Assembly (NCBI GenBank): GCA_046309815.1
Contig: JBKCOJ010000005.1
Location: 263,144 to 327,143, forward strand
Reading direction: 5' to 3'
DNA from: Pseudomonadota bacterium
Lineage (GTDB): Bacteria; Pseudomonadota; Alphaproteobacteria; Paracaedibacterales; CAITNM01
DNA length: 64,000 bases
The notes below the pieces were generated by a model. The model was not told the DNA's origin. It was given only the letters and a program-made list of their open reading frames with translations, and did no database searches. Shown in pieces: positions 1 through 64,000 of the stretch. A program made the position numbers and the translations under genes. Every line of letters begins with the position of its first letter. Position 1 is the stretch's first letter.

Positions 1-299
1 AGGAAGAAAATGACGATTTGTGGCACGAAATATCCTGCTTTTCAGCAACAATAAAACCATATGAGTTACTGAGCACAGGGCCCGAAATGGAAAAATTATT
101 AGATCTTGTTTTCAAAGATTTACAACCTGTTGTTTCACGTGAAACAAACTTGTCATTTCGTTGCACGTGTAGCAAAGAAAAAATTATGAATATACTTAAA
201 TCTTTTGAAGCAGCAGAAAATCAAGACGAGTCCACTGAAATCATTTGTGAATATTGTCACTCAAAATATGTTATAGACAAAAACGAAATAGACCCATAA
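1..299 (+). CDS. hslO: Hsp33 redox-regulated chaperone, C-terminal fragment (gene begins upstream of window)
   Basis: The frame is open to the window edge. C-terminal zinc-centre pattern CTCSKEK...CEYCHSKY (CxC ... CxxC) is typical of Hsp33. Confidence 0.8.
   Translation, partial: EENDDLWHEISCFSATIKPYELLSTGPEMEKLLDLVFKDLQPVVSRETNLSFRCTCSKEKIMNILKSFEAAENQDESTEIICEYCHSKYVIDKNEIDP
131..146. promoter_or_regulatory. parS: parS centromere site (ParB binding), copy 1
   Basis: Perfect 16-bp palindrome TGTTTCACGTGAAACA, identical to the canonical parS consensus. It lies inside hslO coding sequence (encodes VVSRETN). Confidence 0.9.
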
Positions 300-330
300 A
301 ATTTAAAAATAAGATTTATTTTCATTTTCA

Positions 331-891
331 ATGCCCACAGATATTTTTGATACGTTTTCTTTCGAGCTAATTAAATGGAATAAATCTATAAATTTAATTC
401 AAGAAAAAACAGAAAATACTCTCTACGAGCGTCACATAAAAAATTCCCTAGATCTGAAGCCGTTCATAAACTATGAGAGCGATGTTGTTTTAGATATAGG
501 ATCAGGCGCCGGATTTCCCGGGATTATACTTTCCATTGATGGCGCAAAAAATGTACATCTCGTGGAACCTAACAAGAAACGGGTGACATTTTTAAATCAC
601 ATCAAAAACTTATATGATTTGCCTGTCACAATTCATGAATGCCGTTGGCAAGATCTTGACTTGTTAGAGTTCTCTATTATCACAAGTCGAGCTTTTGCAT
701 CACTAAAAGACACATTAGAAATTATGGATTTTGTTTCACGTGAAACAAAACAACTAAAAGGCTTGTTTTTGAAAGGTGAAAAAATTCAGGAAGAAATTTC
801 AGAAGCAAGAGAAAAGTGGTTATTTGAAGTAGAAATTTTTCCAAGTTCAGCCGGATGCGTTGCAAAAATAGAAAGGGTTCAAAAAAAATGA
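331..891 (+). CDS. rsmG: 16S rRNA (guanine527-N7)-methyltransferase RsmG/GidB
   Basis: SAM-binding motif LDIGSGAGFPGI. About 186 aa. Classical gidB-parA-parB order. Confidence 0.9.
   Translation: MPTDIFDTFSFELIKWNKSINLIQEKTENTLYERHIKNSLDLKPFINYESDVVLDIGSGAGFPGIILSIDGAKNVHLVEPNKKRVTFLNHIKNLYDLPVTIHECRWQDLDLLEFSIITSRAFASLKDTLEIMDFVSRETKQLKGLFLKGEKIQEEISEAREKWLFEVEIFPSSAGCVAKIERVQKK
732..747. promoter_or_regulatory. parS: parS centromere site (ParB binding), copy 2
   Basis: Second perfect TGTTTCACGTGAAACA. The palindrome extends to 22 bp (729..750). It lies inside rsmG (encodes FVSRETK), about 140 bp upstream of parA. Confidence 0.9.
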
Positions 892-1649
892 CAGCAAAAA
901 TCATTATGTTTGCCAATCAAAAGGGTGGCGTAGGAAAAACCACAACAGCAGTTAACATGGCAACTATTATTGCAGCATCTCGTTATAAAACACTCCTCAT
1001 AGATTTCGACCCCCAGGGAAATAGCACTTCTGGAGTTAATGGAGACAAAAATCATCCAGGCACCTACGAATGGATGGTTGGCTCGCAACTTAGCTCAATT
1101 CAGCACACATATATTCCAGATTTACATCTTATTAGCGCAAATATGAACTTAGCTGCAGCTGATGTTGAGCTCCTTCAAAAGCATGATAAAGAATTCATTC
1201 TTCAAAAAAATCTAGATAAATATAAAAATTTTTATGACTATATCATTGTGGACTGTCCGCCATCGCTAGGACTTCTAACAATTAATGCTTTAACAGCAAG
1301 CACACATATCATCGTCCCCATGCAATGTGAATATTATGCATTAGAAGGCATAAGCCATATCATGCAAATCATTCAACGCATTCAAGGCGGCTTTAATCCC
1401 AATCTTCAATTATTGGGAATTTTATTAACTATGTATGATCGCCGTAGTTCACTCAATCAGCAAATTGCTAATGATATACGTTTTCATTTTCAGCAAAAAG
1501 TTTTCAATTCAGTCATCCCGAGAAATGTAAAAATTGCAGAAGCACCTTCACATGGAAAACCTATCATTTTATATGATGTTAAAAGCACTGGCGCTATATC
1601 ATATATGGACGCAACAAAAGAACTACTACAACGTGTAAGCATTAATTAG
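888..1649 (+). CDS. parA: Chromosome partitioning ATPase ParA/Soj
   Basis: Deviant Walker A QKGGVGKTTTAVN. The ATG at 888 overlaps the rsmG stop (ATGA), so the ORF-track start at 855 is probably an over-extension. Confidence 0.95.
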   Translation: MTAKIIMFANQKGGVGKTTTAVNMATIIAASRYKTLLIDFDPQGNSTSGVNGDKNHPGTYEWMVGSQLSSIQHTYIPDLHLISANMNLAAADVELLQKHDKEFILQKNLDKYKNFYDYIIVDCPPSLGLLTINALTASTHIIVPMQCEYYALEGISHIMQIIQRIQGGFNPNLQLLGILLTMYDRRSSLNQQIANDIRFHFQQKVFNSVIPRNVKIAEAPSHGKPIILYDVKSTGAISYMDATKELLQRVSIN

Positions 1650-1658
1650 GAGAAAATA

Positions 1659-2522
1659 ATGGCTATAGCAAACAGATCACCACTTGGAAAAGGTCTTGCC
1701 GCCTTATTAGGAGAAACAAGCATTTCTTATGCGCAACAAACACCTCAATCAATAGAAATTACAAAAATTCAGCCAGGCATAAATCAGCCAAGGCAAGAAT
1801 TTTCAACGGAAGAACTTTCTGATCTCATGCTTTCAATACAGAGAAAAGGAATTTTACAACCTCTGCTTGTTAGAAAAATAGAGCATGATAAATTTGAAAT
1901 TATTGCAGGTGAAAGACGTTGGAGAGCAGCAAACCAGGCAGGTCTTGACCGCGTTCCTGTAGTGATTATCAATTGCAATGATCAAGAAGCTCTAGAAATA
2001 GGGTTGATTGAAAATTTACAGCGTCATGATTTAAATCCTATTGAAGAAGCTGAAGCCATAAAACGATTACAAGTAGAATTCAATTTAACACAAGAACAAA
2101 TCGCAAATAGTATAGGCAAAAGTAGAAGCTACGTTGCAAACATGATAAGGCTAACCACGCTTTCTCAAGACATTAAAATTCTCATTCGCGAAAATAAGTT
2201 AAGCGCAGGCCATGCACGAGCAATTATCACGGCAGAAAATCCAGATGCACTTGTCGAACAAATTTTGTCTCAAAAACTTAATGTCCGGGACGTTGAAAAA
2301 TTAGCAAAACAAAAGAAACTTCCGCAGGCCAGCAACACTAACGGGAAGAATCAAAGCATTAGCGCATCTGATCCAGATATTCTAGCAATCACTGAGCTTT
2401 TAGAAAACACTCTTGAAATGAAAGTGAATCTTAATGTTAAAGGAGAAGAAGGAAACCTTGTCATTCATTTCAAAAAATTAAGCCAGCTAGATCAACTGCT
2501 TAATATTTTGCAACAACAATAA
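1659..2522 (+). CDS. parB: Chromosome partitioning protein ParB/Spo0J
   Basis: ParB box IIAGERRWRAA, an HTH region and a C-terminal dimerisation region. Lies directly downstream of parA. Confidence 0.95.
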   Translation: MAIANRSPLGKGLAALLGETSISYAQQTPQSIEITKIQPGINQPRQEFSTEELSDLMLSIQRKGILQPLLVRKIEHDKFEIIAGERRWRAANQAGLDRVPVVIINCNDQEALEIGLIENLQRHDLNPIEEAEAIKRLQVEFNLTQEQIANSIGKSRSYVANMIRLTTLSQDIKILIRENKLSAGHARAIITAENPDALVEQILSQKLNVRDVEKLAKQKKLPQASNTNGKNQSISASDPDILAITELLENTLEMKVNLNVKGEEGNLVIHFKKLSQLDQLLNILQQQ

Positions 2523-2527
2523 TAAAA

Positions 2528-2613
2528 TGGTGGAAGGGGCGGGATTCGAACCTGCGTAGACATACGTCGGCAGATTTACAGTCTGCTGCCTTTAACCACT
2601 CGGCCACCCTTCC
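2528..2613 (-). tRNA. tRNA-Tyr (anticodon GUA), CCA encoded
   Basis: The reverse complement folds as a cloverleaf. Acceptor GGAAGGG/CCCTTCC, anticodon stem-loop GCAGA-CTGTAAA-TCTGC, long variable arm, TTCGAAT T-loop. One A-C mismatch in the T stem. Confidence 0.9.
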
Positions 2614-2794
2614 AAAGGTCTGTCCACAATAAGAAATTTTAATCGCGGCGTCAAACAAAAACATTTAGACACTAAACAAAAAGAAAAATCAAAACATAAA
2701 TAATTTCAGGAAGTTCAGAATCTCCTCTCAGGAATTTCTTGCTATTCCCTCTAAAAATACTCATAATTTTATTAAAATACATTCTTTAACACTT

Positions 2795-4123
2795 ATGTCA
2801 CCTACAACACTGTCAAATGTTTATAAAGTTCAGTGGCATGAGGGAATGCTACTAAGCCCTCAGCACTTTCAATACAACGAACAAAGAATTGAGCAACTTC
2901 TTTACACACACCTGCTTTCTAATGCTTACACGTGCTGGGGTGTCTTAGAGCTCGATATTGATAAAAATTTATTAAATCAAGGTATTTTGGAGTTTACGCA
3001 CATTTTTGCAGTGTTACCGGACGGATCTGTTGTTCTTCACAGCCTAGACAATAAAAACACTGCATCGCAGAACACATCTCTTCGTTATAATTTAAATAGT
3101 CTAGAGCTCAAAAGTTCAACTGAAATTACTATTTGTTTATGCCTACACCAAACAACAGATAACAAAAAACGTTATGATTCAATTGAATACTCTAACATTA
3201 CAGATGAAAACAGCCCGGATAATGTTATTAATTTACCTATTTTGCGACCCAAAATTTTTCTCAATATAGGAGAGGTCCCAAATGAATGTGTAGGGTTTCC
3301 GATTATAAAGCTAGATTTTGATGGAAAGCAATTTTCTTTGCGACCATTTCTATCTGCATCTTTAAAAATACCGGAGAATCATGCAATTAGAAAAAATCTA
3401 GCAGAAATTACCTTAAATCTACGTCAAAAAGCCGCATATTTAATTAATAAATCACAACAAGTAACCTCGCCTTCCTTATTACGAGAAACATTGCAAACGC
3501 TAAAACCACTCATTTCTGCTCTTTGCATTCTTGAGCCAATAGCAACCATTGAAAAACTTCATCCTGAGCGCCTATTTGATCAATTACTAAACGTTGCCGC
3601 TCACTTGTTACCTCTTCAAACCACACAAATTCCTAAAGTTCTACCGACTTATAATCATTTCAATCCGAGCGATAGCTTGGATTATTTTTTAAATCTTTTC
3701 GAAAAAACAGTTTCATCTATTCAACAACGCTATTTAAGTATTCCATTTCATCAGCAAGAAAGATTGTTTTACTTACACATACACCCGAATTATCTAAACG
3801 ATGATTTGCATATAGGCTTCCGCTGTCCACCTGGCATGAGCGAAAAGCAAATGCATGATTGGGTACAAGAGTCAATTATCAGCGCTGACGAAAAAATTGA
3901 AGTCGTAACCACGAGGCGAATTTCCGGAGCACAAAGAACATTATTAAATAATGATCAACTAGGAGACTTAATACCAAATCCAGGGACCCTTATTTTTACT
4001 ATTAAAAAAGGAGATGAATTTATTAAGGCTAAAAATAATTTAAATATTTTTAATCCAGGAGATAGTCCAGAAAAAAGGCCTATAGATATCACCCTTTTTG
4101 TTTCGCAGAATGATTCTCCATGA
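2795..4123 (+). CDS. tssK: Type VI secretion baseplate protein TssK (ImpJ/VasE family)
   Basis: N-terminal VQWHEGMLLSPQHFQ signature of TssK. 442 aa, the typical size. Confidence 0.9.
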   Translation: MSPTTLSNVYKVQWHEGMLLSPQHFQYNEQRIEQLLYTHLLSNAYTCWGVLELDIDKNLLNQGILEFTHIFAVLPDGSVVLHSLDNKNTASQNTSLRYNLNSLELKSSTEITICLCLHQTTDNKKRYDSIEYSNITDENSPDNVINLPILRPKIFLNIGEVPNECVGFPIIKLDFDGKQFSLRPFLSASLKIPENHAIRKNLAEITLNLRQKAAYLINKSQQVTSPSLLRETLQTLKPLISALCILEPIATIEKLHPERLFDQLLNVAAHLLPLQTTQIPKVLPTYNHFNPSDSLDYFLNLFEKTVSSIQQRYLSIPFHQQERLFYLHIHPNYLNDDLHIGFRCPPGMSEKQMHDWVQESIISADEKIEVVTTRRISGAQRTLLNNDQLGDLIPNPGTLIFTIKKGDEFIKAKNNLNIFNPGDSPEKRPIDITLFVSQNDSP

Positions 4124-4920
4124 AAATGCTTAATCTCTTTCATCATGGCATCATAAGTACTGAATTTGACGCGTTCTATTATGAGCTATTGCGCGTGAAA
4201 GAAGCCGCTTTAAGAAGCAGCAGCGCTTCCCCTCTCGCAGCAGAAGAACAAATTGATGACCCAAAAACAATAACAGTATCTGGGCCAGTTTTGTCATTGC
4301 AAGAAAGAGTCGTTATTTTTTTTAATCAACAACGTGAAAAGCTTCATCGAGTTTCCATTGGTCCAAATGCAATTTTTATACAAGAAGCATTATATGTTTT
4401 TATCACATTGGCCGATGAAATCATGATAAATCTGCCTTGGCATGGGGCAGATTATTGGAGAAAAAATTGTCTAGAAACTAAAATCTTTCAAACACAAGTC
4501 GGTGGAGAAAAAATATTTACCCAAATAGATAGCCTTTTAAAAACTAACGATCCTCTTCAACGAGAGCTCGCTAGAGTTTATTTATTATCACTCTCCTTGG
4601 GATTTCAAGGTCGGTTTCGCGAACAAGATAATCATCAAATTCTTTCATATAAACAGCAACTATTCAGCTTTATCTATCATCGCTCGCCCAGATTGATTCA
4701 AGGTGGATATGATAATTTGCTCGATGATTCATTAATGTCTGTCTTCACAGAAACTCCCACAAAAGGGCTGCCAGATATACGACCATGGTCACTAGTCGCT
4801 CTCAGTGTCATAATCATCTATTTATTCGTAAGTTATGGGGTGTGGACTATTATCTCGCAAGATCTTCATGAAGTTCTTCAGGGTATTTTTCACCTTACAA
4901 AACAAGGCCCGGTAATCTAA
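4120..4920 (+). CDS. tssL: Type VI secretion membrane protein TssL (DotU/IcmH family)
   Basis: DotU core (LADEIMINLPW ... YLLSLSLGFQGRFR) followed by a single C-terminal TM helix (WSLVALSVIIIYLFVSYGVW). No peptidoglycan-binding extension. ATGA overlap with tssK. Confidence 0.85.
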   Translation: MKMLNLFHHGIISTEFDAFYYELLRVKEAALRSSSASPLAAEEQIDDPKTITVSGPVLSLQERVVIFFNQQREKLHRVSIGPNAIFIQEALYVFITLADEIMINLPWHGADYWRKNCLETKIFQTQVGGEKIFTQIDSLLKTNDPLQRELARVYLLSLSLGFQGRFREQDNHQILSYKQQLFSFIYHRSPRLIQGGYDNLLDDSLMSVFTETPTKGLPDIRPWSLVALSVIIIYLFVSYGVWTIISQDLHEVLQGIFHLTKQGPVI

Positions 4921-7900
4921 TGTCACCAACATTATTAAACTTTACTCAGTTTCTGGAAAGCCAAACAAGCAGCCTATCTGGTCTTATTTTTTTACTATTA
5001 TTTTTTGGCATTATCATTGCATTAATTTGTATCCTAGTTATCAACAAAAGCATCAGCAAAAGTAAGCCCATAAGTTTGGAAAAAAAAGGATCTCTTTTTA
5101 AAAGAGAGTTTTCTCTGCCTCCTCTTGGAGGCATCATTACAACCTTTTTGATAAGACATAAATGGATAGAAGTTAATTCTATTAGTCAAATTTTTCTAAA
5201 AGGTTTTGAGTTTTTAAAAAAACATCTAGGTGAAAACGCAGTATACATGCTCCCGTGGTATTTAGTGATTGGTGCAAAAAATTCAGGAAAATCCACACTT
5301 GTAAATCAAACCCAACTGCACGAACCTCACGGAAGTCCAGATTTTAGTTTGCACGAACCAAATCCATCTATTCGTTGGAAGTTTTTTAGTAGAGGCGTTC
5401 TTATCGACGTAGCAGGACGATTATTTTTAAATGATCCTGAAACCGAAACAGACACTAACTCCTGGCGCAATTTACTTATTTTGCTAGCCAGATACAGAGC
5501 AAAAAGGCCGTTAAACGGTATTATTCTTTGTATAAACGCGCAAGATCTTTATGGAAAGGAAAAACTAACTCCAGACGCACTACAAACTCGGGCTAACAAC
5601 ATATTGCATACTCTTAACAGAATGCAAAGTAGTCTATGCATGAGATTGCCTGTTTATGTAATGATTACTCATTGCGATATAATTCCCGGATTTCAATGCT
5701 TTTCACAAGAATTGCCATCAAAAAACAGAGAAAATATTCTAGGGTGGTCAAGTCCATATAACTTGCAATATATGTATTCCCCTAGCTGGATGGAGGAAGC
5801 ATTTCAATATCTTGATGAGAAAATAGATGGGTTGCGCACTGAATTGTTAAGTTCTGACATAAATCCAAATAATGCGGATAGCTTGTTTATCTTCTCAAAA
5901 GAACTTCTAACAATATCCGAAAATCTTGGCGGATATTTAAATCGTATTTTTCACAATAGCGTTGTTCATGAAGCCCCAATACTTAGAGGCATTTATTTTA
6001 CAGGTCATGAGTTTACAACTCTATCGGCTCCAAAAGATGAAGTATCAAAAATATCGTTAGAAGCACACAATAATAAATCCATCTCTCTTGTTTTTCTGAA
6101 AGATTTATTTCATTCAAAAATATTTTCAGAAATAGGGATAGCTAGGCCACTAGCTGGAAAAATAAGCCTACTGAATCGCGGTATCAATTTAATACGTGGA
6201 GCTACCATTTGCTTTGTGTTATTTGCCACGTATGGAATATTTAATTCTTATGATTCCTTTGGAGAAAAAAAAGAACGGATTTTGCCTGTTTTATCAAAAA
6301 TGAGTAGCCTGTTAAGAGATATGCAGCATCTGAAAATTGATGAACCCGGCCACTCGGCATCTCTTTTTGACACCTATGCGCGACAACTTCTAGAAATGAT
6401 GCAAGAACTTCAACGAACTGAGTTCTTTTCCGTAGCTATTCCAGCTTCTTGGTTCAGCCCTCTTCACAAAGACATCCATGTTAGTTTACAGGTTGCGTAT
6501 CAAGAGATTGTTATTCGAACAATTTACGTAGATCTATTAATGAAGGCTCGTGATTTATTGCAATTGCGACCATCCAGCGCTGATAGATCAAATTCATTAT
6601 CTGCACTTTTAAATCCATTATCATCAAGCGAATATCTTCTTTTGAAAAAATATGTAGAAGGCCTACATGAGCTAAATGATATGCTTTTTAAGTTTAATAA
6701 TCTAAAAAGCGCTCCTGATGCTAGAGATCTTGATAGCCTTGTGATGTATACATTTGGATCACATCTACCTGAGAGTTTCATTGGGCAGTATGCAGATTTT
6801 AGAAAACTATTGAACGAATCTTCATATCCTTTAATAGACCTAAAACCTTATCAACAAATGGCACGCCAAACCCTTTCTGTGCTTTATGAGAATTTTTTAA
6901 ACTCCCTGTTTTCTAAAAATGATCCACTAACATTAATGTCCCGCCTTCAAATTTTAATAGACCAATTACAAAGCCAGCAAGAAAGACGCTTAATTGAACT
7001 TACGAGCCTTAGGAATGCTGTGGGTGATTTAACTGCAACTCTTCCCTCATTAGGTGAGGCGGGATCAACCTGGATGGATGGAAAGAATTTTATGCCGGGA
7101 AAGGAATTCGACAAACTTTTAGATTATATAGATTTGTCTCCCCTTTTTGGAAAAGATGTTGGGCAGTATTTGGTTGATCAAACAGCCATAGGATTTAACC
7201 GTCTTAAGAGCTTTTTAGTCATAATTAATGAATCTTTGGCAGATAAAGGAATTAATCAAAAATCTCTGCCTTTATCACATGGCCTACTAAATCTAGGAAA
7301 ATGTCTTTCGTCTTTATTCAAATTCAGCTTTATGGGAGCCCCAACAGGAAAACCGCTAACAACTAAGATTCCCTCTGGAAAACTTGTATATTGGGACAAA
7401 AGTCTTGTTCAGGCGGCATATAATGCGATGAAAGATTTTGATGCTTTTATCAGTAAAGATTTACTCGAATACCCGCTTTCTATTCAAGAAAACATAAAAA
7501 TCGCAGCAAGAATAAATTTACAAGAAATCTTAGAGTCCTCCCTAGGAAAAGCCCAAACCTTTATTGACACACCAAAAGACATAAAGCCAGGAACTGAATC
7601 AGAAAGAATATTGAGAGCGCAAATTAATGACTTTAAAGCGGTTTCTGAAATCCTTGGTAAGCTATTAGAAATTTTGAAAAATGACGACGTTAGTAAAGCA
7701 TACATAGATCTTCGCAATATACTTTGCAACCAATCTCAGTGGCTGCTCTCACATATAGATATCTATACCAATCAGCATAAACCCTACAAAATGAAGTCGG
7801 ATGATTTTTCATGGTGGGATGGAAAATCTGGAGCAGCTATAGGAGCTTTCGCTGTTCGAGATGCCAATGATTTAAAGCACTATATAACCGTTCAAAGAGA

Positions 7901-9167
7901 GCTATTAATTGCTACCGTAAATGATTTTGCCAAACCAATTGTGGAGCTTCTAAAAAGCCCTGCTTTTGATAGTGCTGAAGATAGAGATGAAGCGCTTATA
8001 GAAAAATGGATAAGATTAACCGAGCAAGTAGAAAAATACGAAAAGAAACAACCAGACAATTCTTTAGCCCAACTAGAAAACTTTATCCTTAAAGATCTCA
8101 ATGCTAGCAATTACAAAGACATTCTTAAAATGCCTAATATTGAAGAGCTCAAAGAGCCTTCTGGTGATTATTTACTAGAAATATTGCGTGAAATTAAAAT
8201 AAAGCTTTTATCCAAGGCGGAAGTCTTGCAGCGCCAACATGCCATTATAAATTACAAAAAATTGGCTTCATTTTTCAACAAAAATTTGAAAGAAAAATTT
8301 CCATTTGTTGGAGTAACTCTTGATAAAAATTCAGGAGAAGCAAGTCCAGAAGATATTCGAGAGTTTTTCAACATCTTTAAAGAATGCGGAAATTCCACGA
8401 AAGAGATTTTAGATCAACTTTATCAAATTGGATCTGAAATGAAAGAAATTGTGCAATTTTTAATGGCTATGGAGGATGTCAAACAATTTCTTGATGCATA
8501 TTTAAAAGATCCCAATATCGACAAACCAACATTTAAAATAAATGTTGACTTCAGAATTGCCAGAGAAAAAGAAAAAGGCGGCAATATTATTGTTGATTGG
8601 TACTTAAAAACAGATGAAATAACAACAATCGATAAACATGACAAAAAGACAGAAGGCAGCTGGACATTCGGGAACCCAATAACAGTTGGTTTTAAGTGGC
8701 CAGAAACAGGAACATCACCTAAACCAACCTCAGACACCAATCAGCCATCCTTAAAAGTAGAGGGAGAAACAGCTGAATTTGTATATGACAGCCAGTGGGC
8801 GCTTTTGTGGTTGCTTCGCAATCATCTTGCCCCCAATGGCTCTTTTTCGAAGATAACAGACCCGAACCCATATGTATTAAAATTTAGCCTCCCCTTAACA
8901 GACCAAACCTTCACCACTGTATTTAATTCTGTTAGTCTTCTTGATTCTTCTGGCAAAAAAGGTGCGCCTAAAATTATTACTCTGCCGAAATTCCCAACTC
9001 TCGCGCCCAAACTGCCACAGGAAATAGAAGAAATAAAAGAGCAACCCATTTTAACAGAAGGAAAAGTTGAAGCGATAAGCTTTGAAGATTTAAGCGAGAA
9101 ACCAAAAAAACTGACTAAAGAAAGCCCCTCAGAAGAAGAAACAGAAGAAAAAGATGATGGTGAATAA
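4920..9167 (+). CDS. tssM: Type VI secretion membrane protein TssM (IcmF family), 1415 aa
   Basis: N-terminal TM helices, Walker A GAKNSGKST, LIDVAGR motif and a large IcmF-like periplasmic portion. The start overlaps the tssL stop by 1 nt. Confidence 0.9.
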   Translation: MSPTLLNFTQFLESQTSSLSGLIFLLLFFGIIIALICILVINKSISKSKPISLEKKGSLFKREFSLPPLGGIITTFLIRHKWIEVNSISQIFLKGFEFLKKHLGENAVYMLPWYLVIGAKNSGKSTLVNQTQLHEPHGSPDFSLHEPNPSIRWKFFSRGVLIDVAGRLFLNDPETETDTNSWRNLLILLARYRAKRPLNGIILCINAQDLYGKEKLTPDALQTRANNILHTLNRMQSSLCMRLPVYVMITHCDIIPGFQCFSQELPSKNRENILGWSSPYNLQYMYSPSWMEEAFQYLDEKIDGLRTELLSSDINPNNADSLFIFSKELLTISENLGGYLNRIFHNSVVHEAPILRGIYFTGHEFTTLSAPKDEVSKISLEAHNNKSISLVFLKDLFHSKIFSEIGIARPLAGKISLLNRGINLIRGATICFVLFATYGIFNSYDSFGEKKERILPVLSKMSSLLRDMQHLKIDEPGHSASLFDTYARQLLEMMQELQRTEFFSVAIPASWFSPLHKDIHVSLQVAYQEIVIRTIYVDLLMKARDLLQLRPSSADRSNSLSALLNPLSSSEYLLLKKYVEGLHELNDMLFKFNNLKSAPDARDLDSLVMYTFGSHLPESFIGQYADFRKLLNESSYPLIDLKPYQQMARQTLSVLYENFLNSLFSKNDPLTLMSRLQILIDQLQSQQERRLIELTSLRNAVGDLTATLPSLGEAGSTWMDGKNFMPGKEFDKLLDYIDLSPLFGKDVGQYLVDQTAIGFNRLKSFLVIINESLADKGINQKSLPLSHGLLNLGKCLSSLFKFSFMGAPTGKPLTTKIPSGKLVYWDKSLVQAAYNAMKDFDAFISKDLLEYPLSIQENIKIAARINLQEILESSLGKAQTFIDTPKDIKPGTESERILRAQINDFKAVSEILGKLLEILKNDDVSKAYIDLRNILCNQSQWLLSHIDIYTNQHKPYKMKSDDFSWWDGKSGAAIGAFAVRDANDLKHYITVQRELLIATVNDFAKPIVELLKSPAFDSAEDRDEALIEKWIRLTEQVEKYEKKQPDNSLAQLENFILKDLNASNYKDILKMPNIEELKEPSGDYLLEILREIKIKLLSKAEVLQRQHAIINYKKLASFFNKNLKEKFPFVGVTLDKNSGEASPEDIREFFNIFKECGNSTKEILDQLYQIGSEMKEIVQFLMAMEDVKQFLDAYLKDPNIDKPTFKINVDFRIAREKEKGGNIIVDWYLKTDEITTIDKHDKKTEGSWTFGNPITVGFKWPETGTSPKPTSDTNQPSLKVEGETAEFVYDSQWALLWLLRNHLAPNGSFSKITDPNPYVLKFSLPLTDQTFTTVFNSVSLLDSSGKKGAPKIITLPKFPTLAPKLPQEIEEIKEQPILTEGKVEAISFEDLSEKPKKLTKESPSEEETEEKDDGE

Positions 9168-17526: not shown

Positions 17527-18377
17527 TGGAAAGCTTCCTTCTTATCTGAGGCAGATACTTCAGTTGAGGCTTGCTTTACCCATTGTTGAGAGGTGGCTGA
17601 AAAATCAAGGAAAGCATTTTCCAATTCTAGCCTTCTATTAAGATGGTTCGCCCATATCTGAATCTGTTGAAGAGGTATATTTTTAGAGAAAGAATGGGCT
17701 GTTTTTAAGTCACGACCCTCAAGAGCTTCCGCTATTAATTCAAAAGGCTCTTCATCAATGGGTTGTATTTTTTCAACTTTTATTTTTCCACGAAAAATTG
17801 CGGCAACTTTATTCAACCATTTAGGAAGATCATTTGGTTTTTTTGGCTGTACGTGCTTTTTGCGAATATCCTCAAAAGACTTCTGAAGTTGATAAATGCT
17901 AGGAGGTGGGACAGACGAGAATTGTTGCAAAATTTGATACCCTGAAAAAGATGAGCATTTTTCAGGAAGAGATGCAAGCAAGTTAGAAAAAGAGTCATTT
18001 AAACGAATTTTCTCACCAATTCTATCAATGGTTTCTAATATCATTTTTTTAGAATCATGCGCGGACAGTGAATTATCATGTTGATCTTTTGTGCTCATTA
18101 GAATCGATGATTTTAATAATTTTGTATGTTGAATTTGTAGAGCTAAAAATCTCTTTTTTAGTTCTTCAAACTTCTTTTCAAGATTTTTTATTTGTATATC
18201 TTGTTTTTTAGATAACTCTAGGCTTCGTTTGTCTGGCAGTGGTGTTTGGGGGTAGGGATTTTGGCTAAGGGATATTAAATAAATAATAAAAATAGGAATC
18301 TGTCCTAAAAAAATTATGGGCCAAAAAGATTTTATTGCTTGAATATTACGATGAAACAAATTCGCTACCATTTTCAT
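17523..18377 (-). CDS. Mic60/mitofilin-like (HemX-like) inner-membrane coiled-coil protein
   Basis: N-terminal TM (WPIIFLGQIPIFIIYLISL), coiled coil (NLEKKFEELKKRFLALQIQHTKLL) and a mitofilin-like C-terminal pattern (FELIAEALEGRDLKTAHSFSKNIP...IQIWANHLNRRLELENA). Sits directly upstream of the hemY-like gene. Start at MKMVANLF (18377) is preferred. Confidence 0.5.
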   Translation of the reverse strand: MKMVANLFHRNIQAIKSFWPIIFLGQIPIFIIYLISLSQNPYPQTPLPDKRSLELSKKQDIQIKNLEKKFEELKKRFLALQIQHTKLLKSSILMSTKDQHDNSLSAHDSKKMILETIDRIGEKIRLNDSFSNLLASLPEKCSSFSGYQILQQFSSVPPPSIYQLQKSFEDIRKKHVQPKKPNDLPKWLNKVAAIFRGKIKVEKIQPIDEEPFELIAEALEGRDLKTAHSFSKNIPLQQIQIWANHLNRRLELENAFLDFSATSQQWVKQASTEVSASDKKEAFQ

Positions 18378-18399
18378 ATAAATATTTGATTTTGATCTT

Positions 18400-19212
18400 T
18401 TATTGATTCGGCGGAATATCAACATGGACTTGATCTACTTGTAGGTGGGCGGGAATTTTTGCTGCACTTTTAAAAGTAAGCTCTTCGTTTGGTTGTATTA
18501 GTTCTTGTTTCCATTTGTATGACCATGTACGAATTTGGCAAAATCCTTCTTCGTTAGGCGTTTGGTCTGGCTGACAGGTCCCCCAGGCTTTTAGCTGAAT
18601 ATTTTGAAGAGGTGTTGCTAGTTGACCTGAATTTTTAACTTGGCCCACAACTATAATTTTTTGTTGCTCATTATCTACGGGCTTCACATCAAAATGAATA
18701 TTTTCAATTATCAGGACATCGGGCGAAATCTGTTTTTCTGAATCGGATGAGAAATTTAATAATGGATGATCAAATTGCATCGCAACAAATGCTAACGATA
18801 TTGTTCCTCCAAAAATCAGCAAGCTCCAAAAAATTACTAAAAGAAGAGTTTTCCATTGTTTCGGCTTGGCGATATCTTTTTTAGGTGATTTTTGTTGAGG
18901 TGAAAAATGATGATGAGCATTATTGCTAGCTGAAAAAGAAATATTTGGTGATTGATCTGTATGCTTAGCAAATGGCTTTTTGTACAGTAAGGAAATATCA
19001 GTTAAATTTCTGAAGGGCTGTTCTGGCGCCGCTATTTTAATATCTTTTTGGTTGGTATTGATTGATTCTTTTTTTAATTCCCACCATTGTTCATGGCAAT
19101 TAGAACAGGCAAGTTGCACACCATGCCCACTATTATCAGGCAGATTAATATAATTTAATCGACTAGTATCAAGCCTATATTGCTTATGACATCTTGGACA
19201 AGAAACAATCAC
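18400..19212 (-). CDS. MJ0042-type zinc-ribbon membrane protein (DUF3426-like)
   Basis: N-terminal CPRCHKQY ... CSNCHEQW zinc ribbon, a central TM helix and a C-terminal beta-rich domain. Confidence 0.6.
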   Translation of the reverse strand: MIVSCPRCHKQYRLDTSRLNYINLPDNSGHGVQLACSNCHEQWWELKKESINTNQKDIKIAAPEQPFRNLTDISLLYKKPFAKHTDQSPNISFSASNNAHHHFSPQQKSPKKDIAKPKQWKTLLLVIFWSLLIFGGTISLAFVAMQFDHPLLNFSSDSEKQISPDVLIIENIHFDVKPVDNEQQKIIVVGQVKNSGQLATPLQNIQLKAWGTCQPDQTPNEEGFCQIRTWSYKWKQELIQPNEELTFKSAAKIPAHLQVDQVHVDIPPNQ

Positions 19213-19267
19213 AATTATTCATTTTTTTTAATGTTATCGACATTCTAGTCGTTTTTCTAAACTGCTG

Positions 19268-20083
19268 CTACTTTAATTTCACTATTTGCTCTTTCCAAAT
19301 ATCTGGCCAGTTACTGTCGTGTTCAAAGCCTTTGATTGGTATTATGCAAATCTTTTCTGATCCAAGTTTCTGTTTGTACTGCAATCCTAGGTCAATGGTC
19401 GTATTTGCGTCCTCTGTCCCTAAAAAATGAATTTGAGGTATTTCTCTTAATTTTTCTCGATTTTCTAGGGGATTTAAGGATAAAGAAAGAGGTTGGGTTT
19501 GATGGTAATGTGTCCATTGTGAATGATCTAAATTTCCAGCAAAAGTAATAATACGTTGAAGATTTTTAAATTTTGCGGCAACTAGCAAGGCAACACTAGC
19601 TCCCCCCGAATAGGCAACAAATTCTACGGTCTCAAAGTGAAATTTTTGCTGACAGAATTGTATTGCTTCTATGGTGGCTTGAATAACTTCGGTTGAATAT
19701 CTAGCAGTTGTCCAATATTTAGGGTCAGGGATGTGGTCTTTTGTGTAATGATAAGGACGAGTAATTACTACCTTTGTTAAATTGCGGCTATCCACGCTCG
19801 CAAGTCTAATCGCCATTGGATCGGTTGGCGTAGGGTTAATAGCTACTTCTCCGTACTTGTTAATAACAAGCCCATCGCCCTCAAAGTAAATAACAGCATG
19901 CTTGCTGTGGTAATCTTTATAAAAAATTTGCAGCGGAAAAGTTGAAGTTTTAACTACAAGGGGCCTGTATTGATTGTTTTCGGCTAAACCAAAAGCTTTG
20001 GTGATTCGAACTTGATCGCTGCTGCATCCAAATAAAAAAAGAGCGGTGAAAATCACCGCCCTTTTTAGTCTTATTTTCTGCAC
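19268..20083 (-). CDS. Lipoprotein, alpha/beta-hydrolase fold (serine hydrolase)
   Basis: Lipobox LFLFGC. Nucleophile-elbow-like VAYSGGAS. A later His (FEHDSNW) is consistent with a catalytic triad. Confidence 0.55.
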   Translation of the reverse strand: MQKIRLKRAVIFTALFLFGCSSDQVRITKAFGLAENNQYRPLVVKTSTFPLQIFYKDYHSKHAVIYFEGDGLVINKYGEVAINPTPTDPMAIRLASVDSRNLTKVVITRPYHYTKDHIPDPKYWTTARYSTEVIQATIEAIQFCQQKFHFETVEFVAYSGGASVALLVAAKFKNLQRIITFAGNLDHSQWTHYHQTQPLSLSLNPLENREKLREIPQIHFLGTEDANTTIDLGLQYKQKLGSEKICIIPIKGFEHDSNWPDIWKEQIVKLK

Positions 20084-20089
20084 TTCTTA

Positions 20090-21268
20090 TTAGAAGCCGT
20101 AGTGTAAACGAAGACCAGTTACGTAAGTTTTCAACTGACCACGAGCTGTGTAGTCAAATTGTAAGCTTCCAGACAATGCGTCATCATTTTTCACTTGTAA
20201 TCCAGCTCCACCACCAATTGCTGAGCGGTTAACTTTGTATGCAGCAGCAGTAGCAAATGTTACACCTTGGTTTTTCTTCACGTCATATTGGCCGTGAACG
20301 TTGATGAAAGGCATAACGCTTGGAGTCATTTGGTAACCAACTAACACTTTTGCAGTCGCAGTTTGCGCTTTAAAGGTATTTGATGGAACAGACATAGCGC
20401 TTCCATTGTAAGCTGCTTGCTGTGATTTTTCTGTAAATTTATCCATTTTGCTTTGCATCATCAAGTAACCAAGTTGCAAGTTAAAGGATGTTTTGTTTAC
20501 TTTGTTTACAAAGTTAGCAAATACACCACCAAACATTGCTTTTGCTTTTGGTGTGCAAGTAAATGTGTTGTCGATGTAGTTTACAACGCCAGCAGCGTTT
20601 GTTTGTTGAGTGGTAATCCAACGACGACTGTCATTTCCTTTTGTTGTGCTCCAACCACCAACAAATTCAAAGTTGAAGTTTTTGTGTGGAACGATAATAA
20701 AGTAAGGATTCACACCCAGTGTGTCTTGTTTCATTTTACCATTGTTAAACTCAGTTCTTGCATCCAAATGTGAATAGCTTAAACCTAAACCAGCGCAGAA
20801 CATGTTGTTAAATTTATAGTCTGCTCCAACCATTGTTAGATAGGATTGACCATTCCAAGCTTGTCCTGTAACTGAGTTATCAATGGCGCCATAGCTTACG
20901 CGTAACCAAGTAGAAGCTTTGTGAGCAGATCCTGATGAACCAGCAATTTTTGTTCCTGTATCAGCACCCAAAGCCCCCGCATTTGATCCACTGCCATTCA
21001 TTGCTTCAGCAGCTTCTGCTGTTACGGCGCTAACTAAACCAAGAATCTTGGTTACCTTAACAGCCATAACTGTTGGTTCAGTAACAACGGCACCAGGGGT
21101 TGTTGCAACGGAACTATAAGCATAATAACCTGCAGCTTTAGTTACGCCAGTAGGTGCAACAGGAGCGCTAGTTGGAGTACCACCACTTGGAGGGGCGAAC
21201 AAATAGCCACTTCCAGTCACTGCAGCAACAAACGCAAGCGTTCTTGCCGTCTTAAATTGTTTAAACAT
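20090..21268 (-). CDS. Outer-membrane beta-barrel protein, autotransporter-beta-domain-like with short Ala/Gly/Thr-rich N-terminal region
   Basis: Signal peptide, alternating beta-strand pattern and a terminal aromatic residue (LRLHYGF). The segment WLRVSYGAIDNS...GADYKF resembles autotransporter barrels. Confidence 0.6.
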   Translation of the reverse strand: MFKQFKTARTLAFVAAVTGSGYLFAPPSGGTPTSAPVAPTGVTKAAGYYAYSSVATTPGAVVTEPTVMAVKVTKILGLVSAVTAEAAEAMNGSGSNAGALGADTGTKIAGSSGSAHKASTWLRVSYGAIDNSVTGQAWNGQSYLTMVGADYKFNNMFCAGLGLSYSHLDARTEFNNGKMKQDTLGVNPYFIIVPHKNFNFEFVGGWSTTKGNDSRRWITTQQTNAAGVVNYIDNTFTCTPKAKAMFGGVFANFVNKVNKTSFNLQLGYLMMQSKMDKFTEKSQQAAYNGSAMSVPSNTFKAQTATAKVLVGYQMTPSVMPFINVHGQYDVKKNQGVTFATAAAYKVNRSAIGGGAGLQVKNDDALSGSLQFDYTARGQLKTYVTGLRLHYGF

Positions 21269-21431
21269 AGATATCCTCTTAAAAATATTTCATTACAATA
21301 TAAAACATAAAGAGATTATCTAAAATTTTTTAGTTTTTTTGATTAATTTTTTTATATAATTCCTTTAATGTATCTCTGAAGCAACAAGCATTTAACGAAG
21401 CGTTAATTTTTCTGACAATCTGTGGATAAGC

Positions 21432-23369
21432 ATGGCATTCCTACAACGAAACTTTTTCATTCTTTTAATTTTTTTTTCTTTTGTGCCTATTATTTGGCCA
21501 ACGGGAATTTTTCAAGAATCCGATTGGGCAATTTTTGGTCTTTGGTTTATCGCTGGCTTTTATGCTCTCATTTTTCCAAGGGAGGTAAAAATATCCCCCC
21601 TAGCTCTAGGATTTCTTTTTCTAGCAGCTTTTAGCTTGTTTGGGGTTTTGCAAAATAATCTAACTTCAATTGGCGGCATTAACGAAATACGAGAAGGAAC
21701 AGCCACATCTTTGGCTTTAGCCATATTAATTGTAGTAGGGCGACAAGCTAACATGCAAAGCCTTCCATTGTGGATAGCACCAATATTGTATGGGCTTATA
21801 ACGGTAGCAGGCTGTCATGGTTTACTTCATTTAAAGACGTACATTTTTCTTGATATCTCTGCCTTTCCAATGTTAGCAAGCATTCCGCTTTATGTGAAAT
21901 TTCGCCAATCTCTACTTCGGTTTCAATATCTATGGGATAGCACATATGTTATCGCGTTTTTATTTTTATTAAAGTATTGCGATAATGTGGCAGCTATTAT
22001 TGCCAGCTTATGCGCTTTTATTTTTGTTTTTCTATTACCTTTTGCAAAAAGGTGTATGAAATTTTTGCCTAAGCAAGATGGTCTCTACGTTATTTTCGGT
22101 TTATGGCTGATTGCTATGATGGTTCTTGTCTCATGGAATTTCTTTTCTCATCTGATACCTCAACTACAAAGTCGCACATTGCTTGGAATCGTTTCCGTGT
22201 TTCAATATTTTGATCATTTTAATTGGTCAAAGCTTTTTCATGCTCTTTTTGGGTATGGGTGGGGGAGCTATCAGGAATTTCCAGTTCTTAATCTCTTCAG
22301 ACTAGAAGATTTTTCAATGTACGTGGATGGAAAGTTTAATCCAAATTGGGAATTTCTAGAGCGCAACCTCTTGCATACCCATAATTTAATCTTGGAATCA
22401 TTTGTTTCGTCGGGCTTATTAGGTACAGGTCTCTTATTGGCGGTCATCTATAAATGGGTAAATAATATTGATATCAAAGATTGGTCAGGTCGTTTCTTTG
22501 TTGTCAGTTATTTAATTTTACTCAGTGCATGGTTTCAAACACCTCCGGTTTTAATTTTTTCATTATTTGCCATGGTATGCATTCAAGAAAAAGATTCTTA
22601 TCAACTAAAATTACCTCGCTTTGTTTGGGTTTCTTGCGGAATATTTTTAATGGTATTTTCTTGTGTAGAATTTTGGTCTTCCATTTCCCTTAATAAGCAT
22701 AAATTTAAAACCATTCAAACATTTGAGGAAGATGTTTCAGCATTTGTTAACGATCCGGCTCATTCTTATGATAAATGGAGCACGTATAAAGGATCTAATT
22801 GGACCATTGGTTGGTTTACACAGGGATTAAATACTATCACTAAAGCTGATACCAAATATCTGCTGGATGTTGAAAAAGCCATTGTACAGATTACAAAAGA
22901 TTATCTTGATTCTTGCCAAAAGCGTAATGTTGTTAGTTCAGTCCACGTTATTAACATGTGCAATACATTTGCTAGTTTGCAACAAGTAAGAATTTCGAAA
23001 GACTCAGAATTTTTTGTGAATTTTAAAAAGGCCGTTTTAGAGCATATAAAAAGATTTCCTGAACGTTCAGATATGGCAATTGGTTTTTTAAACATATGTT
23101 TTGATAAATTAGAGGATATCAGAGAAGTGAGTGAAATTGCCGATGCTATTTTAGTAGCATTTCCAAATCATTCGGTTGGTCTTTGGTTCGAAGGGCTTTC
23201 TGATTTAAGCTTAGGTAACAACAAAGCGCAGGCTGTTGAAAAGATGCGGCAGGCAGTGAATCTTGGACTTAATCGGTATATGCCGGTTCCAACAGAGCTT
23301 CTACAAGAGTTGGGAGTGCAACAGCAAGCAAATACCATCAATAAAAAAGTTAAACATGCGATTAAATAA
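21432..23369 (+). CDS. O-antigen ligase/Wzy_C-like polytopic membrane protein with C-terminal TPR-like domain
   Basis: At least 10 TM helices. The loop LLHTHNLILESFVSSGLLG resembles the Wzy_C/PglL motif. Soluble helical C-terminal half. A paralog lies at 62998..64000. Confidence 0.6.
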   Translation: MAFLQRNFFILLIFFSFVPIIWPTGIFQESDWAIFGLWFIAGFYALIFPREVKISPLALGFLFLAAFSLFGVLQNNLTSIGGINEIREGTATSLALAILIVVGRQANMQSLPLWIAPILYGLITVAGCHGLLHLKTYIFLDISAFPMLASIPLYVKFRQSLLRFQYLWDSTYVIAFLFLLKYCDNVAAIIASLCAFIFVFLLPFAKRCMKFLPKQDGLYVIFGLWLIAMMVLVSWNFFSHLIPQLQSRTLLGIVSVFQYFDHFNWSKLFHALFGYGWGSYQEFPVLNLFRLEDFSMYVDGKFNPNWEFLERNLLHTHNLILESFVSSGLLGTGLLLAVIYKWVNNIDIKDWSGRFFVVSYLILLSAWFQTPPVLIFSLFAMVCIQEKDSYQLKLPRFVWVSCGIFLMVFSCVEFWSSISLNKHKFKTIQTFEEDVSAFVNDPAHSYDKWSTYKGSNWTIGWFTQGLNTITKADTKYLLDVEKAIVQITKDYLDSCQKRNVVSSVHVINMCNTFASLQQVRISKDSEFFVNFKKAVLEHIKRFPERSDMAIGFLNICFDKLEDIREVSEIADAILVAFPNHSVGLWFEGLSDLSLGNNKAQAVEKMRQAVNLGLNRYMPVPTELLQELGVQQQANTINKKVKHAIK

Positions 23370-23374
23370 TTAAG

Positions 23375-24160
23375 TTACGTGTTTAAAAGTAAGCGATCGC
23401 TATCGATTGAGCTACCAAACTGATGCATAAGATCTTGAGGTGTAAGCTTATTGCGTTCCTTTCCTGAAACATCATAAATAAGTTTACTTTCATGGAGCAT
23501 AATCGTGCGCGTCCCATATTGTAATGCATGGGACAAACTATGCGTTACCATCAGTGCTGTTAGGCCTTTTTCTTTTACAATTTGCTGAGTAACATCCATG
23601 ACAAAACGGCTTGTTTTCGGATCTAAGGCAGCTGTATGTTCGTCCAAAAGCAAAATTTTTAATGGACTTAACGTCGCCATAAGTAAACTAACGGCTTGGC
23701 GTTGCCCTCCTGATAGCATAGCCATGGATGTGTCTAAGCGGTTTTCTAATCCTAAATTTAAAGATTTTAATGCACTTTGAAACTCAGAGCGTGTGGTGCC
23801 AGAAAGAGCATTTTTTAATGATCTAGCTCTTCCTCTGTGGGAGGCTAAAGCTAAATTTTCACCAATGGTTAATTGAGAGCATGTGCCTGCAACAGGATCT
23901 TGAAATACTCTTGCAACATGTTTAGCCCTGACATTTGCTCCAAGCTGAGTAACGTCTTCTTCGTCAATCCATATATGCCCCGCACTCGGCATAATTTCTC
24001 CGGCGATTGCATTAAGCAACGTCGATTTACCAGCGCCATTACTCCCAATAACGGTAACAAACTCTCCTTCTTGAATGTTGAGAGAAACATCTTTAAGGGC
24101 AGTTCTAAATGCTGCTGTTCCTGCTCCAAAATGTACAGAAAGGTTTTTTATGCTAATCAT
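23375..24160 (-). CDS. ABC transporter ATP-binding protein
   Basis: Walker A GSNGAGKST, signature LSGGQRQ and Walker B LLLDEHTAALD. Confidence 0.9.
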   Translation of the reverse strand: MISIKNLSVHFGAGTAAFRTALKDVSLNIQEGEFVTVIGSNGAGKSTLLNAIAGEIMPSAGHIWIDEEDVTQLGANVRAKHVARVFQDPVAGTCSQLTIGENLALASHRGRARSLKNALSGTTRSEFQSALKSLNLGLENRLDTSMAMLSGGQRQAVSLLMATLSPLKILLLDEHTAALDPKTSRFVMDVTQQIVKEKGLTALMVTHSLSHALQYGTRTIMLHESKLIYDVSGKERNKLTPQDLMHQFGSSIDSDRLLLNT

Positions 24161-25047
24161 ACTTTGCTACCAAACTGCTTTTTTAAGTCTGGTAAAAGCA
24201 TAGCTACTCCAACAAGAACTGCGGTTACTAGATTTAGATCGGCAGCCTGTAAAAACGATCCGCCAATATTTAAAGCGGCGGCGATAACAAACCTGTACAA
24301 TATCGCACCAGCAATACAGGCAATAATAGTTCGGCTGATTTTATTTGTTGGCAAAATTGCTTCCCCAATAATAACAGCGGCAAGACCAACGATAATTGTG
24401 CCAACGCCCATGCTCACATCTGCATAACCACTAACTTTAGCAAATATAGCTCCGCCTAAGGCAACAAAGCTGTTGGCAAGGCACAATCCTAGACTCACCA
24501 TAATTTTATCATTAATGCCCTGTGCTCTTGCCATGCGCGCATTGTTTCCTGTTGCTCGTAAGGCCAGTCCAATGTTTGTTTTTAAAAAACAGTTCAATAT
24601 GTAAGTTAATATTCCAACCAAAATCAGCATCGGAAGAACTCTCCAGAAAGGTCCAAAGGGCGCCTTAAAAGACACGAAAAACTCTTCAAAGATAGTTTTC
24701 TCTCCAAGCAATGGAATGTTAGGGCGCCCCATAATTCGAAGATTAACTGAATAAAGAGCAGTCATAACTAAAATACCTGATAACAAGTTCATAAATTTCA
24801 GGTGTGTCGAGAGCCATGCTGTAATTAATCCTGCTAGGCCACCTAAAATCATAGCTACAATAGTTGCTATCAAAGGATGTACACCGGCAACAATTAAAGC
24901 CGCGCAAGTAGCAGCGCCTAGAGGAAAAGAACCATCTACACTTAAATCAGGAAAATCAAGCACGCGTAACGATAGATAAACGCCTATAGCAACGAATCCA
25001 TAAATAAGCCCAAGCTCTAAGGTTCCTACTAATTGAATCATGTTCAT
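24157..25047 (-). CDS. ABC transporter permease
   Basis: Polytopic membrane protein, translationally coupled to the ATPase. Looks like the permease of the uncharacterised ABC-type uptake family. Confidence 0.8.
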   Translation of the reverse strand: MNMIQLVGTLELGLIYGFVAIGVYLSLRVLDFPDLSVDGSFPLGAATCAALIVAGVHPLIATIVAMILGGLAGLITAWLSTHLKFMNLLSGILVMTALYSVNLRIMGRPNIPLLGEKTIFEEFFVSFKAPFGPFWRVLPMLILVGILTYILNCFLKTNIGLALRATGNNARMARAQGINDKIMVSLGLCLANSFVALGGAIFAKVSGYADVSMGVGTIIVGLAAVIIGEAILPTNKISRTIIACIAGAILYRFVIAAALNIGGSFLQAADLNLVTAVLVGVAMLLPDLKKQFGSKV

Positions 25048-25961
25048 AAGTCTGAACCGCTCATTGTTACAGCCTCGTCTAAGAAATCTTCAGATTCTAA
25101 TTGTATCCCAAGGTGGCGAATTGTATCCATATTTAAATGCAACTGGGGATAAACTTCCTCAAAAGCATCTTTTTTTACAGAACCTAGTAAAAAGTTACTG
25201 CATATTTCTGCAATATCGTGTGCGACTTCTTGCATGTCAAAATCATAACCACCAAGTGCTCCTGCTCGAATTAATCCTGCATGATTAGTGAAAACAGGAA
25301 CTTTCTTCATTTTAAAATGCTCTAAAATAAGTTCAAAATCTGAAAAAATAAGAGGGCTTGGCAACAAAATCACAGCATTAATATTTGATGAAACAGTTTT
25401 TAAAATGGTTGCAATATTTTGTTTTGCTGACAAAGCAAATGGTTGAAAGTGAATCTTTTTAATTTTTGCGATTTCTTCATATTGTGCAATTAAGTTCTTG
25501 GAGAATAAATCTTGATCATCATAGATAATCAAACAATGTATAGGTGTTTTTACAACATTGCCAATAAATTCTAATAATTGCTGAATGTTATTCTCTTTGA
25601 TCAATCCAATGGTTTTAGAGTCTTCATCATCAACTGGGTTTTGCAAGTTAATTCCAATTTTTAGAGACTCATCATTACTATTTTTAATCTGTTCGTCTAA
25701 CTTATCTTGTTCCAAAAATATCTTTAATGGAGCATTTTTACACCCTGTAGCTGAATCATTTATAATTTGATGTTTCTTGATATCTTGCAACTGCAATGCT
25801 TGGGAGATCAATTGCATATCGTTCTTGGCGCCTGGGACGTTAGATTTATAAATGCAGATTTTTCTTTGGTCTGAATTTAGCATGAATATTTTTTTATAGA
25901 GACTGATACCGCCTACCAAGATCACTATAGCGCTGATAATAAAAAATATGCGTTTATTCAT
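25044..25961 (-). CDS. Periplasmic substrate-binding protein of the ABC system (tentative)
   Basis: N-terminal signal anchor and an alpha/beta periplasmic-binding-like sequence. First gene of a three-gene operon with overlapping stop/start codons. Confidence 0.6.
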   Translation of the reverse strand: MNKRIFFIISAIVILVGGISLYKKIFMLNSDQRKICIYKSNVPGAKNDMQLISQALQLQDIKKHQIINDSATGCKNAPLKIFLEQDKLDEQIKNSNDESLKIGINLQNPVDDEDSKTIGLIKENNIQQLLEFIGNVVKTPIHCLIIYDDQDLFSKNLIAQYEEIAKIKKIHFQPFALSAKQNIATILKTVSSNINAVILLPSPLIFSDFELILEHFKMKKVPVFTNHAGLIRAGALGGYDFDMQEVAHDIAEICSNFLLGSVKKDAFEEVYPQLHLNMDTIRHLGIQLESEDFLDEAVTMSGSDL

Positions 25962-26143
25962 ATAGCTTTGCCTTTTACACGCGAGAACTATAACGTGTTT
26001 TTAATAAAAAAACTATGGGGGCAGGAATTTTATTCTATTAGCCCTGAATTTATACCAAATAAGTGCAACTATAACATTTTGTAGCTTTTGAAAGTTTGTT
26101 TTTTCGTACTTCCTAGTAGCATGGTATGTTACGTAAATAATTC

Positions 26144-27649
26144 ATGAAGTTTGCAACTAGTTATACGGTTGCGTTCCTTGGCGTGCAGCCCAAGTTGATA
26201 GAAGTTCAAGTACAGTTTGCTCCTGGACTTCCAGCTTTTACGATTGTTGGATTGGCTGATAAGGCGGTTGCTGAGTCAAGAGAGAGAATCCGAGCATGCC
26301 TGCATGGATTAGGTATGGATATACCTGCGGTTAAACTAACGGTTAACCTAACGCCAGCAGATTTACAGAAAGAAGGCAGCCATTATGATTTGCCAATTGC
26401 TTTGGCAATTCTAGCGGTGATGAATATCATTCCTAAAGACGAGGTAAAAGATTATATATCTTTAGGAGAAATTACTTTAGATAATCGTATCTTGCGTGTT
26501 CCTGGAGTTTTGCCCGCTGCACTTTTAGCTGGCGAATGCTATAAGGGAATTATTTGTCCAAAGGATTGCGGAGCAGAAGCTTCTTGGGCAGGAGAAGTAA
26601 GGGTCCTAGCACCAAGAAGTGTTTTAGAGCTTATAAAGCACTTCAAGAATGAAATTATTTTATCTCAGCCTGAGCCTAAACTAGAAAAAGAAGACATAAA
26701 CATCCTGGATATGCAAGAAGTAAAGGCTCAACGCTATGCTAAGCGTGGATTGGAAATAGCGGCGGCTGGAGGTCATAATGTTTTAATGATAGGGCCGCCA
26801 GGCGCAGGAAAATCAATGCTTGCAGCGCGCATGCCAGGAATTTTACCGAAGCTTACACCAAAGGAAGCGCTAGAAGTAACGGTGGTGCATAGTTTGTCTG
26901 GTATCACTCCCAGCGATGGATTAGTAAAAACTCGTCCTTTTAGAGCACCTCACCATAGCGCATCACTACCAGCATTGGTGGGAGGGGGCCAAAAAAGCAA
27001 GCCAGGAGAAATTTCTTTAGCCCATAATGGCGTACTTTTTCTGGATGAATTTCCAGAATTTTCACGAGCGTGTTTGGAAAGCCTACGTCAGCCTCTTGAA
27101 ACAGGATCAGTAACCATTGCTAGGGTTCAACACCATTATACATATCCAGCGAGGTTTCAATGTATTGCTGCTATGAATCCTTGTAGATGTGGATATTTTG
27201 GTGACGCAAATCGGCAGTGCAATAAAATTCCTCGTTGCGCAGAAGAATATCAACAAAAAATATCAGGCCCTATAATTGATCGCTTTGATTTAATTATTCC
27301 AGTCCAAGCTTTAAAACCAGAGGAGCTACAAACAAAAAACACGGAAGAATCTAGTCATAATATTTTGCAACGAGTAGAAAAGGCTCGAGCAAAACAATAT
27401 GAACGTTATGGCTCACATGTCGTCAATGCTTATATAGATAATAGAACTCTTGATAAGACAGTGAGTTTGGAGACATCAGCAGAAACAATTTTTCGACAAG
27501 CAATTGAACGCTATAACTTATCAGCTCGAGGCTACCATCGCCTCTTACGTGTCGCACGTACCATTGCTGATTTGGATGACAGCCATCCTATAACAAGTCA
27601 GCATGTACTAGAGGCGCTGAATTATAGGCTGAATGCTTTTAAGAGATAA
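26144..27649 (+). CDS. comM: YifB/ComM family Mg-chelatase-like AAA+ ATPase
   Basis: Lon-like N-terminal domain, Walker A GPPGAGKSM, VLFLDEFPEF Walker B and a C-terminal ChlI-like region. 501 aa. Confidence 0.9.
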   Translation: MKFATSYTVAFLGVQPKLIEVQVQFAPGLPAFTIVGLADKAVAESRERIRACLHGLGMDIPAVKLTVNLTPADLQKEGSHYDLPIALAILAVMNIIPKDEVKDYISLGEITLDNRILRVPGVLPAALLAGECYKGIICPKDCGAEASWAGEVRVLAPRSVLELIKHFKNEIILSQPEPKLEKEDINILDMQEVKAQRYAKRGLEIAAAGGHNVLMIGPPGAGKSMLAARMPGILPKLTPKEALEVTVVHSLSGITPSDGLVKTRPFRAPHHSASLPALVGGGQKSKPGEISLAHNGVLFLDEFPEFSRACLESLRQPLETGSVTIARVQHHYTYPARFQCIAAMNPCRCGYFGDANRQCNKIPRCAEEYQQKISGPIIDRFDLIIPVQALKPEELQTKNTEESSHNILQRVEKARAKQYERYGSHVVNAYIDNRTLDKTVSLETSAETIFRQAIERYNLSARGYHRLLRVARTIADLDDSHPITSQHVLEALNYRLNAFKR

Positions 27650-28337
27650 TTTGTGTTGTCCTTAAGTTAATGCATTTAATAATTTTAGTGATGTTTCCGT
27701 TGTATCCTAATTCCACGAGGCCAATGCTAGAAGCATTACCACTCATTTCAACCTCACTGTTCTCAATTGCAAATTGCTTTGCAGCTTCTTGCAGCGTAGT
27801 ATCTGCAGGATACCTATAAAACAATGTCATGTGTGGAGTATAAAGTTCTAACACGCCACTTACGCCATAAGTGTTAACCTGTGCTTGTTTGTCAGGGAGT
27901 AACGTTTCATAAATATCGCTTGCTCTTTGCAATGGCCATTTTTTATATGGTCTCGCAATTTTTACAATTTTCCTGTGTAATTCATGTAGTAGTTCGGTAT
28001 TCTCCATACCCCAATCAATCCAGCGATCTGCAGTACAGTAAACATCTTTGAATTTGAGATTAAAAGGCTCAAGAGGCAGAGCTTTTACTTGTCCAATGAT
28101 GTGATTAAGGTCGCTTCTGCTGCAAGCTAAATGATACAAACTTACGTGCCAAAAATTAGTAGGATCCTCCGAGCCGCTTAATTTTTGCAATTCTGTATTC
28201 ATTTTCGCAGCTTTCACAGCTACTTCAGCAGATGGAAAAATAACAATTCCGTATTCTTTTATTTGATCTTCTTCCGTGCAAGATAGCGAACAATTAAAAG
28301 CTAAAATTAATCCGCATAAAATATTGCGTAAAGACAT
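27639..28337 (-). CDS. Secreted 2H phosphoesterase superfamily protein (LigT/cyclic phosphodiesterase-like)
   Basis: N-terminal hydrophobic signal segment. Two HxS/Tx motifs: WHVSLY (His64) and PHMTLF (His169). Confidence 0.55.
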   Translation of the reverse strand: MSLRNILCGLILAFNCSLSCTEEDQIKEYGIVIFPSAEVAVKAAKMNTELQKLSGSEDPTNFWHVSLYHLACSRSDLNHIIGQVKALPLEPFNLKFKDVYCTADRWIDWGMENTELLHELHRKIVKIARPYKKWPLQRASDIYETLLPDKQAQVNTYGVSGVLELYTPHMTLFYRYPADTTLQEAAKQFAIENSEVEMSGNASSIGLVELGYNGNITKIIKCINLRTTQIIS

Positions 28338-28489
28338 TTAATAACATTCAAGATTTATAATTATCCAATCAATTAAAATGAAATTTTTATTTGAGTCAAC
28401 CTATGAATAAATTAAGAAGAGGCCTCTTTCTCATTTATCCAAAGATAGACTTTTTGGCAAAATCCGGTTAAAAAGTCAGAATAAGTTAT

Positions 28490-29902
28490 ATGTTAATTGG
28501 TCGCGTGAGTTTATTAAATTCTATACGAATATCAGGTAAAGAAGTTTTACCTCTTGTTGAGGGCGGAAAAGGTATCTCTGTCTCTAACGGAGAAAGCTCA
28601 GGAGCATGGGCAGCAGCTGGCGGAGTTGGCACATTTTCCGCTGTTAATGCCGATGCACATGATGCAGATGGCAACCTTATTCCAGTTGTTTATCATGGAA
28701 AAACGCGCAGAGAACGCCATGATGAACTCATCGCTTATGCAATAAAAGGTGGTATAACGCAAGCTCGCCTTGCGCATGAACGCAGCAATGGCCAAGGTCG
28801 CATCCACATGAATGTGCTCTGGGAAATGGGCGCAGTAGAACCAATTTTACACGGTGTTTTGTCGCAAACAAAAGGTTTAGTGCACGGTGTAACCTGCGGT
28901 GCTGGCATGCCATATAAACTGGCTGAAATCTGTGCAAGCTATGGCGTGTATTATTATCCAATCGTTTCTTCAGCGCGAGCATTTCATATTTTGTGGAAGC
29001 GAGCTTATAGCCGTTTCGCGGATTCTTTGGGTGGTGTTGTTTACGAAGATCCATGGTTAGCTGGTGGACATAACGGTCTTTCCAATAGTGAAGATCCATT
29101 AATTCCAGAAGATCCAATGCCCAGAGTTATTGCTCTTCGAAAAGCTATGCGTGAATGCGGACTTGCAGAGACTCCTATTTTTATGGCTGGAGGCGTTTGG
29201 TGGTTATCTGAATGGGCTAATTGGCTTGATAATCCAGAGATCGGCCCTGTCGCATTTCAATTTGGTACACGTCCACTTTTAACACAGGAAAGCCCTATTT
29301 CTGCAAGCTGGAAGAAAAAGCTTTTAACGCTTAAAAAAGGCGATATTAGGCTTAATCGTTTTAGTCCGACAGGATTCTATTCCTCGGGAGTACGCAATGA
29401 CTTTATGCAAAACTTAGAAGATAGATCAGCTCGTCAGGTTGCCTATTCTGTTGATCCAGTAGGTGAGCATACTCAAGCATTTCCAGTAGGTGCAAGAGGG
29501 CGTGTTGTCTATCTTGCTCCACATGATAAAGAATCTGCTGATATATGGGTAAAGCAAGGATTTGATACGCCAATGCGCACTCCTGATAGCACATTGATTT
29601 TTGTAACTGAAGCAGAATCAAATCAGATTCTAACAGATCAAATTAATTGTATGGGTTGTTTGTCGGCATGTAAGTTTAGTAATTGGGCGCAAAACGAGAC
29701 ATGGTCTACGGGTAAAAAAGCTGATCCAAGATCGTTTTGTATTCAAAAAACACTTCAAGAAATCAGCCATAGTGAAGACGTTGATCATCAATTAATGTTT
29801 GCTGGTCATCAAGCATATCGATTTGCTCAAGATCCTTTCTATGCCAATGGTTTTATTCCAACAGTTAAACAGTTAGTTGATCAATTACAAACGGGTTATT
29901 GA
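28490..29902 (+). CDS. Nitronate monooxygenase (NPD/NMO) family flavoprotein, long form
   Basis: NMO-like TIM-barrel motifs GGVGTFS, TCGAGMP and LAGGHNG. 470 aa. Confidence 0.65.
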   Translation: MLIGRVSLLNSIRISGKEVLPLVEGGKGISVSNGESSGAWAAAGGVGTFSAVNADAHDADGNLIPVVYHGKTRRERHDELIAYAIKGGITQARLAHERSNGQGRIHMNVLWEMGAVEPILHGVLSQTKGLVHGVTCGAGMPYKLAEICASYGVYYYPIVSSARAFHILWKRAYSRFADSLGGVVYEDPWLAGGHNGLSNSEDPLIPEDPMPRVIALRKAMRECGLAETPIFMAGGVWWLSEWANWLDNPEIGPVAFQFGTRPLLTQESPISASWKKKLLTLKKGDIRLNRFSPTGFYSSGVRNDFMQNLEDRSARQVAYSVDPVGEHTQAFPVGARGRVVYLAPHDKESADIWVKQGFDTPMRTPDSTLIFVTEAESNQILTDQINCMGCLSACKFSNWAQNETWSTGKKADPRSFCIQKTLQEISHSEDVDHQLMFAGHQAYRFAQDPFYANGFIPTVKQLVDQLQTGY

Positions 29903-29904
29903 TC

Positions 29905-30375
29905 ATGGATTTCTTTCAAGATGTTAGCAACGATACACCTATTTTAGTGTATGCAGATGGTGCATGCAGTGGAAATCCAGGCCCAGGCGGATGGGGAGTT
30001 GTTGTTTATGCTAACGAAAAAACGCTTGAAAAAAATGGCGGAGAGCTTGAAACGACTAATAATCGCATGGAGTTAAATTCCTGTATTGAAGCGTTAAAAT
30101 TAATACCTAAAAACTTTTCCATTACATTGCGCACTGATAGTCGATACGTGAAAGATGGCATCATGCTGTGGGTGGCATCTTGGAAGAAAAATGGATGGAA
30201 GGCAGCGGCGAAAGCACCCGTCAAAAATCAGGATTTGTGGGAAATCTTAGATCATTTATCTCAAGACCGTTTAATTAATTGGGAATGGGTTGCTGCTCAT
30301 AATGGAGAGCATGGCAACGAACGTGCTGATATGCTCGCGAAACAAGGAATTGTAATGGCAAAAATGAATAGTTAG
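29905..30375 (+). CDS. rnhA: Ribonuclease HI
   Basis: YADGACSGNPGPGGWG, TNNRMEL, DSRYV and NERADMLA motifs. The ATG at 29905 is preferred over the TTG at 29899. Confidence 0.9.
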   Translation: MDFFQDVSNDTPILVYADGACSGNPGPGGWGVVVYANEKTLEKNGGELETTNNRMELNSCIEALKLIPKNFSITLRTDSRYVKDGIMLWVASWKKNGWKAAAKAPVKNQDLWEILDHLSQDRLINWEWVAAHNGEHGNERADMLAKQGIVMAKMNS

Positions 30376-30376
30376 C

Positions 30377-30844
30377 TTATGCTAAATAATGTATGATTTC
30401 ATACCTATCATTGTCTAAAACAACTTGCCAGCCTTCTTTATGATCTGGTGCTAATATAATAGGCGCTTTTGTGTTCACACAAATTCTTTCTTTACCATTT
30501 TCTTGATAAACGGTCGTTACTAAAAATACAGCAACATCTTCAAAGCCAAGTCCTCTGGCTTGAAGGTGGATTTTTAAGTCATTGGAATCAATAATACGTT
30601 TCCCTCCAGGTCCTGCAGCCGCATCAGCAATTATTAATGTTATGTCTTCTTGTTCCATGGATTGTAAACACATATAGCTATCTGGAGTATTACCAGGAAG
30701 TTTCGCAACGATAAAATTTCGTAAATTATTAAATCCAAAAATTCCATTTTTAAAATAAAAAATATCGTCAAGAGAGTATTCAAGTTCTCCTATTTTTGTT
30801 GAGAGGGATCGTTTTAGTAAATTTGATGTGATGGGCCTGGTCAT
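30377..30844 (-). CDS. fliW: Flagellar assembly factor FliW
   Basis: FKNGIFGF, LQS and NTKAPIIL...WQVVLDNDRYEIIHYL align with the FliW pattern. Last gene after flgL. Confidence 0.8.
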   Translation of the reverse strand: MTRPITSNLLKRSLSTKIGELEYSLDDIFYFKNGIFGFNNLRNFIVAKLPGNTPDSYMCLQSMEQEDITLIIADAAAGPGGKRIIDSNDLKIHLQARGLGFEDVAVFLVTTVYQENGKERICVNTKAPIILAPDHKEGWQVVLDNDRYEIIHYLA

Positions 30845-30853
30845 GGTATATCC

Positions 30854-31759
30854 TTATTTCTCTAACATTCTTACTGCGTTCTGGGATTTCTGTATTAAAC
30901 TTGTGAATATATGTTGGGCAATTTGCTCCATTACGCCTGATGCCATAAGTTCAGCCAATAACCCTTCAATATTGTCTTCGGTGTATTTTGCTTTTATTTC
31001 CATTGCTTCTTGGATATTCGTTAGGAGTTCATCATCTTGGTCTTCAACACGCTGTATGTCTGCCAATTTATCGTGATATTTTGTTAAAAGTGCTTTTTGA
31101 GCGGCTGTTGCTAAGGCACTTGCTTGCTCAGAAGCTTCATCTGCTCCTGTAGCTGAGCTGTCTAGTTTCATAATGGCTTCGAATAAAGCCTGAACTTCTG
31201 CATCAAAATCGTTGCCTGACAGACTAACGGTATCACCTTCATCATTAATATAAACAGTGATTGATCCAGAGACTGGCGCACTATAATCTACTGGTGATCC
31301 GCTATATGCAGCAAATGTTGTTGCATTTTTCATAGGGGGGTTCTGTGTTGCAACCCCACCCATGGCATATTCGCCAGATATTGCATTGGAAATGATGCCA
31401 ATGTCATGGAAAGAACTTTTTATGCTTTCTTTTATTGCGTCCAGTCCAGGACGTGTTCCTCCCATTGTGTAGCTTCCAGGCGCAAACTCACTCCGAATTT
31501 TTTCAGCTAGCCCAAGGTATTTATCAATTGCAAAAAGTTGGGATTTTAGACGATCTCCCACAAGAGCATTTCCTTGTTGAAATCCTTCAAGGCGCTTGAT
31601 TCTATTTGTTTCGGTAATGCTAACATCAATCTGAGAGGTAGTTTTCCCGGAATAAAAAATCTTTGTTCCTCCAGCCGCAAGCCTTTCGCTAATGTCATGA
31701 CTTTTTTGACGAGCGCCTCGCATTTGATCGACTATAGAGCCTAAATTACTAATACTCAT
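30854..31759 (-). CDS. flgL: Flagellar hook-associated protein 3 (FlgL), divergent
   Basis: Lies immediately downstream of flgK, is 301 aa and has helical termini. Sequence motifs are weak. Confidence 0.6.
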   Translation of the reverse strand: MSISNLGSIVDQMRGARQKSHDISERLAAGGTKIFYSGKTTSQIDVSITETNRIKRLEGFQQGNALVGDRLKSQLFAIDKYLGLAEKIRSEFAPGSYTMGGTRPGLDAIKESIKSSFHDIGIISNAISGEYAMGGVATQNPPMKNATTFAAYSGSPVDYSAPVSGSITVYINDEGDTVSLSGNDFDAEVQALFEAIMKLDSSATGADEASEQASALATAAQKALLTKYHDKLADIQRVEDQDDELLTNIQEAMEIKAKYTEDNIEGLLAELMASGVMEQIAQHIFTSLIQKSQNAVRMLEK

Positions 31760-31778
31760 ATGTTATTTCCTTTATGCC

Positions 31779-33728
31779 TTATTGCCTTCCCATGCGCGCA
31801 ACGTTATCCATCAGTCGCCAGTAATGATTTAAAAAGGCAAAATACAAGTCCTGACTTTTTGAAATTTGCATTGATCGAATTGCTATTTCTTGCTCATCCA
31901 TGCCGTAGTTTTCTTGAAATAAGGTTTGTTGTTGCTTGTACGCTTCTTCTTGTGCTTCAATTTCGTCATTTAAATTGTTGCTTGATGCTTCAACGTCTTC
32001 GACTAACCCTTTCGCAAACTCTTCAAGCGTTTGTTGAATCGTGCCGCCTGATGCTGTTTGAAATTGAATTTTTGTGCGAGTAAAAAGATCACTCATTTTG
32101 CGGCCAATATTCATATCACCCGATACCGCTTGAGCTTCTGTTCCAAGTGCGCTGTCGCGTAATTGATTCATGGAAAAGAATTGAGGATTCGCCAGCATCT
32201 TGCTATCCACGCTGATACTAGACGCAATGCCTGTTATTGATCCTCCTCGCCAAAAATTAGAGGAAGATGTTAACACATCATTCAAATGAAAGAATTCACT
32301 GAACCCATATGCGGTTGATCTCGGAGCAGCAATAGTTGGAGCATCTGAACCATTTGCGTTACCGAGACTGATACCACAATTGGTATCTAAGGTGGTTATT
32401 TGTAGAGCTCCATCTACAATGCTGGCCGTTGCATGTCCCCTTAGAGTTGCGTTATTACTAATGAGATCACATAAACTATCAACGTCTGTTACACTGCTTA
32501 AATCAATATCTACGTTTAAAGTAGCTAAGTTTGTAGCAGTATTAACAATGGCTATTCTTAAAGTTCCTGCTCCTTCTATGGCTGTAGTACCTGTTAGGGG
32601 TGATCCGCCTATATACCCGGGATTGCTTCCTTGTAGTGTTGTTCTTGGCTGGATGGCTGAACTCAAATTATGCAAAGCGTTAAAAGAATCACGTAATCCT
32701 GCGGCATATGCATCAAGTGCTTGAGCAAATTTCATAGAATCTGATTGTAAAAATGACATTAAACCAGACATTGCTCCGCCTTGTGTATTTGCAAAATCGC
32801 TGGTGACATCAAAGATAAAAGCTTCGGTGCGTCTGTCGTAATAATTTGTGTCGCTTGGGTTTCCTGGAAGAGCATCTGTTCCTGTCGATGGTGATTCTAA
32901 AGCAGTTGAATCAATATCTAGTGATTGCAGGGTAATGACACCCTTAGCAAATGTTTGAGATGCATCAACAGCAGCAGGAGGATTGTAAATGAATTCTGCT
33001 GCCAACGATCCTTGTACTAAAACACGACCACTCGGAGTATAAACAAGAAAATCACTGTCTCCTCCTTCAGTAACGCTAATTTGTATGTGCTCAGCGAGTT
33101 GATCTAGTAAAACTCTGCGTTGTCTAGAATAAGAAATGTTTGCGTCTTGGTTTGAGCTTAGAGGGTCAATGTTTGCATTAATGGCAGCTATTTCTTTTAA
33201 TAGCCCATTAATGGTAGAGATTTCACCAGTCATTTCGCTAGACGCAGAGTTTCGTAAACCCTGTAGTTTGTCGGCAAGAATATTAAGTTGCCGAGTGTGC
33301 TCAGCCATCGCATTAAGTATGGCTTTTTTATTTGCAAGTATATCGCCACCTTGGCTGCATGCAGTATTTATAGCGACCGCAACCTTATTGCCGCTATTCA
33401 AGAAAGCACAATTTTCTACTGAGTCCCCAAAAGCTTTTTGATAGTTTCCTAAATACTTTGCTAGTTCTTCGTTTTGCTTTAATTGAGCTGCCAAAGAATG
33501 TAAGTCATTTTCCGCTCCAGAATCTGTAACTTCTCGAATAACGCCTTCGTCAATACCTATAGCTTTGCCGTTTGAATAGTGAATAGAAGACTCTTGAATT
33601 GTTTTTGTGAATCCTGGTTTATCCATAGCAACCATATCAAGCTCAAGGCGTTTCATTGCCCTTTGTTGATCTCTTAATGCTGCAAGCGCTAGCCCAACTT
33701 CTGATCCACCCCAAATTGTTCCGCCCAT
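31779..33728 (-). CDS. flgK: Flagellar hook-associated protein 1 (FlgK)
   Basis: Rod/hook-type N-terminal helix (ALRDQQRAMKRLELDMVAMDKPGFTK), 649 aa, helical C-terminus and flagellar context. Confidence 0.75.
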   Translation of the reverse strand: MGGTIWGGSEVGLALAALRDQQRAMKRLELDMVAMDKPGFTKTIQESSIHYSNGKAIGIDEGVIREVTDSGAENDLHSLAAQLKQNEELAKYLGNYQKAFGDSVENCAFLNSGNKVAVAINTACSQGGDILANKKAILNAMAEHTRQLNILADKLQGLRNSASSEMTGEISTINGLLKEIAAINANIDPLSSNQDANISYSRQRRVLLDQLAEHIQISVTEGGDSDFLVYTPSGRVLVQGSLAAEFIYNPPAAVDASQTFAKGVITLQSLDIDSTALESPSTGTDALPGNPSDTNYYDRRTEAFIFDVTSDFANTQGGAMSGLMSFLQSDSMKFAQALDAYAAGLRDSFNALHNLSSAIQPRTTLQGSNPGYIGGSPLTGTTAIEGAGTLRIAIVNTATNLATLNVDIDLSSVTDVDSLCDLISNNATLRGHATASIVDGALQITTLDTNCGISLGNANGSDAPTIAAPRSTAYGFSEFFHLNDVLTSSSNFWRGGSITGIASSISVDSKMLANPQFFSMNQLRDSALGTEAQAVSGDMNIGRKMSDLFTRTKIQFQTASGGTIQQTLEEFAKGLVEDVEASSNNLNDEIEAQEEAYKQQQTLFQENYGMDEQEIAIRSMQISKSQDLYFAFLNHYWRLMDNVARMGRQ

Positions 33729-33737
33729 TGTGTCCCC

Positions 33738-34157
33738 CTATACCATATGCTGTACACCAAGACTTGGTGCATAGGAGGTTTTAAAGAATTTTCCGAATGA
33801 GTTATAAAATGTCGGCTTAATTCGTACTTTTTCAAAATACATATCCATCAGTTTTTTGTTGCCTCTGCCGGAAAGATCCAACAGGTCAAGATTCTTTTGC
33901 ATGGCCTTAGTGATGATTTTGAGTAATTCATCTACCTTTTGTTTTTGCGATTTTTCTAATTGTTGCCAGCATGTCGGATCAAGTATTTGATTAGCAAAAA
34001 GCTGATTGCTTTTAAAAAGTTCTGCCTTTTTTTGCAATAAGGAATCTAATTGTGTAAGCCTTGTATCATTTAAATATTGCTCTTCCATTTGCATTACTTG
34101 CAAAAGGCTTTCAGCAGTAGCACAAAAATTTTGATATATTTCAGAGTAAGACATCAA
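33738..34157 (-). CDS. flgN: FlgN-like flagellar export chaperone (tentative)
   Basis: 139-aa helical Gln/Leu-rich protein directly upstream of flgK. The call is by position only. Confidence 0.4.
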   Translation of the reverse strand: MMSYSEIYQNFCATAESLLQVMQMEEQYLNDTRLTQLDSLLQKKAELFKSNQLFANQILDPTCWQQLEKSQKQKVDELLKIITKAMQKNLDLLDLSGRGNKKLMDMYFEKVRIKPTFYNSFGKFFKTSYAPSLGVQHMV

Positions 34158-34506
34158 CAGCCTCCCTCTTTTCTTCGGTTGAATGAGATTCGAAAGCTGG
34201 GTTAGTAAAACGGTTTTCTTCAGTGTTATATAAGCTTTTAGCTACGGCTTTTTTAATGTTAAGAGAGCTGGATCCTCCGGCATTAGCCATAACCTCGATG
34301 AACATGGAACGTAAAATTCCAGACGCATGGCTTTCTCCCCAGATAGCGCTATCTTCCGTTGTTTTAAACATTTCTTTTACCATGCTCGCATAACACATAG
34401 CCTCAAAATCGCTAGCAACTTTTTCAACGTCGTCAGGAGCATGAACAAGACCATTCATCCTGTGGATGGATGCTTGAGAATTTATAACAGAAACATCAAC
34501 GGACAT
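34141..34506 (-). CDS. flgJ: Rod-binding protein (FlgJ N-terminal domain type, no muramidase domain)
   Basis: The FEAMCYASMVKEMFKT motif of the rod-binding family. A short single-domain form is usual in alphaproteobacteria. Downstream of flgI. Confidence 0.7.
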   Translation of the reverse strand: MSVDVSVINSQASIHRMNGLVHAPDDVEKVASDFEAMCYASMVKEMFKTTEDSAIWGESHASGILRSMFIEVMANAGGSSSLNIKKAVAKSLYNTEENRFTNPAFESHSTEEKREAVDVLL

Positions 34507-34509
34507 AAT

Positions 34510-36120
34510 CTAACTCACTCTAATGTCGGCATGTAATGCACCGGCTGCTTTGACACCTTGCAAAATCTGTGCCGTCTCTCGTGGGGTCGTTCCAAGAAGA
34601 CTTAATGCTTTTACTAGCTCTTCGAGATCTACACCAGTATCTAAAACCACAAACTTATTTTTTTGCTCATCAAGCTTAACTTGCGTCTCTGGAATAATTG
34701 CTGTTTGAGGCGATGAATTGAGCACTGCAGTTGTTAAAGGTGATGGCGCAGTCTGCTGCGATGGCTGTGTAGATGGAGCCGTTGTGGTTTGAGCAGCAGG
34801 GGAAGGAATAGCATTTATTGCTAGCGCCATTTGTTGAGGTGTTGCCGTTGCAGGAAAAGCCACTAAGGCTGCGGCAATTTGGGTAGGGGGAACGCCAGTA
34901 GGTATAACGCTCACGGCAGCAGGTCCTCCTGGTACTCCATTTCCTGCAATGCTACTTATTGTCGCAGCGATGGTTGCTGTGGTTGCATTTGCTGGCAATG
35001 AATATAAAGCATCTCGTAATTGAGTAGGAGTTGTATTCTGCGGAATAGTCGCTGTGATAGGAACACCGTTATTTGCTACCGGTTGTGTAGGTGCTTGGGC
35101 AACCGTTGGTACCAATGTGGGGGCTCCAGGTTGTTGAGTATTAGCCGTTGGTGTAAGAGCTGGCATACTGGGATTCACTACCTGAGTAAATGGATTGGGC
35201 TGCGAAACAGCCGCTGACTCAGTAATGCGCACCGATATGGAGCCATGCGTTAAAGCAACAGGGCTTATACGAACTTTGCTACCTAGAACAATAACCCCTG
35301 CTGGATCAATAATAACCCTAGCTACTTGATCAGGTTCAATTTCAAGTTGCTCTATTTGTGTCATTGCTTCGATAATTTTTTCTGAAGATCCTTTAGGTAG
35401 TTCAACATGAATACCGGCCGAATCCTTTGCGGAAGCGACGGGGCGCTCAAAGTGTGTATTTATTGCCTCTGCAACACGTTTTGCAGTTGTAAGATCTGGA
35501 CTTCTTAAGTTTAATGTTTGAGATTTTAAATCAGTAAGCTGGAATACAATTTCTTTTTCTACGATTGCGCCATTAGGAATTTTCGCCGTAGTTGGTAGTC
35601 CTGTTATTTGAGAAGCCGCTGTGCCAATAACAGATACTCCAGAAGGTAACACTTCTCCCTGCGCAACAGCGTAGACTTCACCATCAGCCGCAATTAATGG
35701 AGTTACAAGCAGCGTACCTCCGTTTAAATCTTTTGCATCGCCTAGCGCCGAGACAACCACATCAATTGTCGTTCCAGTGTGGGCAAATGGAGGTAGATTA
35801 GACGTTACCATTACTGCAGCAACATTTTTTCCAGAGGGCAGGCTGTTGTCGCGAATATTAACGCCCAAGCGTTCAAGCATGGAGGTTAGGCTTTCTTTGG
35901 TATAAGGTGAGTTTGAAAGCGTATCGCCGGTGCCGTTGAGGCCTACTACTAAACCATAACCAACCAATTGGTTATTACGAATGCCTGAGAAATTAGCAAT
36001 ATCTTTAATGCGAACCTTTAAATTAGATTTAGATATAGCTTTTTCTGCCTTAATTTTTAAGTTTTCGGCATTGAGGCTTAAGTTGCAGAGCAAAAATAAT
36101 ATGAGACCAAAAAAACGCAT
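34510..36120 (-). CDS. flgI: Flagellar P-ring protein FlgI with a large internal low-complexity insertion
   Basis: Signal peptide. Conserved RIKDIANFSGIRNNQLVGYGLVVGLNGTGD and C-terminal LVKALSLLGTTPRETAQILQGVKAAGALHADIRV. It is 536 aa, against about 365 aa in typical FlgI. Confidence 0.9.
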   Translation of the reverse strand: MRFFGLILFLLCNLSLNAENLKIKAEKAISKSNLKVRIKDIANFSGIRNNQLVGYGLVVGLNGTGDTLSNSPYTKESLTSMLERLGVNIRDNSLPSGKNVAAVMVTSNLPPFAHTGTTIDVVVSALGDAKDLNGGTLLVTPLIAADGEVYAVAQGEVLPSGVSVIGTAASQITGLPTTAKIPNGAIVEKEIVFQLTDLKSQTLNLRSPDLTTAKRVAEAINTHFERPVASAKDSAGIHVELPKGSSEKIIEAMTQIEQLEIEPDQVARVIIDPAGVIVLGSKVRISPVALTHGSISVRITESAAVSQPNPFTQVVNPSMPALTPTANTQQPGAPTLVPTVAQAPTQPVANNGVPITATIPQNTTPTQLRDALYSLPANATTATIAATISSIAGNGVPGGPAAVSVIPTGVPPTQIAAALVAFPATATPQQMALAINAIPSPAAQTTTAPSTQPSQQTAPSPLTTAVLNSSPQTAIIPETQVKLDEQKNKFVVLDTGVDLEELVKALSLLGTTPRETAQILQGVKAAGALHADIRVS

Positions 36121-36191
36121 GATAACCCTTTCCTTAATTGCGGGTTATGCAATTGTCGTGCCAAGCGTATAAATGAAATGGTACGTTTTAC

Positions 36192-37556
36192 TTAAATGCT
36201 ATTTTTAATGTCTGTATAGTTTTCTTCAGGGCGGAAAACCTCAACGGGCAATCCTAATCCTTCAGCAGTGAGCTTTCCTTGTAAAGAAAGAATCTGATAC
36301 AGATAAAAATAATACTGTTGAATAGTATTAATTTGGTCGAGCTTTGCTTGCAAAAGTTGAGCTTGAGCGTTTAACACATCCACTAAGATTTTTGTGCCTA
36401 CCTGCATTTCTTGGGTGACACCATCTACAGCTATTTCTTGGGCTTTCACTTGCTTGGAGGAATTTTGCATGTTGCTTTTTATTGCAACAAAAGCCATATA
36501 CATTTGTTTGCAGCTTTGAATAATTTCTTGTCGCACTTTTTCAAAGGCAATGCGTTTTGCAACGATAGTTTTTTTTGTTTCTCTGTACTGAGAACGAGTT
36601 ACTCCAGCATCGTATAGAGGGACGGTCAGATTAAGGCTAACTTCATCGCTTCGTTGATTTCTAGTAGGATTTGTAATGGAGTCAACGTTGTTTGTCCCCG
36701 CACTATTTTTATTAAAGCTTTGAGAACTTGCAGCTTGAAAATCAAGAGAAGGTAATAATTTTCCAGTAACAACTTTCTTATTTTGTTTCGCAGAAGAAAT
36801 ATCTTCTTGAGCTTGCTTTATTTTTGGATTTTCTCTGAGGGCTACTTCTTGCAGTAAATCCATTGATTGCGGTGCTTCCAATAGTTCCTTTGGTTGCTCA
36901 ACGCGTTCAGGAGCTGCAAGACCTGTTAGTTGCTCAAAAGAAGCCTTAGCACCTTCTAAATCAGCAAGTCCAAGCTGTAATTTTGATTGAGCTTCCACAT
37001 ATTTTGCTTCAGCTAGCGATTCTTGGGTAATTGTTTCTTCCCCTATTTCACGTTTTGCTTTTGCTGCTTCATAATTTTTCTGCATAAACGCAAAATTTGC
37101 TTTATATACTTCAACGCTTGCATATTTTGCATACAAGTCTAAATAAGCCTTGATAACCTTTAGAAAAATCTCTTGCTCTGTGCTTTTTAATTGGGCCCAT
37201 TGTCCCATGATATCGTGTTCAGTTTTAGAAACAGAGGCAGCATCGGCGAAACCTCTAAAAATATTTTGCGTAAGGACTATATTACCTTTTCGATTTTTGT
37301 CCTTACTGCTCACAGTAGGTGAGCTAGCGCCTCTGCTTGTTTTGCTATTAGCAACCGATGCCGTTGCTCCTGCCTTAATTTCAGGCCGAAATCCGCCTTT
37401 TGCCTGCACGATTTTCTCGTGTGCAGCAAGCATTGATTCACGAGTCGCCAGCAATTCTTGGTTGTTTTTATAAGCCGAAGCGAGGGCATCCCTTATATTT
37501 ACGGCGTGCCCGGATGTGCTAATTAATGTAATTAAAAGAAGATTATAAAATTTCAT
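36192..37556 (-). CDS. tolC: TolC-family outer membrane efflux protein
   Basis: Signal peptide, the N-terminal IRDALASAYKNNQELLA motif and duplicated OEP-type helical repeats. 454 aa. Confidence 0.85.
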   Translation of the reverse strand: MKFYNLLLITLISTSGHAVNIRDALASAYKNNQELLATRESMLAAHEKIVQAKGGFRPEIKAGATASVANSKTSRGASSPTVSSKDKNRKGNIVLTQNIFRGFADAASVSKTEHDIMGQWAQLKSTEQEIFLKVIKAYLDLYAKYASVEVYKANFAFMQKNYEAAKAKREIGEETITQESLAEAKYVEAQSKLQLGLADLEGAKASFEQLTGLAAPERVEQPKELLEAPQSMDLLQEVALRENPKIKQAQEDISSAKQNKKVVTGKLLPSLDFQAASSQSFNKNSAGTNNVDSITNPTRNQRSDEVSLNLTVPLYDAGVTRSQYRETKKTIVAKRIAFEKVRQEIIQSCKQMYMAFVAIKSNMQNSSKQVKAQEIAVDGVTQEMQVGTKILVDVLNAQAQLLQAKLDQINTIQQYYFYLYQILSLQGKLTAEGLGLPVEVFRPEENYTDIKNSI

Positions 37557-37566
37557 GCTTTTTTAA

Positions 37567-37875
37567 CTAATATAGAGGCACTGAAGGATCAATTTCCTTA
37601 CTCCATGCATCTATTCCCCCTGTCACATTGTAAACCGTAGCCAATCCATGTTGCAAGAGTAGCTCTGAGGCTTTGGCACTCCTAAATCCATGATGGCATA
37701 GTACCGCAATAGATCGATCGCAATCAAGTTGGCTTATATTGGTTGATAAATCCCTTAATGGAATATGCACCGCCCCATTAATGTTGGCGATCTCCCATTC
37801 CCAGGATTCTCTAACGTCAATCAGCAGGTAGTGATCAAACTGCTGGTGTAATTCATGAACAGAAATAGATTGCAT
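37567..37875 (-). CDS. Rhodanese-domain sulfurtransferase
   Basis: Single rhodanese domain of 102 aa with active-site loop CHHGFRS. Confidence 0.8.
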   Translation of the reverse strand: MQSISVHELHQQFDHYLLIDVRESWEWEIANINGAVHIPLRDLSTNISQLDCDRSIAVLCHHGFRSAKASELLLQHGLATVYNVTGGIDAWSKEIDPSVPLY

Positions 37876-37877
37876 AA

Positions 37878-38546
37878 CTAAAAAATAAAAGCTTGGGTTT
37901 CACTAAATTCTGGGCACATTGGCATATTTGTTTCTATTGAAAAAATTTTATGTAGCATACCGCCAGTTTTTTCAAAAACACAAGCTTTTGTCGACCCTTG
38001 GTCATTATCTACGATACATGTGGCTATTTTCCCGCCTTCTTCTAATTGCTTTACAACACTGTCTGGGACCGAAATTAATCCTAATTCAATAATGATGGCT
38101 TTGTATGGACTGTTTTCTTTCATTCCCGCCATTAAAGGGCCACTTTCAATAGCGATATTTTGCTTTTTTAGCTTTTCTCTGCACTTTGCAATTAAAATAG
38201 GATGTGGCTCAACAATGTAAGCGATGCAACCTATTTCGAATAATATGGTGGCAGTGTAGCCATAATTTCCTCCCACAACTAAAACCTTATCATTCCTTTT
38301 TAAAGAAAGATGCTGCAGAAAAATACCAAGAATGTGAGGAGGAAATAGGTAGCGTCCGGTTATGTCACAGTAAATGGGGCTATCGCTGTACGCTAAGGAT
38401 AAAGAGGTTATAGGGATAAAATATTCTCTAGGAGTTTTTTCAAAAGCATTTAATAGCATTTTATCCGTAACGCCATTTGCTTTTAATTGGGTGAAAACCA
38501 TTTTCTGTCGCGCATTTTTAATCGGGTCGGTACGATGAACTCGCAT
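37878..38546 (-). CDS. pcm: Protein-L-isoaspartate O-methyltransferase-like protein
   Basis: Class I methyltransferase fold (KVLVVGGNYGYTATIL). The pcm-like/rhodanese/tolC neighbourhood is common in alphaproteobacteria. Confidence 0.55.
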   Translation of the reverse strand: MRVHRTDPIKNARQKMVFTQLKANGVTDKMLLNAFEKTPREYFIPITSLSLAYSDSPIYCDITGRYLFPPHILGIFLQHLSLKRNDKVLVVGGNYGYTATILFEIGCIAYIVEPHPILIAKCREKLKKQNIAIESGPLMAGMKENSPYKAIIIELGLISVPDSVVKQLEEGGKIATCIVDNDQGSTKACVFEKTGGMLHKIFSIETNMPMCPEFSETQAFIF

Positions 38547-38616
38547 CCCTTGACCTATAACTGTGATTTCGTGTACTCATTATAAGCGTGTAGGCAGTGC
38601 TTTTATAGAGGCAATT

Positions 38617-38690
38617 GGCCGGGTGGCAGAATGGTTATGCAGAGGATTGCAAATCCTTGAATGTCGGTTCGATTCCGGTCCCGGCCTCCA
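38617..38690 (+). tRNA. tRNA-Cys (anticodon GCA), CCA encoded
   Basis: Acceptor GGCCGGG/CCCGGCC, anticodon stem-loop GAGGA-TTGCAAA-TCCTT and a TTCGATT T-loop. 74 nt. Confidence 0.9.
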
Positions 38691-38691
38691 A

Positions 38692-39522
38692 TTAATGGCT
38701 TGCAGAATGAAATTTTATATCCATAAGCTTGAAAGATTTTTGAAGCTTTCTAATCGCATGTTTTTCTATTTGCCTAACTCTTTCTTTTGTAATGCCATAA
38801 GAATGGCTGATTTCTTCTAAGGTTTGAGAAGGTTCTTCAATATATCTTTTTAGTAAAATCTCTAATTCCCGTTTATTTAAGAATTCTGCAAAGCGTTTGG
38901 ACATTTGCTTATAATAATTTTGCTCTTCTTCTTGAATAAGCAGAGAATCAATCGACTCGCTTTCGTCGGGTAATACATCAACAAAAGTCATTTCATAATC
39001 AGGATTTATTTTTTGGTCTAGATACTTATCTTTTTGAGTTAGCTTGTCATACATATTTTGCACTTCTCGTACGGCAATGTTTAGATCTTTTGCAATTTTC
39101 TTTGCAACAGTTGGCTCAAAATATTGTGTATCAACCTTTTCCAAGTTTCTTTTTAAATAACGCAACTGAAAGAATAATTTTTTATGCGTCGTTGTTGTGC
39201 CTACTCTTACAATTGACCAATTGCGCATAACATAATCTTGGCAATAAGCGTTTACCCACCATCTAGCATAGCTTGAAAAGCGGACACCTCGAGTGGAATC
39301 ATATTTATGCAAAGCAACGCATAATCCTAACCACGCTTCTTGGGCTAGATCTTCGTGTAAAATACCATAATATCGATATTTCTTTACAACACTTAATACC
39401 CAGGGCTTGAAAGCACATAAAAGTTTTTTTTCATCTTCTAGTTTATAAAGCTCTTGCCAATTTTCTATAAGGCGCTCTTCCTCAGATTGCGTTAGAAAGG
39501 ATGGATGTTTCGATATCGGCAT
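38692..39522 (-). CDS. rpoH: RNA polymerase sigma-32 factor (heat shock)
   Basis: Sigma-70 family regions 2 to 4. RpoH-box-like HKKLFFQLRYLKRNL. C-terminal HTH ISHSYGITKERVRQIE. Confidence 0.85.
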   Translation of the reverse strand: MPISKHPSFLTQSEEERLIENWQELYKLEDEKKLLCAFKPWVLSVVKKYRYYGILHEDLAQEAWLGLCVALHKYDSTRGVRFSSYARWWVNAYCQDYVMRNWSIVRVGTTTTHKKLFFQLRYLKRNLEKVDTQYFEPTVAKKIAKDLNIAVREVQNMYDKLTQKDKYLDQKINPDYEMTFVDVLPDESESIDSLLIQEEEQNYYKQMSKRFAEFLNKRELEILLKRYIEEPSQTLEEISHSYGITKERVRQIEKHAIRKLQKSFKLMDIKFHSASH

Positions 39523-39719
39523 TTAATAAAATCACAAAATAAAGTAATTATATATTAATCAATAAAAATTTATACTTTGTTAATAATTATAAAATATATA
39601 GATATTCTTTATTTAAATTTTATTAGTTGCAGTTGTCCGATTTTTTGTATTTTTAACTATTATTTAATGTTTTTGATTTAAAAATGAATATTAATATATT
39701 GTTCCAAGTAGGTATTATT

Positions 39720-41093
39720 ATGAACGTATCAAAGTCTTTTTTATTGCTTAGTGTTACATTAGGTTTGTCTCAAGCATCTTTTGCTGGAGAGCATATGGAA
39801 GTTCCTGTAACTCAGGATTTTCAATTTTCTCAAGGTGAAGTAGGTGTTCCTTCTGAAGTGGCACAAGAAAACCTCCTAAAGCAGGAAGAGCAAGTTCAGC
39901 CTATGGTAATCCCTGAGGGGCATTCTATGATGAGCGAAATGCCAGCCTCTGCTTTTGATGGGCAGCAAATGATGCATACAGAATCTGCTCAACCTATGGA
40001 TAATCCTCAAGTGCAGATGATGAACGAAGAACAAGTTCAGTCTATGGGAATGCCAGGTACACAAGCAGAACTTGTAAATCAACAGATGATGAGTGAAATG
40101 CCTTTAATTGCAAATCATCAGCTTGAGGAATCTCATAATCCTGCCGTTATCCCTTCTGTAGTTGATAATCCTGTTGCTTTAGAAGTAGCCCCTCCCTCTC
40201 TTACTGCGCAAGAAAAAGTGGCAGAAGCAATGGAGGAACTGAAAGAAAAGAAACTTGAAGAAGCGCAACAAGAAGCGTTGTTGAATAACGACGTGGTATC
40301 AGAAGAATCTTTAGTTGCCGCTCCTGCTAAAAAGAAAAAAGCAGGAAAGAAGAAATTGACAGCTGAAGAGATCCAAGCATTAAAGGCAGCTGGTGCAGAA
40401 AAAACTTTAGCTAGAACTGCAGCTCGTAAAGAAGCAGAGGATGCTAAAAAGCTTGAGCAAAAAATAAATGCTGAGCAAGTTGAAGAAAATATGACAGCAG
40501 CTCCTTTATTAACAGAAGAATCTTTAGCTGCTGCTCCTGCGAAAAAGAAAAAAGCAGGAAAGAAGAAATTGACAGCTGAAGAGATCGGAGCATTAAAGGC
40601 AGCTGGTGCAGAAAAAACTTTAGCTAGAGCTGTAGCTCGTAAAGAAGCAGAGGATGCTAAAAAGCTTGAAGAGAAAATAGAGCTTGAGCATCTAGCTGAA
40701 GAGGTTCAACATCACGAGGAAGGATCTGCTGTAGCTATTAGCGGTTCAGCACACACACAAAACCCATTTGCAGTGTTGTTTTTTACCCCAGAAGAAGCAG
40801 TTGATCTCCAAAGAACTATAAATGAAGGAGCTGCTTTTAATAATAAAAAAATGGATTCAGTAGTAATCGTTGTTGATCCGGCAAAAGGTGAAAACGATGA
40901 TATTGCTGCTAAAGAAGAAAAACAAGAGCCAGCTATTGTGGTAGGTACTCCTGCTGGGCCAGAAGTCAATTTTGAAGCAGAAGTATCTAAAAATGGAGAT
41001 GCTGTTGCGTCAAAAGAGGGCATGGATCAGAAAGACCCGGCGTCTGTTGCCGAAATTCCTGGTGAACATCAGCAAGAAATAGCTGCCCAGTAA
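39720..41093 (+). CDS. Secreted repeat protein: Met/Gln-rich N-terminal region and duplicated Lys/Ala/Glu-rich module
   Basis: Signal peptide [22 protein letters not shown]. The module [49 protein letters not shown] occurs twice. No recognised family. Confidence 0.6.
40302..40679 (+). repeat. Two 165-bp direct repeat copies (40302..40466 and 40515..40679, period 213 bp) inside the coding sequence
   Basis: Hand alignment shows about 11 mismatches in 165 bp. The copies are in frame and encode the duplicated Lys-rich module. Confidence 0.9.
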
Positions 41094-41117
41094 ACAGCAG
41101 TTCTCATGAGGAATCAA

Positions 41118-41147
41118 ATGCTCTTCTGAAAAGAAGAGCATTTTTTT
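41118..41147 (+). terminator. Rho-independent terminator downstream of the repeat-protein gene
   Basis: 9-bp perfect stem ATGCTCTTC / GAAGAGCAT with loop TGAAAA, followed by a T7 run. Confidence 0.7.
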
Positions 41148-41200
41148 ATTCTAAATTTTGTATTTTAGCGGTAATCTACTATAAAAAAATAAAGCACAAA

Positions 41201-41920
41201 ATGACACGTATTGATAAGCGTAACACGGATGATCTTCGTCCGATCTTTTTAGGTCCAGGTTTTGCAAAGTTTGCCCATGGATCATGTTTTGTAAAATTTG
41301 GTGATACTCATGTGTTATGCACTGCTACCATCGAAGAAAAAGTTCCACCATTCTTAAAAAACACAAAAAGTGGCTGGATTACTGCCGAATACGGCATGCT
41401 TCCATGTTCTACTCAAGATCGAATGGACAGAGAGGCCTCAAAGGGTAAGCAATCAGGTCGTACGCAGGAAATTCAGCGACTTATTGGTCGTAGTCTTCGT
41501 GCGATAGTTGATCTTAAAGCACTAGGTGAGCGCCAAATCAAGATTGATTGCGATGTTTTACAAGCAGATGGTGGAACACGTACAGCCAGCATCACCGGCG
41601 CTTATGTTGCCTTATACCAAGCACTACAGAGATTAGTTAATAGAAAACAGCTTAATGCTATTCCATTGATTGATCAGGTTGCGGCAATTTCTTGTGGGAT
41701 ATACCAACAAGAAGCATTGCTTGATTTAAACTATGTGGAAGATTCTTCATCCGAGGTTGATGCGAATTTTGTTTTAACAGCAAGCGGCAAAATTATTGAA
41801 GTGCAAGCTTGTGCAGAAAAAGCCCCATTTGATCAACAGCAATTTTTAGATATGTTGGCTCTTGCGCAAAAAGGTGCAGGACAATTATTTGAGCTTCAGA
41901 AAAAAGCTTTAAATCTTTAG
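41201..41920 (+). CDS. rph: Ribonuclease PH
   Basis: Motifs [14 protein letters not shown] and [18 protein letters not shown]. 239 aa. Confidence 0.95.
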
Positions 41921-42007
41921 TTTTTTATAAAGAAAAATCAACTAGCCATTGCCAGAAGTTTTTTCTAGAGATTAAAATACAATGATAAAAGATAAGGAGA
42001 GACAAAA

Positions 42008-42331
42008 ATGTCTCATGAAAAATCTGTTAATGTTCAGGATGCTTTTTTAAATCATATTAGGAAAAATAAAACACCTCTCACCGTTTTTTTAGTAAATGGA
42101 GTAAAACTACAAGGCACTATTACATGGTTTGATAGTAATACAATTTTACTTAGGCGTGAGGGCCATGCTCAACTAATTTACAAGCATGCGATTTCAACGT
42201 TAATGCCACATGGGCCTGTATCAATTCTGGATTACCAAAATAACGATCGCGAAGATCGGCATACTCAAAATTCAGCAGAATCAGAAGACATTGATGATTT
42301 TGATGAAACGATGGAAGAATCTGAAATTTAA
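42008..42331 (+). CDS. hfq: RNA chaperone Hfq with extended acidic C-terminal tail
   Basis: Sm1/Sm2 core [34 protein letters not shown]...IYKHAIST. The tail ends [19 protein letters not shown]. Confidence 0.95.
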
Positions 42332-42333
42332 TA

Positions 42334-42418
42334 TGGTGCGGTTGAGAAGACTCGAACTTCCACGGATTGCTCCACAGCGACCTCAACGCTGCGTGTCTAC
42401 CAATTCCACCACGACCGC
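42334..42418 (-). tRNA. tRNA-Leu (anticodon GAG), CCA encoded
   Basis: The reverse complement is GCGGTCGTGGTGGAATTGGTAGACAC..., with anticodon stem-loop CAGCG-TTGAGGT-CGCTG, a long variable arm and a TTCGAGT T-loop. One C-A mismatch in the acceptor stem. Confidence 0.85.
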
Positions 42419-42468
42419 AGGTGGAAAACATAGCAAAGTTAATGCAGCTATACAAGACTTGCTATGTA

Positions 42469-42939
42469 CTACAATAAAGAGTTCGCGCCACTAATTTCGC
42501 AAGTTCCTGGATTTTTTTCAATGTTAGCTTTTAAAATTTCGCTGTTTTCCAGCACGAGAAGGAATCGTGTGCAGCGGAAACCCATGTGTTTTTCTGTAAG
42601 ATCTAACCCCAGGTTCAAAGCTTTGGTTAAAGCAGCGCTGCCGTCCGCTAACATAATGATATCTGCATTTGGTGCTATTTGTTCTTTCCAAGCTTGCATT
42701 ACGAAAGCATCATTAACCGCCATACAAATAATCTTTTCATAACCCTTTTCTCTCAAGTTCTTTTCATGAGTCACAAAACTTGGCAGCTGAATCTGTGAGC
42801 AGGTAGGGGTAAAAGCTCCCGGGAGACCAAATAGGATTGTCTTACCCTTGAATAATTCAGTAGTGCTAATTTCTTTTTTTTCGCCTGATTCAATGATTTG
42901 TACTGTTAGATCAGGAATTTTCGTTGTTGGAATAGACAT
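42469..42939 (-). CDS. Peroxiredoxin, Prx5/type II (AhpC/TSA family)
   Basis: Active-site motif PGAFTPTCS. 156 aa. Confidence 0.85.
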   Translation of the reverse strand: MSIPTTKIPDLTVQIIESGEKKEISTTELFKGKTILFGLPGAFTPTCSQIQLPSFVTHEKNLREKGYEKIICMAVNDAFVMQAWKEQIAPNADIIMLADGSAALTKALNLGLDLTEKHMGFRCTRFLLVLENSEILKANIEKNPGTCEISGANSLL

Positions 42940-43186
42940 ACTGGCCTTGAGTGCTAAATATCTGCTGAAGAATACTAAACCTTGGTATTTTACTCAAGAA
43001 GTGAAAAGTTATTAGAAGGAAAAATATTATTTCTGCAAACAGTATAATTAACTTCTTAAAATTATTTTTTTAACTGCATTGAGCATTGAGATTTCATTTT
43101 AATCCTTTATTTTAAAATTTGCTGACTTTTTCTTGTTTTTTATAGGATTTTTTGGCTAATCTATATGGAATGGGAGGAATGTATTA

Positions 43187-44482
43187 ATGCATGGCGAATT
43201 CGGCATAACTAATATAGCGTTAGTGATACTAATAGCGCTGATATTTGGTCTCGGCATGACGAGACTAAAGCAACCTCCTATTTTGGGATATATAATCGCT
43301 GGTCTTATTCTTGGTCCCTCTGGGCTTGCTTATGTTGAATCGCGTGATCAAGTAAGTATTCTTGCTGAAATGGGTGTGCTACTTTTACTATTTGTAATAG
43401 GCATTGAGCTGAATTTGCGCACATTCAAAAAAGTTTGGCTCGTGACGTCGCTTGCAACTCTTTTTCAAATTGTTATATGCACTGGCGTTACCTGGGCTAT
43501 CTCATATTTTTTAGGATGGGGCAGCGGGCTCCCCGTATTATTAGGATTCATTACAGCGATTTCTTCAACAGCTGTTGCTGTTAAAATGCTAGATACAATT
43601 GGGGAGACCAATTCCGAAATTGGGCAAATAAGTATAGGTATTCTTATTGCACAAGATTTTGCCATCGTTCCGATGATTCTAATTTTGCGTAATTATCACG
43701 CCGATCTGTCAATTCTAGGACTTTTTTCAAAACTATTGCTTGCGGTGGGTATTATTGCAGGGCTCATTTATTATCTTAGTCAAAAGCAACGTGTGCGCAT
43801 TGGATTTTTGGCAGATGTTATTCGTCAGAAGGATTTATTGCCTTTAGTGAGTTTAGTTTTTTGTTTTGCAGCCGCTGCACTTTCAGGAGTAATAGGGCTT
43901 TCTGCTGCGTATGGTGCCTTTTTAGCTGGTTTAACAATCGGAAACACTCATGAAAGAAGCGCTGTATTAGACACCGTTAAACCTATTCAGAGCACACTGA
44001 TAATGGTGTTTTTCTTATCCATCGGAATATTAATGGATGTTGGGTTTATTTACCTGCATTTAGGGACGTTTATTTTGCTGTTGCTATTAATAACAGTGGG
44101 TAAAACAGCCATTAATATTCTTATTTTGCGCTTTTTACAAATACCTTGGTCAGAAGCATTTCTAGTCGGCGTTGTTCTTGCCCAAATCGGTGAGTTTGCA
44201 TTTTTGATGGCCTCTATTGGTCACGAAGCAAAAATCATTGATGAATTCGGAGAAAAGCTAATTTTATCTTTAACAGCGCTTTCCTTGTTGTTTAGCCCTA
44301 TTTGGATGACCCTTGCGCGGCATTTGAAGAATATTACCGATGACTCAAAAATATCTATAAAAGATGTTGTGGCCTGGCTTACTTTGCCCGGAAGTCATTT
44401 TCTGAAATTTGTATGGAAAAGGGCGGCGAAAGAATGGAAAGAAGAAGAAAAAAGTATTAAGCATCCGAGTGATGATGCCTGA
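43187..44482 (+). CDS. Monovalent cation:proton antiporter (CPA2/Kef-type membrane domain)
   Basis: About 12 TM helices. N-terminal LKQPPILGYIIAGLILGPSGL is typical of the Na+/H+ exchanger family. GGAGG lies 10 nt upstream. Confidence 0.8.
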   Translation: MHGEFGITNIALVILIALIFGLGMTRLKQPPILGYIIAGLILGPSGLAYVESRDQVSILAEMGVLLLLFVIGIELNLRTFKKVWLVTSLATLFQIVICTGVTWAISYFLGWGSGLPVLLGFITAISSTAVAVKMLDTIGETNSEIGQISIGILIAQDFAIVPMILILRNYHADLSILGLFSKLLLAVGIIAGLIYYLSQKQRVRIGFLADVIRQKDLLPLVSLVFCFAAAALSGVIGLSAAYGAFLAGLTIGNTHERSAVLDTVKPIQSTLIMVFFLSIGILMDVGFIYLHLGTFILLLLLITVGKTAINILILRFLQIPWSEAFLVGVVLAQIGEFAFLMASIGHEAKIIDEFGEKLILSLTALSLLFSPIWMTLARHLKNITDDSKISIKDVVAWLTLPGSHFLKFVWKRAAKEWKEEEKSIKHPSDDA

Positions 44483-45089
44483 TTTTTCTTTTGAGGAAAC
44501 TTATTCGTCAAAAAAAGTAGCAGGCCTTGATGAGGCAGGCTGCGGACCCTGGGCAGGCCCTGTGGTGGCTGCAGCTGTTATGTTTTTTGAATACAATCAA
44601 GAAACTTGGAATGCTTTAAATGACTCAAAGAAGTTAAGTTTAAAAAAACGCCAAGAATGCTTTGAATTATTAATAAATTCATCCACTCTTGTCTATGGGA
44701 TTGGTATTTCCTCCGTGGAAGAAATTGATACATTGAATATTGCAAATGCAACGTGCTTAGCGATGAAAAGGTCTCTAGAATCACTATCAATGCGTCCCGA
44801 TCATGTGCTAATAGATGGTAATCGTAAACCATCGATAGATATTCCCTTTACCATGATTATAAAAGGAGACAGCCTTTCTTTAAGCATTTCTGCTGCTTCT
44901 ATCATTGCAAAAGTAACTCGCGACCAAATAATGCATGACCTTGAAAAAGATTATCCAGAATATTATTGGTCAAGAAATGCAGGGTACGGAACAGCATTGC
45001 ACCAAAAGGCTCTGAAAAAGCATGGAGTCACCCCTCATCATAGAAGAAGTTTTGCCCCAATTCGAGCTCTCTTGGGAGAAGTTGCATGA
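44472..45089 (+). CDS. rnhB: Ribonuclease HII
   Basis: The GLDEAGCGPWAGPVVAAAV catalytic motif. A start at MMPDFSF overlaps the antiporter stop. The ORF-track start at 44409 is an over-extension. Confidence 0.9.
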   Translation: MMPDFSFEETYSSKKVAGLDEAGCGPWAGPVVAAAVMFFEYNQETWNALNDSKKLSLKKRQECFELLINSSTLVYGIGISSVEEIDTLNIANATCLAMKRSLESLSMRPDHVLIDGNRKPSIDIPFTMIIKGDSLSLSISAASIIAKVTRDQIMHDLEKDYPEYYWSRNAGYGTALHQKALKKHGVTPHHRRSFAPIRALLGEVA

Positions 45090-45793
45090 CGTATTGGATG
45101 TATGGTTGGCATGCATGTCAGGCTGCTCTTAATAATCCTATCAGGAAAATTGAGAAAATACTTTTAGACAAACGCCAAGATCCAGCTAAATTACAGCTAA
45201 ATAGAAAAATTCCTTTAGAAAAAGTTGATACAAAAATTATTGAACAAAAAGTTGGGAAAGAATCAGTTCATCAAGGAATTACTATATGTGCGCATGAATT
45301 GCTTACGGAAGATATTTCATTTTTAAGTGCGGATGTTCCCATGAATGTCGCAATACTTGATCAAATTACAGATCCACATAACGTGGGTGCTATCTGGAGA
45401 TCCTGCGCAGTTTTTGGAATCACAGCTATTGTTACCACAGAACGTAACAGCGCTCCTGAATCAGGTGCTTTAGCAAAATCTGCATCTGGAGCGTTAGAGT
45501 TTGTTCCGCGCATTGAAGTAAAAAATCTTGCAGCATCTCTAGCAGAATTAAAAGAATATGGTTTTTGGATTTATGGTTTTTCTGAGCATTCAAAAGCAAC
45601 GCTTCAAAAATTTTCTTTTGCTAAAAAAACTGCTTTGATTTTTGGCAATGAAGGTGATGGGATGCGATCTTTAACAATGAAAAATTGTGACGAAACGCTT
45701 CAATTGCCTACGTCTAAGAATTTTCAAACACTCAATGTTTCAAACGCTGCAGCTATTGCGCTGTATGAGGTTTTTAAGCAAACTCATTCTTAG
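45086..45793 (+). CDS. rlmB: SpoU/TrmH-family 23S rRNA 2'-O-ribose methyltransferase (RlmB-like)
   Basis: SpoU motifs DQITDPHNVGAIWRS, LIFGNEGDGM and SLNVSNAAAIALYE. Confidence 0.8.
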   Translation: MTYWMYGWHACQAALNNPIRKIEKILLDKRQDPAKLQLNRKIPLEKVDTKIIEQKVGKESVHQGITICAHELLTEDISFLSADVPMNVAILDQITDPHNVGAIWRSCAVFGITAIVTTERNSAPESGALAKSASGALEFVPRIEVKNLAASLAELKEYGFWIYGFSEHSKATLQKFSFAKKTALIFGNEGDGMRSLTMKNCDETLQLPTSKNFQTLNVSNAAAIALYEVFKQTHS

Positions 45794-45801
45794 AGGTTGT
45801 T

Positions 45802-47181
45802 ATGACAAAAAAAATTATCGTTATTGGTGCTGGTCCTGGTGGATACGTATGTGCCATTCGAGCAGCTCAACTTGGAGCTGATGTTACAGTCATAGATGTT
45901 AATAAACGTCATGGAGGTACATGTTTAAATGTAGGATGTATTCCCTCAAAAAACCTTCTTCAAGCCTCTTATGAATATTACAAAGTTAACCATTCCCTTT
46001 CAAAGTTTGGCATCTCGGTTGAGAGATTATCAATGGATATTTATCAGCTGCAAAAGCAAAAATCCCAAATTCTTAATGAGTTAGGCCAGGGAATTGAATT
46101 CTTATTCAAAAAGAATTTTATACGTTTCATTCAAGAAAAAGCAGAAATATCTGGATTAAATCAAGTAAAGGCAGGCAAAGAACTGCTAAATGCAGATGCA
46201 ATAATTATTGCATCGGGATCTACTCCTCGAACAATCCCAAACCTTTCTATAGATGAAACAGTAGTGCTCTCTTCCGCAGGGGCTCTTGATCTTAATCATG
46301 TGCCAAATACGTTAGTCGTTGTTGGAGCGGGTTATATAGGGTTAGAGTTAGGTGTTGTTTGGTCCAGGCTTGGATCAAAAGTACATATTGTTGAAGCCGC
46401 TGATAGAATTGCGCCTGGTTTGGACAGTGATTTAAGTCAAGCACTGTACGCTTCCCTTCAAAAGCAAGGAATTATTTTTCATCTGGGCATTAAAATCAAA
46501 GCATTTAATAAAAATAAAACAAGAGCAGAAATGGTTTTAGAAAAAGATGGTAAGACGGAGAATTTATCGGCTGATAAAATTCTCGTGTCTATTGGGCGCG
46601 TACCATATACAGACGGTCTTAATCTTGAAAAGATGAACATTAAGAAAACACCGGAGGGATATATAAAAGTCAACGAATGGGGTGAGACATCGGTTAATGA
46701 TATTTATGCTATCGGTGATGTCACGGAAGGGCCTATGCTCGCGCATAAGGCTGAAGAAGAAGGTATCGCCGTTGCGGAACATATTATGGGATTGTCGTCG
46801 CATGTTGATTACAATGTTATTCCGGCCGTTATTTATACAAAACCAGAAGTTGCTTCGGTGGGCTTTTCTGAGCATCAACTGCAAGAGTCGCAGGTTCCTT
46901 ACAAAGCTAGTAAGTTTTTATTTTCTGCGAACAGTCGTGAAAAAGCTACTCATGATACAGAAGGTTTTGTTAAACTCCTCAGCCATCAAGAAACAGGACT
47001 GGTATTGGGGGCGCACATTATTGGGAGTCACGCTGGCACAATGATAGCTCAAGTAGCTCAAGCTATGCAGTTACGAGCAAATGTTGAAGATATAGCGCGT
47101 ACCTGTTGCGCGCATCCAACTCATAGTGAAGCCATTAAAGAGGCTGCTTGGAATGGATTTGCTAATGCAATTCATTCTTGA
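45802..47181 (+). CDS. lpdA: Dihydrolipoyl dehydrogenase (E3)
   Basis: FAD motif VIGAGPGGYVCA, redox-active GGTCLNVGCIPSK and C-terminal HAHPTHSEA. Confidence 0.95.
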   Translation: MTKKIIVIGAGPGGYVCAIRAAQLGADVTVIDVNKRHGGTCLNVGCIPSKNLLQASYEYYKVNHSLSKFGISVERLSMDIYQLQKQKSQILNELGQGIEFLFKKNFIRFIQEKAEISGLNQVKAGKELLNADAIIIASGSTPRTIPNLSIDETVVLSSAGALDLNHVPNTLVVVGAGYIGLELGVVWSRLGSKVHIVEAADRIAPGLDSDLSQALYASLQKQGIIFHLGIKIKAFNKNKTRAEMVLEKDGKTENLSADKILVSIGRVPYTDGLNLEKMNIKKTPEGYIKVNEWGETSVNDIYAIGDVTEGPMLAHKAEEEGIAVAEHIMGLSSHVDYNVIPAVIYTKPEVASVGFSEHQLQESQVPYKASKFLFSANSREKATHDTEGFVKLLSHQETGLVLGAHIIGSHAGTMIAQVAQAMQLRANVEDIARTCCAHPTHSEAIKEAAWNGFANAIHS

Positions 47182-48079
47182 TGCCGTCACCCCAGACAGA
47201 TTTTTTTAATTGTTTATAGTCTTGATGGCTCTTACTAATGGTTGGCTCAATAATCTCACCCTTTCTGGTGCAAATTTTTAAGTTTATATGCCCTCCATGA
47301 ATTCTGGGCGATGCTATTAGTCGTCCAAATTCATCATGCATTTTTGATGTTTTTGAAAAAAACAAATAACTATAAGCTTCAAATTCAAATCCTCGCTGAG
47401 CATTTTTCAGTATTTTATGCTCTTTTGAACGAGGAACATTGACTGAAAAATGACACCAATCTTTTTCTTTTAATGGGCAAGATTGGCTGTGATAACAAGG
47501 GCCTACAAGATAAGCATCCTTTTTTAAAAGCAAATAATCTCGTATTTTTAACAACTTTTGAAAATGTGCTGTGGTACCAGGCTCAACTATAAGCAAATGA
47601 TTTGTTCGGCTCCAAACATCATCTAAATGTTTTTTCCAATTATCCGATTCACCAAGAGAATAACTGAACACACCTAAATCAACTTTCTCGGGCAAAATAT
47701 CTTGCTGAATAACATTTTTTGGGTAAAAATGCTTTATAAATTGAGCTGCATAATCTTTTGCTTGTTTGTCTTGCTCTATTAAAAAGTATTCTATGTTTTC
47801 AAAATATTTACTTAAAGCAAGTGATGCTGTTCCTATTCCACAGCCCCAGTCCAAAACAGAATTAATTTCAAGCTCTTTTATATGCTCTCCAATCAGCTGC
47901 AGGCATACTTGATAAGTGGCTGGAAATCTCGTAAAAACGTATGCTTGGATTTGCTGTTTATCTTTATAACCTGTGCGTGTTCTTGTTCGATATCCATGCT
48001 GTAGTTCTTGAGAGCTAATCTTGAGATCTTTAATATTCCAGCCCAGATATTCATGCACATATTGTTGCAGAAAATTCAT
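47162..48079 (-). CDS. Rsm22-like class I methyltransferase
   Basis: SAM motif VLDWGCGIGTASLAL. Cys cluster GPCYHSQSCPLKEKDWCHF, as in Rsm22/COG5459-type proteins. There is no clear SD, and its start codon lies 3 nt from the upstream terminator T-run. Confidence 0.65.
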   Translation of the reverse strand: MNFLQQYVHEYLGWNIKDLKISSQELQHGYRTRTRTGYKDKQQIQAYVFTRFPATYQVCLQLIGEHIKELEINSVLDWGCGIGTASLALSKYFENIEYFLIEQDKQAKDYAAQFIKHFYPKNVIQQDILPEKVDLGVFSYSLGESDNWKKHLDDVWSRTNHLLIVEPGTTAHFQKLLKIRDYLLLKKDAYLVGPCYHSQSCPLKEKDWCHFSVNVPRSKEHKILKNAQRGFEFEAYSYLFFSKTSKMHDEFGRLIASPRIHGGHINLKICTRKGEIIEPTISKSHQDYKQLKKSVWGDGIKNELH

Positions 48080-48081
48080 AT

Positions 48082-48104
48082 AAAAAAAGGAGGCTTAAGC
48101 CTCC
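48082..48104 (-). terminator. Rho-independent terminator downstream of the His/Ala-rich protein gene
   Basis: On the minus strand, GGAGGC-TTAA-GCCTCC is followed by T7. Confidence 0.7.
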
Positions 48105-48127
48105 TTCTCCTTATTAAAAATTTTGGA

Positions 48128-48547
48128 TTAAGCAGCTGTCTTTGCAGAATCTTTAGATTCTTCAGCTTTTGCATCATGCACAGCTGCATCTGCTTTTTTG
48201 TCATCTTTTTTTGCGTCAGCTTTATGTGCAGCTGCATGTGCATCAGCAGCATGAGCGTGATGTGGTGCAGCAGCTTTGTGCTTAGGAGCTGCTTTTGGAG
48301 CGCAGCAAGCTGGCATTTCTATTGTAGCCATTGGGCCTTTCCAAGGAGTTTGCATTGCAGCTAAAGCTTTTGTGAATTTATTTGCTTCAGCACGATTTAT
48401 ATGAGCTACATGGTGCTCAGCTGCTGTTGGTGCTTCATGTTTAGCTTCTGGTGCAGCTGCATCTTTATGCTCAGCTTCTTTAGTTTCCTCAGCATAAGTT
48501 GTTGAAACAACAAGTGCTACAGCTAGTAATTTCAATAATTCTTTCAT
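48128..48547 (-). CDS. Secreted His/Ala/Lys-rich low-complexity protein (possible metal binding)
   Basis: Signal peptide MKELLKLLAVALVVSTTYA. About 16 His in the roughly 120-aa mature region (HHAHAADAHAAAH, EHHVAH) plus a CC pair (PACCAP). Confidence 0.6.
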   Translation of the reverse strand: MKELLKLLAVALVVSTTYAEETKEAEHKDAAAPEAKHEAPTAAEHHVAHINRAEANKFTKALAAMQTPWKGPMATIEMPACCAPKAAPKHKAAAPHHAHAADAHAAAHKADAKKDDKKADAAVHDAKAEESKDSAKTAA

Positions 48548-48722
48548 AATTTAAAAACTCCACGGTTAAAAGGCTTACAGTTTTTCCACTGTACTTATAG
48601 AAAAATACTAACGTATAGGCTTTTTAAAGTCAGTGTAATTAAAATTATTGATAAATTTTTATTTTATCTGTGGTATTTTCGCGACGTACTATGTGATAGC
48701 TTTTTGGTTGGTAACGAAGCAC

Positions 48723-49811
48723 TTAAAACTGATGACTTCTAATACGCATAGCAGTGCGAATAATTTCAGCAACAACCTTATAGTATTCCGGTGGGATTTG
48801 CTGATCTAAATTGACGCTGTCGTACAAAGATCTTGCTACCGGAGCATTTTCCACGATGGGTACTTTATGTTCTTTGGCTATATCACGTATTTTAAAAGCC
48901 AAAACATCTGCTCCTTTAGCAACAACAAGCGGAGCATCCATACTTTCTTCTGCCCATTGAAGAGCCACGGAAAAGTGAGTTGGGTTGGTAACGATAACTG
49001 TTGCTTGAGGTACTTTTTCAAGCATTCTTGTACGCGAACGATCTCGTTGAATTTCGCGAATGCGTGCCCGAACCTTAGGGTCACCTTCTTGCTCTTTAAA
49101 TTCTTCTTTTTGTTCTTGTACGGTCATTTTTAGATTTTGCTTAAAGGTGTAATGCTGATACCAAAAATCAAACCCACTTACAAAAGCATATGCAATCAAG
49201 ACGACAGCTAAATATTTAATGATTAGCTGATTAAGTGTTGTTAAGTATTCAAGAGGCGTAGCCCAAAGCCAGATTGTAAGCTTGTTTATGTGATCTTCAA
49301 AAATGAAATAAAATAAAAGCCCAAGAAAAATTATCTTTATAGTAGATTTTATCGTTTCTACTAAAGATTGCAGGCTAAAAACTCTTTTTATGCCTTGCAT
49401 TATGGAAATATGAGACATTTTAGGTTCAATAAGCTTTGAAGATATGGCCTTATAGCTTTGGCCTAATCCGACGGCAGTTGCTGCAAGCATAAGGGATAAA
49501 AAAGGTATCCAAAGTGTCTCTATTAATTTTAAAAATGTGTTTTTGAGTAGAAAGCTTAACTTGCTGATTGTGTCGATTTGCAGTTCTCCAGACATGCTAA
49601 TAAAGCCGGAAAGAAAATCTAAGACACGTCTTAGGCACCAGGGTAATACCCAAGCACATACGCCTAAACAAGCAACGAGAAAAATAAAATTATTAAGATC
49701 TCTAGAGATAGGAGCTTGTCCTTTTTTATAAGCATCTTCATAGCGTTTGGCGCTTGGATCGAGCGTTTTCTGTTCTTTATCTTGCTCTTGATTTTCTTCA
49801 GCCATGGGCAA
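48723..49811 (-). CDS. flhB: Flagellar export apparatus protein FlhB
   Basis: Four TM helices, the autocleavage motif NPTHF and a conserved C-terminal domain. 362 aa. Confidence 0.9.
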   Translation of the reverse strand: MPMAEENQEQDKEQKTLDPSAKRYEDAYKKGQAPISRDLNNFIFLVACLGVCAWVLPWCLRRVLDFLSGFISMSGELQIDTISKLSFLLKNTFLKLIETLWIPFLSLMLAATAVGLGQSYKAISSKLIEPKMSHISIMQGIKRVFSLQSLVETIKSTIKIIFLGLLFYFIFEDHINKLTIWLWATPLEYLTTLNQLIIKYLAVVLIAYAFVSGFDFWYQHYTFKQNLKMTVQEQKEEFKEQEGDPKVRARIREIQRDRSRTRMLEKVPQATVIVTNPTHFSVALQWAEESMDAPLVVAKGADVLAFKIRDIAKEHKVPIVENAPVARSLYDSVNLDQQIPPEYYKVVAEIIRTAMRIRSHQF

Positions 49812-50577
49812 ATCCCATTACTGAATAAGCTGAAGTATTAATTTTCTCATAAAACAGCAGCATAGAGCCAAAACTAATCAACAAGACAAACCACCCAAGT
49901 AAAACTTGCAAAGACATGCCTAAGAAAAATACCTGAATCTGGGGCACAAGTTTTCCTAATATTCCAAGGGCAAATTGTAAAACGGTATTAACTAATAGAA
50001 AAGGAATGCTTAGCTGAAACCCTGTACGTATTAAAATATCCGCTAGCTCTACAATTCCTTTAAAAAAATCATGTATCAGGGGCGACTTAAATGAAAACCA
50101 GTCAGGGGGTAGTTTTGAGTAAGTAACCAGCAAATTTTTGAATACCATGTGATGGCCATCTAGCACTAAAAAACTAGTTGTAGCAGCTAATGTTAAAAAT
50201 ACACTTACCACAGAACCATGATTAGCTTGGCTTGGATTGAAAACAGTGGCCGATGAAATACCAACAGAAAAGCCAATTATTTGTCCAGCAAAGTCCACAG
50301 CAGCAAGCGCAAATCGGGCAATGAGTCCTAAAAAGAATCCAATAGAGAATTCCCCAAGAAATCGGCAAAATGCCCAAGAAAGATTTTGTGATATTGAAAA
50401 GTATTCATCAGGGACGAGTGAATTAAAGGCTAAGGTTATGGCGAGGCAAGCAATGGCTCGGAATCTGCTTGATATTTCGACTTGACTCAAAAAAGGCATG
50501 CCCATTATGAGGCCAAATACTCGCGCAAAGACAAAAAAGAAATGATGGAGGTCAGTTAGCCATACTTCAAAGGGCAA
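49798..50577 (-). CDS. fliR: Flagellar export apparatus protein FliR
   Basis: Polytopic 259-aa protein lying between fliQ and flhB, with a FliR-like N-terminus (FFFVFARVFGLIMGMPF). Confidence 0.85.
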   Translation of the reverse strand: MPFEVWLTDLHHFFFVFARVFGLIMGMPFLSQVEISSRFRAIACLAITLAFNSLVPDEYFSISQNLSWAFCRFLGEFSIGFFLGLIARFALAAVDFAGQIIGFSVGISSATVFNPSQANHGSVVSVFLTLAATTSFLVLDGHHMVFKNLLVTYSKLPPDWFSFKSPLIHDFFKGIVELADILIRTGFQLSIPFLLVNTVLQFALGILGKLVPQIQVFFLGMSLQVLLGWFVLLISFGSMLLFYEKINTSAYSVMGFAHG

Positions 50578-50848
50578 CGCCAGCCTCTTTAATCATTATT
50601 AAATTAAAAAGGTCTTCAGCAAAATCTTGAAGGGACCCAAGCATGAAAGGCAATAATAAAACTAATAATCCAAAAACAGCTAACATTTTGGGAACAAATG
50701 TTAGAGTCTGTTCTTGAATTTGTGTAAGTGCTTGCAGCAAGGAAATAATAACGCCGACAGCTAGTGCAACAACCAAAATCGGCAAACTTAATTTTATGAT
50801 CAATAATACCGCTTCTCTTAACATTAAAATTGCTAAACCTTGATCCAT
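50567..50848 (-). CDS. fliQ: Flagellar export apparatus protein FliQ
   Basis: Two-TM protein of about 90 aa with the motif LLQALTQIQEQTLTFVPK. Confidence 0.85.
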   Translation of the reverse strand: MDQGLAILMLREAVLLIIKLSLPILVVALAVGVIISLLQALTQIQEQTLTFVPKMLAVFGLLVLLLPFMLGSLQDFAEDLFNLIMIKEAGVAL

Positions 50849-50966
50849 AGAACCGTACTCTAAAATCGATATATAAAAATCTTGACATAAATAGGTAAAT
50901 CGCGATAGATATTTTAGGTGCTATACATTTTATTTGTGTAGAATAATTAATTATTAGAGAGATTCT

Positions 50967-51281
50967 ATGTTTGCAGTGATCAAAACCGGTGGAAAACAAT
51001 ACCGAGTAGAAGAAAATAACATTATTAAGATTGAAAAGTTGGAATCTGCTGAAGGCGAGAAAGTAGCTTTTGATCATGTATTGATGGTTGGCGATGAAAA
51101 GAAACCAACAATTGGCTCTCCTCTTGTTGCAGGTGCAAAGGTTGAAGCAGAAGTATTAAAGCAAATGCGTGATCGCAAAGTGATCGTGTTTAAGAAAAAG
51201 CGTCGTCAAAATTATCGTCGTAAGAAAGGCCATCGCCAACACTTAACGATTGTAAAGATTACAAAAATTATTGCAGGTTAA
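50967..51281 (+). CDS. rplU: 50S ribosomal protein L21
   Basis: [15 protein letters not shown]-terminus. 104 aa. Confidence 0.95.
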
Positions 51282-51303
51282 CTTAGAATTAGGAGATTGA
51301 TCC

Positions 51304-51561
51304 ATGGCAACGAAAAAAGCTGGTGGTAGTTCGCGAAATGGTCGCGATTCAGAGAGTAAACGACTAGGTGTGAAATGTTTTGGTGGACAGCATGTAATAT
51401 CAGGAAACATTATTGTGCGTCAAAGAGGCACTAAGTTTCATCCTGGTCAAAATGTAGGTATGGGAAAAGATCATACAATATTTGCTACAGTAGAAGGAGT
51501 GGTCGAGTTTTCTAAAGGTCGATTAAATCGTTCCTTTGTATCGGTTGTTCCAGTAGCATAG
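51304..51561 (+). CDS. rpmA: 50S ribosomal protein L27
   Basis: [21 protein letters not shown] and [13 protein letters not shown] motifs. Confidence 0.95.
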
Positions 51562-51582
51562 TTCTTTTTATACTATCTTGTG

Positions 51583-51612
51583 GCGCTTCGAGTTGCTCGA
51601 GGCGCTTTTTTT
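51583..51612 (+). terminator. Rho-independent terminator or attenuator between rpmA and obg
   Basis: 10-bp stem GCGCTTCGAG / CTCGAGGCGC (one G-U pair) with loop TTG, followed by T7. Confidence 0.65.
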
Positions 51613-51621
51613 ACAGGTTAA

Positions 51622-52626
<1,005 letters not shown>

Positions 52627-53331
52627 TTAGGAAGTGCTTTGTGCTAAAATGACAGGACGTTGCTTTTCCAATTTTTTAATCGGAATTCCAGCATACACCC
52701 TCTTTATTGCTACAACTCCTACCAGACCACTAAACTTTTGTAGAGTAGTTGATGCGATACGCTCAAATACCCAAGATGCTAAGTTCATAAACCATGTTGA
52801 TGTTGGAAAAGAATAAAGCCCTCTGGTTGCGTCCGTGATAATAAAGTCATGCTTTTTAAGAATTGACGAAATCTGTGAAAGTGTATACGGATGCCCAAAA
52901 CTAAAAGGTGTTTTTCCGCTGTGAATCCAAAAACTTCGTCGATTAGGAACAATCACAACTAAACGCCCTTCTGGACACAAACATCTATAACATTCTTGAA
53001 GAAGACCATCAGCATTTTGCGCATACTCTAAACCATGAACAATAATAATTTCATCAAAAAGGTGATCCGAAAAAGCCCACTCATTTTCATATGAGAGAGT
53101 TACACGTCCTCTATTATTATCTGGCCAAGCTAATGCACCAAAATGTGCATGCATGAGTAAAAATTCATTTTTATTTATGTTGCCATATGGAGCGCCAAAT
53201 CCTACAAATAAAGTTCTTTTTCCTATATTATTTTTTCGCAAGTAAGTAAGCATTTGTTTAATAATGCTTTTCACTTTTTCTGCCAAAGCGGATCTATAAA
53301 ATTCTTTGAGATCAACAACGTCTATATTCAT
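52627..53331 (-). CDS. Class I SAM-dependent methyltransferase (tentative)
   Basis: Methyltransf_11-like region IIIVHGLEY...LLQECYRCLCPEGRLVVIVPN. The N-terminal SAM loop is poorly conserved. Confidence 0.55.
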   Translation of the reverse strand: MNIDVVDLKEFYRSALAEKVKSIIKQMLTYLRKNNIGKRTLFVGFGAPYGNINKNEFLLMHAHFGALAWPDNNRGRVTLSYENEWAFSDHLFDEIIIVHGLEYAQNADGLLQECYRCLCPEGRLVVIVPNRRSFWIHSGKTPFSFGHPYTLSQISSILKKHDFIITDATRGLYSFPTSTWFMNLASWVFERIASTTLQKFSGLVGVVAIKRVYAGIPIKKLEKQRPVILAQSTS

Positions 53332-54428
53332 TTTTCAATATATTTTTTGGTGCCGGGAATTGAAATATTTGCAAGTACTCCCATGCTTAGCATTAAGGTG
53401 ATCATGGCTGTCCCTCCATAAGACATAAACGGTAATGGTACTCCTACTACAGGAAGTAAGCCCATCACCATGCTGATATTAATGAACACATACAAAAATA
53501 ATGTGGTAGTAATTCCAATCGCTACAAGCTTGCTAAACTTGTGTCTTGCATGATCAGCTACAGTAAAACCCCATAGAAGCAGTATACTAAAAAGAACAAT
53601 AACAATGATACAGCCAAATAAACCAAACTCTTCTGCAAACATAGTAAAGATAAAATCGGTTTGTTTTTCCGGCAGAAAGTTCAAATGACTTTGGGTACCT
53701 TTTAGCCATCCTTTCCCAAAAAATCCTCCGGAGCCTAATGCGATTTTGGATTGTGAAATATGATATCCGGCATGAGCTGGGTCACTTTCTGGGTTTAAGA
53801 AAATGAGGATGCGTTTTTTTTGATAATCATATAGAAAATTCCATAAAACAGGTATTGCGCAAACTACAGCACAAAATCCAGTTGCGAAAAACCACCAAGG
53901 TACACCGCTAACAAAAAATATAGAGAGGCCTGAGCTTAATAACAATATTGCGGTACCAAGGTCTGGCTGGCGCATAGCTAACAACACAGGGATAAAAATT
54001 AATAATAAAGGAAAAATAAGATTTTTAAGATGCCGAACTTCATCGACTTCTAAAAGGCTAAAGTGACGCGCTAAACATAAAATTAAGGCAACTCGCATCA
54101 ATTCAGAAGGTTGCAAATTGAAAAAATAAAAATCAAGCCATCGTTGTGCTCCCATGCCTACAAATCCCAAAAATTCAACAAGAATAAGCATTATTAAAAT
54201 AATGAGATATATTAAATAAGCATTTTGGATCCACCAACGAAGGTCGCTCGCGACAATGACTCCAAAGATCATAACGCCTAAAATAAATCTTAAGAATTGT
54301 TTGGTAACCCAGGGATTAATGTTGCCATTTGCTGCGGAAAATAAAGTTATAAGCCCAATAAAAACAATGGCCAAAATAACACCGATAATGGTGCGATTAA
54401 CATAAAGTAAACGTCTAAAATTAAACAT
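53328..54428 (-). CDS. rodA: SEDS peptidoglycan glycosyltransferase RodA
   Basis: Polytopic FtsW/RodA family protein (LQPSELMR, TDFIF, PFMSYGGT), downstream of mrdA. Confidence 0.9.
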   Translation of the reverse strand: MFNFRRLLYVNRTIIGVILAIVFIGLITLFSAANGNINPWVTKQFLRFILGVMIFGVIVASDLRWWIQNAYLIYLIILIMLILVEFLGFVGMGAQRWLDFYFFNLQPSELMRVALILCLARHFSLLEVDEVRHLKNLIFPLLLIFIPVLLAMRQPDLGTAILLLSSGLSIFFVSGVPWWFFATGFCAVVCAIPVLWNFLYDYQKKRILIFLNPESDPAHAGYHISQSKIALGSGGFFGKGWLKGTQSHLNFLPEKQTDFIFTMFAEEFGLFGCIIVIVLFSILLLWGFTVADHARHKFSKLVAIGITTTLFLYVFINISMVMGLLPVVGVPLPFMSYGGTAMITLMLSMGVLANISIPGTKKYIEK

Positions 54429-56223
54429 ATAAATGCCTTGCCGCGTTCAAAACTTCTCCCGCAACGGGGCCTGCAACTCCACCACCACTCTTGCCATGCT
54501 CAATAACTACACTTACCGCATGCTGAGGTTTTTCTATAGGAGCGTAGCCCACAAATATAGCATGATCTTTTAAGTGGTAAGGGAGATCTTTATAAGTTCC
54601 ATCTGCTCGTTGTTGCATTGTTATGCGACAAACTTGTGCGCTTCCTGATTTACCACCGAATGTCCAATCGTTTAACTTTAAATTTGCTCTGCTGGCCGTG
54701 CCTCTTGGATCATTTACACATTTATTCATTGCTTGCTGAATCCATTCAAGCCAACTTGGATCTATGCCCTCTACAAATTTTTCTGGTATTTGATGGGAGT
54801 TTTTCTCAACTAAATAAGGAGTAAGAATTTTTCCTCCATTTACAAGCATTGCAATCATTCGAACCATTTGCAACGGTGTACAGAGCACAACCCCTTGTCC
54901 GATTGAAATATTTAAAGCTTGTCCTTTTTGTTTGAAAAAACCTTTGCGAAATTTTGCCCACTCCAGACTTGGAATTAGTCCTTTCTTTTCGCCATCCAAT
55001 TCAATGCCTGTTAATTGACCGAGATGAAAACGAGAAGCCATCTCGACCATTTTTAAAGCACCAATTTTTAGTGCCACATTATAAAAATACACATCACAAG
55101 ATTCTGCGATTGCTTTTTCTAGGTTTACGGTGCCGTGTCCGCCTCTATTCCATGTCCAGCAGTGAAAAGTATGTGATCCTAAATTAAAATGACCAGGACA
55201 AAATACCTGCGTATCTCTATCAATAGCTTTATCATATAAGCCTGCCAATGCTACCATCATCTTGAAAATTGATCCGGGAGCGTATTGTCCTGCCAATGGT
55301 TTATTGATAAGAGGATTGTCTTCGTGCGTTAAAAGGCTTTTCCAAACGTCTTTTTGAATGCCTTTTACAAAAAGATTACTGTCAAACCCTGGCTTTGAAA
55401 CCATCGCTCTTATGGCGCCTGTATTGACATCCATCACCACTACGCTTGCATTGCGATGAGGCTCTAAAATTTGTATAATTTTTTCTTGCAGCTCAAAGTT
55501 AAGAGTTGTTTGCAAATCTTGCCCTATCTTCGGCGGAGTATTGTCTATAATCCGAACGATACGTCGTTTTGCATTTACTTCGACGCGCTGAAAACCAGGA
55601 GAGCCGCATAGACTATTTTCAAATGTTTTTTCTAATCCATTCTTGCCGATTCGTAAGCCTGGTATAGGGTCTAAGTTGTGCTCTGTTAAGTCCTTTTGTG
55701 ATGCTTGCGCAACATAACCAATAGTATGGCATAAAATTTCTGGATACACATATTGTCGTATTTGTGATCTTTCGATTAGTAAACCAGGCAAGTCAGGGAG
55801 TTTTAGTTGTAGCGCTGCTATTTCATCCCAAGTTAGATTCTCTTTGATAATTGTGGCGATTTTCGATTGATGAGTAAGTTGATCTCTTAAATCTTTAATT
55901 TGTTTAGGGCTTAAGCTTAATATGGATTCTAGAATACCTAACTCTTCTTCAATGTTTAATTGTGGATAGGGGGTCATGAGGCATCTGTAAACATTTTGAT
56001 TGATGGCTAATGGCTTTCCCACATTGTCAATAATTTGTCCTCTTGGTGCAGTGATAAAACGTGTTTGGATCCTATTACGATCTGCTAGTGTGCGGTAATG
56101 ATCGCGGTTGAAAATTTGCAAGTGAACCAGACGCCCTAAAAGTCCAGTTATAAGGATGCTTTTACTCAATCCTAAAATAAAACTTCTTCGTTTAAAAATA
56201 GGCCCAAATTGTTCATTGATCAT
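54421..56223 (-). CDS. mrdA: Penicillin-binding protein 2 (elongasome transpeptidase)
   Basis: N-terminal anchor, a PBP dimerisation domain and transpeptidase motifs SIFK (SxxK), SCD (SxD in the SxN position) and KSGS (KSG). 600 aa. Confidence 0.9.
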   Translation of the reverse strand: MINEQFGPIFKRRSFILGLSKSILITGLLGRLVHLQIFNRDHYRTLADRNRIQTRFITAPRGQIIDNVGKPLAINQNVYRCLMTPYPQLNIEEELGILESILSLSPKQIKDLRDQLTHQSKIATIIKENLTWDEIAALQLKLPDLPGLLIERSQIRQYVYPEILCHTIGYVAQASQKDLTEHNLDPIPGLRIGKNGLEKTFENSLCGSPGFQRVEVNAKRRIVRIIDNTPPKIGQDLQTTLNFELQEKIIQILEPHRNASVVVMDVNTGAIRAMVSKPGFDSNLFVKGIQKDVWKSLLTHEDNPLINKPLAGQYAPGSIFKMMVALAGLYDKAIDRDTQVFCPGHFNLGSHTFHCWTWNRGGHGTVNLEKAIAESCDVYFYNVALKIGALKMVEMASRFHLGQLTGIELDGEKKGLIPSLEWAKFRKGFFKQKGQALNISIGQGVVLCTPLQMVRMIAMLVNGGKILTPYLVEKNSHQIPEKFVEGIDPSWLEWIQQAMNKCVNDPRGTASRANLKLNDWTFGGKSGSAQVCRITMQQRADGTYKDLPYHLKDHAIFVGYAPIEKPQHAVSVVIEHGKSGGGVAGPVAGEVLNAARHLYV

Positions 56224-56713
56224 GGTGCTGCAAAAATTTAAAAATAAGCGGATATAATGAACCAGTAAGGAATACGCTTAAGATCACCATGAATGAAAAT
56301 GCAATTTGCTGATTCAATAATAAATGTAATGCATATTCAATTTGATTTGACAAAACCAAAACTCCTAAGAAAATAAGCCATCTTATATATTGATGATTTG
56401 TTTGAAGATAGCGCTTCTGAGTATGCAGTATAATAAATGTTACTAATGTTAGGAAGCTATGTAATCCAAAAGGCACATGAAAAATTCCATCCCAAAATAT
56501 GCCAAACAGCATAAAAATCAATAAATCACGGCGTTGGGGAGTGTACAAAACCCACCGATAGAAGACGATCAATGCAGTTTGTAAACGTAAACCCATTCCT
56601 TGAAATAAAATAAACACATCAAAAAAATTACATATCGCAAAAAATGTAAAGCGCCGCAAAAAAGGGAGAAATCTATAGTACCAATGGATCATAAAGTATA
56701 CAGACAACGTCAA
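56213..56713 (-). CDS. mreD: Rod shape-determining protein MreD
   Basis: Small polytopic membrane protein between mreC and mrdA. The true start is possibly downstream of 56713. Confidence 0.7.
   Translation of the reverse strand: MTLSVYFMIHWYYRFLPFLRRFTFFAICNFFDVFILFQGMGLRLQTALIVFYRWVLYTPQRRDLLIFMLFGIFWDGIFHVPFGLHSFLTLVTFIILHTQKRYLQTNHQYIRWLIFLGVLVLSNQIEYALHLLLNQQIAFSFMVILSVFLTGSLYPLIFKFLQHHDQ

Positions 56714-64000: not shown

Follow-up and report, generated by a model that had tools for sequence, protein, structure and literature searches.

The flagellar P-ring protein FlgI encoded in the window (the whole stretch of 64,000 nucleotides analysed here) carries an insertion of 160 residues at the tip of its GateI hairpin. 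Judged by alignment and structure prediction, the insertion is made up of two nearly uncharged Pro/Thr/Gln/Ala tethers, of ~40 and ~30 residues, around a compact two-repeat module of ~90 residues, and the alleles of this module vary far more than the rest of the locus. The flagellar motor diversity known so far comes nearly all from extra proteins added onto conserved rings, whereas in this case a new domain has been acquired by the P-ring protein itself. Literature searches found no described insertion in FlgI.

Results

The gene and the boundaries of the insertion

The ORF product matched the Pfam family PF02119 (FlgI) in two stretches with 400.8 bits (cut-off 25.3), profile positions 1-286 corresponding to residues 37-321. 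A search of PDB sequences returned FlgI matches down to E 2.9e-74. Moreover, the full AF2 model matched the FlgI chains of the LP-ring structures 8z5n, 7bgl, 7nvg and 7cbl in Foldseek (E 7e-26 to 6e-25, probability 1.00), the TM-scores of the full model being depressed both by the insertion and by a flexible arrangement of the domains. Residues 31-310 align with positions 14-292 of V. cholerae FlgI, and residues 36-310 with positions 20-296 of Salmonella FlgI. Within this part, K98 and K130 are the counterparts of Lys82 and Lys114, the conserved rod-facing lysines of Salmonella (precursor numbering; Lys63 and Lys95 of the mature protein), and both are near-invariant in an 83-sequence alignment (A1). 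The C-terminal part corresponds to V. cholerae 296-357 and Salmonella 300-363; AF2 predicts in it a strand at 474-485 and helices at 499-508 and 513-525. FlgI is exported by the Sec pathway (PMC8298488), and a probable signal peptide is present (Table 1). Downstream of flgI lie a gene for a rod-binding (FlgJ-like) protein, flgK and fliW, with flhB and fliR also in the window, and the synteny of the flgI neighbourhood is preserved in eight related loci. The dN/dS of the core is 0.01-0.05. These computations show the ORF to be a functional flgI gene.

Residues 31-310 and 471-532 are matched by five FlgI sequences of solved structure (V. cholerae 9yec/9ydo, 8z5n, Salmonella 7bgl, 9iyc). Only 3 residues span the gap between residues 310 and 471 in these references, and we therefore place the insertion at residues 311-470. 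The landmarks on which the initial annotation had relied are where it put them: VSQPNPF occupies residues 305-311, TAIIPETQVKL residues 473-483 and the C-terminal string residues 502-535 of a 536-residue product, and the interval that it gave for the insertion, 34705-35187, amounts to residues 312-472. Its claim that typical FlgI proteins lack this segment was also borne out. In addition to the 3 residues of the solved structures, the site holds 2-3 residues in 74 of 78 alphaproteobacterial genomes; this baseline consists of ordinary FlgI loci from 80 returned by a scan with back-translated patterns too generic for the insertion. Ala accounts for 19% of the insertion, Thr for 17%, Pro for 16% and Gln for 9%, and 2 of 159 residues are charged. 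Across the repeat-bearing proteins, charged residues make up 0.6-7% of the insertion, and about 1-2% in most.

That the long FlgI is an artefact, whether from misassembly, a frameshift or two fused genes, has a practically nil chance of being true: no support for it was found, the local GC content of 0.47-0.53 against about 0.40 in the flanks is accounted for by Ala, Pro, Thr and Gly codons, the frame is unbroken with conserved FlgI sequence on either side, at least 55 homologues have a like architecture, and the identical 536-residue protein is found on at least 23 contigs, which come from JGI, ENA, NCBI and Logan assemblies of independent samples, made with different assemblers. Six of those genes, when aligned, are identical save for a single synonymous difference.

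Table 1. Features of the flgI gene and of its insertion, with positions in the window.
Feature	Residues	Position	Strand	Description	Basis
flgI ORF	1-536	34510..36120	-	536 aa plus stop codon; P-ring protein	ORF list, Pfam, PDB, Foldseek
Probable Sec signal peptide	1-18	36067..36120	-	MRFFGLILFLLCNLSLNA	hydrophobic N-terminus, judged from sequence
Conserved FlgI N-terminal part	37-310	35191..36012	-	includes K98 and K130	alignment to solved FlgI
Ascending GateI strand	295-306	35203..35238	-	ISVRITESAAVS; V. cholerae ~277-288	AF2 strand 295-306
Insertion	311-470	34711..35190	-	160 aa, at GateI hairpin tip	alignment to solved FlgI
Tether 1	311-351	35068..35190	-	first ~10 residues (FTQVVNP...) conserved, rest Pro/Thr/Gln-rich, predicted disordered	pLDDT, identity
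Repeat 1	352-393	34942..35067	-	predicted strand 355-359, helices 365-373 and 381-389	AF2, HHalign, dN/dS
Connector	394-398	34927..34941	-	Gly/Pro-rich	identity, length variation in alignment A2
Repeat 2	399-440	34801..34926	-	predicted strand 402-406, helices 412-419 and 428-436	AF2, HHalign
Tether 2	441-470	34711..34800	-	Thr/Pro/Gln/Ser-rich, predicted disordered; conserved end motif PSPLTTAVLNSS	pLDDT, identity
Conserved FlgI C-terminal part	471-536	34513..34710	-	descending GateI strand 474-485 and two C-terminal helices	alignment, AF2

The site is the tip of GateI

Residues 292-310 and 471-489 correspond to V. cholerae 274-292 and 296-314, that is, to GateI (H274-K314). Residue 310 pairs with V. 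cholerae 292 and residue 471 with 296, which puts the insertion at the midpoint of GateI, and in the AF2 model the strands 295-306 and 474-485 flank the tip. In Vibrio, GateI lies around the rod, bent down, while the ring is open, and swings up to close the P-ring after ejection of the rod (bioRxiv 10.64898/2025.12.02.691832). The closed iris of V. cholerae retains a lumen of ~40 Å (~4 nm), residual density is ascribed to peptidoglycan, and deletion of GateI impairs assembly; gating by GateI is described for V. cholerae only, in this 2025 preprint (bioRxiv 10.64898/2025.12.02.691832). Relics of unsheathed flagella have an outer-membrane discontinuity together with a plugged P-ring base. In Salmonella, the residues with which the P-ring comes nearest to the rod are uncharged and Thr-rich (PMC8298488). 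MotY and FlgT bind at the P-ring's outer rim, and motors in other lineages add stator scaffolds at the P-ring.

The initial annotation had proposed an extra domain on every P-ring subunit that would decorate the ring in the periplasm, a role filled elsewhere by separate disk proteins. The first part stands, the insertion being part of FlgI itself and present on every subunit; a visible decoration of the ring may result. The analogy with disk proteins is loose, as the insertion sits at the inner, rod-facing base of the ring, whereas disk, H-ring and T-ring proteins are attached to its outer rim.

Two tethers and a duplicated module

In the full-length AF2 model, pLDDT is below 50 at residues 308-351 and 442-473 and 72-88 in the folded module (352-441); the module modelled alone gives a pLDDT of 79.5 and a pTM of 0.70. 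Therefore, the initial description of a low-complexity block is right for the two flanking tethers but not for the central ~90 residues, which are predicted to be folded and are under purifying selection. Mean pairwise identity is 0.83 for residues 307-320, 0.45 for 321-351 and 0.64 for 459-473, and the most variable stretch of the whole insertion, at 0.23, is residues 392-400 around the connector. The end motif of tether 2 reads PSMMNAALNSNT in relatives and is kept also in those without the repeat module.

The two resembling units noticed at the outset proved to be a degenerate internal duplication. Self-alignment of the insertion scored 77, where shuffled sequences averaged 49.9 (z 3.3; 2 of 300 shuffles as high), and HHalign matched the repeat-1 and repeat-2 profiles over all 42 columns with a probability of 98.8% (E 9e-17). 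A tandem-repeat search of the DNA found nothing, the duplication being visible at the protein and profile level only, and therefore it is old. We considered concerted evolution between the repeats and rejected it, since identity within the protein is 36% against a mean pairwise identity of 52-56% per repeat region across the clade. Within the subclade of the window, dN/dS is 0.08-0.12 in the repeats versus 0.4-0.8 in the linkers. By this purifying selection and by a conserved hydrophobic pattern, the fold of the module is preserved.

An orphan domain at an insertion hot spot

A search of 1.84 billion representative proteins with the module profile returned FlgI proteins of this clade and a single other match (P0128), a spurious translated tandem repeat. 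The module matched no known family or fold in Pfam, in PDB sequences or in Foldseek-PDB, and we attribute the weak Pfam matches (Flagellin_IN, E 0.14; Mur_ligase_C; Calici_coat) to chance. Neither Pfam nor PDB gave any homology to FlgT, FlgP or MotX/MotY, and an HMM search of all six frames found no second copy of the module in the window. By these searches the module is an orphan domain, confined to one uncultured clade related to Holosporales. Its two-repeat architecture, length and hydrophobic pattern are retained in all of at least 55 proteins, down to 56% overall identity.

Among 120 relatives, the length of the insertion at this site ranges from 2 to 205 residues. Related lineages have unrelated insertions of 30-205 residues at the same point, charged and coiled-coil-like or else Asn/Gln-rich. 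The GateI tip thus emerges as a general hot spot for insertions among lineages related to Holosporales; the insertions being dissimilar, they do not point to one function shared by all.

A hypervariable cassette

The window and a related locus (L087) share 99.3% DNA identity over the locus but only 72-77% at window positions ~34800-35300. The same pattern is found in four loci of a second subclade (L090-L093), where the flanks are 95-100% identical and the module 57-66%. At the protein level, strains of this subclade with identical FlgI cores have linkers that are 85-100% identical but modules in which only 44-61% of residues are shared. Core dS among these four is 0.14-0.23, while the module has a dS of 0.8-2.0 and a dN of 0.27-0.51; the synonymous divergence of the module is 5-14 times that of the core. 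Moreover, 16 FlgI proteins whose cores are at least 97% identical fall into six module classes. Between divergent alleles, module dN/dS is 0.14-0.5, a range that does not demonstrate positive selection at individual sites. As read from these comparisons, the module is a hypervariable cassette, in which old, divergent alleles are exchanged by recombination among strains that are near-identical in core, linkers and neighbouring genes. It is the high dS that marks the module alleles as imported; by itself it is no sign of diversifying selection.

A diversity-generating retroelement was considered and rejected. Substitutions between alleles are not adenine-specific but have a symmetrical spectrum in which transitions prevail (G>A 16, A>G 16, T>C 15, C>T 14), and the divergent tract between the window and L087 reaches into the conserved core, with synonymous differences there. 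In the strains whose modules diverge, the other hypervariable patch is formed by the presumably surface-exposed loops of the adjacent TolC-like protein.

Cassette hypervariability in a folded periplasmic module that is flanked by conserved linkers was unexpected. It suggests that something outside the cell meets part of the basal body, although it could come from co-evolution with a periplasmic partner instead of exposure to the outside.

Discussion

A proposed tethered collar and gate plug

We tentatively propose that the modules form a tethered collar that plugs the closed gate and is perhaps exposed to the outside, a reading to which we give somewhat less than an even prospect. The AF2 models are of monomers, so that the packing in the ring, the side of the iris on which the modules lie and any exposure are inferred. 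In a running motor, GateI would point down the rod, and the 26 tethered modules would surround the rod below the P-ring as a loose and uncharged collar or sleeve. Where the rod is lost or incomplete, GateI would swing about 90 degrees inward to form the iris (with a ~4 nm hole in Vibrio), and this swing would gather the 26 modules centrally, where they would occupy what is left of the hole. The plugged P-ring base would then face the open L-ring pore in relics of unsheathed flagella, and the module would thus be reachable from outside the cell. We propose that it is because of such exposure that the module evolves like a surface antigen or phage target. The 26 modules with their tethers come to ~450 kDa, a mass far above what a 4 nm hole needs, and this speaks against a plug.

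A more specific version holds that the module is a gate or plug face, exposed via the open L-ring pore in relics or assembly intermediates and under balancing or frequency-dependent selection by an external antagonist. We regard this version as unlikely. The antagonist under this version would be a phage that is flagellotropic or binds relics, a predator, or a host protist. The TolC-like neighbour, with its variable surface loops, might share the same arms race.

Alternative explanations

Rather unlikely, yet in need of weighing, is that the module is a permanent structural decoration and nothing else: an extra ring or sleeve in the periplasm, below the P-ring, whose part would be to stabilise or space rod and P-ring, for example in a wider periplasm. 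There would be neither gating nor exposure, and variability would come from co-evolution with periplasmic partners or from indifference to them. GateI does embrace the rod in the open state, the uncharged surface is akin to the rod-proximal loop of the P-ring, and by our estimate a radius of ~8 nm leaves about 19 Å to each of the 26 modules, so that they could pack side by side. However, a subunit packed on 25 identical neighbours and facing a conserved rod would be expected to be conserved, whereas nothing else in the locus varies as much as the module, linkers and core staying near-identical. Moreover, long disordered tethers speak against a rigid ring.

The variability might instead reflect weak constraint and occasional recombination, if the insertion were a tolerated passenger, one of the functionless segments, low-complexity or small and helical, gathered by a permissive GateI tip. 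This would be in keeping with the unrelated 30-205 residue insertions found here in related lineages and absent from most FlgI proteins, with the near-neutral evolution of the tethers and with the failure to detect any known domain in the module. We nevertheless think it improbable. A functionless segment would hardly hold its two-repeat architecture, length and hydrophobic pattern in at least 55 proteins, keep dN/dS in the repeats at 0.08-0.12 in the subclade of the window and retain conserved flank motifs. A divergence of 35-40% in one segment goes beyond neutral drift where the surrounding DNA differs by just 1-5%, and the impaired assembly of the Vibrio GateI deletion argues that the site is not indifferent.

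Tethered binding modules typically have long PT-type linkers, by which a small domain is connected with a core that is catalytic or structural. By virtue of such linkers, and of the stator scaffolds added at the P-ring in other lineages, the module might be a binder of peptidoglycan, stator units or some other envelope component, similar to the MotX/MotY T-ring or FlgT but built into FlgI. This is very unlikely in our view: the module is attached at the inner, rod-facing base of the ring, away from the outer rim that MotY and FlgT use, it is unlike any known peptidoglycan-binding or other family, and hypervariability would be unexpected in a site that binds a conserved ligand.

With regard to the collar and plug that we favour, an insertion at the tip of the gate hairpin amounts to a natural experiment on that gate, in which 26 tethered domains would converge at what in Vibrio is a hole of 4 nm. 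What it is that plugs flagellar relics is an open question on which the insertion bears. Were the exposed-face version true, the module would be the first component of the flagellar basal body bushing that is antigen-like and cassette-swapping.

Comparison with known systems

With canonical FlgI (PF02119; Salmonella 7BGL/7CLR, V. cholerae 9YEC/9YDO) the protein shares three core domains, the rod-facing lysines, the GateI strands, a probable Sec-type N-terminus and, as neighbours, a FlgJ-like gene, flgK and fliW. It differs in having 160 residues in place of 3 at the tip of the GateI hairpin, and in bearing there an orphan, duplicated strand-helix-helix module on two disordered tethers. Compared with the GateI and GateII loops of V. 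cholerae, the insertion lies in the middle of the segment homologous to GateI, with conserved strands on either side. However, where V. cholerae has a tight turn at the hairpin tip, each blade here is predicted to carry a tethered domain.

The H-ring of FlgT, FlgP and FlgO, the T-ring of MotX and MotY and the basal disks likewise represent lineage-specific extra mass with the symmetry of the P-ring. These are separate proteins on the outer face of the P- and L-rings, whereas here the extra mass is built into FlgI, at the inner base beside the rod. The tethers resemble the Pro/Thr-rich interdomain linkers of secreted bacterial proteins in their Pro/Thr/Ala/Gln/Ser composition, near absence of charge, predicted disorder and fast evolution. 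Such linkers join domains end to end, but these are paired, leading out of and back into the tip of a hairpin.

Lastly, the central D2/D3 domains of flagellin are hypervariable and surface-exposed and lie between conserved assembly domains. As in flagellin and similar surface cassettes, the variable module of this FlgI sits in a hairpin between conserved polymerisation domains, and divergent alleles occur on near-identical backbones, with a high dS indicating recombinational exchange of old alleles. Unlike D2/D3, however, FlgI in the assembled motor is periplasmic and not surface-exposed, and its module, at ~90 residues, is much smaller.

A duplicated module, predicted to fold, inserted at the GateI tip of FlgI

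The flgI product scores 400.8 bits against the Pfam FlgI profile (cut-off 25.3). Residues 31-310 and 471-532 match five solved FlgI sequences (V. cholerae 9yec/9ydo and 8z5n; Salmonella 7bgl and 9iyc), and between these aligned blocks the window protein has 160 residues, compared with 3 in the solved references. The insertion proposed in the initial annotation is therefore real, and the landmarks named there were recovered in place: VSQPNPF at 305-311, TAIIPETQVKL at 473-483 and the C-terminal string at 502-535. The rod-facing lysines K98 and K130 are kept; together with the profile match, the core fold and the flagellar gene neighbourhood, they mark the protein as a genuine FlgI. The insertion (residues 311-470) is rich in Ala (19%), Thr (17%), Pro (16%) and Gln (9%), with two charged residues, and its raised GC results from this codon content. 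No ORF of at least 80 aa overlaps it on the opposite strand. At least 23 contigs, drawn from JGI, ENA, NCBI and Logan assemblies, encode an identical 536-aa protein, and six of those genes, when aligned to the window, are identical save for one synonymous change. The insertion is no artefact.

A full-length AlphaFold2 model computed from 83 aligned sequences recovers the FlgI core (Foldseek match to LP-ring structures, E 7e-26) and predicts, between two disordered tethers, a folded stretch of two strand-helix-helix units, hereafter the module. Modelled alone from 21 sequences, the module has unchanged secondary structure (pLDDT 79.5, pTM 0.70). An internal duplication had also been suggested; it is modest in the single sequence (z 3.3) but decisive at the family level, where HHalign aligns the profiles of repeat 1 (352-393) and repeat 2 (399-440) over all 42 columns (probability 98.8%, E 9e-17). 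Both repeats are detectable in every long-insertion relative. A search of the insertion at the DNA level found no repeat, and thus the duplication is old. In P0043, a 598-aa FlgI relative with a 205-aa insertion, two normal repeats are followed by a third, degenerate and more charged unit, AIPPGLDPTQRAAAIAAAKRLADGL.

Window residue 310 aligns with V. cholerae FlgI residue 292 and residue 471 with 296, the midpoint of GateI, placing the insertion exactly at the tip of this hairpin. GateI, the flexible hairpin at the P-ring base, was defined as H274-K314 in a 2025 in-situ study (bioRxiv 10.64898/2025.12.02.691832). In the assembled motor it is partly disordered and bends downward around the rod, whilst upon rod ejection it swings by ~90 degrees and forms a long beta-hairpin; when a Gly-Ser linker takes its place, ~45% of motors stall at P-ring assembly (bioRxiv 10.64898/2025.12.02.691832). 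The strands flanking the insertion are conserved in sequence and predicted by AlphaFold2 at 295-306 and 474-485.

Coordinates of features in the window, in its FlgI protein and in related loci
Feature	Position	Strand	Remarks
flgI ORF	window 34510-36120	minus	536-aa product
Disordered part 1	FlgI residues 308-351		AlphaFold2 model
Folded stretch	FlgI residues 352-441		AlphaFold2 pLDDT 72-88
Disordered part 2	FlgI residues 442-473		AlphaFold2 model
Tether-border motif, start			FTQVVNP(L)ANNPGAP; kept also in relatives without the repeat module
Tether-border motif, end			PSMMNAALNSNTPLQQAT; kept also in relatives without the repeat module
Window/L087 divergent tract	window ~34800-35300		tether 1 end, repeat 1, repeat 2 start
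L087 locus with the variable module	L087:6001-7614
Second window/L087 tract	window 35659-35796		FlgI residues 109-154
OEP gene	window 36192-37556	minus	TolC-like outer-membrane efflux protein (Pfam OEP); 71 bp upstream of flgI
OEP gene in related loci	L090:3626-4996; L091:4558-5928; L092:4558-5928
Rod-binding protein gene	window 34141-34506
139-aa conserved ORF	window 33738-34157	minus	FlgN position
301-aa conserved ORF	window 30854-31759	minus	FlgL position
645-aa ORF	window 21432-23369
469-aa ORF	window 39684-41093
Type VI components, autotransporter beta-domain protein and secretin, collectively	window 2795-10321; 20090-21268; 60406-62172	plus; minus; minus
Integrase and unrelated genes	L091:2663-3850		synteny break

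Distribution of the insertion and origin of the module

The insertion is atypical of FlgI, as had been claimed: 74/78 alphaproteobacterial genomes from a generic FlgI scan carry 2-3 residues at the site. Among the best 120 database relatives, ~55 (56-93% overall identity) contain an insertion of the same kind (146-205 aa); elsewhere among them the site holds unrelated sequence of 30-156 aa or, in many cases, 2-3 residues. In the distant relatives (P0054-P0119) the GateI tip carries Asn/Gln-rich uncharged segments of 65-156 aa (for example P0068, P0070 and P0083, 152-156 aa), strongly charged insertions of 100-150 aa (15-35% charged) that, judged from sequence, may be helical or coiled-coil-like, or short extensions of 30-50 aa. 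P0104, from a Holosporales-labelled MAG (125 aa, 35% charged), exemplifies the charged type. The site is an insertion hot spot among related lineages. The closest named organism by Obg GTPase is Candidatus Finniella inopinata (71% identity), of the Paracaedibacteraceae, Holosporales; the window organism is an uncultured alphaproteobacterium.

A module profile searched against 1.84 billion representative proteins retrieved FlgI proteins or fragments of this clade and a single other match, which was rejected as a spurious translated repeat. No match was found in Pfam (best E 0.016), in the PDB by profile (best E 4.2) or by fold with Foldseek (best E 1.9), and no further copy of the module was found in the window. 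The module belongs to no described family, and we found no paper describing an insertion at this FlgI site.

The module is a hypervariable cassette

Nei-Gojobori dN/dS among the window gene and three relatives is 0.01-0.05 in the FlgI core, rises to 0.08-0.12 in the repeats and reaches 0.4-0.8 in the linkers (the tethers). The repeats thus evolve under the constraint of a folded domain, and the linkers as spacers under almost no constraint. The window and its closest relative, L087 (encoding P0002), have 99.3% DNA identity over the 13-kb neighbourhood, falling to 72-77% in the tract across the insertion. The substitution spectrum between them is symmetrical, and a diversity-generating retroelement was therefore rejected. 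A second tract, in which 15 differences are synonymous and one, Q154E, is a replacement, lies within the conserved D1/IRU domain immediately upstream of the GateII-equivalent loop and looks like a separate recombination import.

Four strains of a second subclade (L090-L093) show 95-100% identity over the flgI core, flgJ-like gene, flgK, flgL-like gene and fliW, compared with only 57-66% at the insertion centre. Core dS is 0.14-0.23 with dN of at most 0.008, whilst the module has dS of 0.8-2.0, 5-14 times that of the core, dN of 0.27-0.51 and dN/dS of 0.2-0.5; for one pair the synonymous excess of module over core gives Fisher p = 4e-11. Where two proteins agree at all 333 core residues, 44% of their module residues match. 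In these strains identity is 85-100% in each disordered linker and 44-61% in the folded module between them, inverting the usual situation in which linkers change more quickly than folded domains. Moreover, 16 FlgI proteins of at least 97% core identity fall into 6 module classes (<70% identity between classes), and one class (P0021 and P0033, 92% identical) is common to core lineages differing more than that. The module is thus a hypervariable cassette, in which old, fold-preserving alleles are recombined with the conserved linkers as flanks. By analogy, such a pattern resembles that of exposed, antagonistically selected loci.

Neighbouring genes

In all related loci examined, the OEP gene lies ahead of flgI in the same orientation, with no terminator-like site in the gap. 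In L090, L091 and L092 its product has hypervariable patches at residues ~55-100 and 255-320 and is otherwise conserved; in the L090-L093 comparison these are the sole nearby segments as variable as the module. Presumably, as in the TolC family, barrel strands and surface loops lie at these positions, and the patches are probably such elements.

Within the flagellar cluster, the 139-aa ORF overlaps the end of the rod-binding gene and precedes flgK, and the 301-aa ORF lies between flgK and fliW; neither has a Pfam match, and the rod-binding protein is sub-threshold (21 vs 25.1 bits). The 645-aa and 469-aa ORFs likewise have no Pfam match. Elsewhere, the window has genes for type VI secretion components (TssK/VasE-like, a 1415-aa TssM/IcmF-like protein and TssA/ImpA-like), an autotransporter beta-domain protein and a secretin. 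Upstream of the rhodanese-OEP-flgI block, L091 carries a phage-type integrase and other, unrelated genes in place of those for the sigma factor and PCMT, a synteny break that is possibly a mobile-element insertion near the locus.

A possible collar and plug

We tentatively propose that in the running motor 26 loosely held modules would form a collar under the P-ring around the rod, since a location at the hairpin tip, the tethers and the almost uncharged sequence all suit such an arrangement. Upon GateI closure the 26 tips would converge and the modules gather centrally, at the site where closed GateI in Vibrio leaves a 4 nm hole (bioRxiv 10.64898/2025.12.02.691832). In relics of unsheathed flagella the outer membrane is discontinuous above the plugged P-ring base, and hence a plug there would face the outside; such exposure would account for the antigen-like evolution of the module. 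This reading falls somewhat short of an even chance. That the modules form a purely structural ring is rather unlikely, and that the insertion is a tolerated passenger is unlikely. A role as a tethered module that binds peptidoglycan or stators is improbable.

For the collar and plug, the Salmonella P-ring offers a likeness, in that uncharged Thr residues there make the closest approach to the rod, as the near-uncharged insertion may do here. The likeness to disk proteins drawn in the initial annotation is loose: disk, H-ring and T-ring proteins act in trans and attach to the ring's outer face, and it is these that the insertion would work least like. In evolutionary behaviour, the nearest likeness of the module is to the variable central domains of flagellins.
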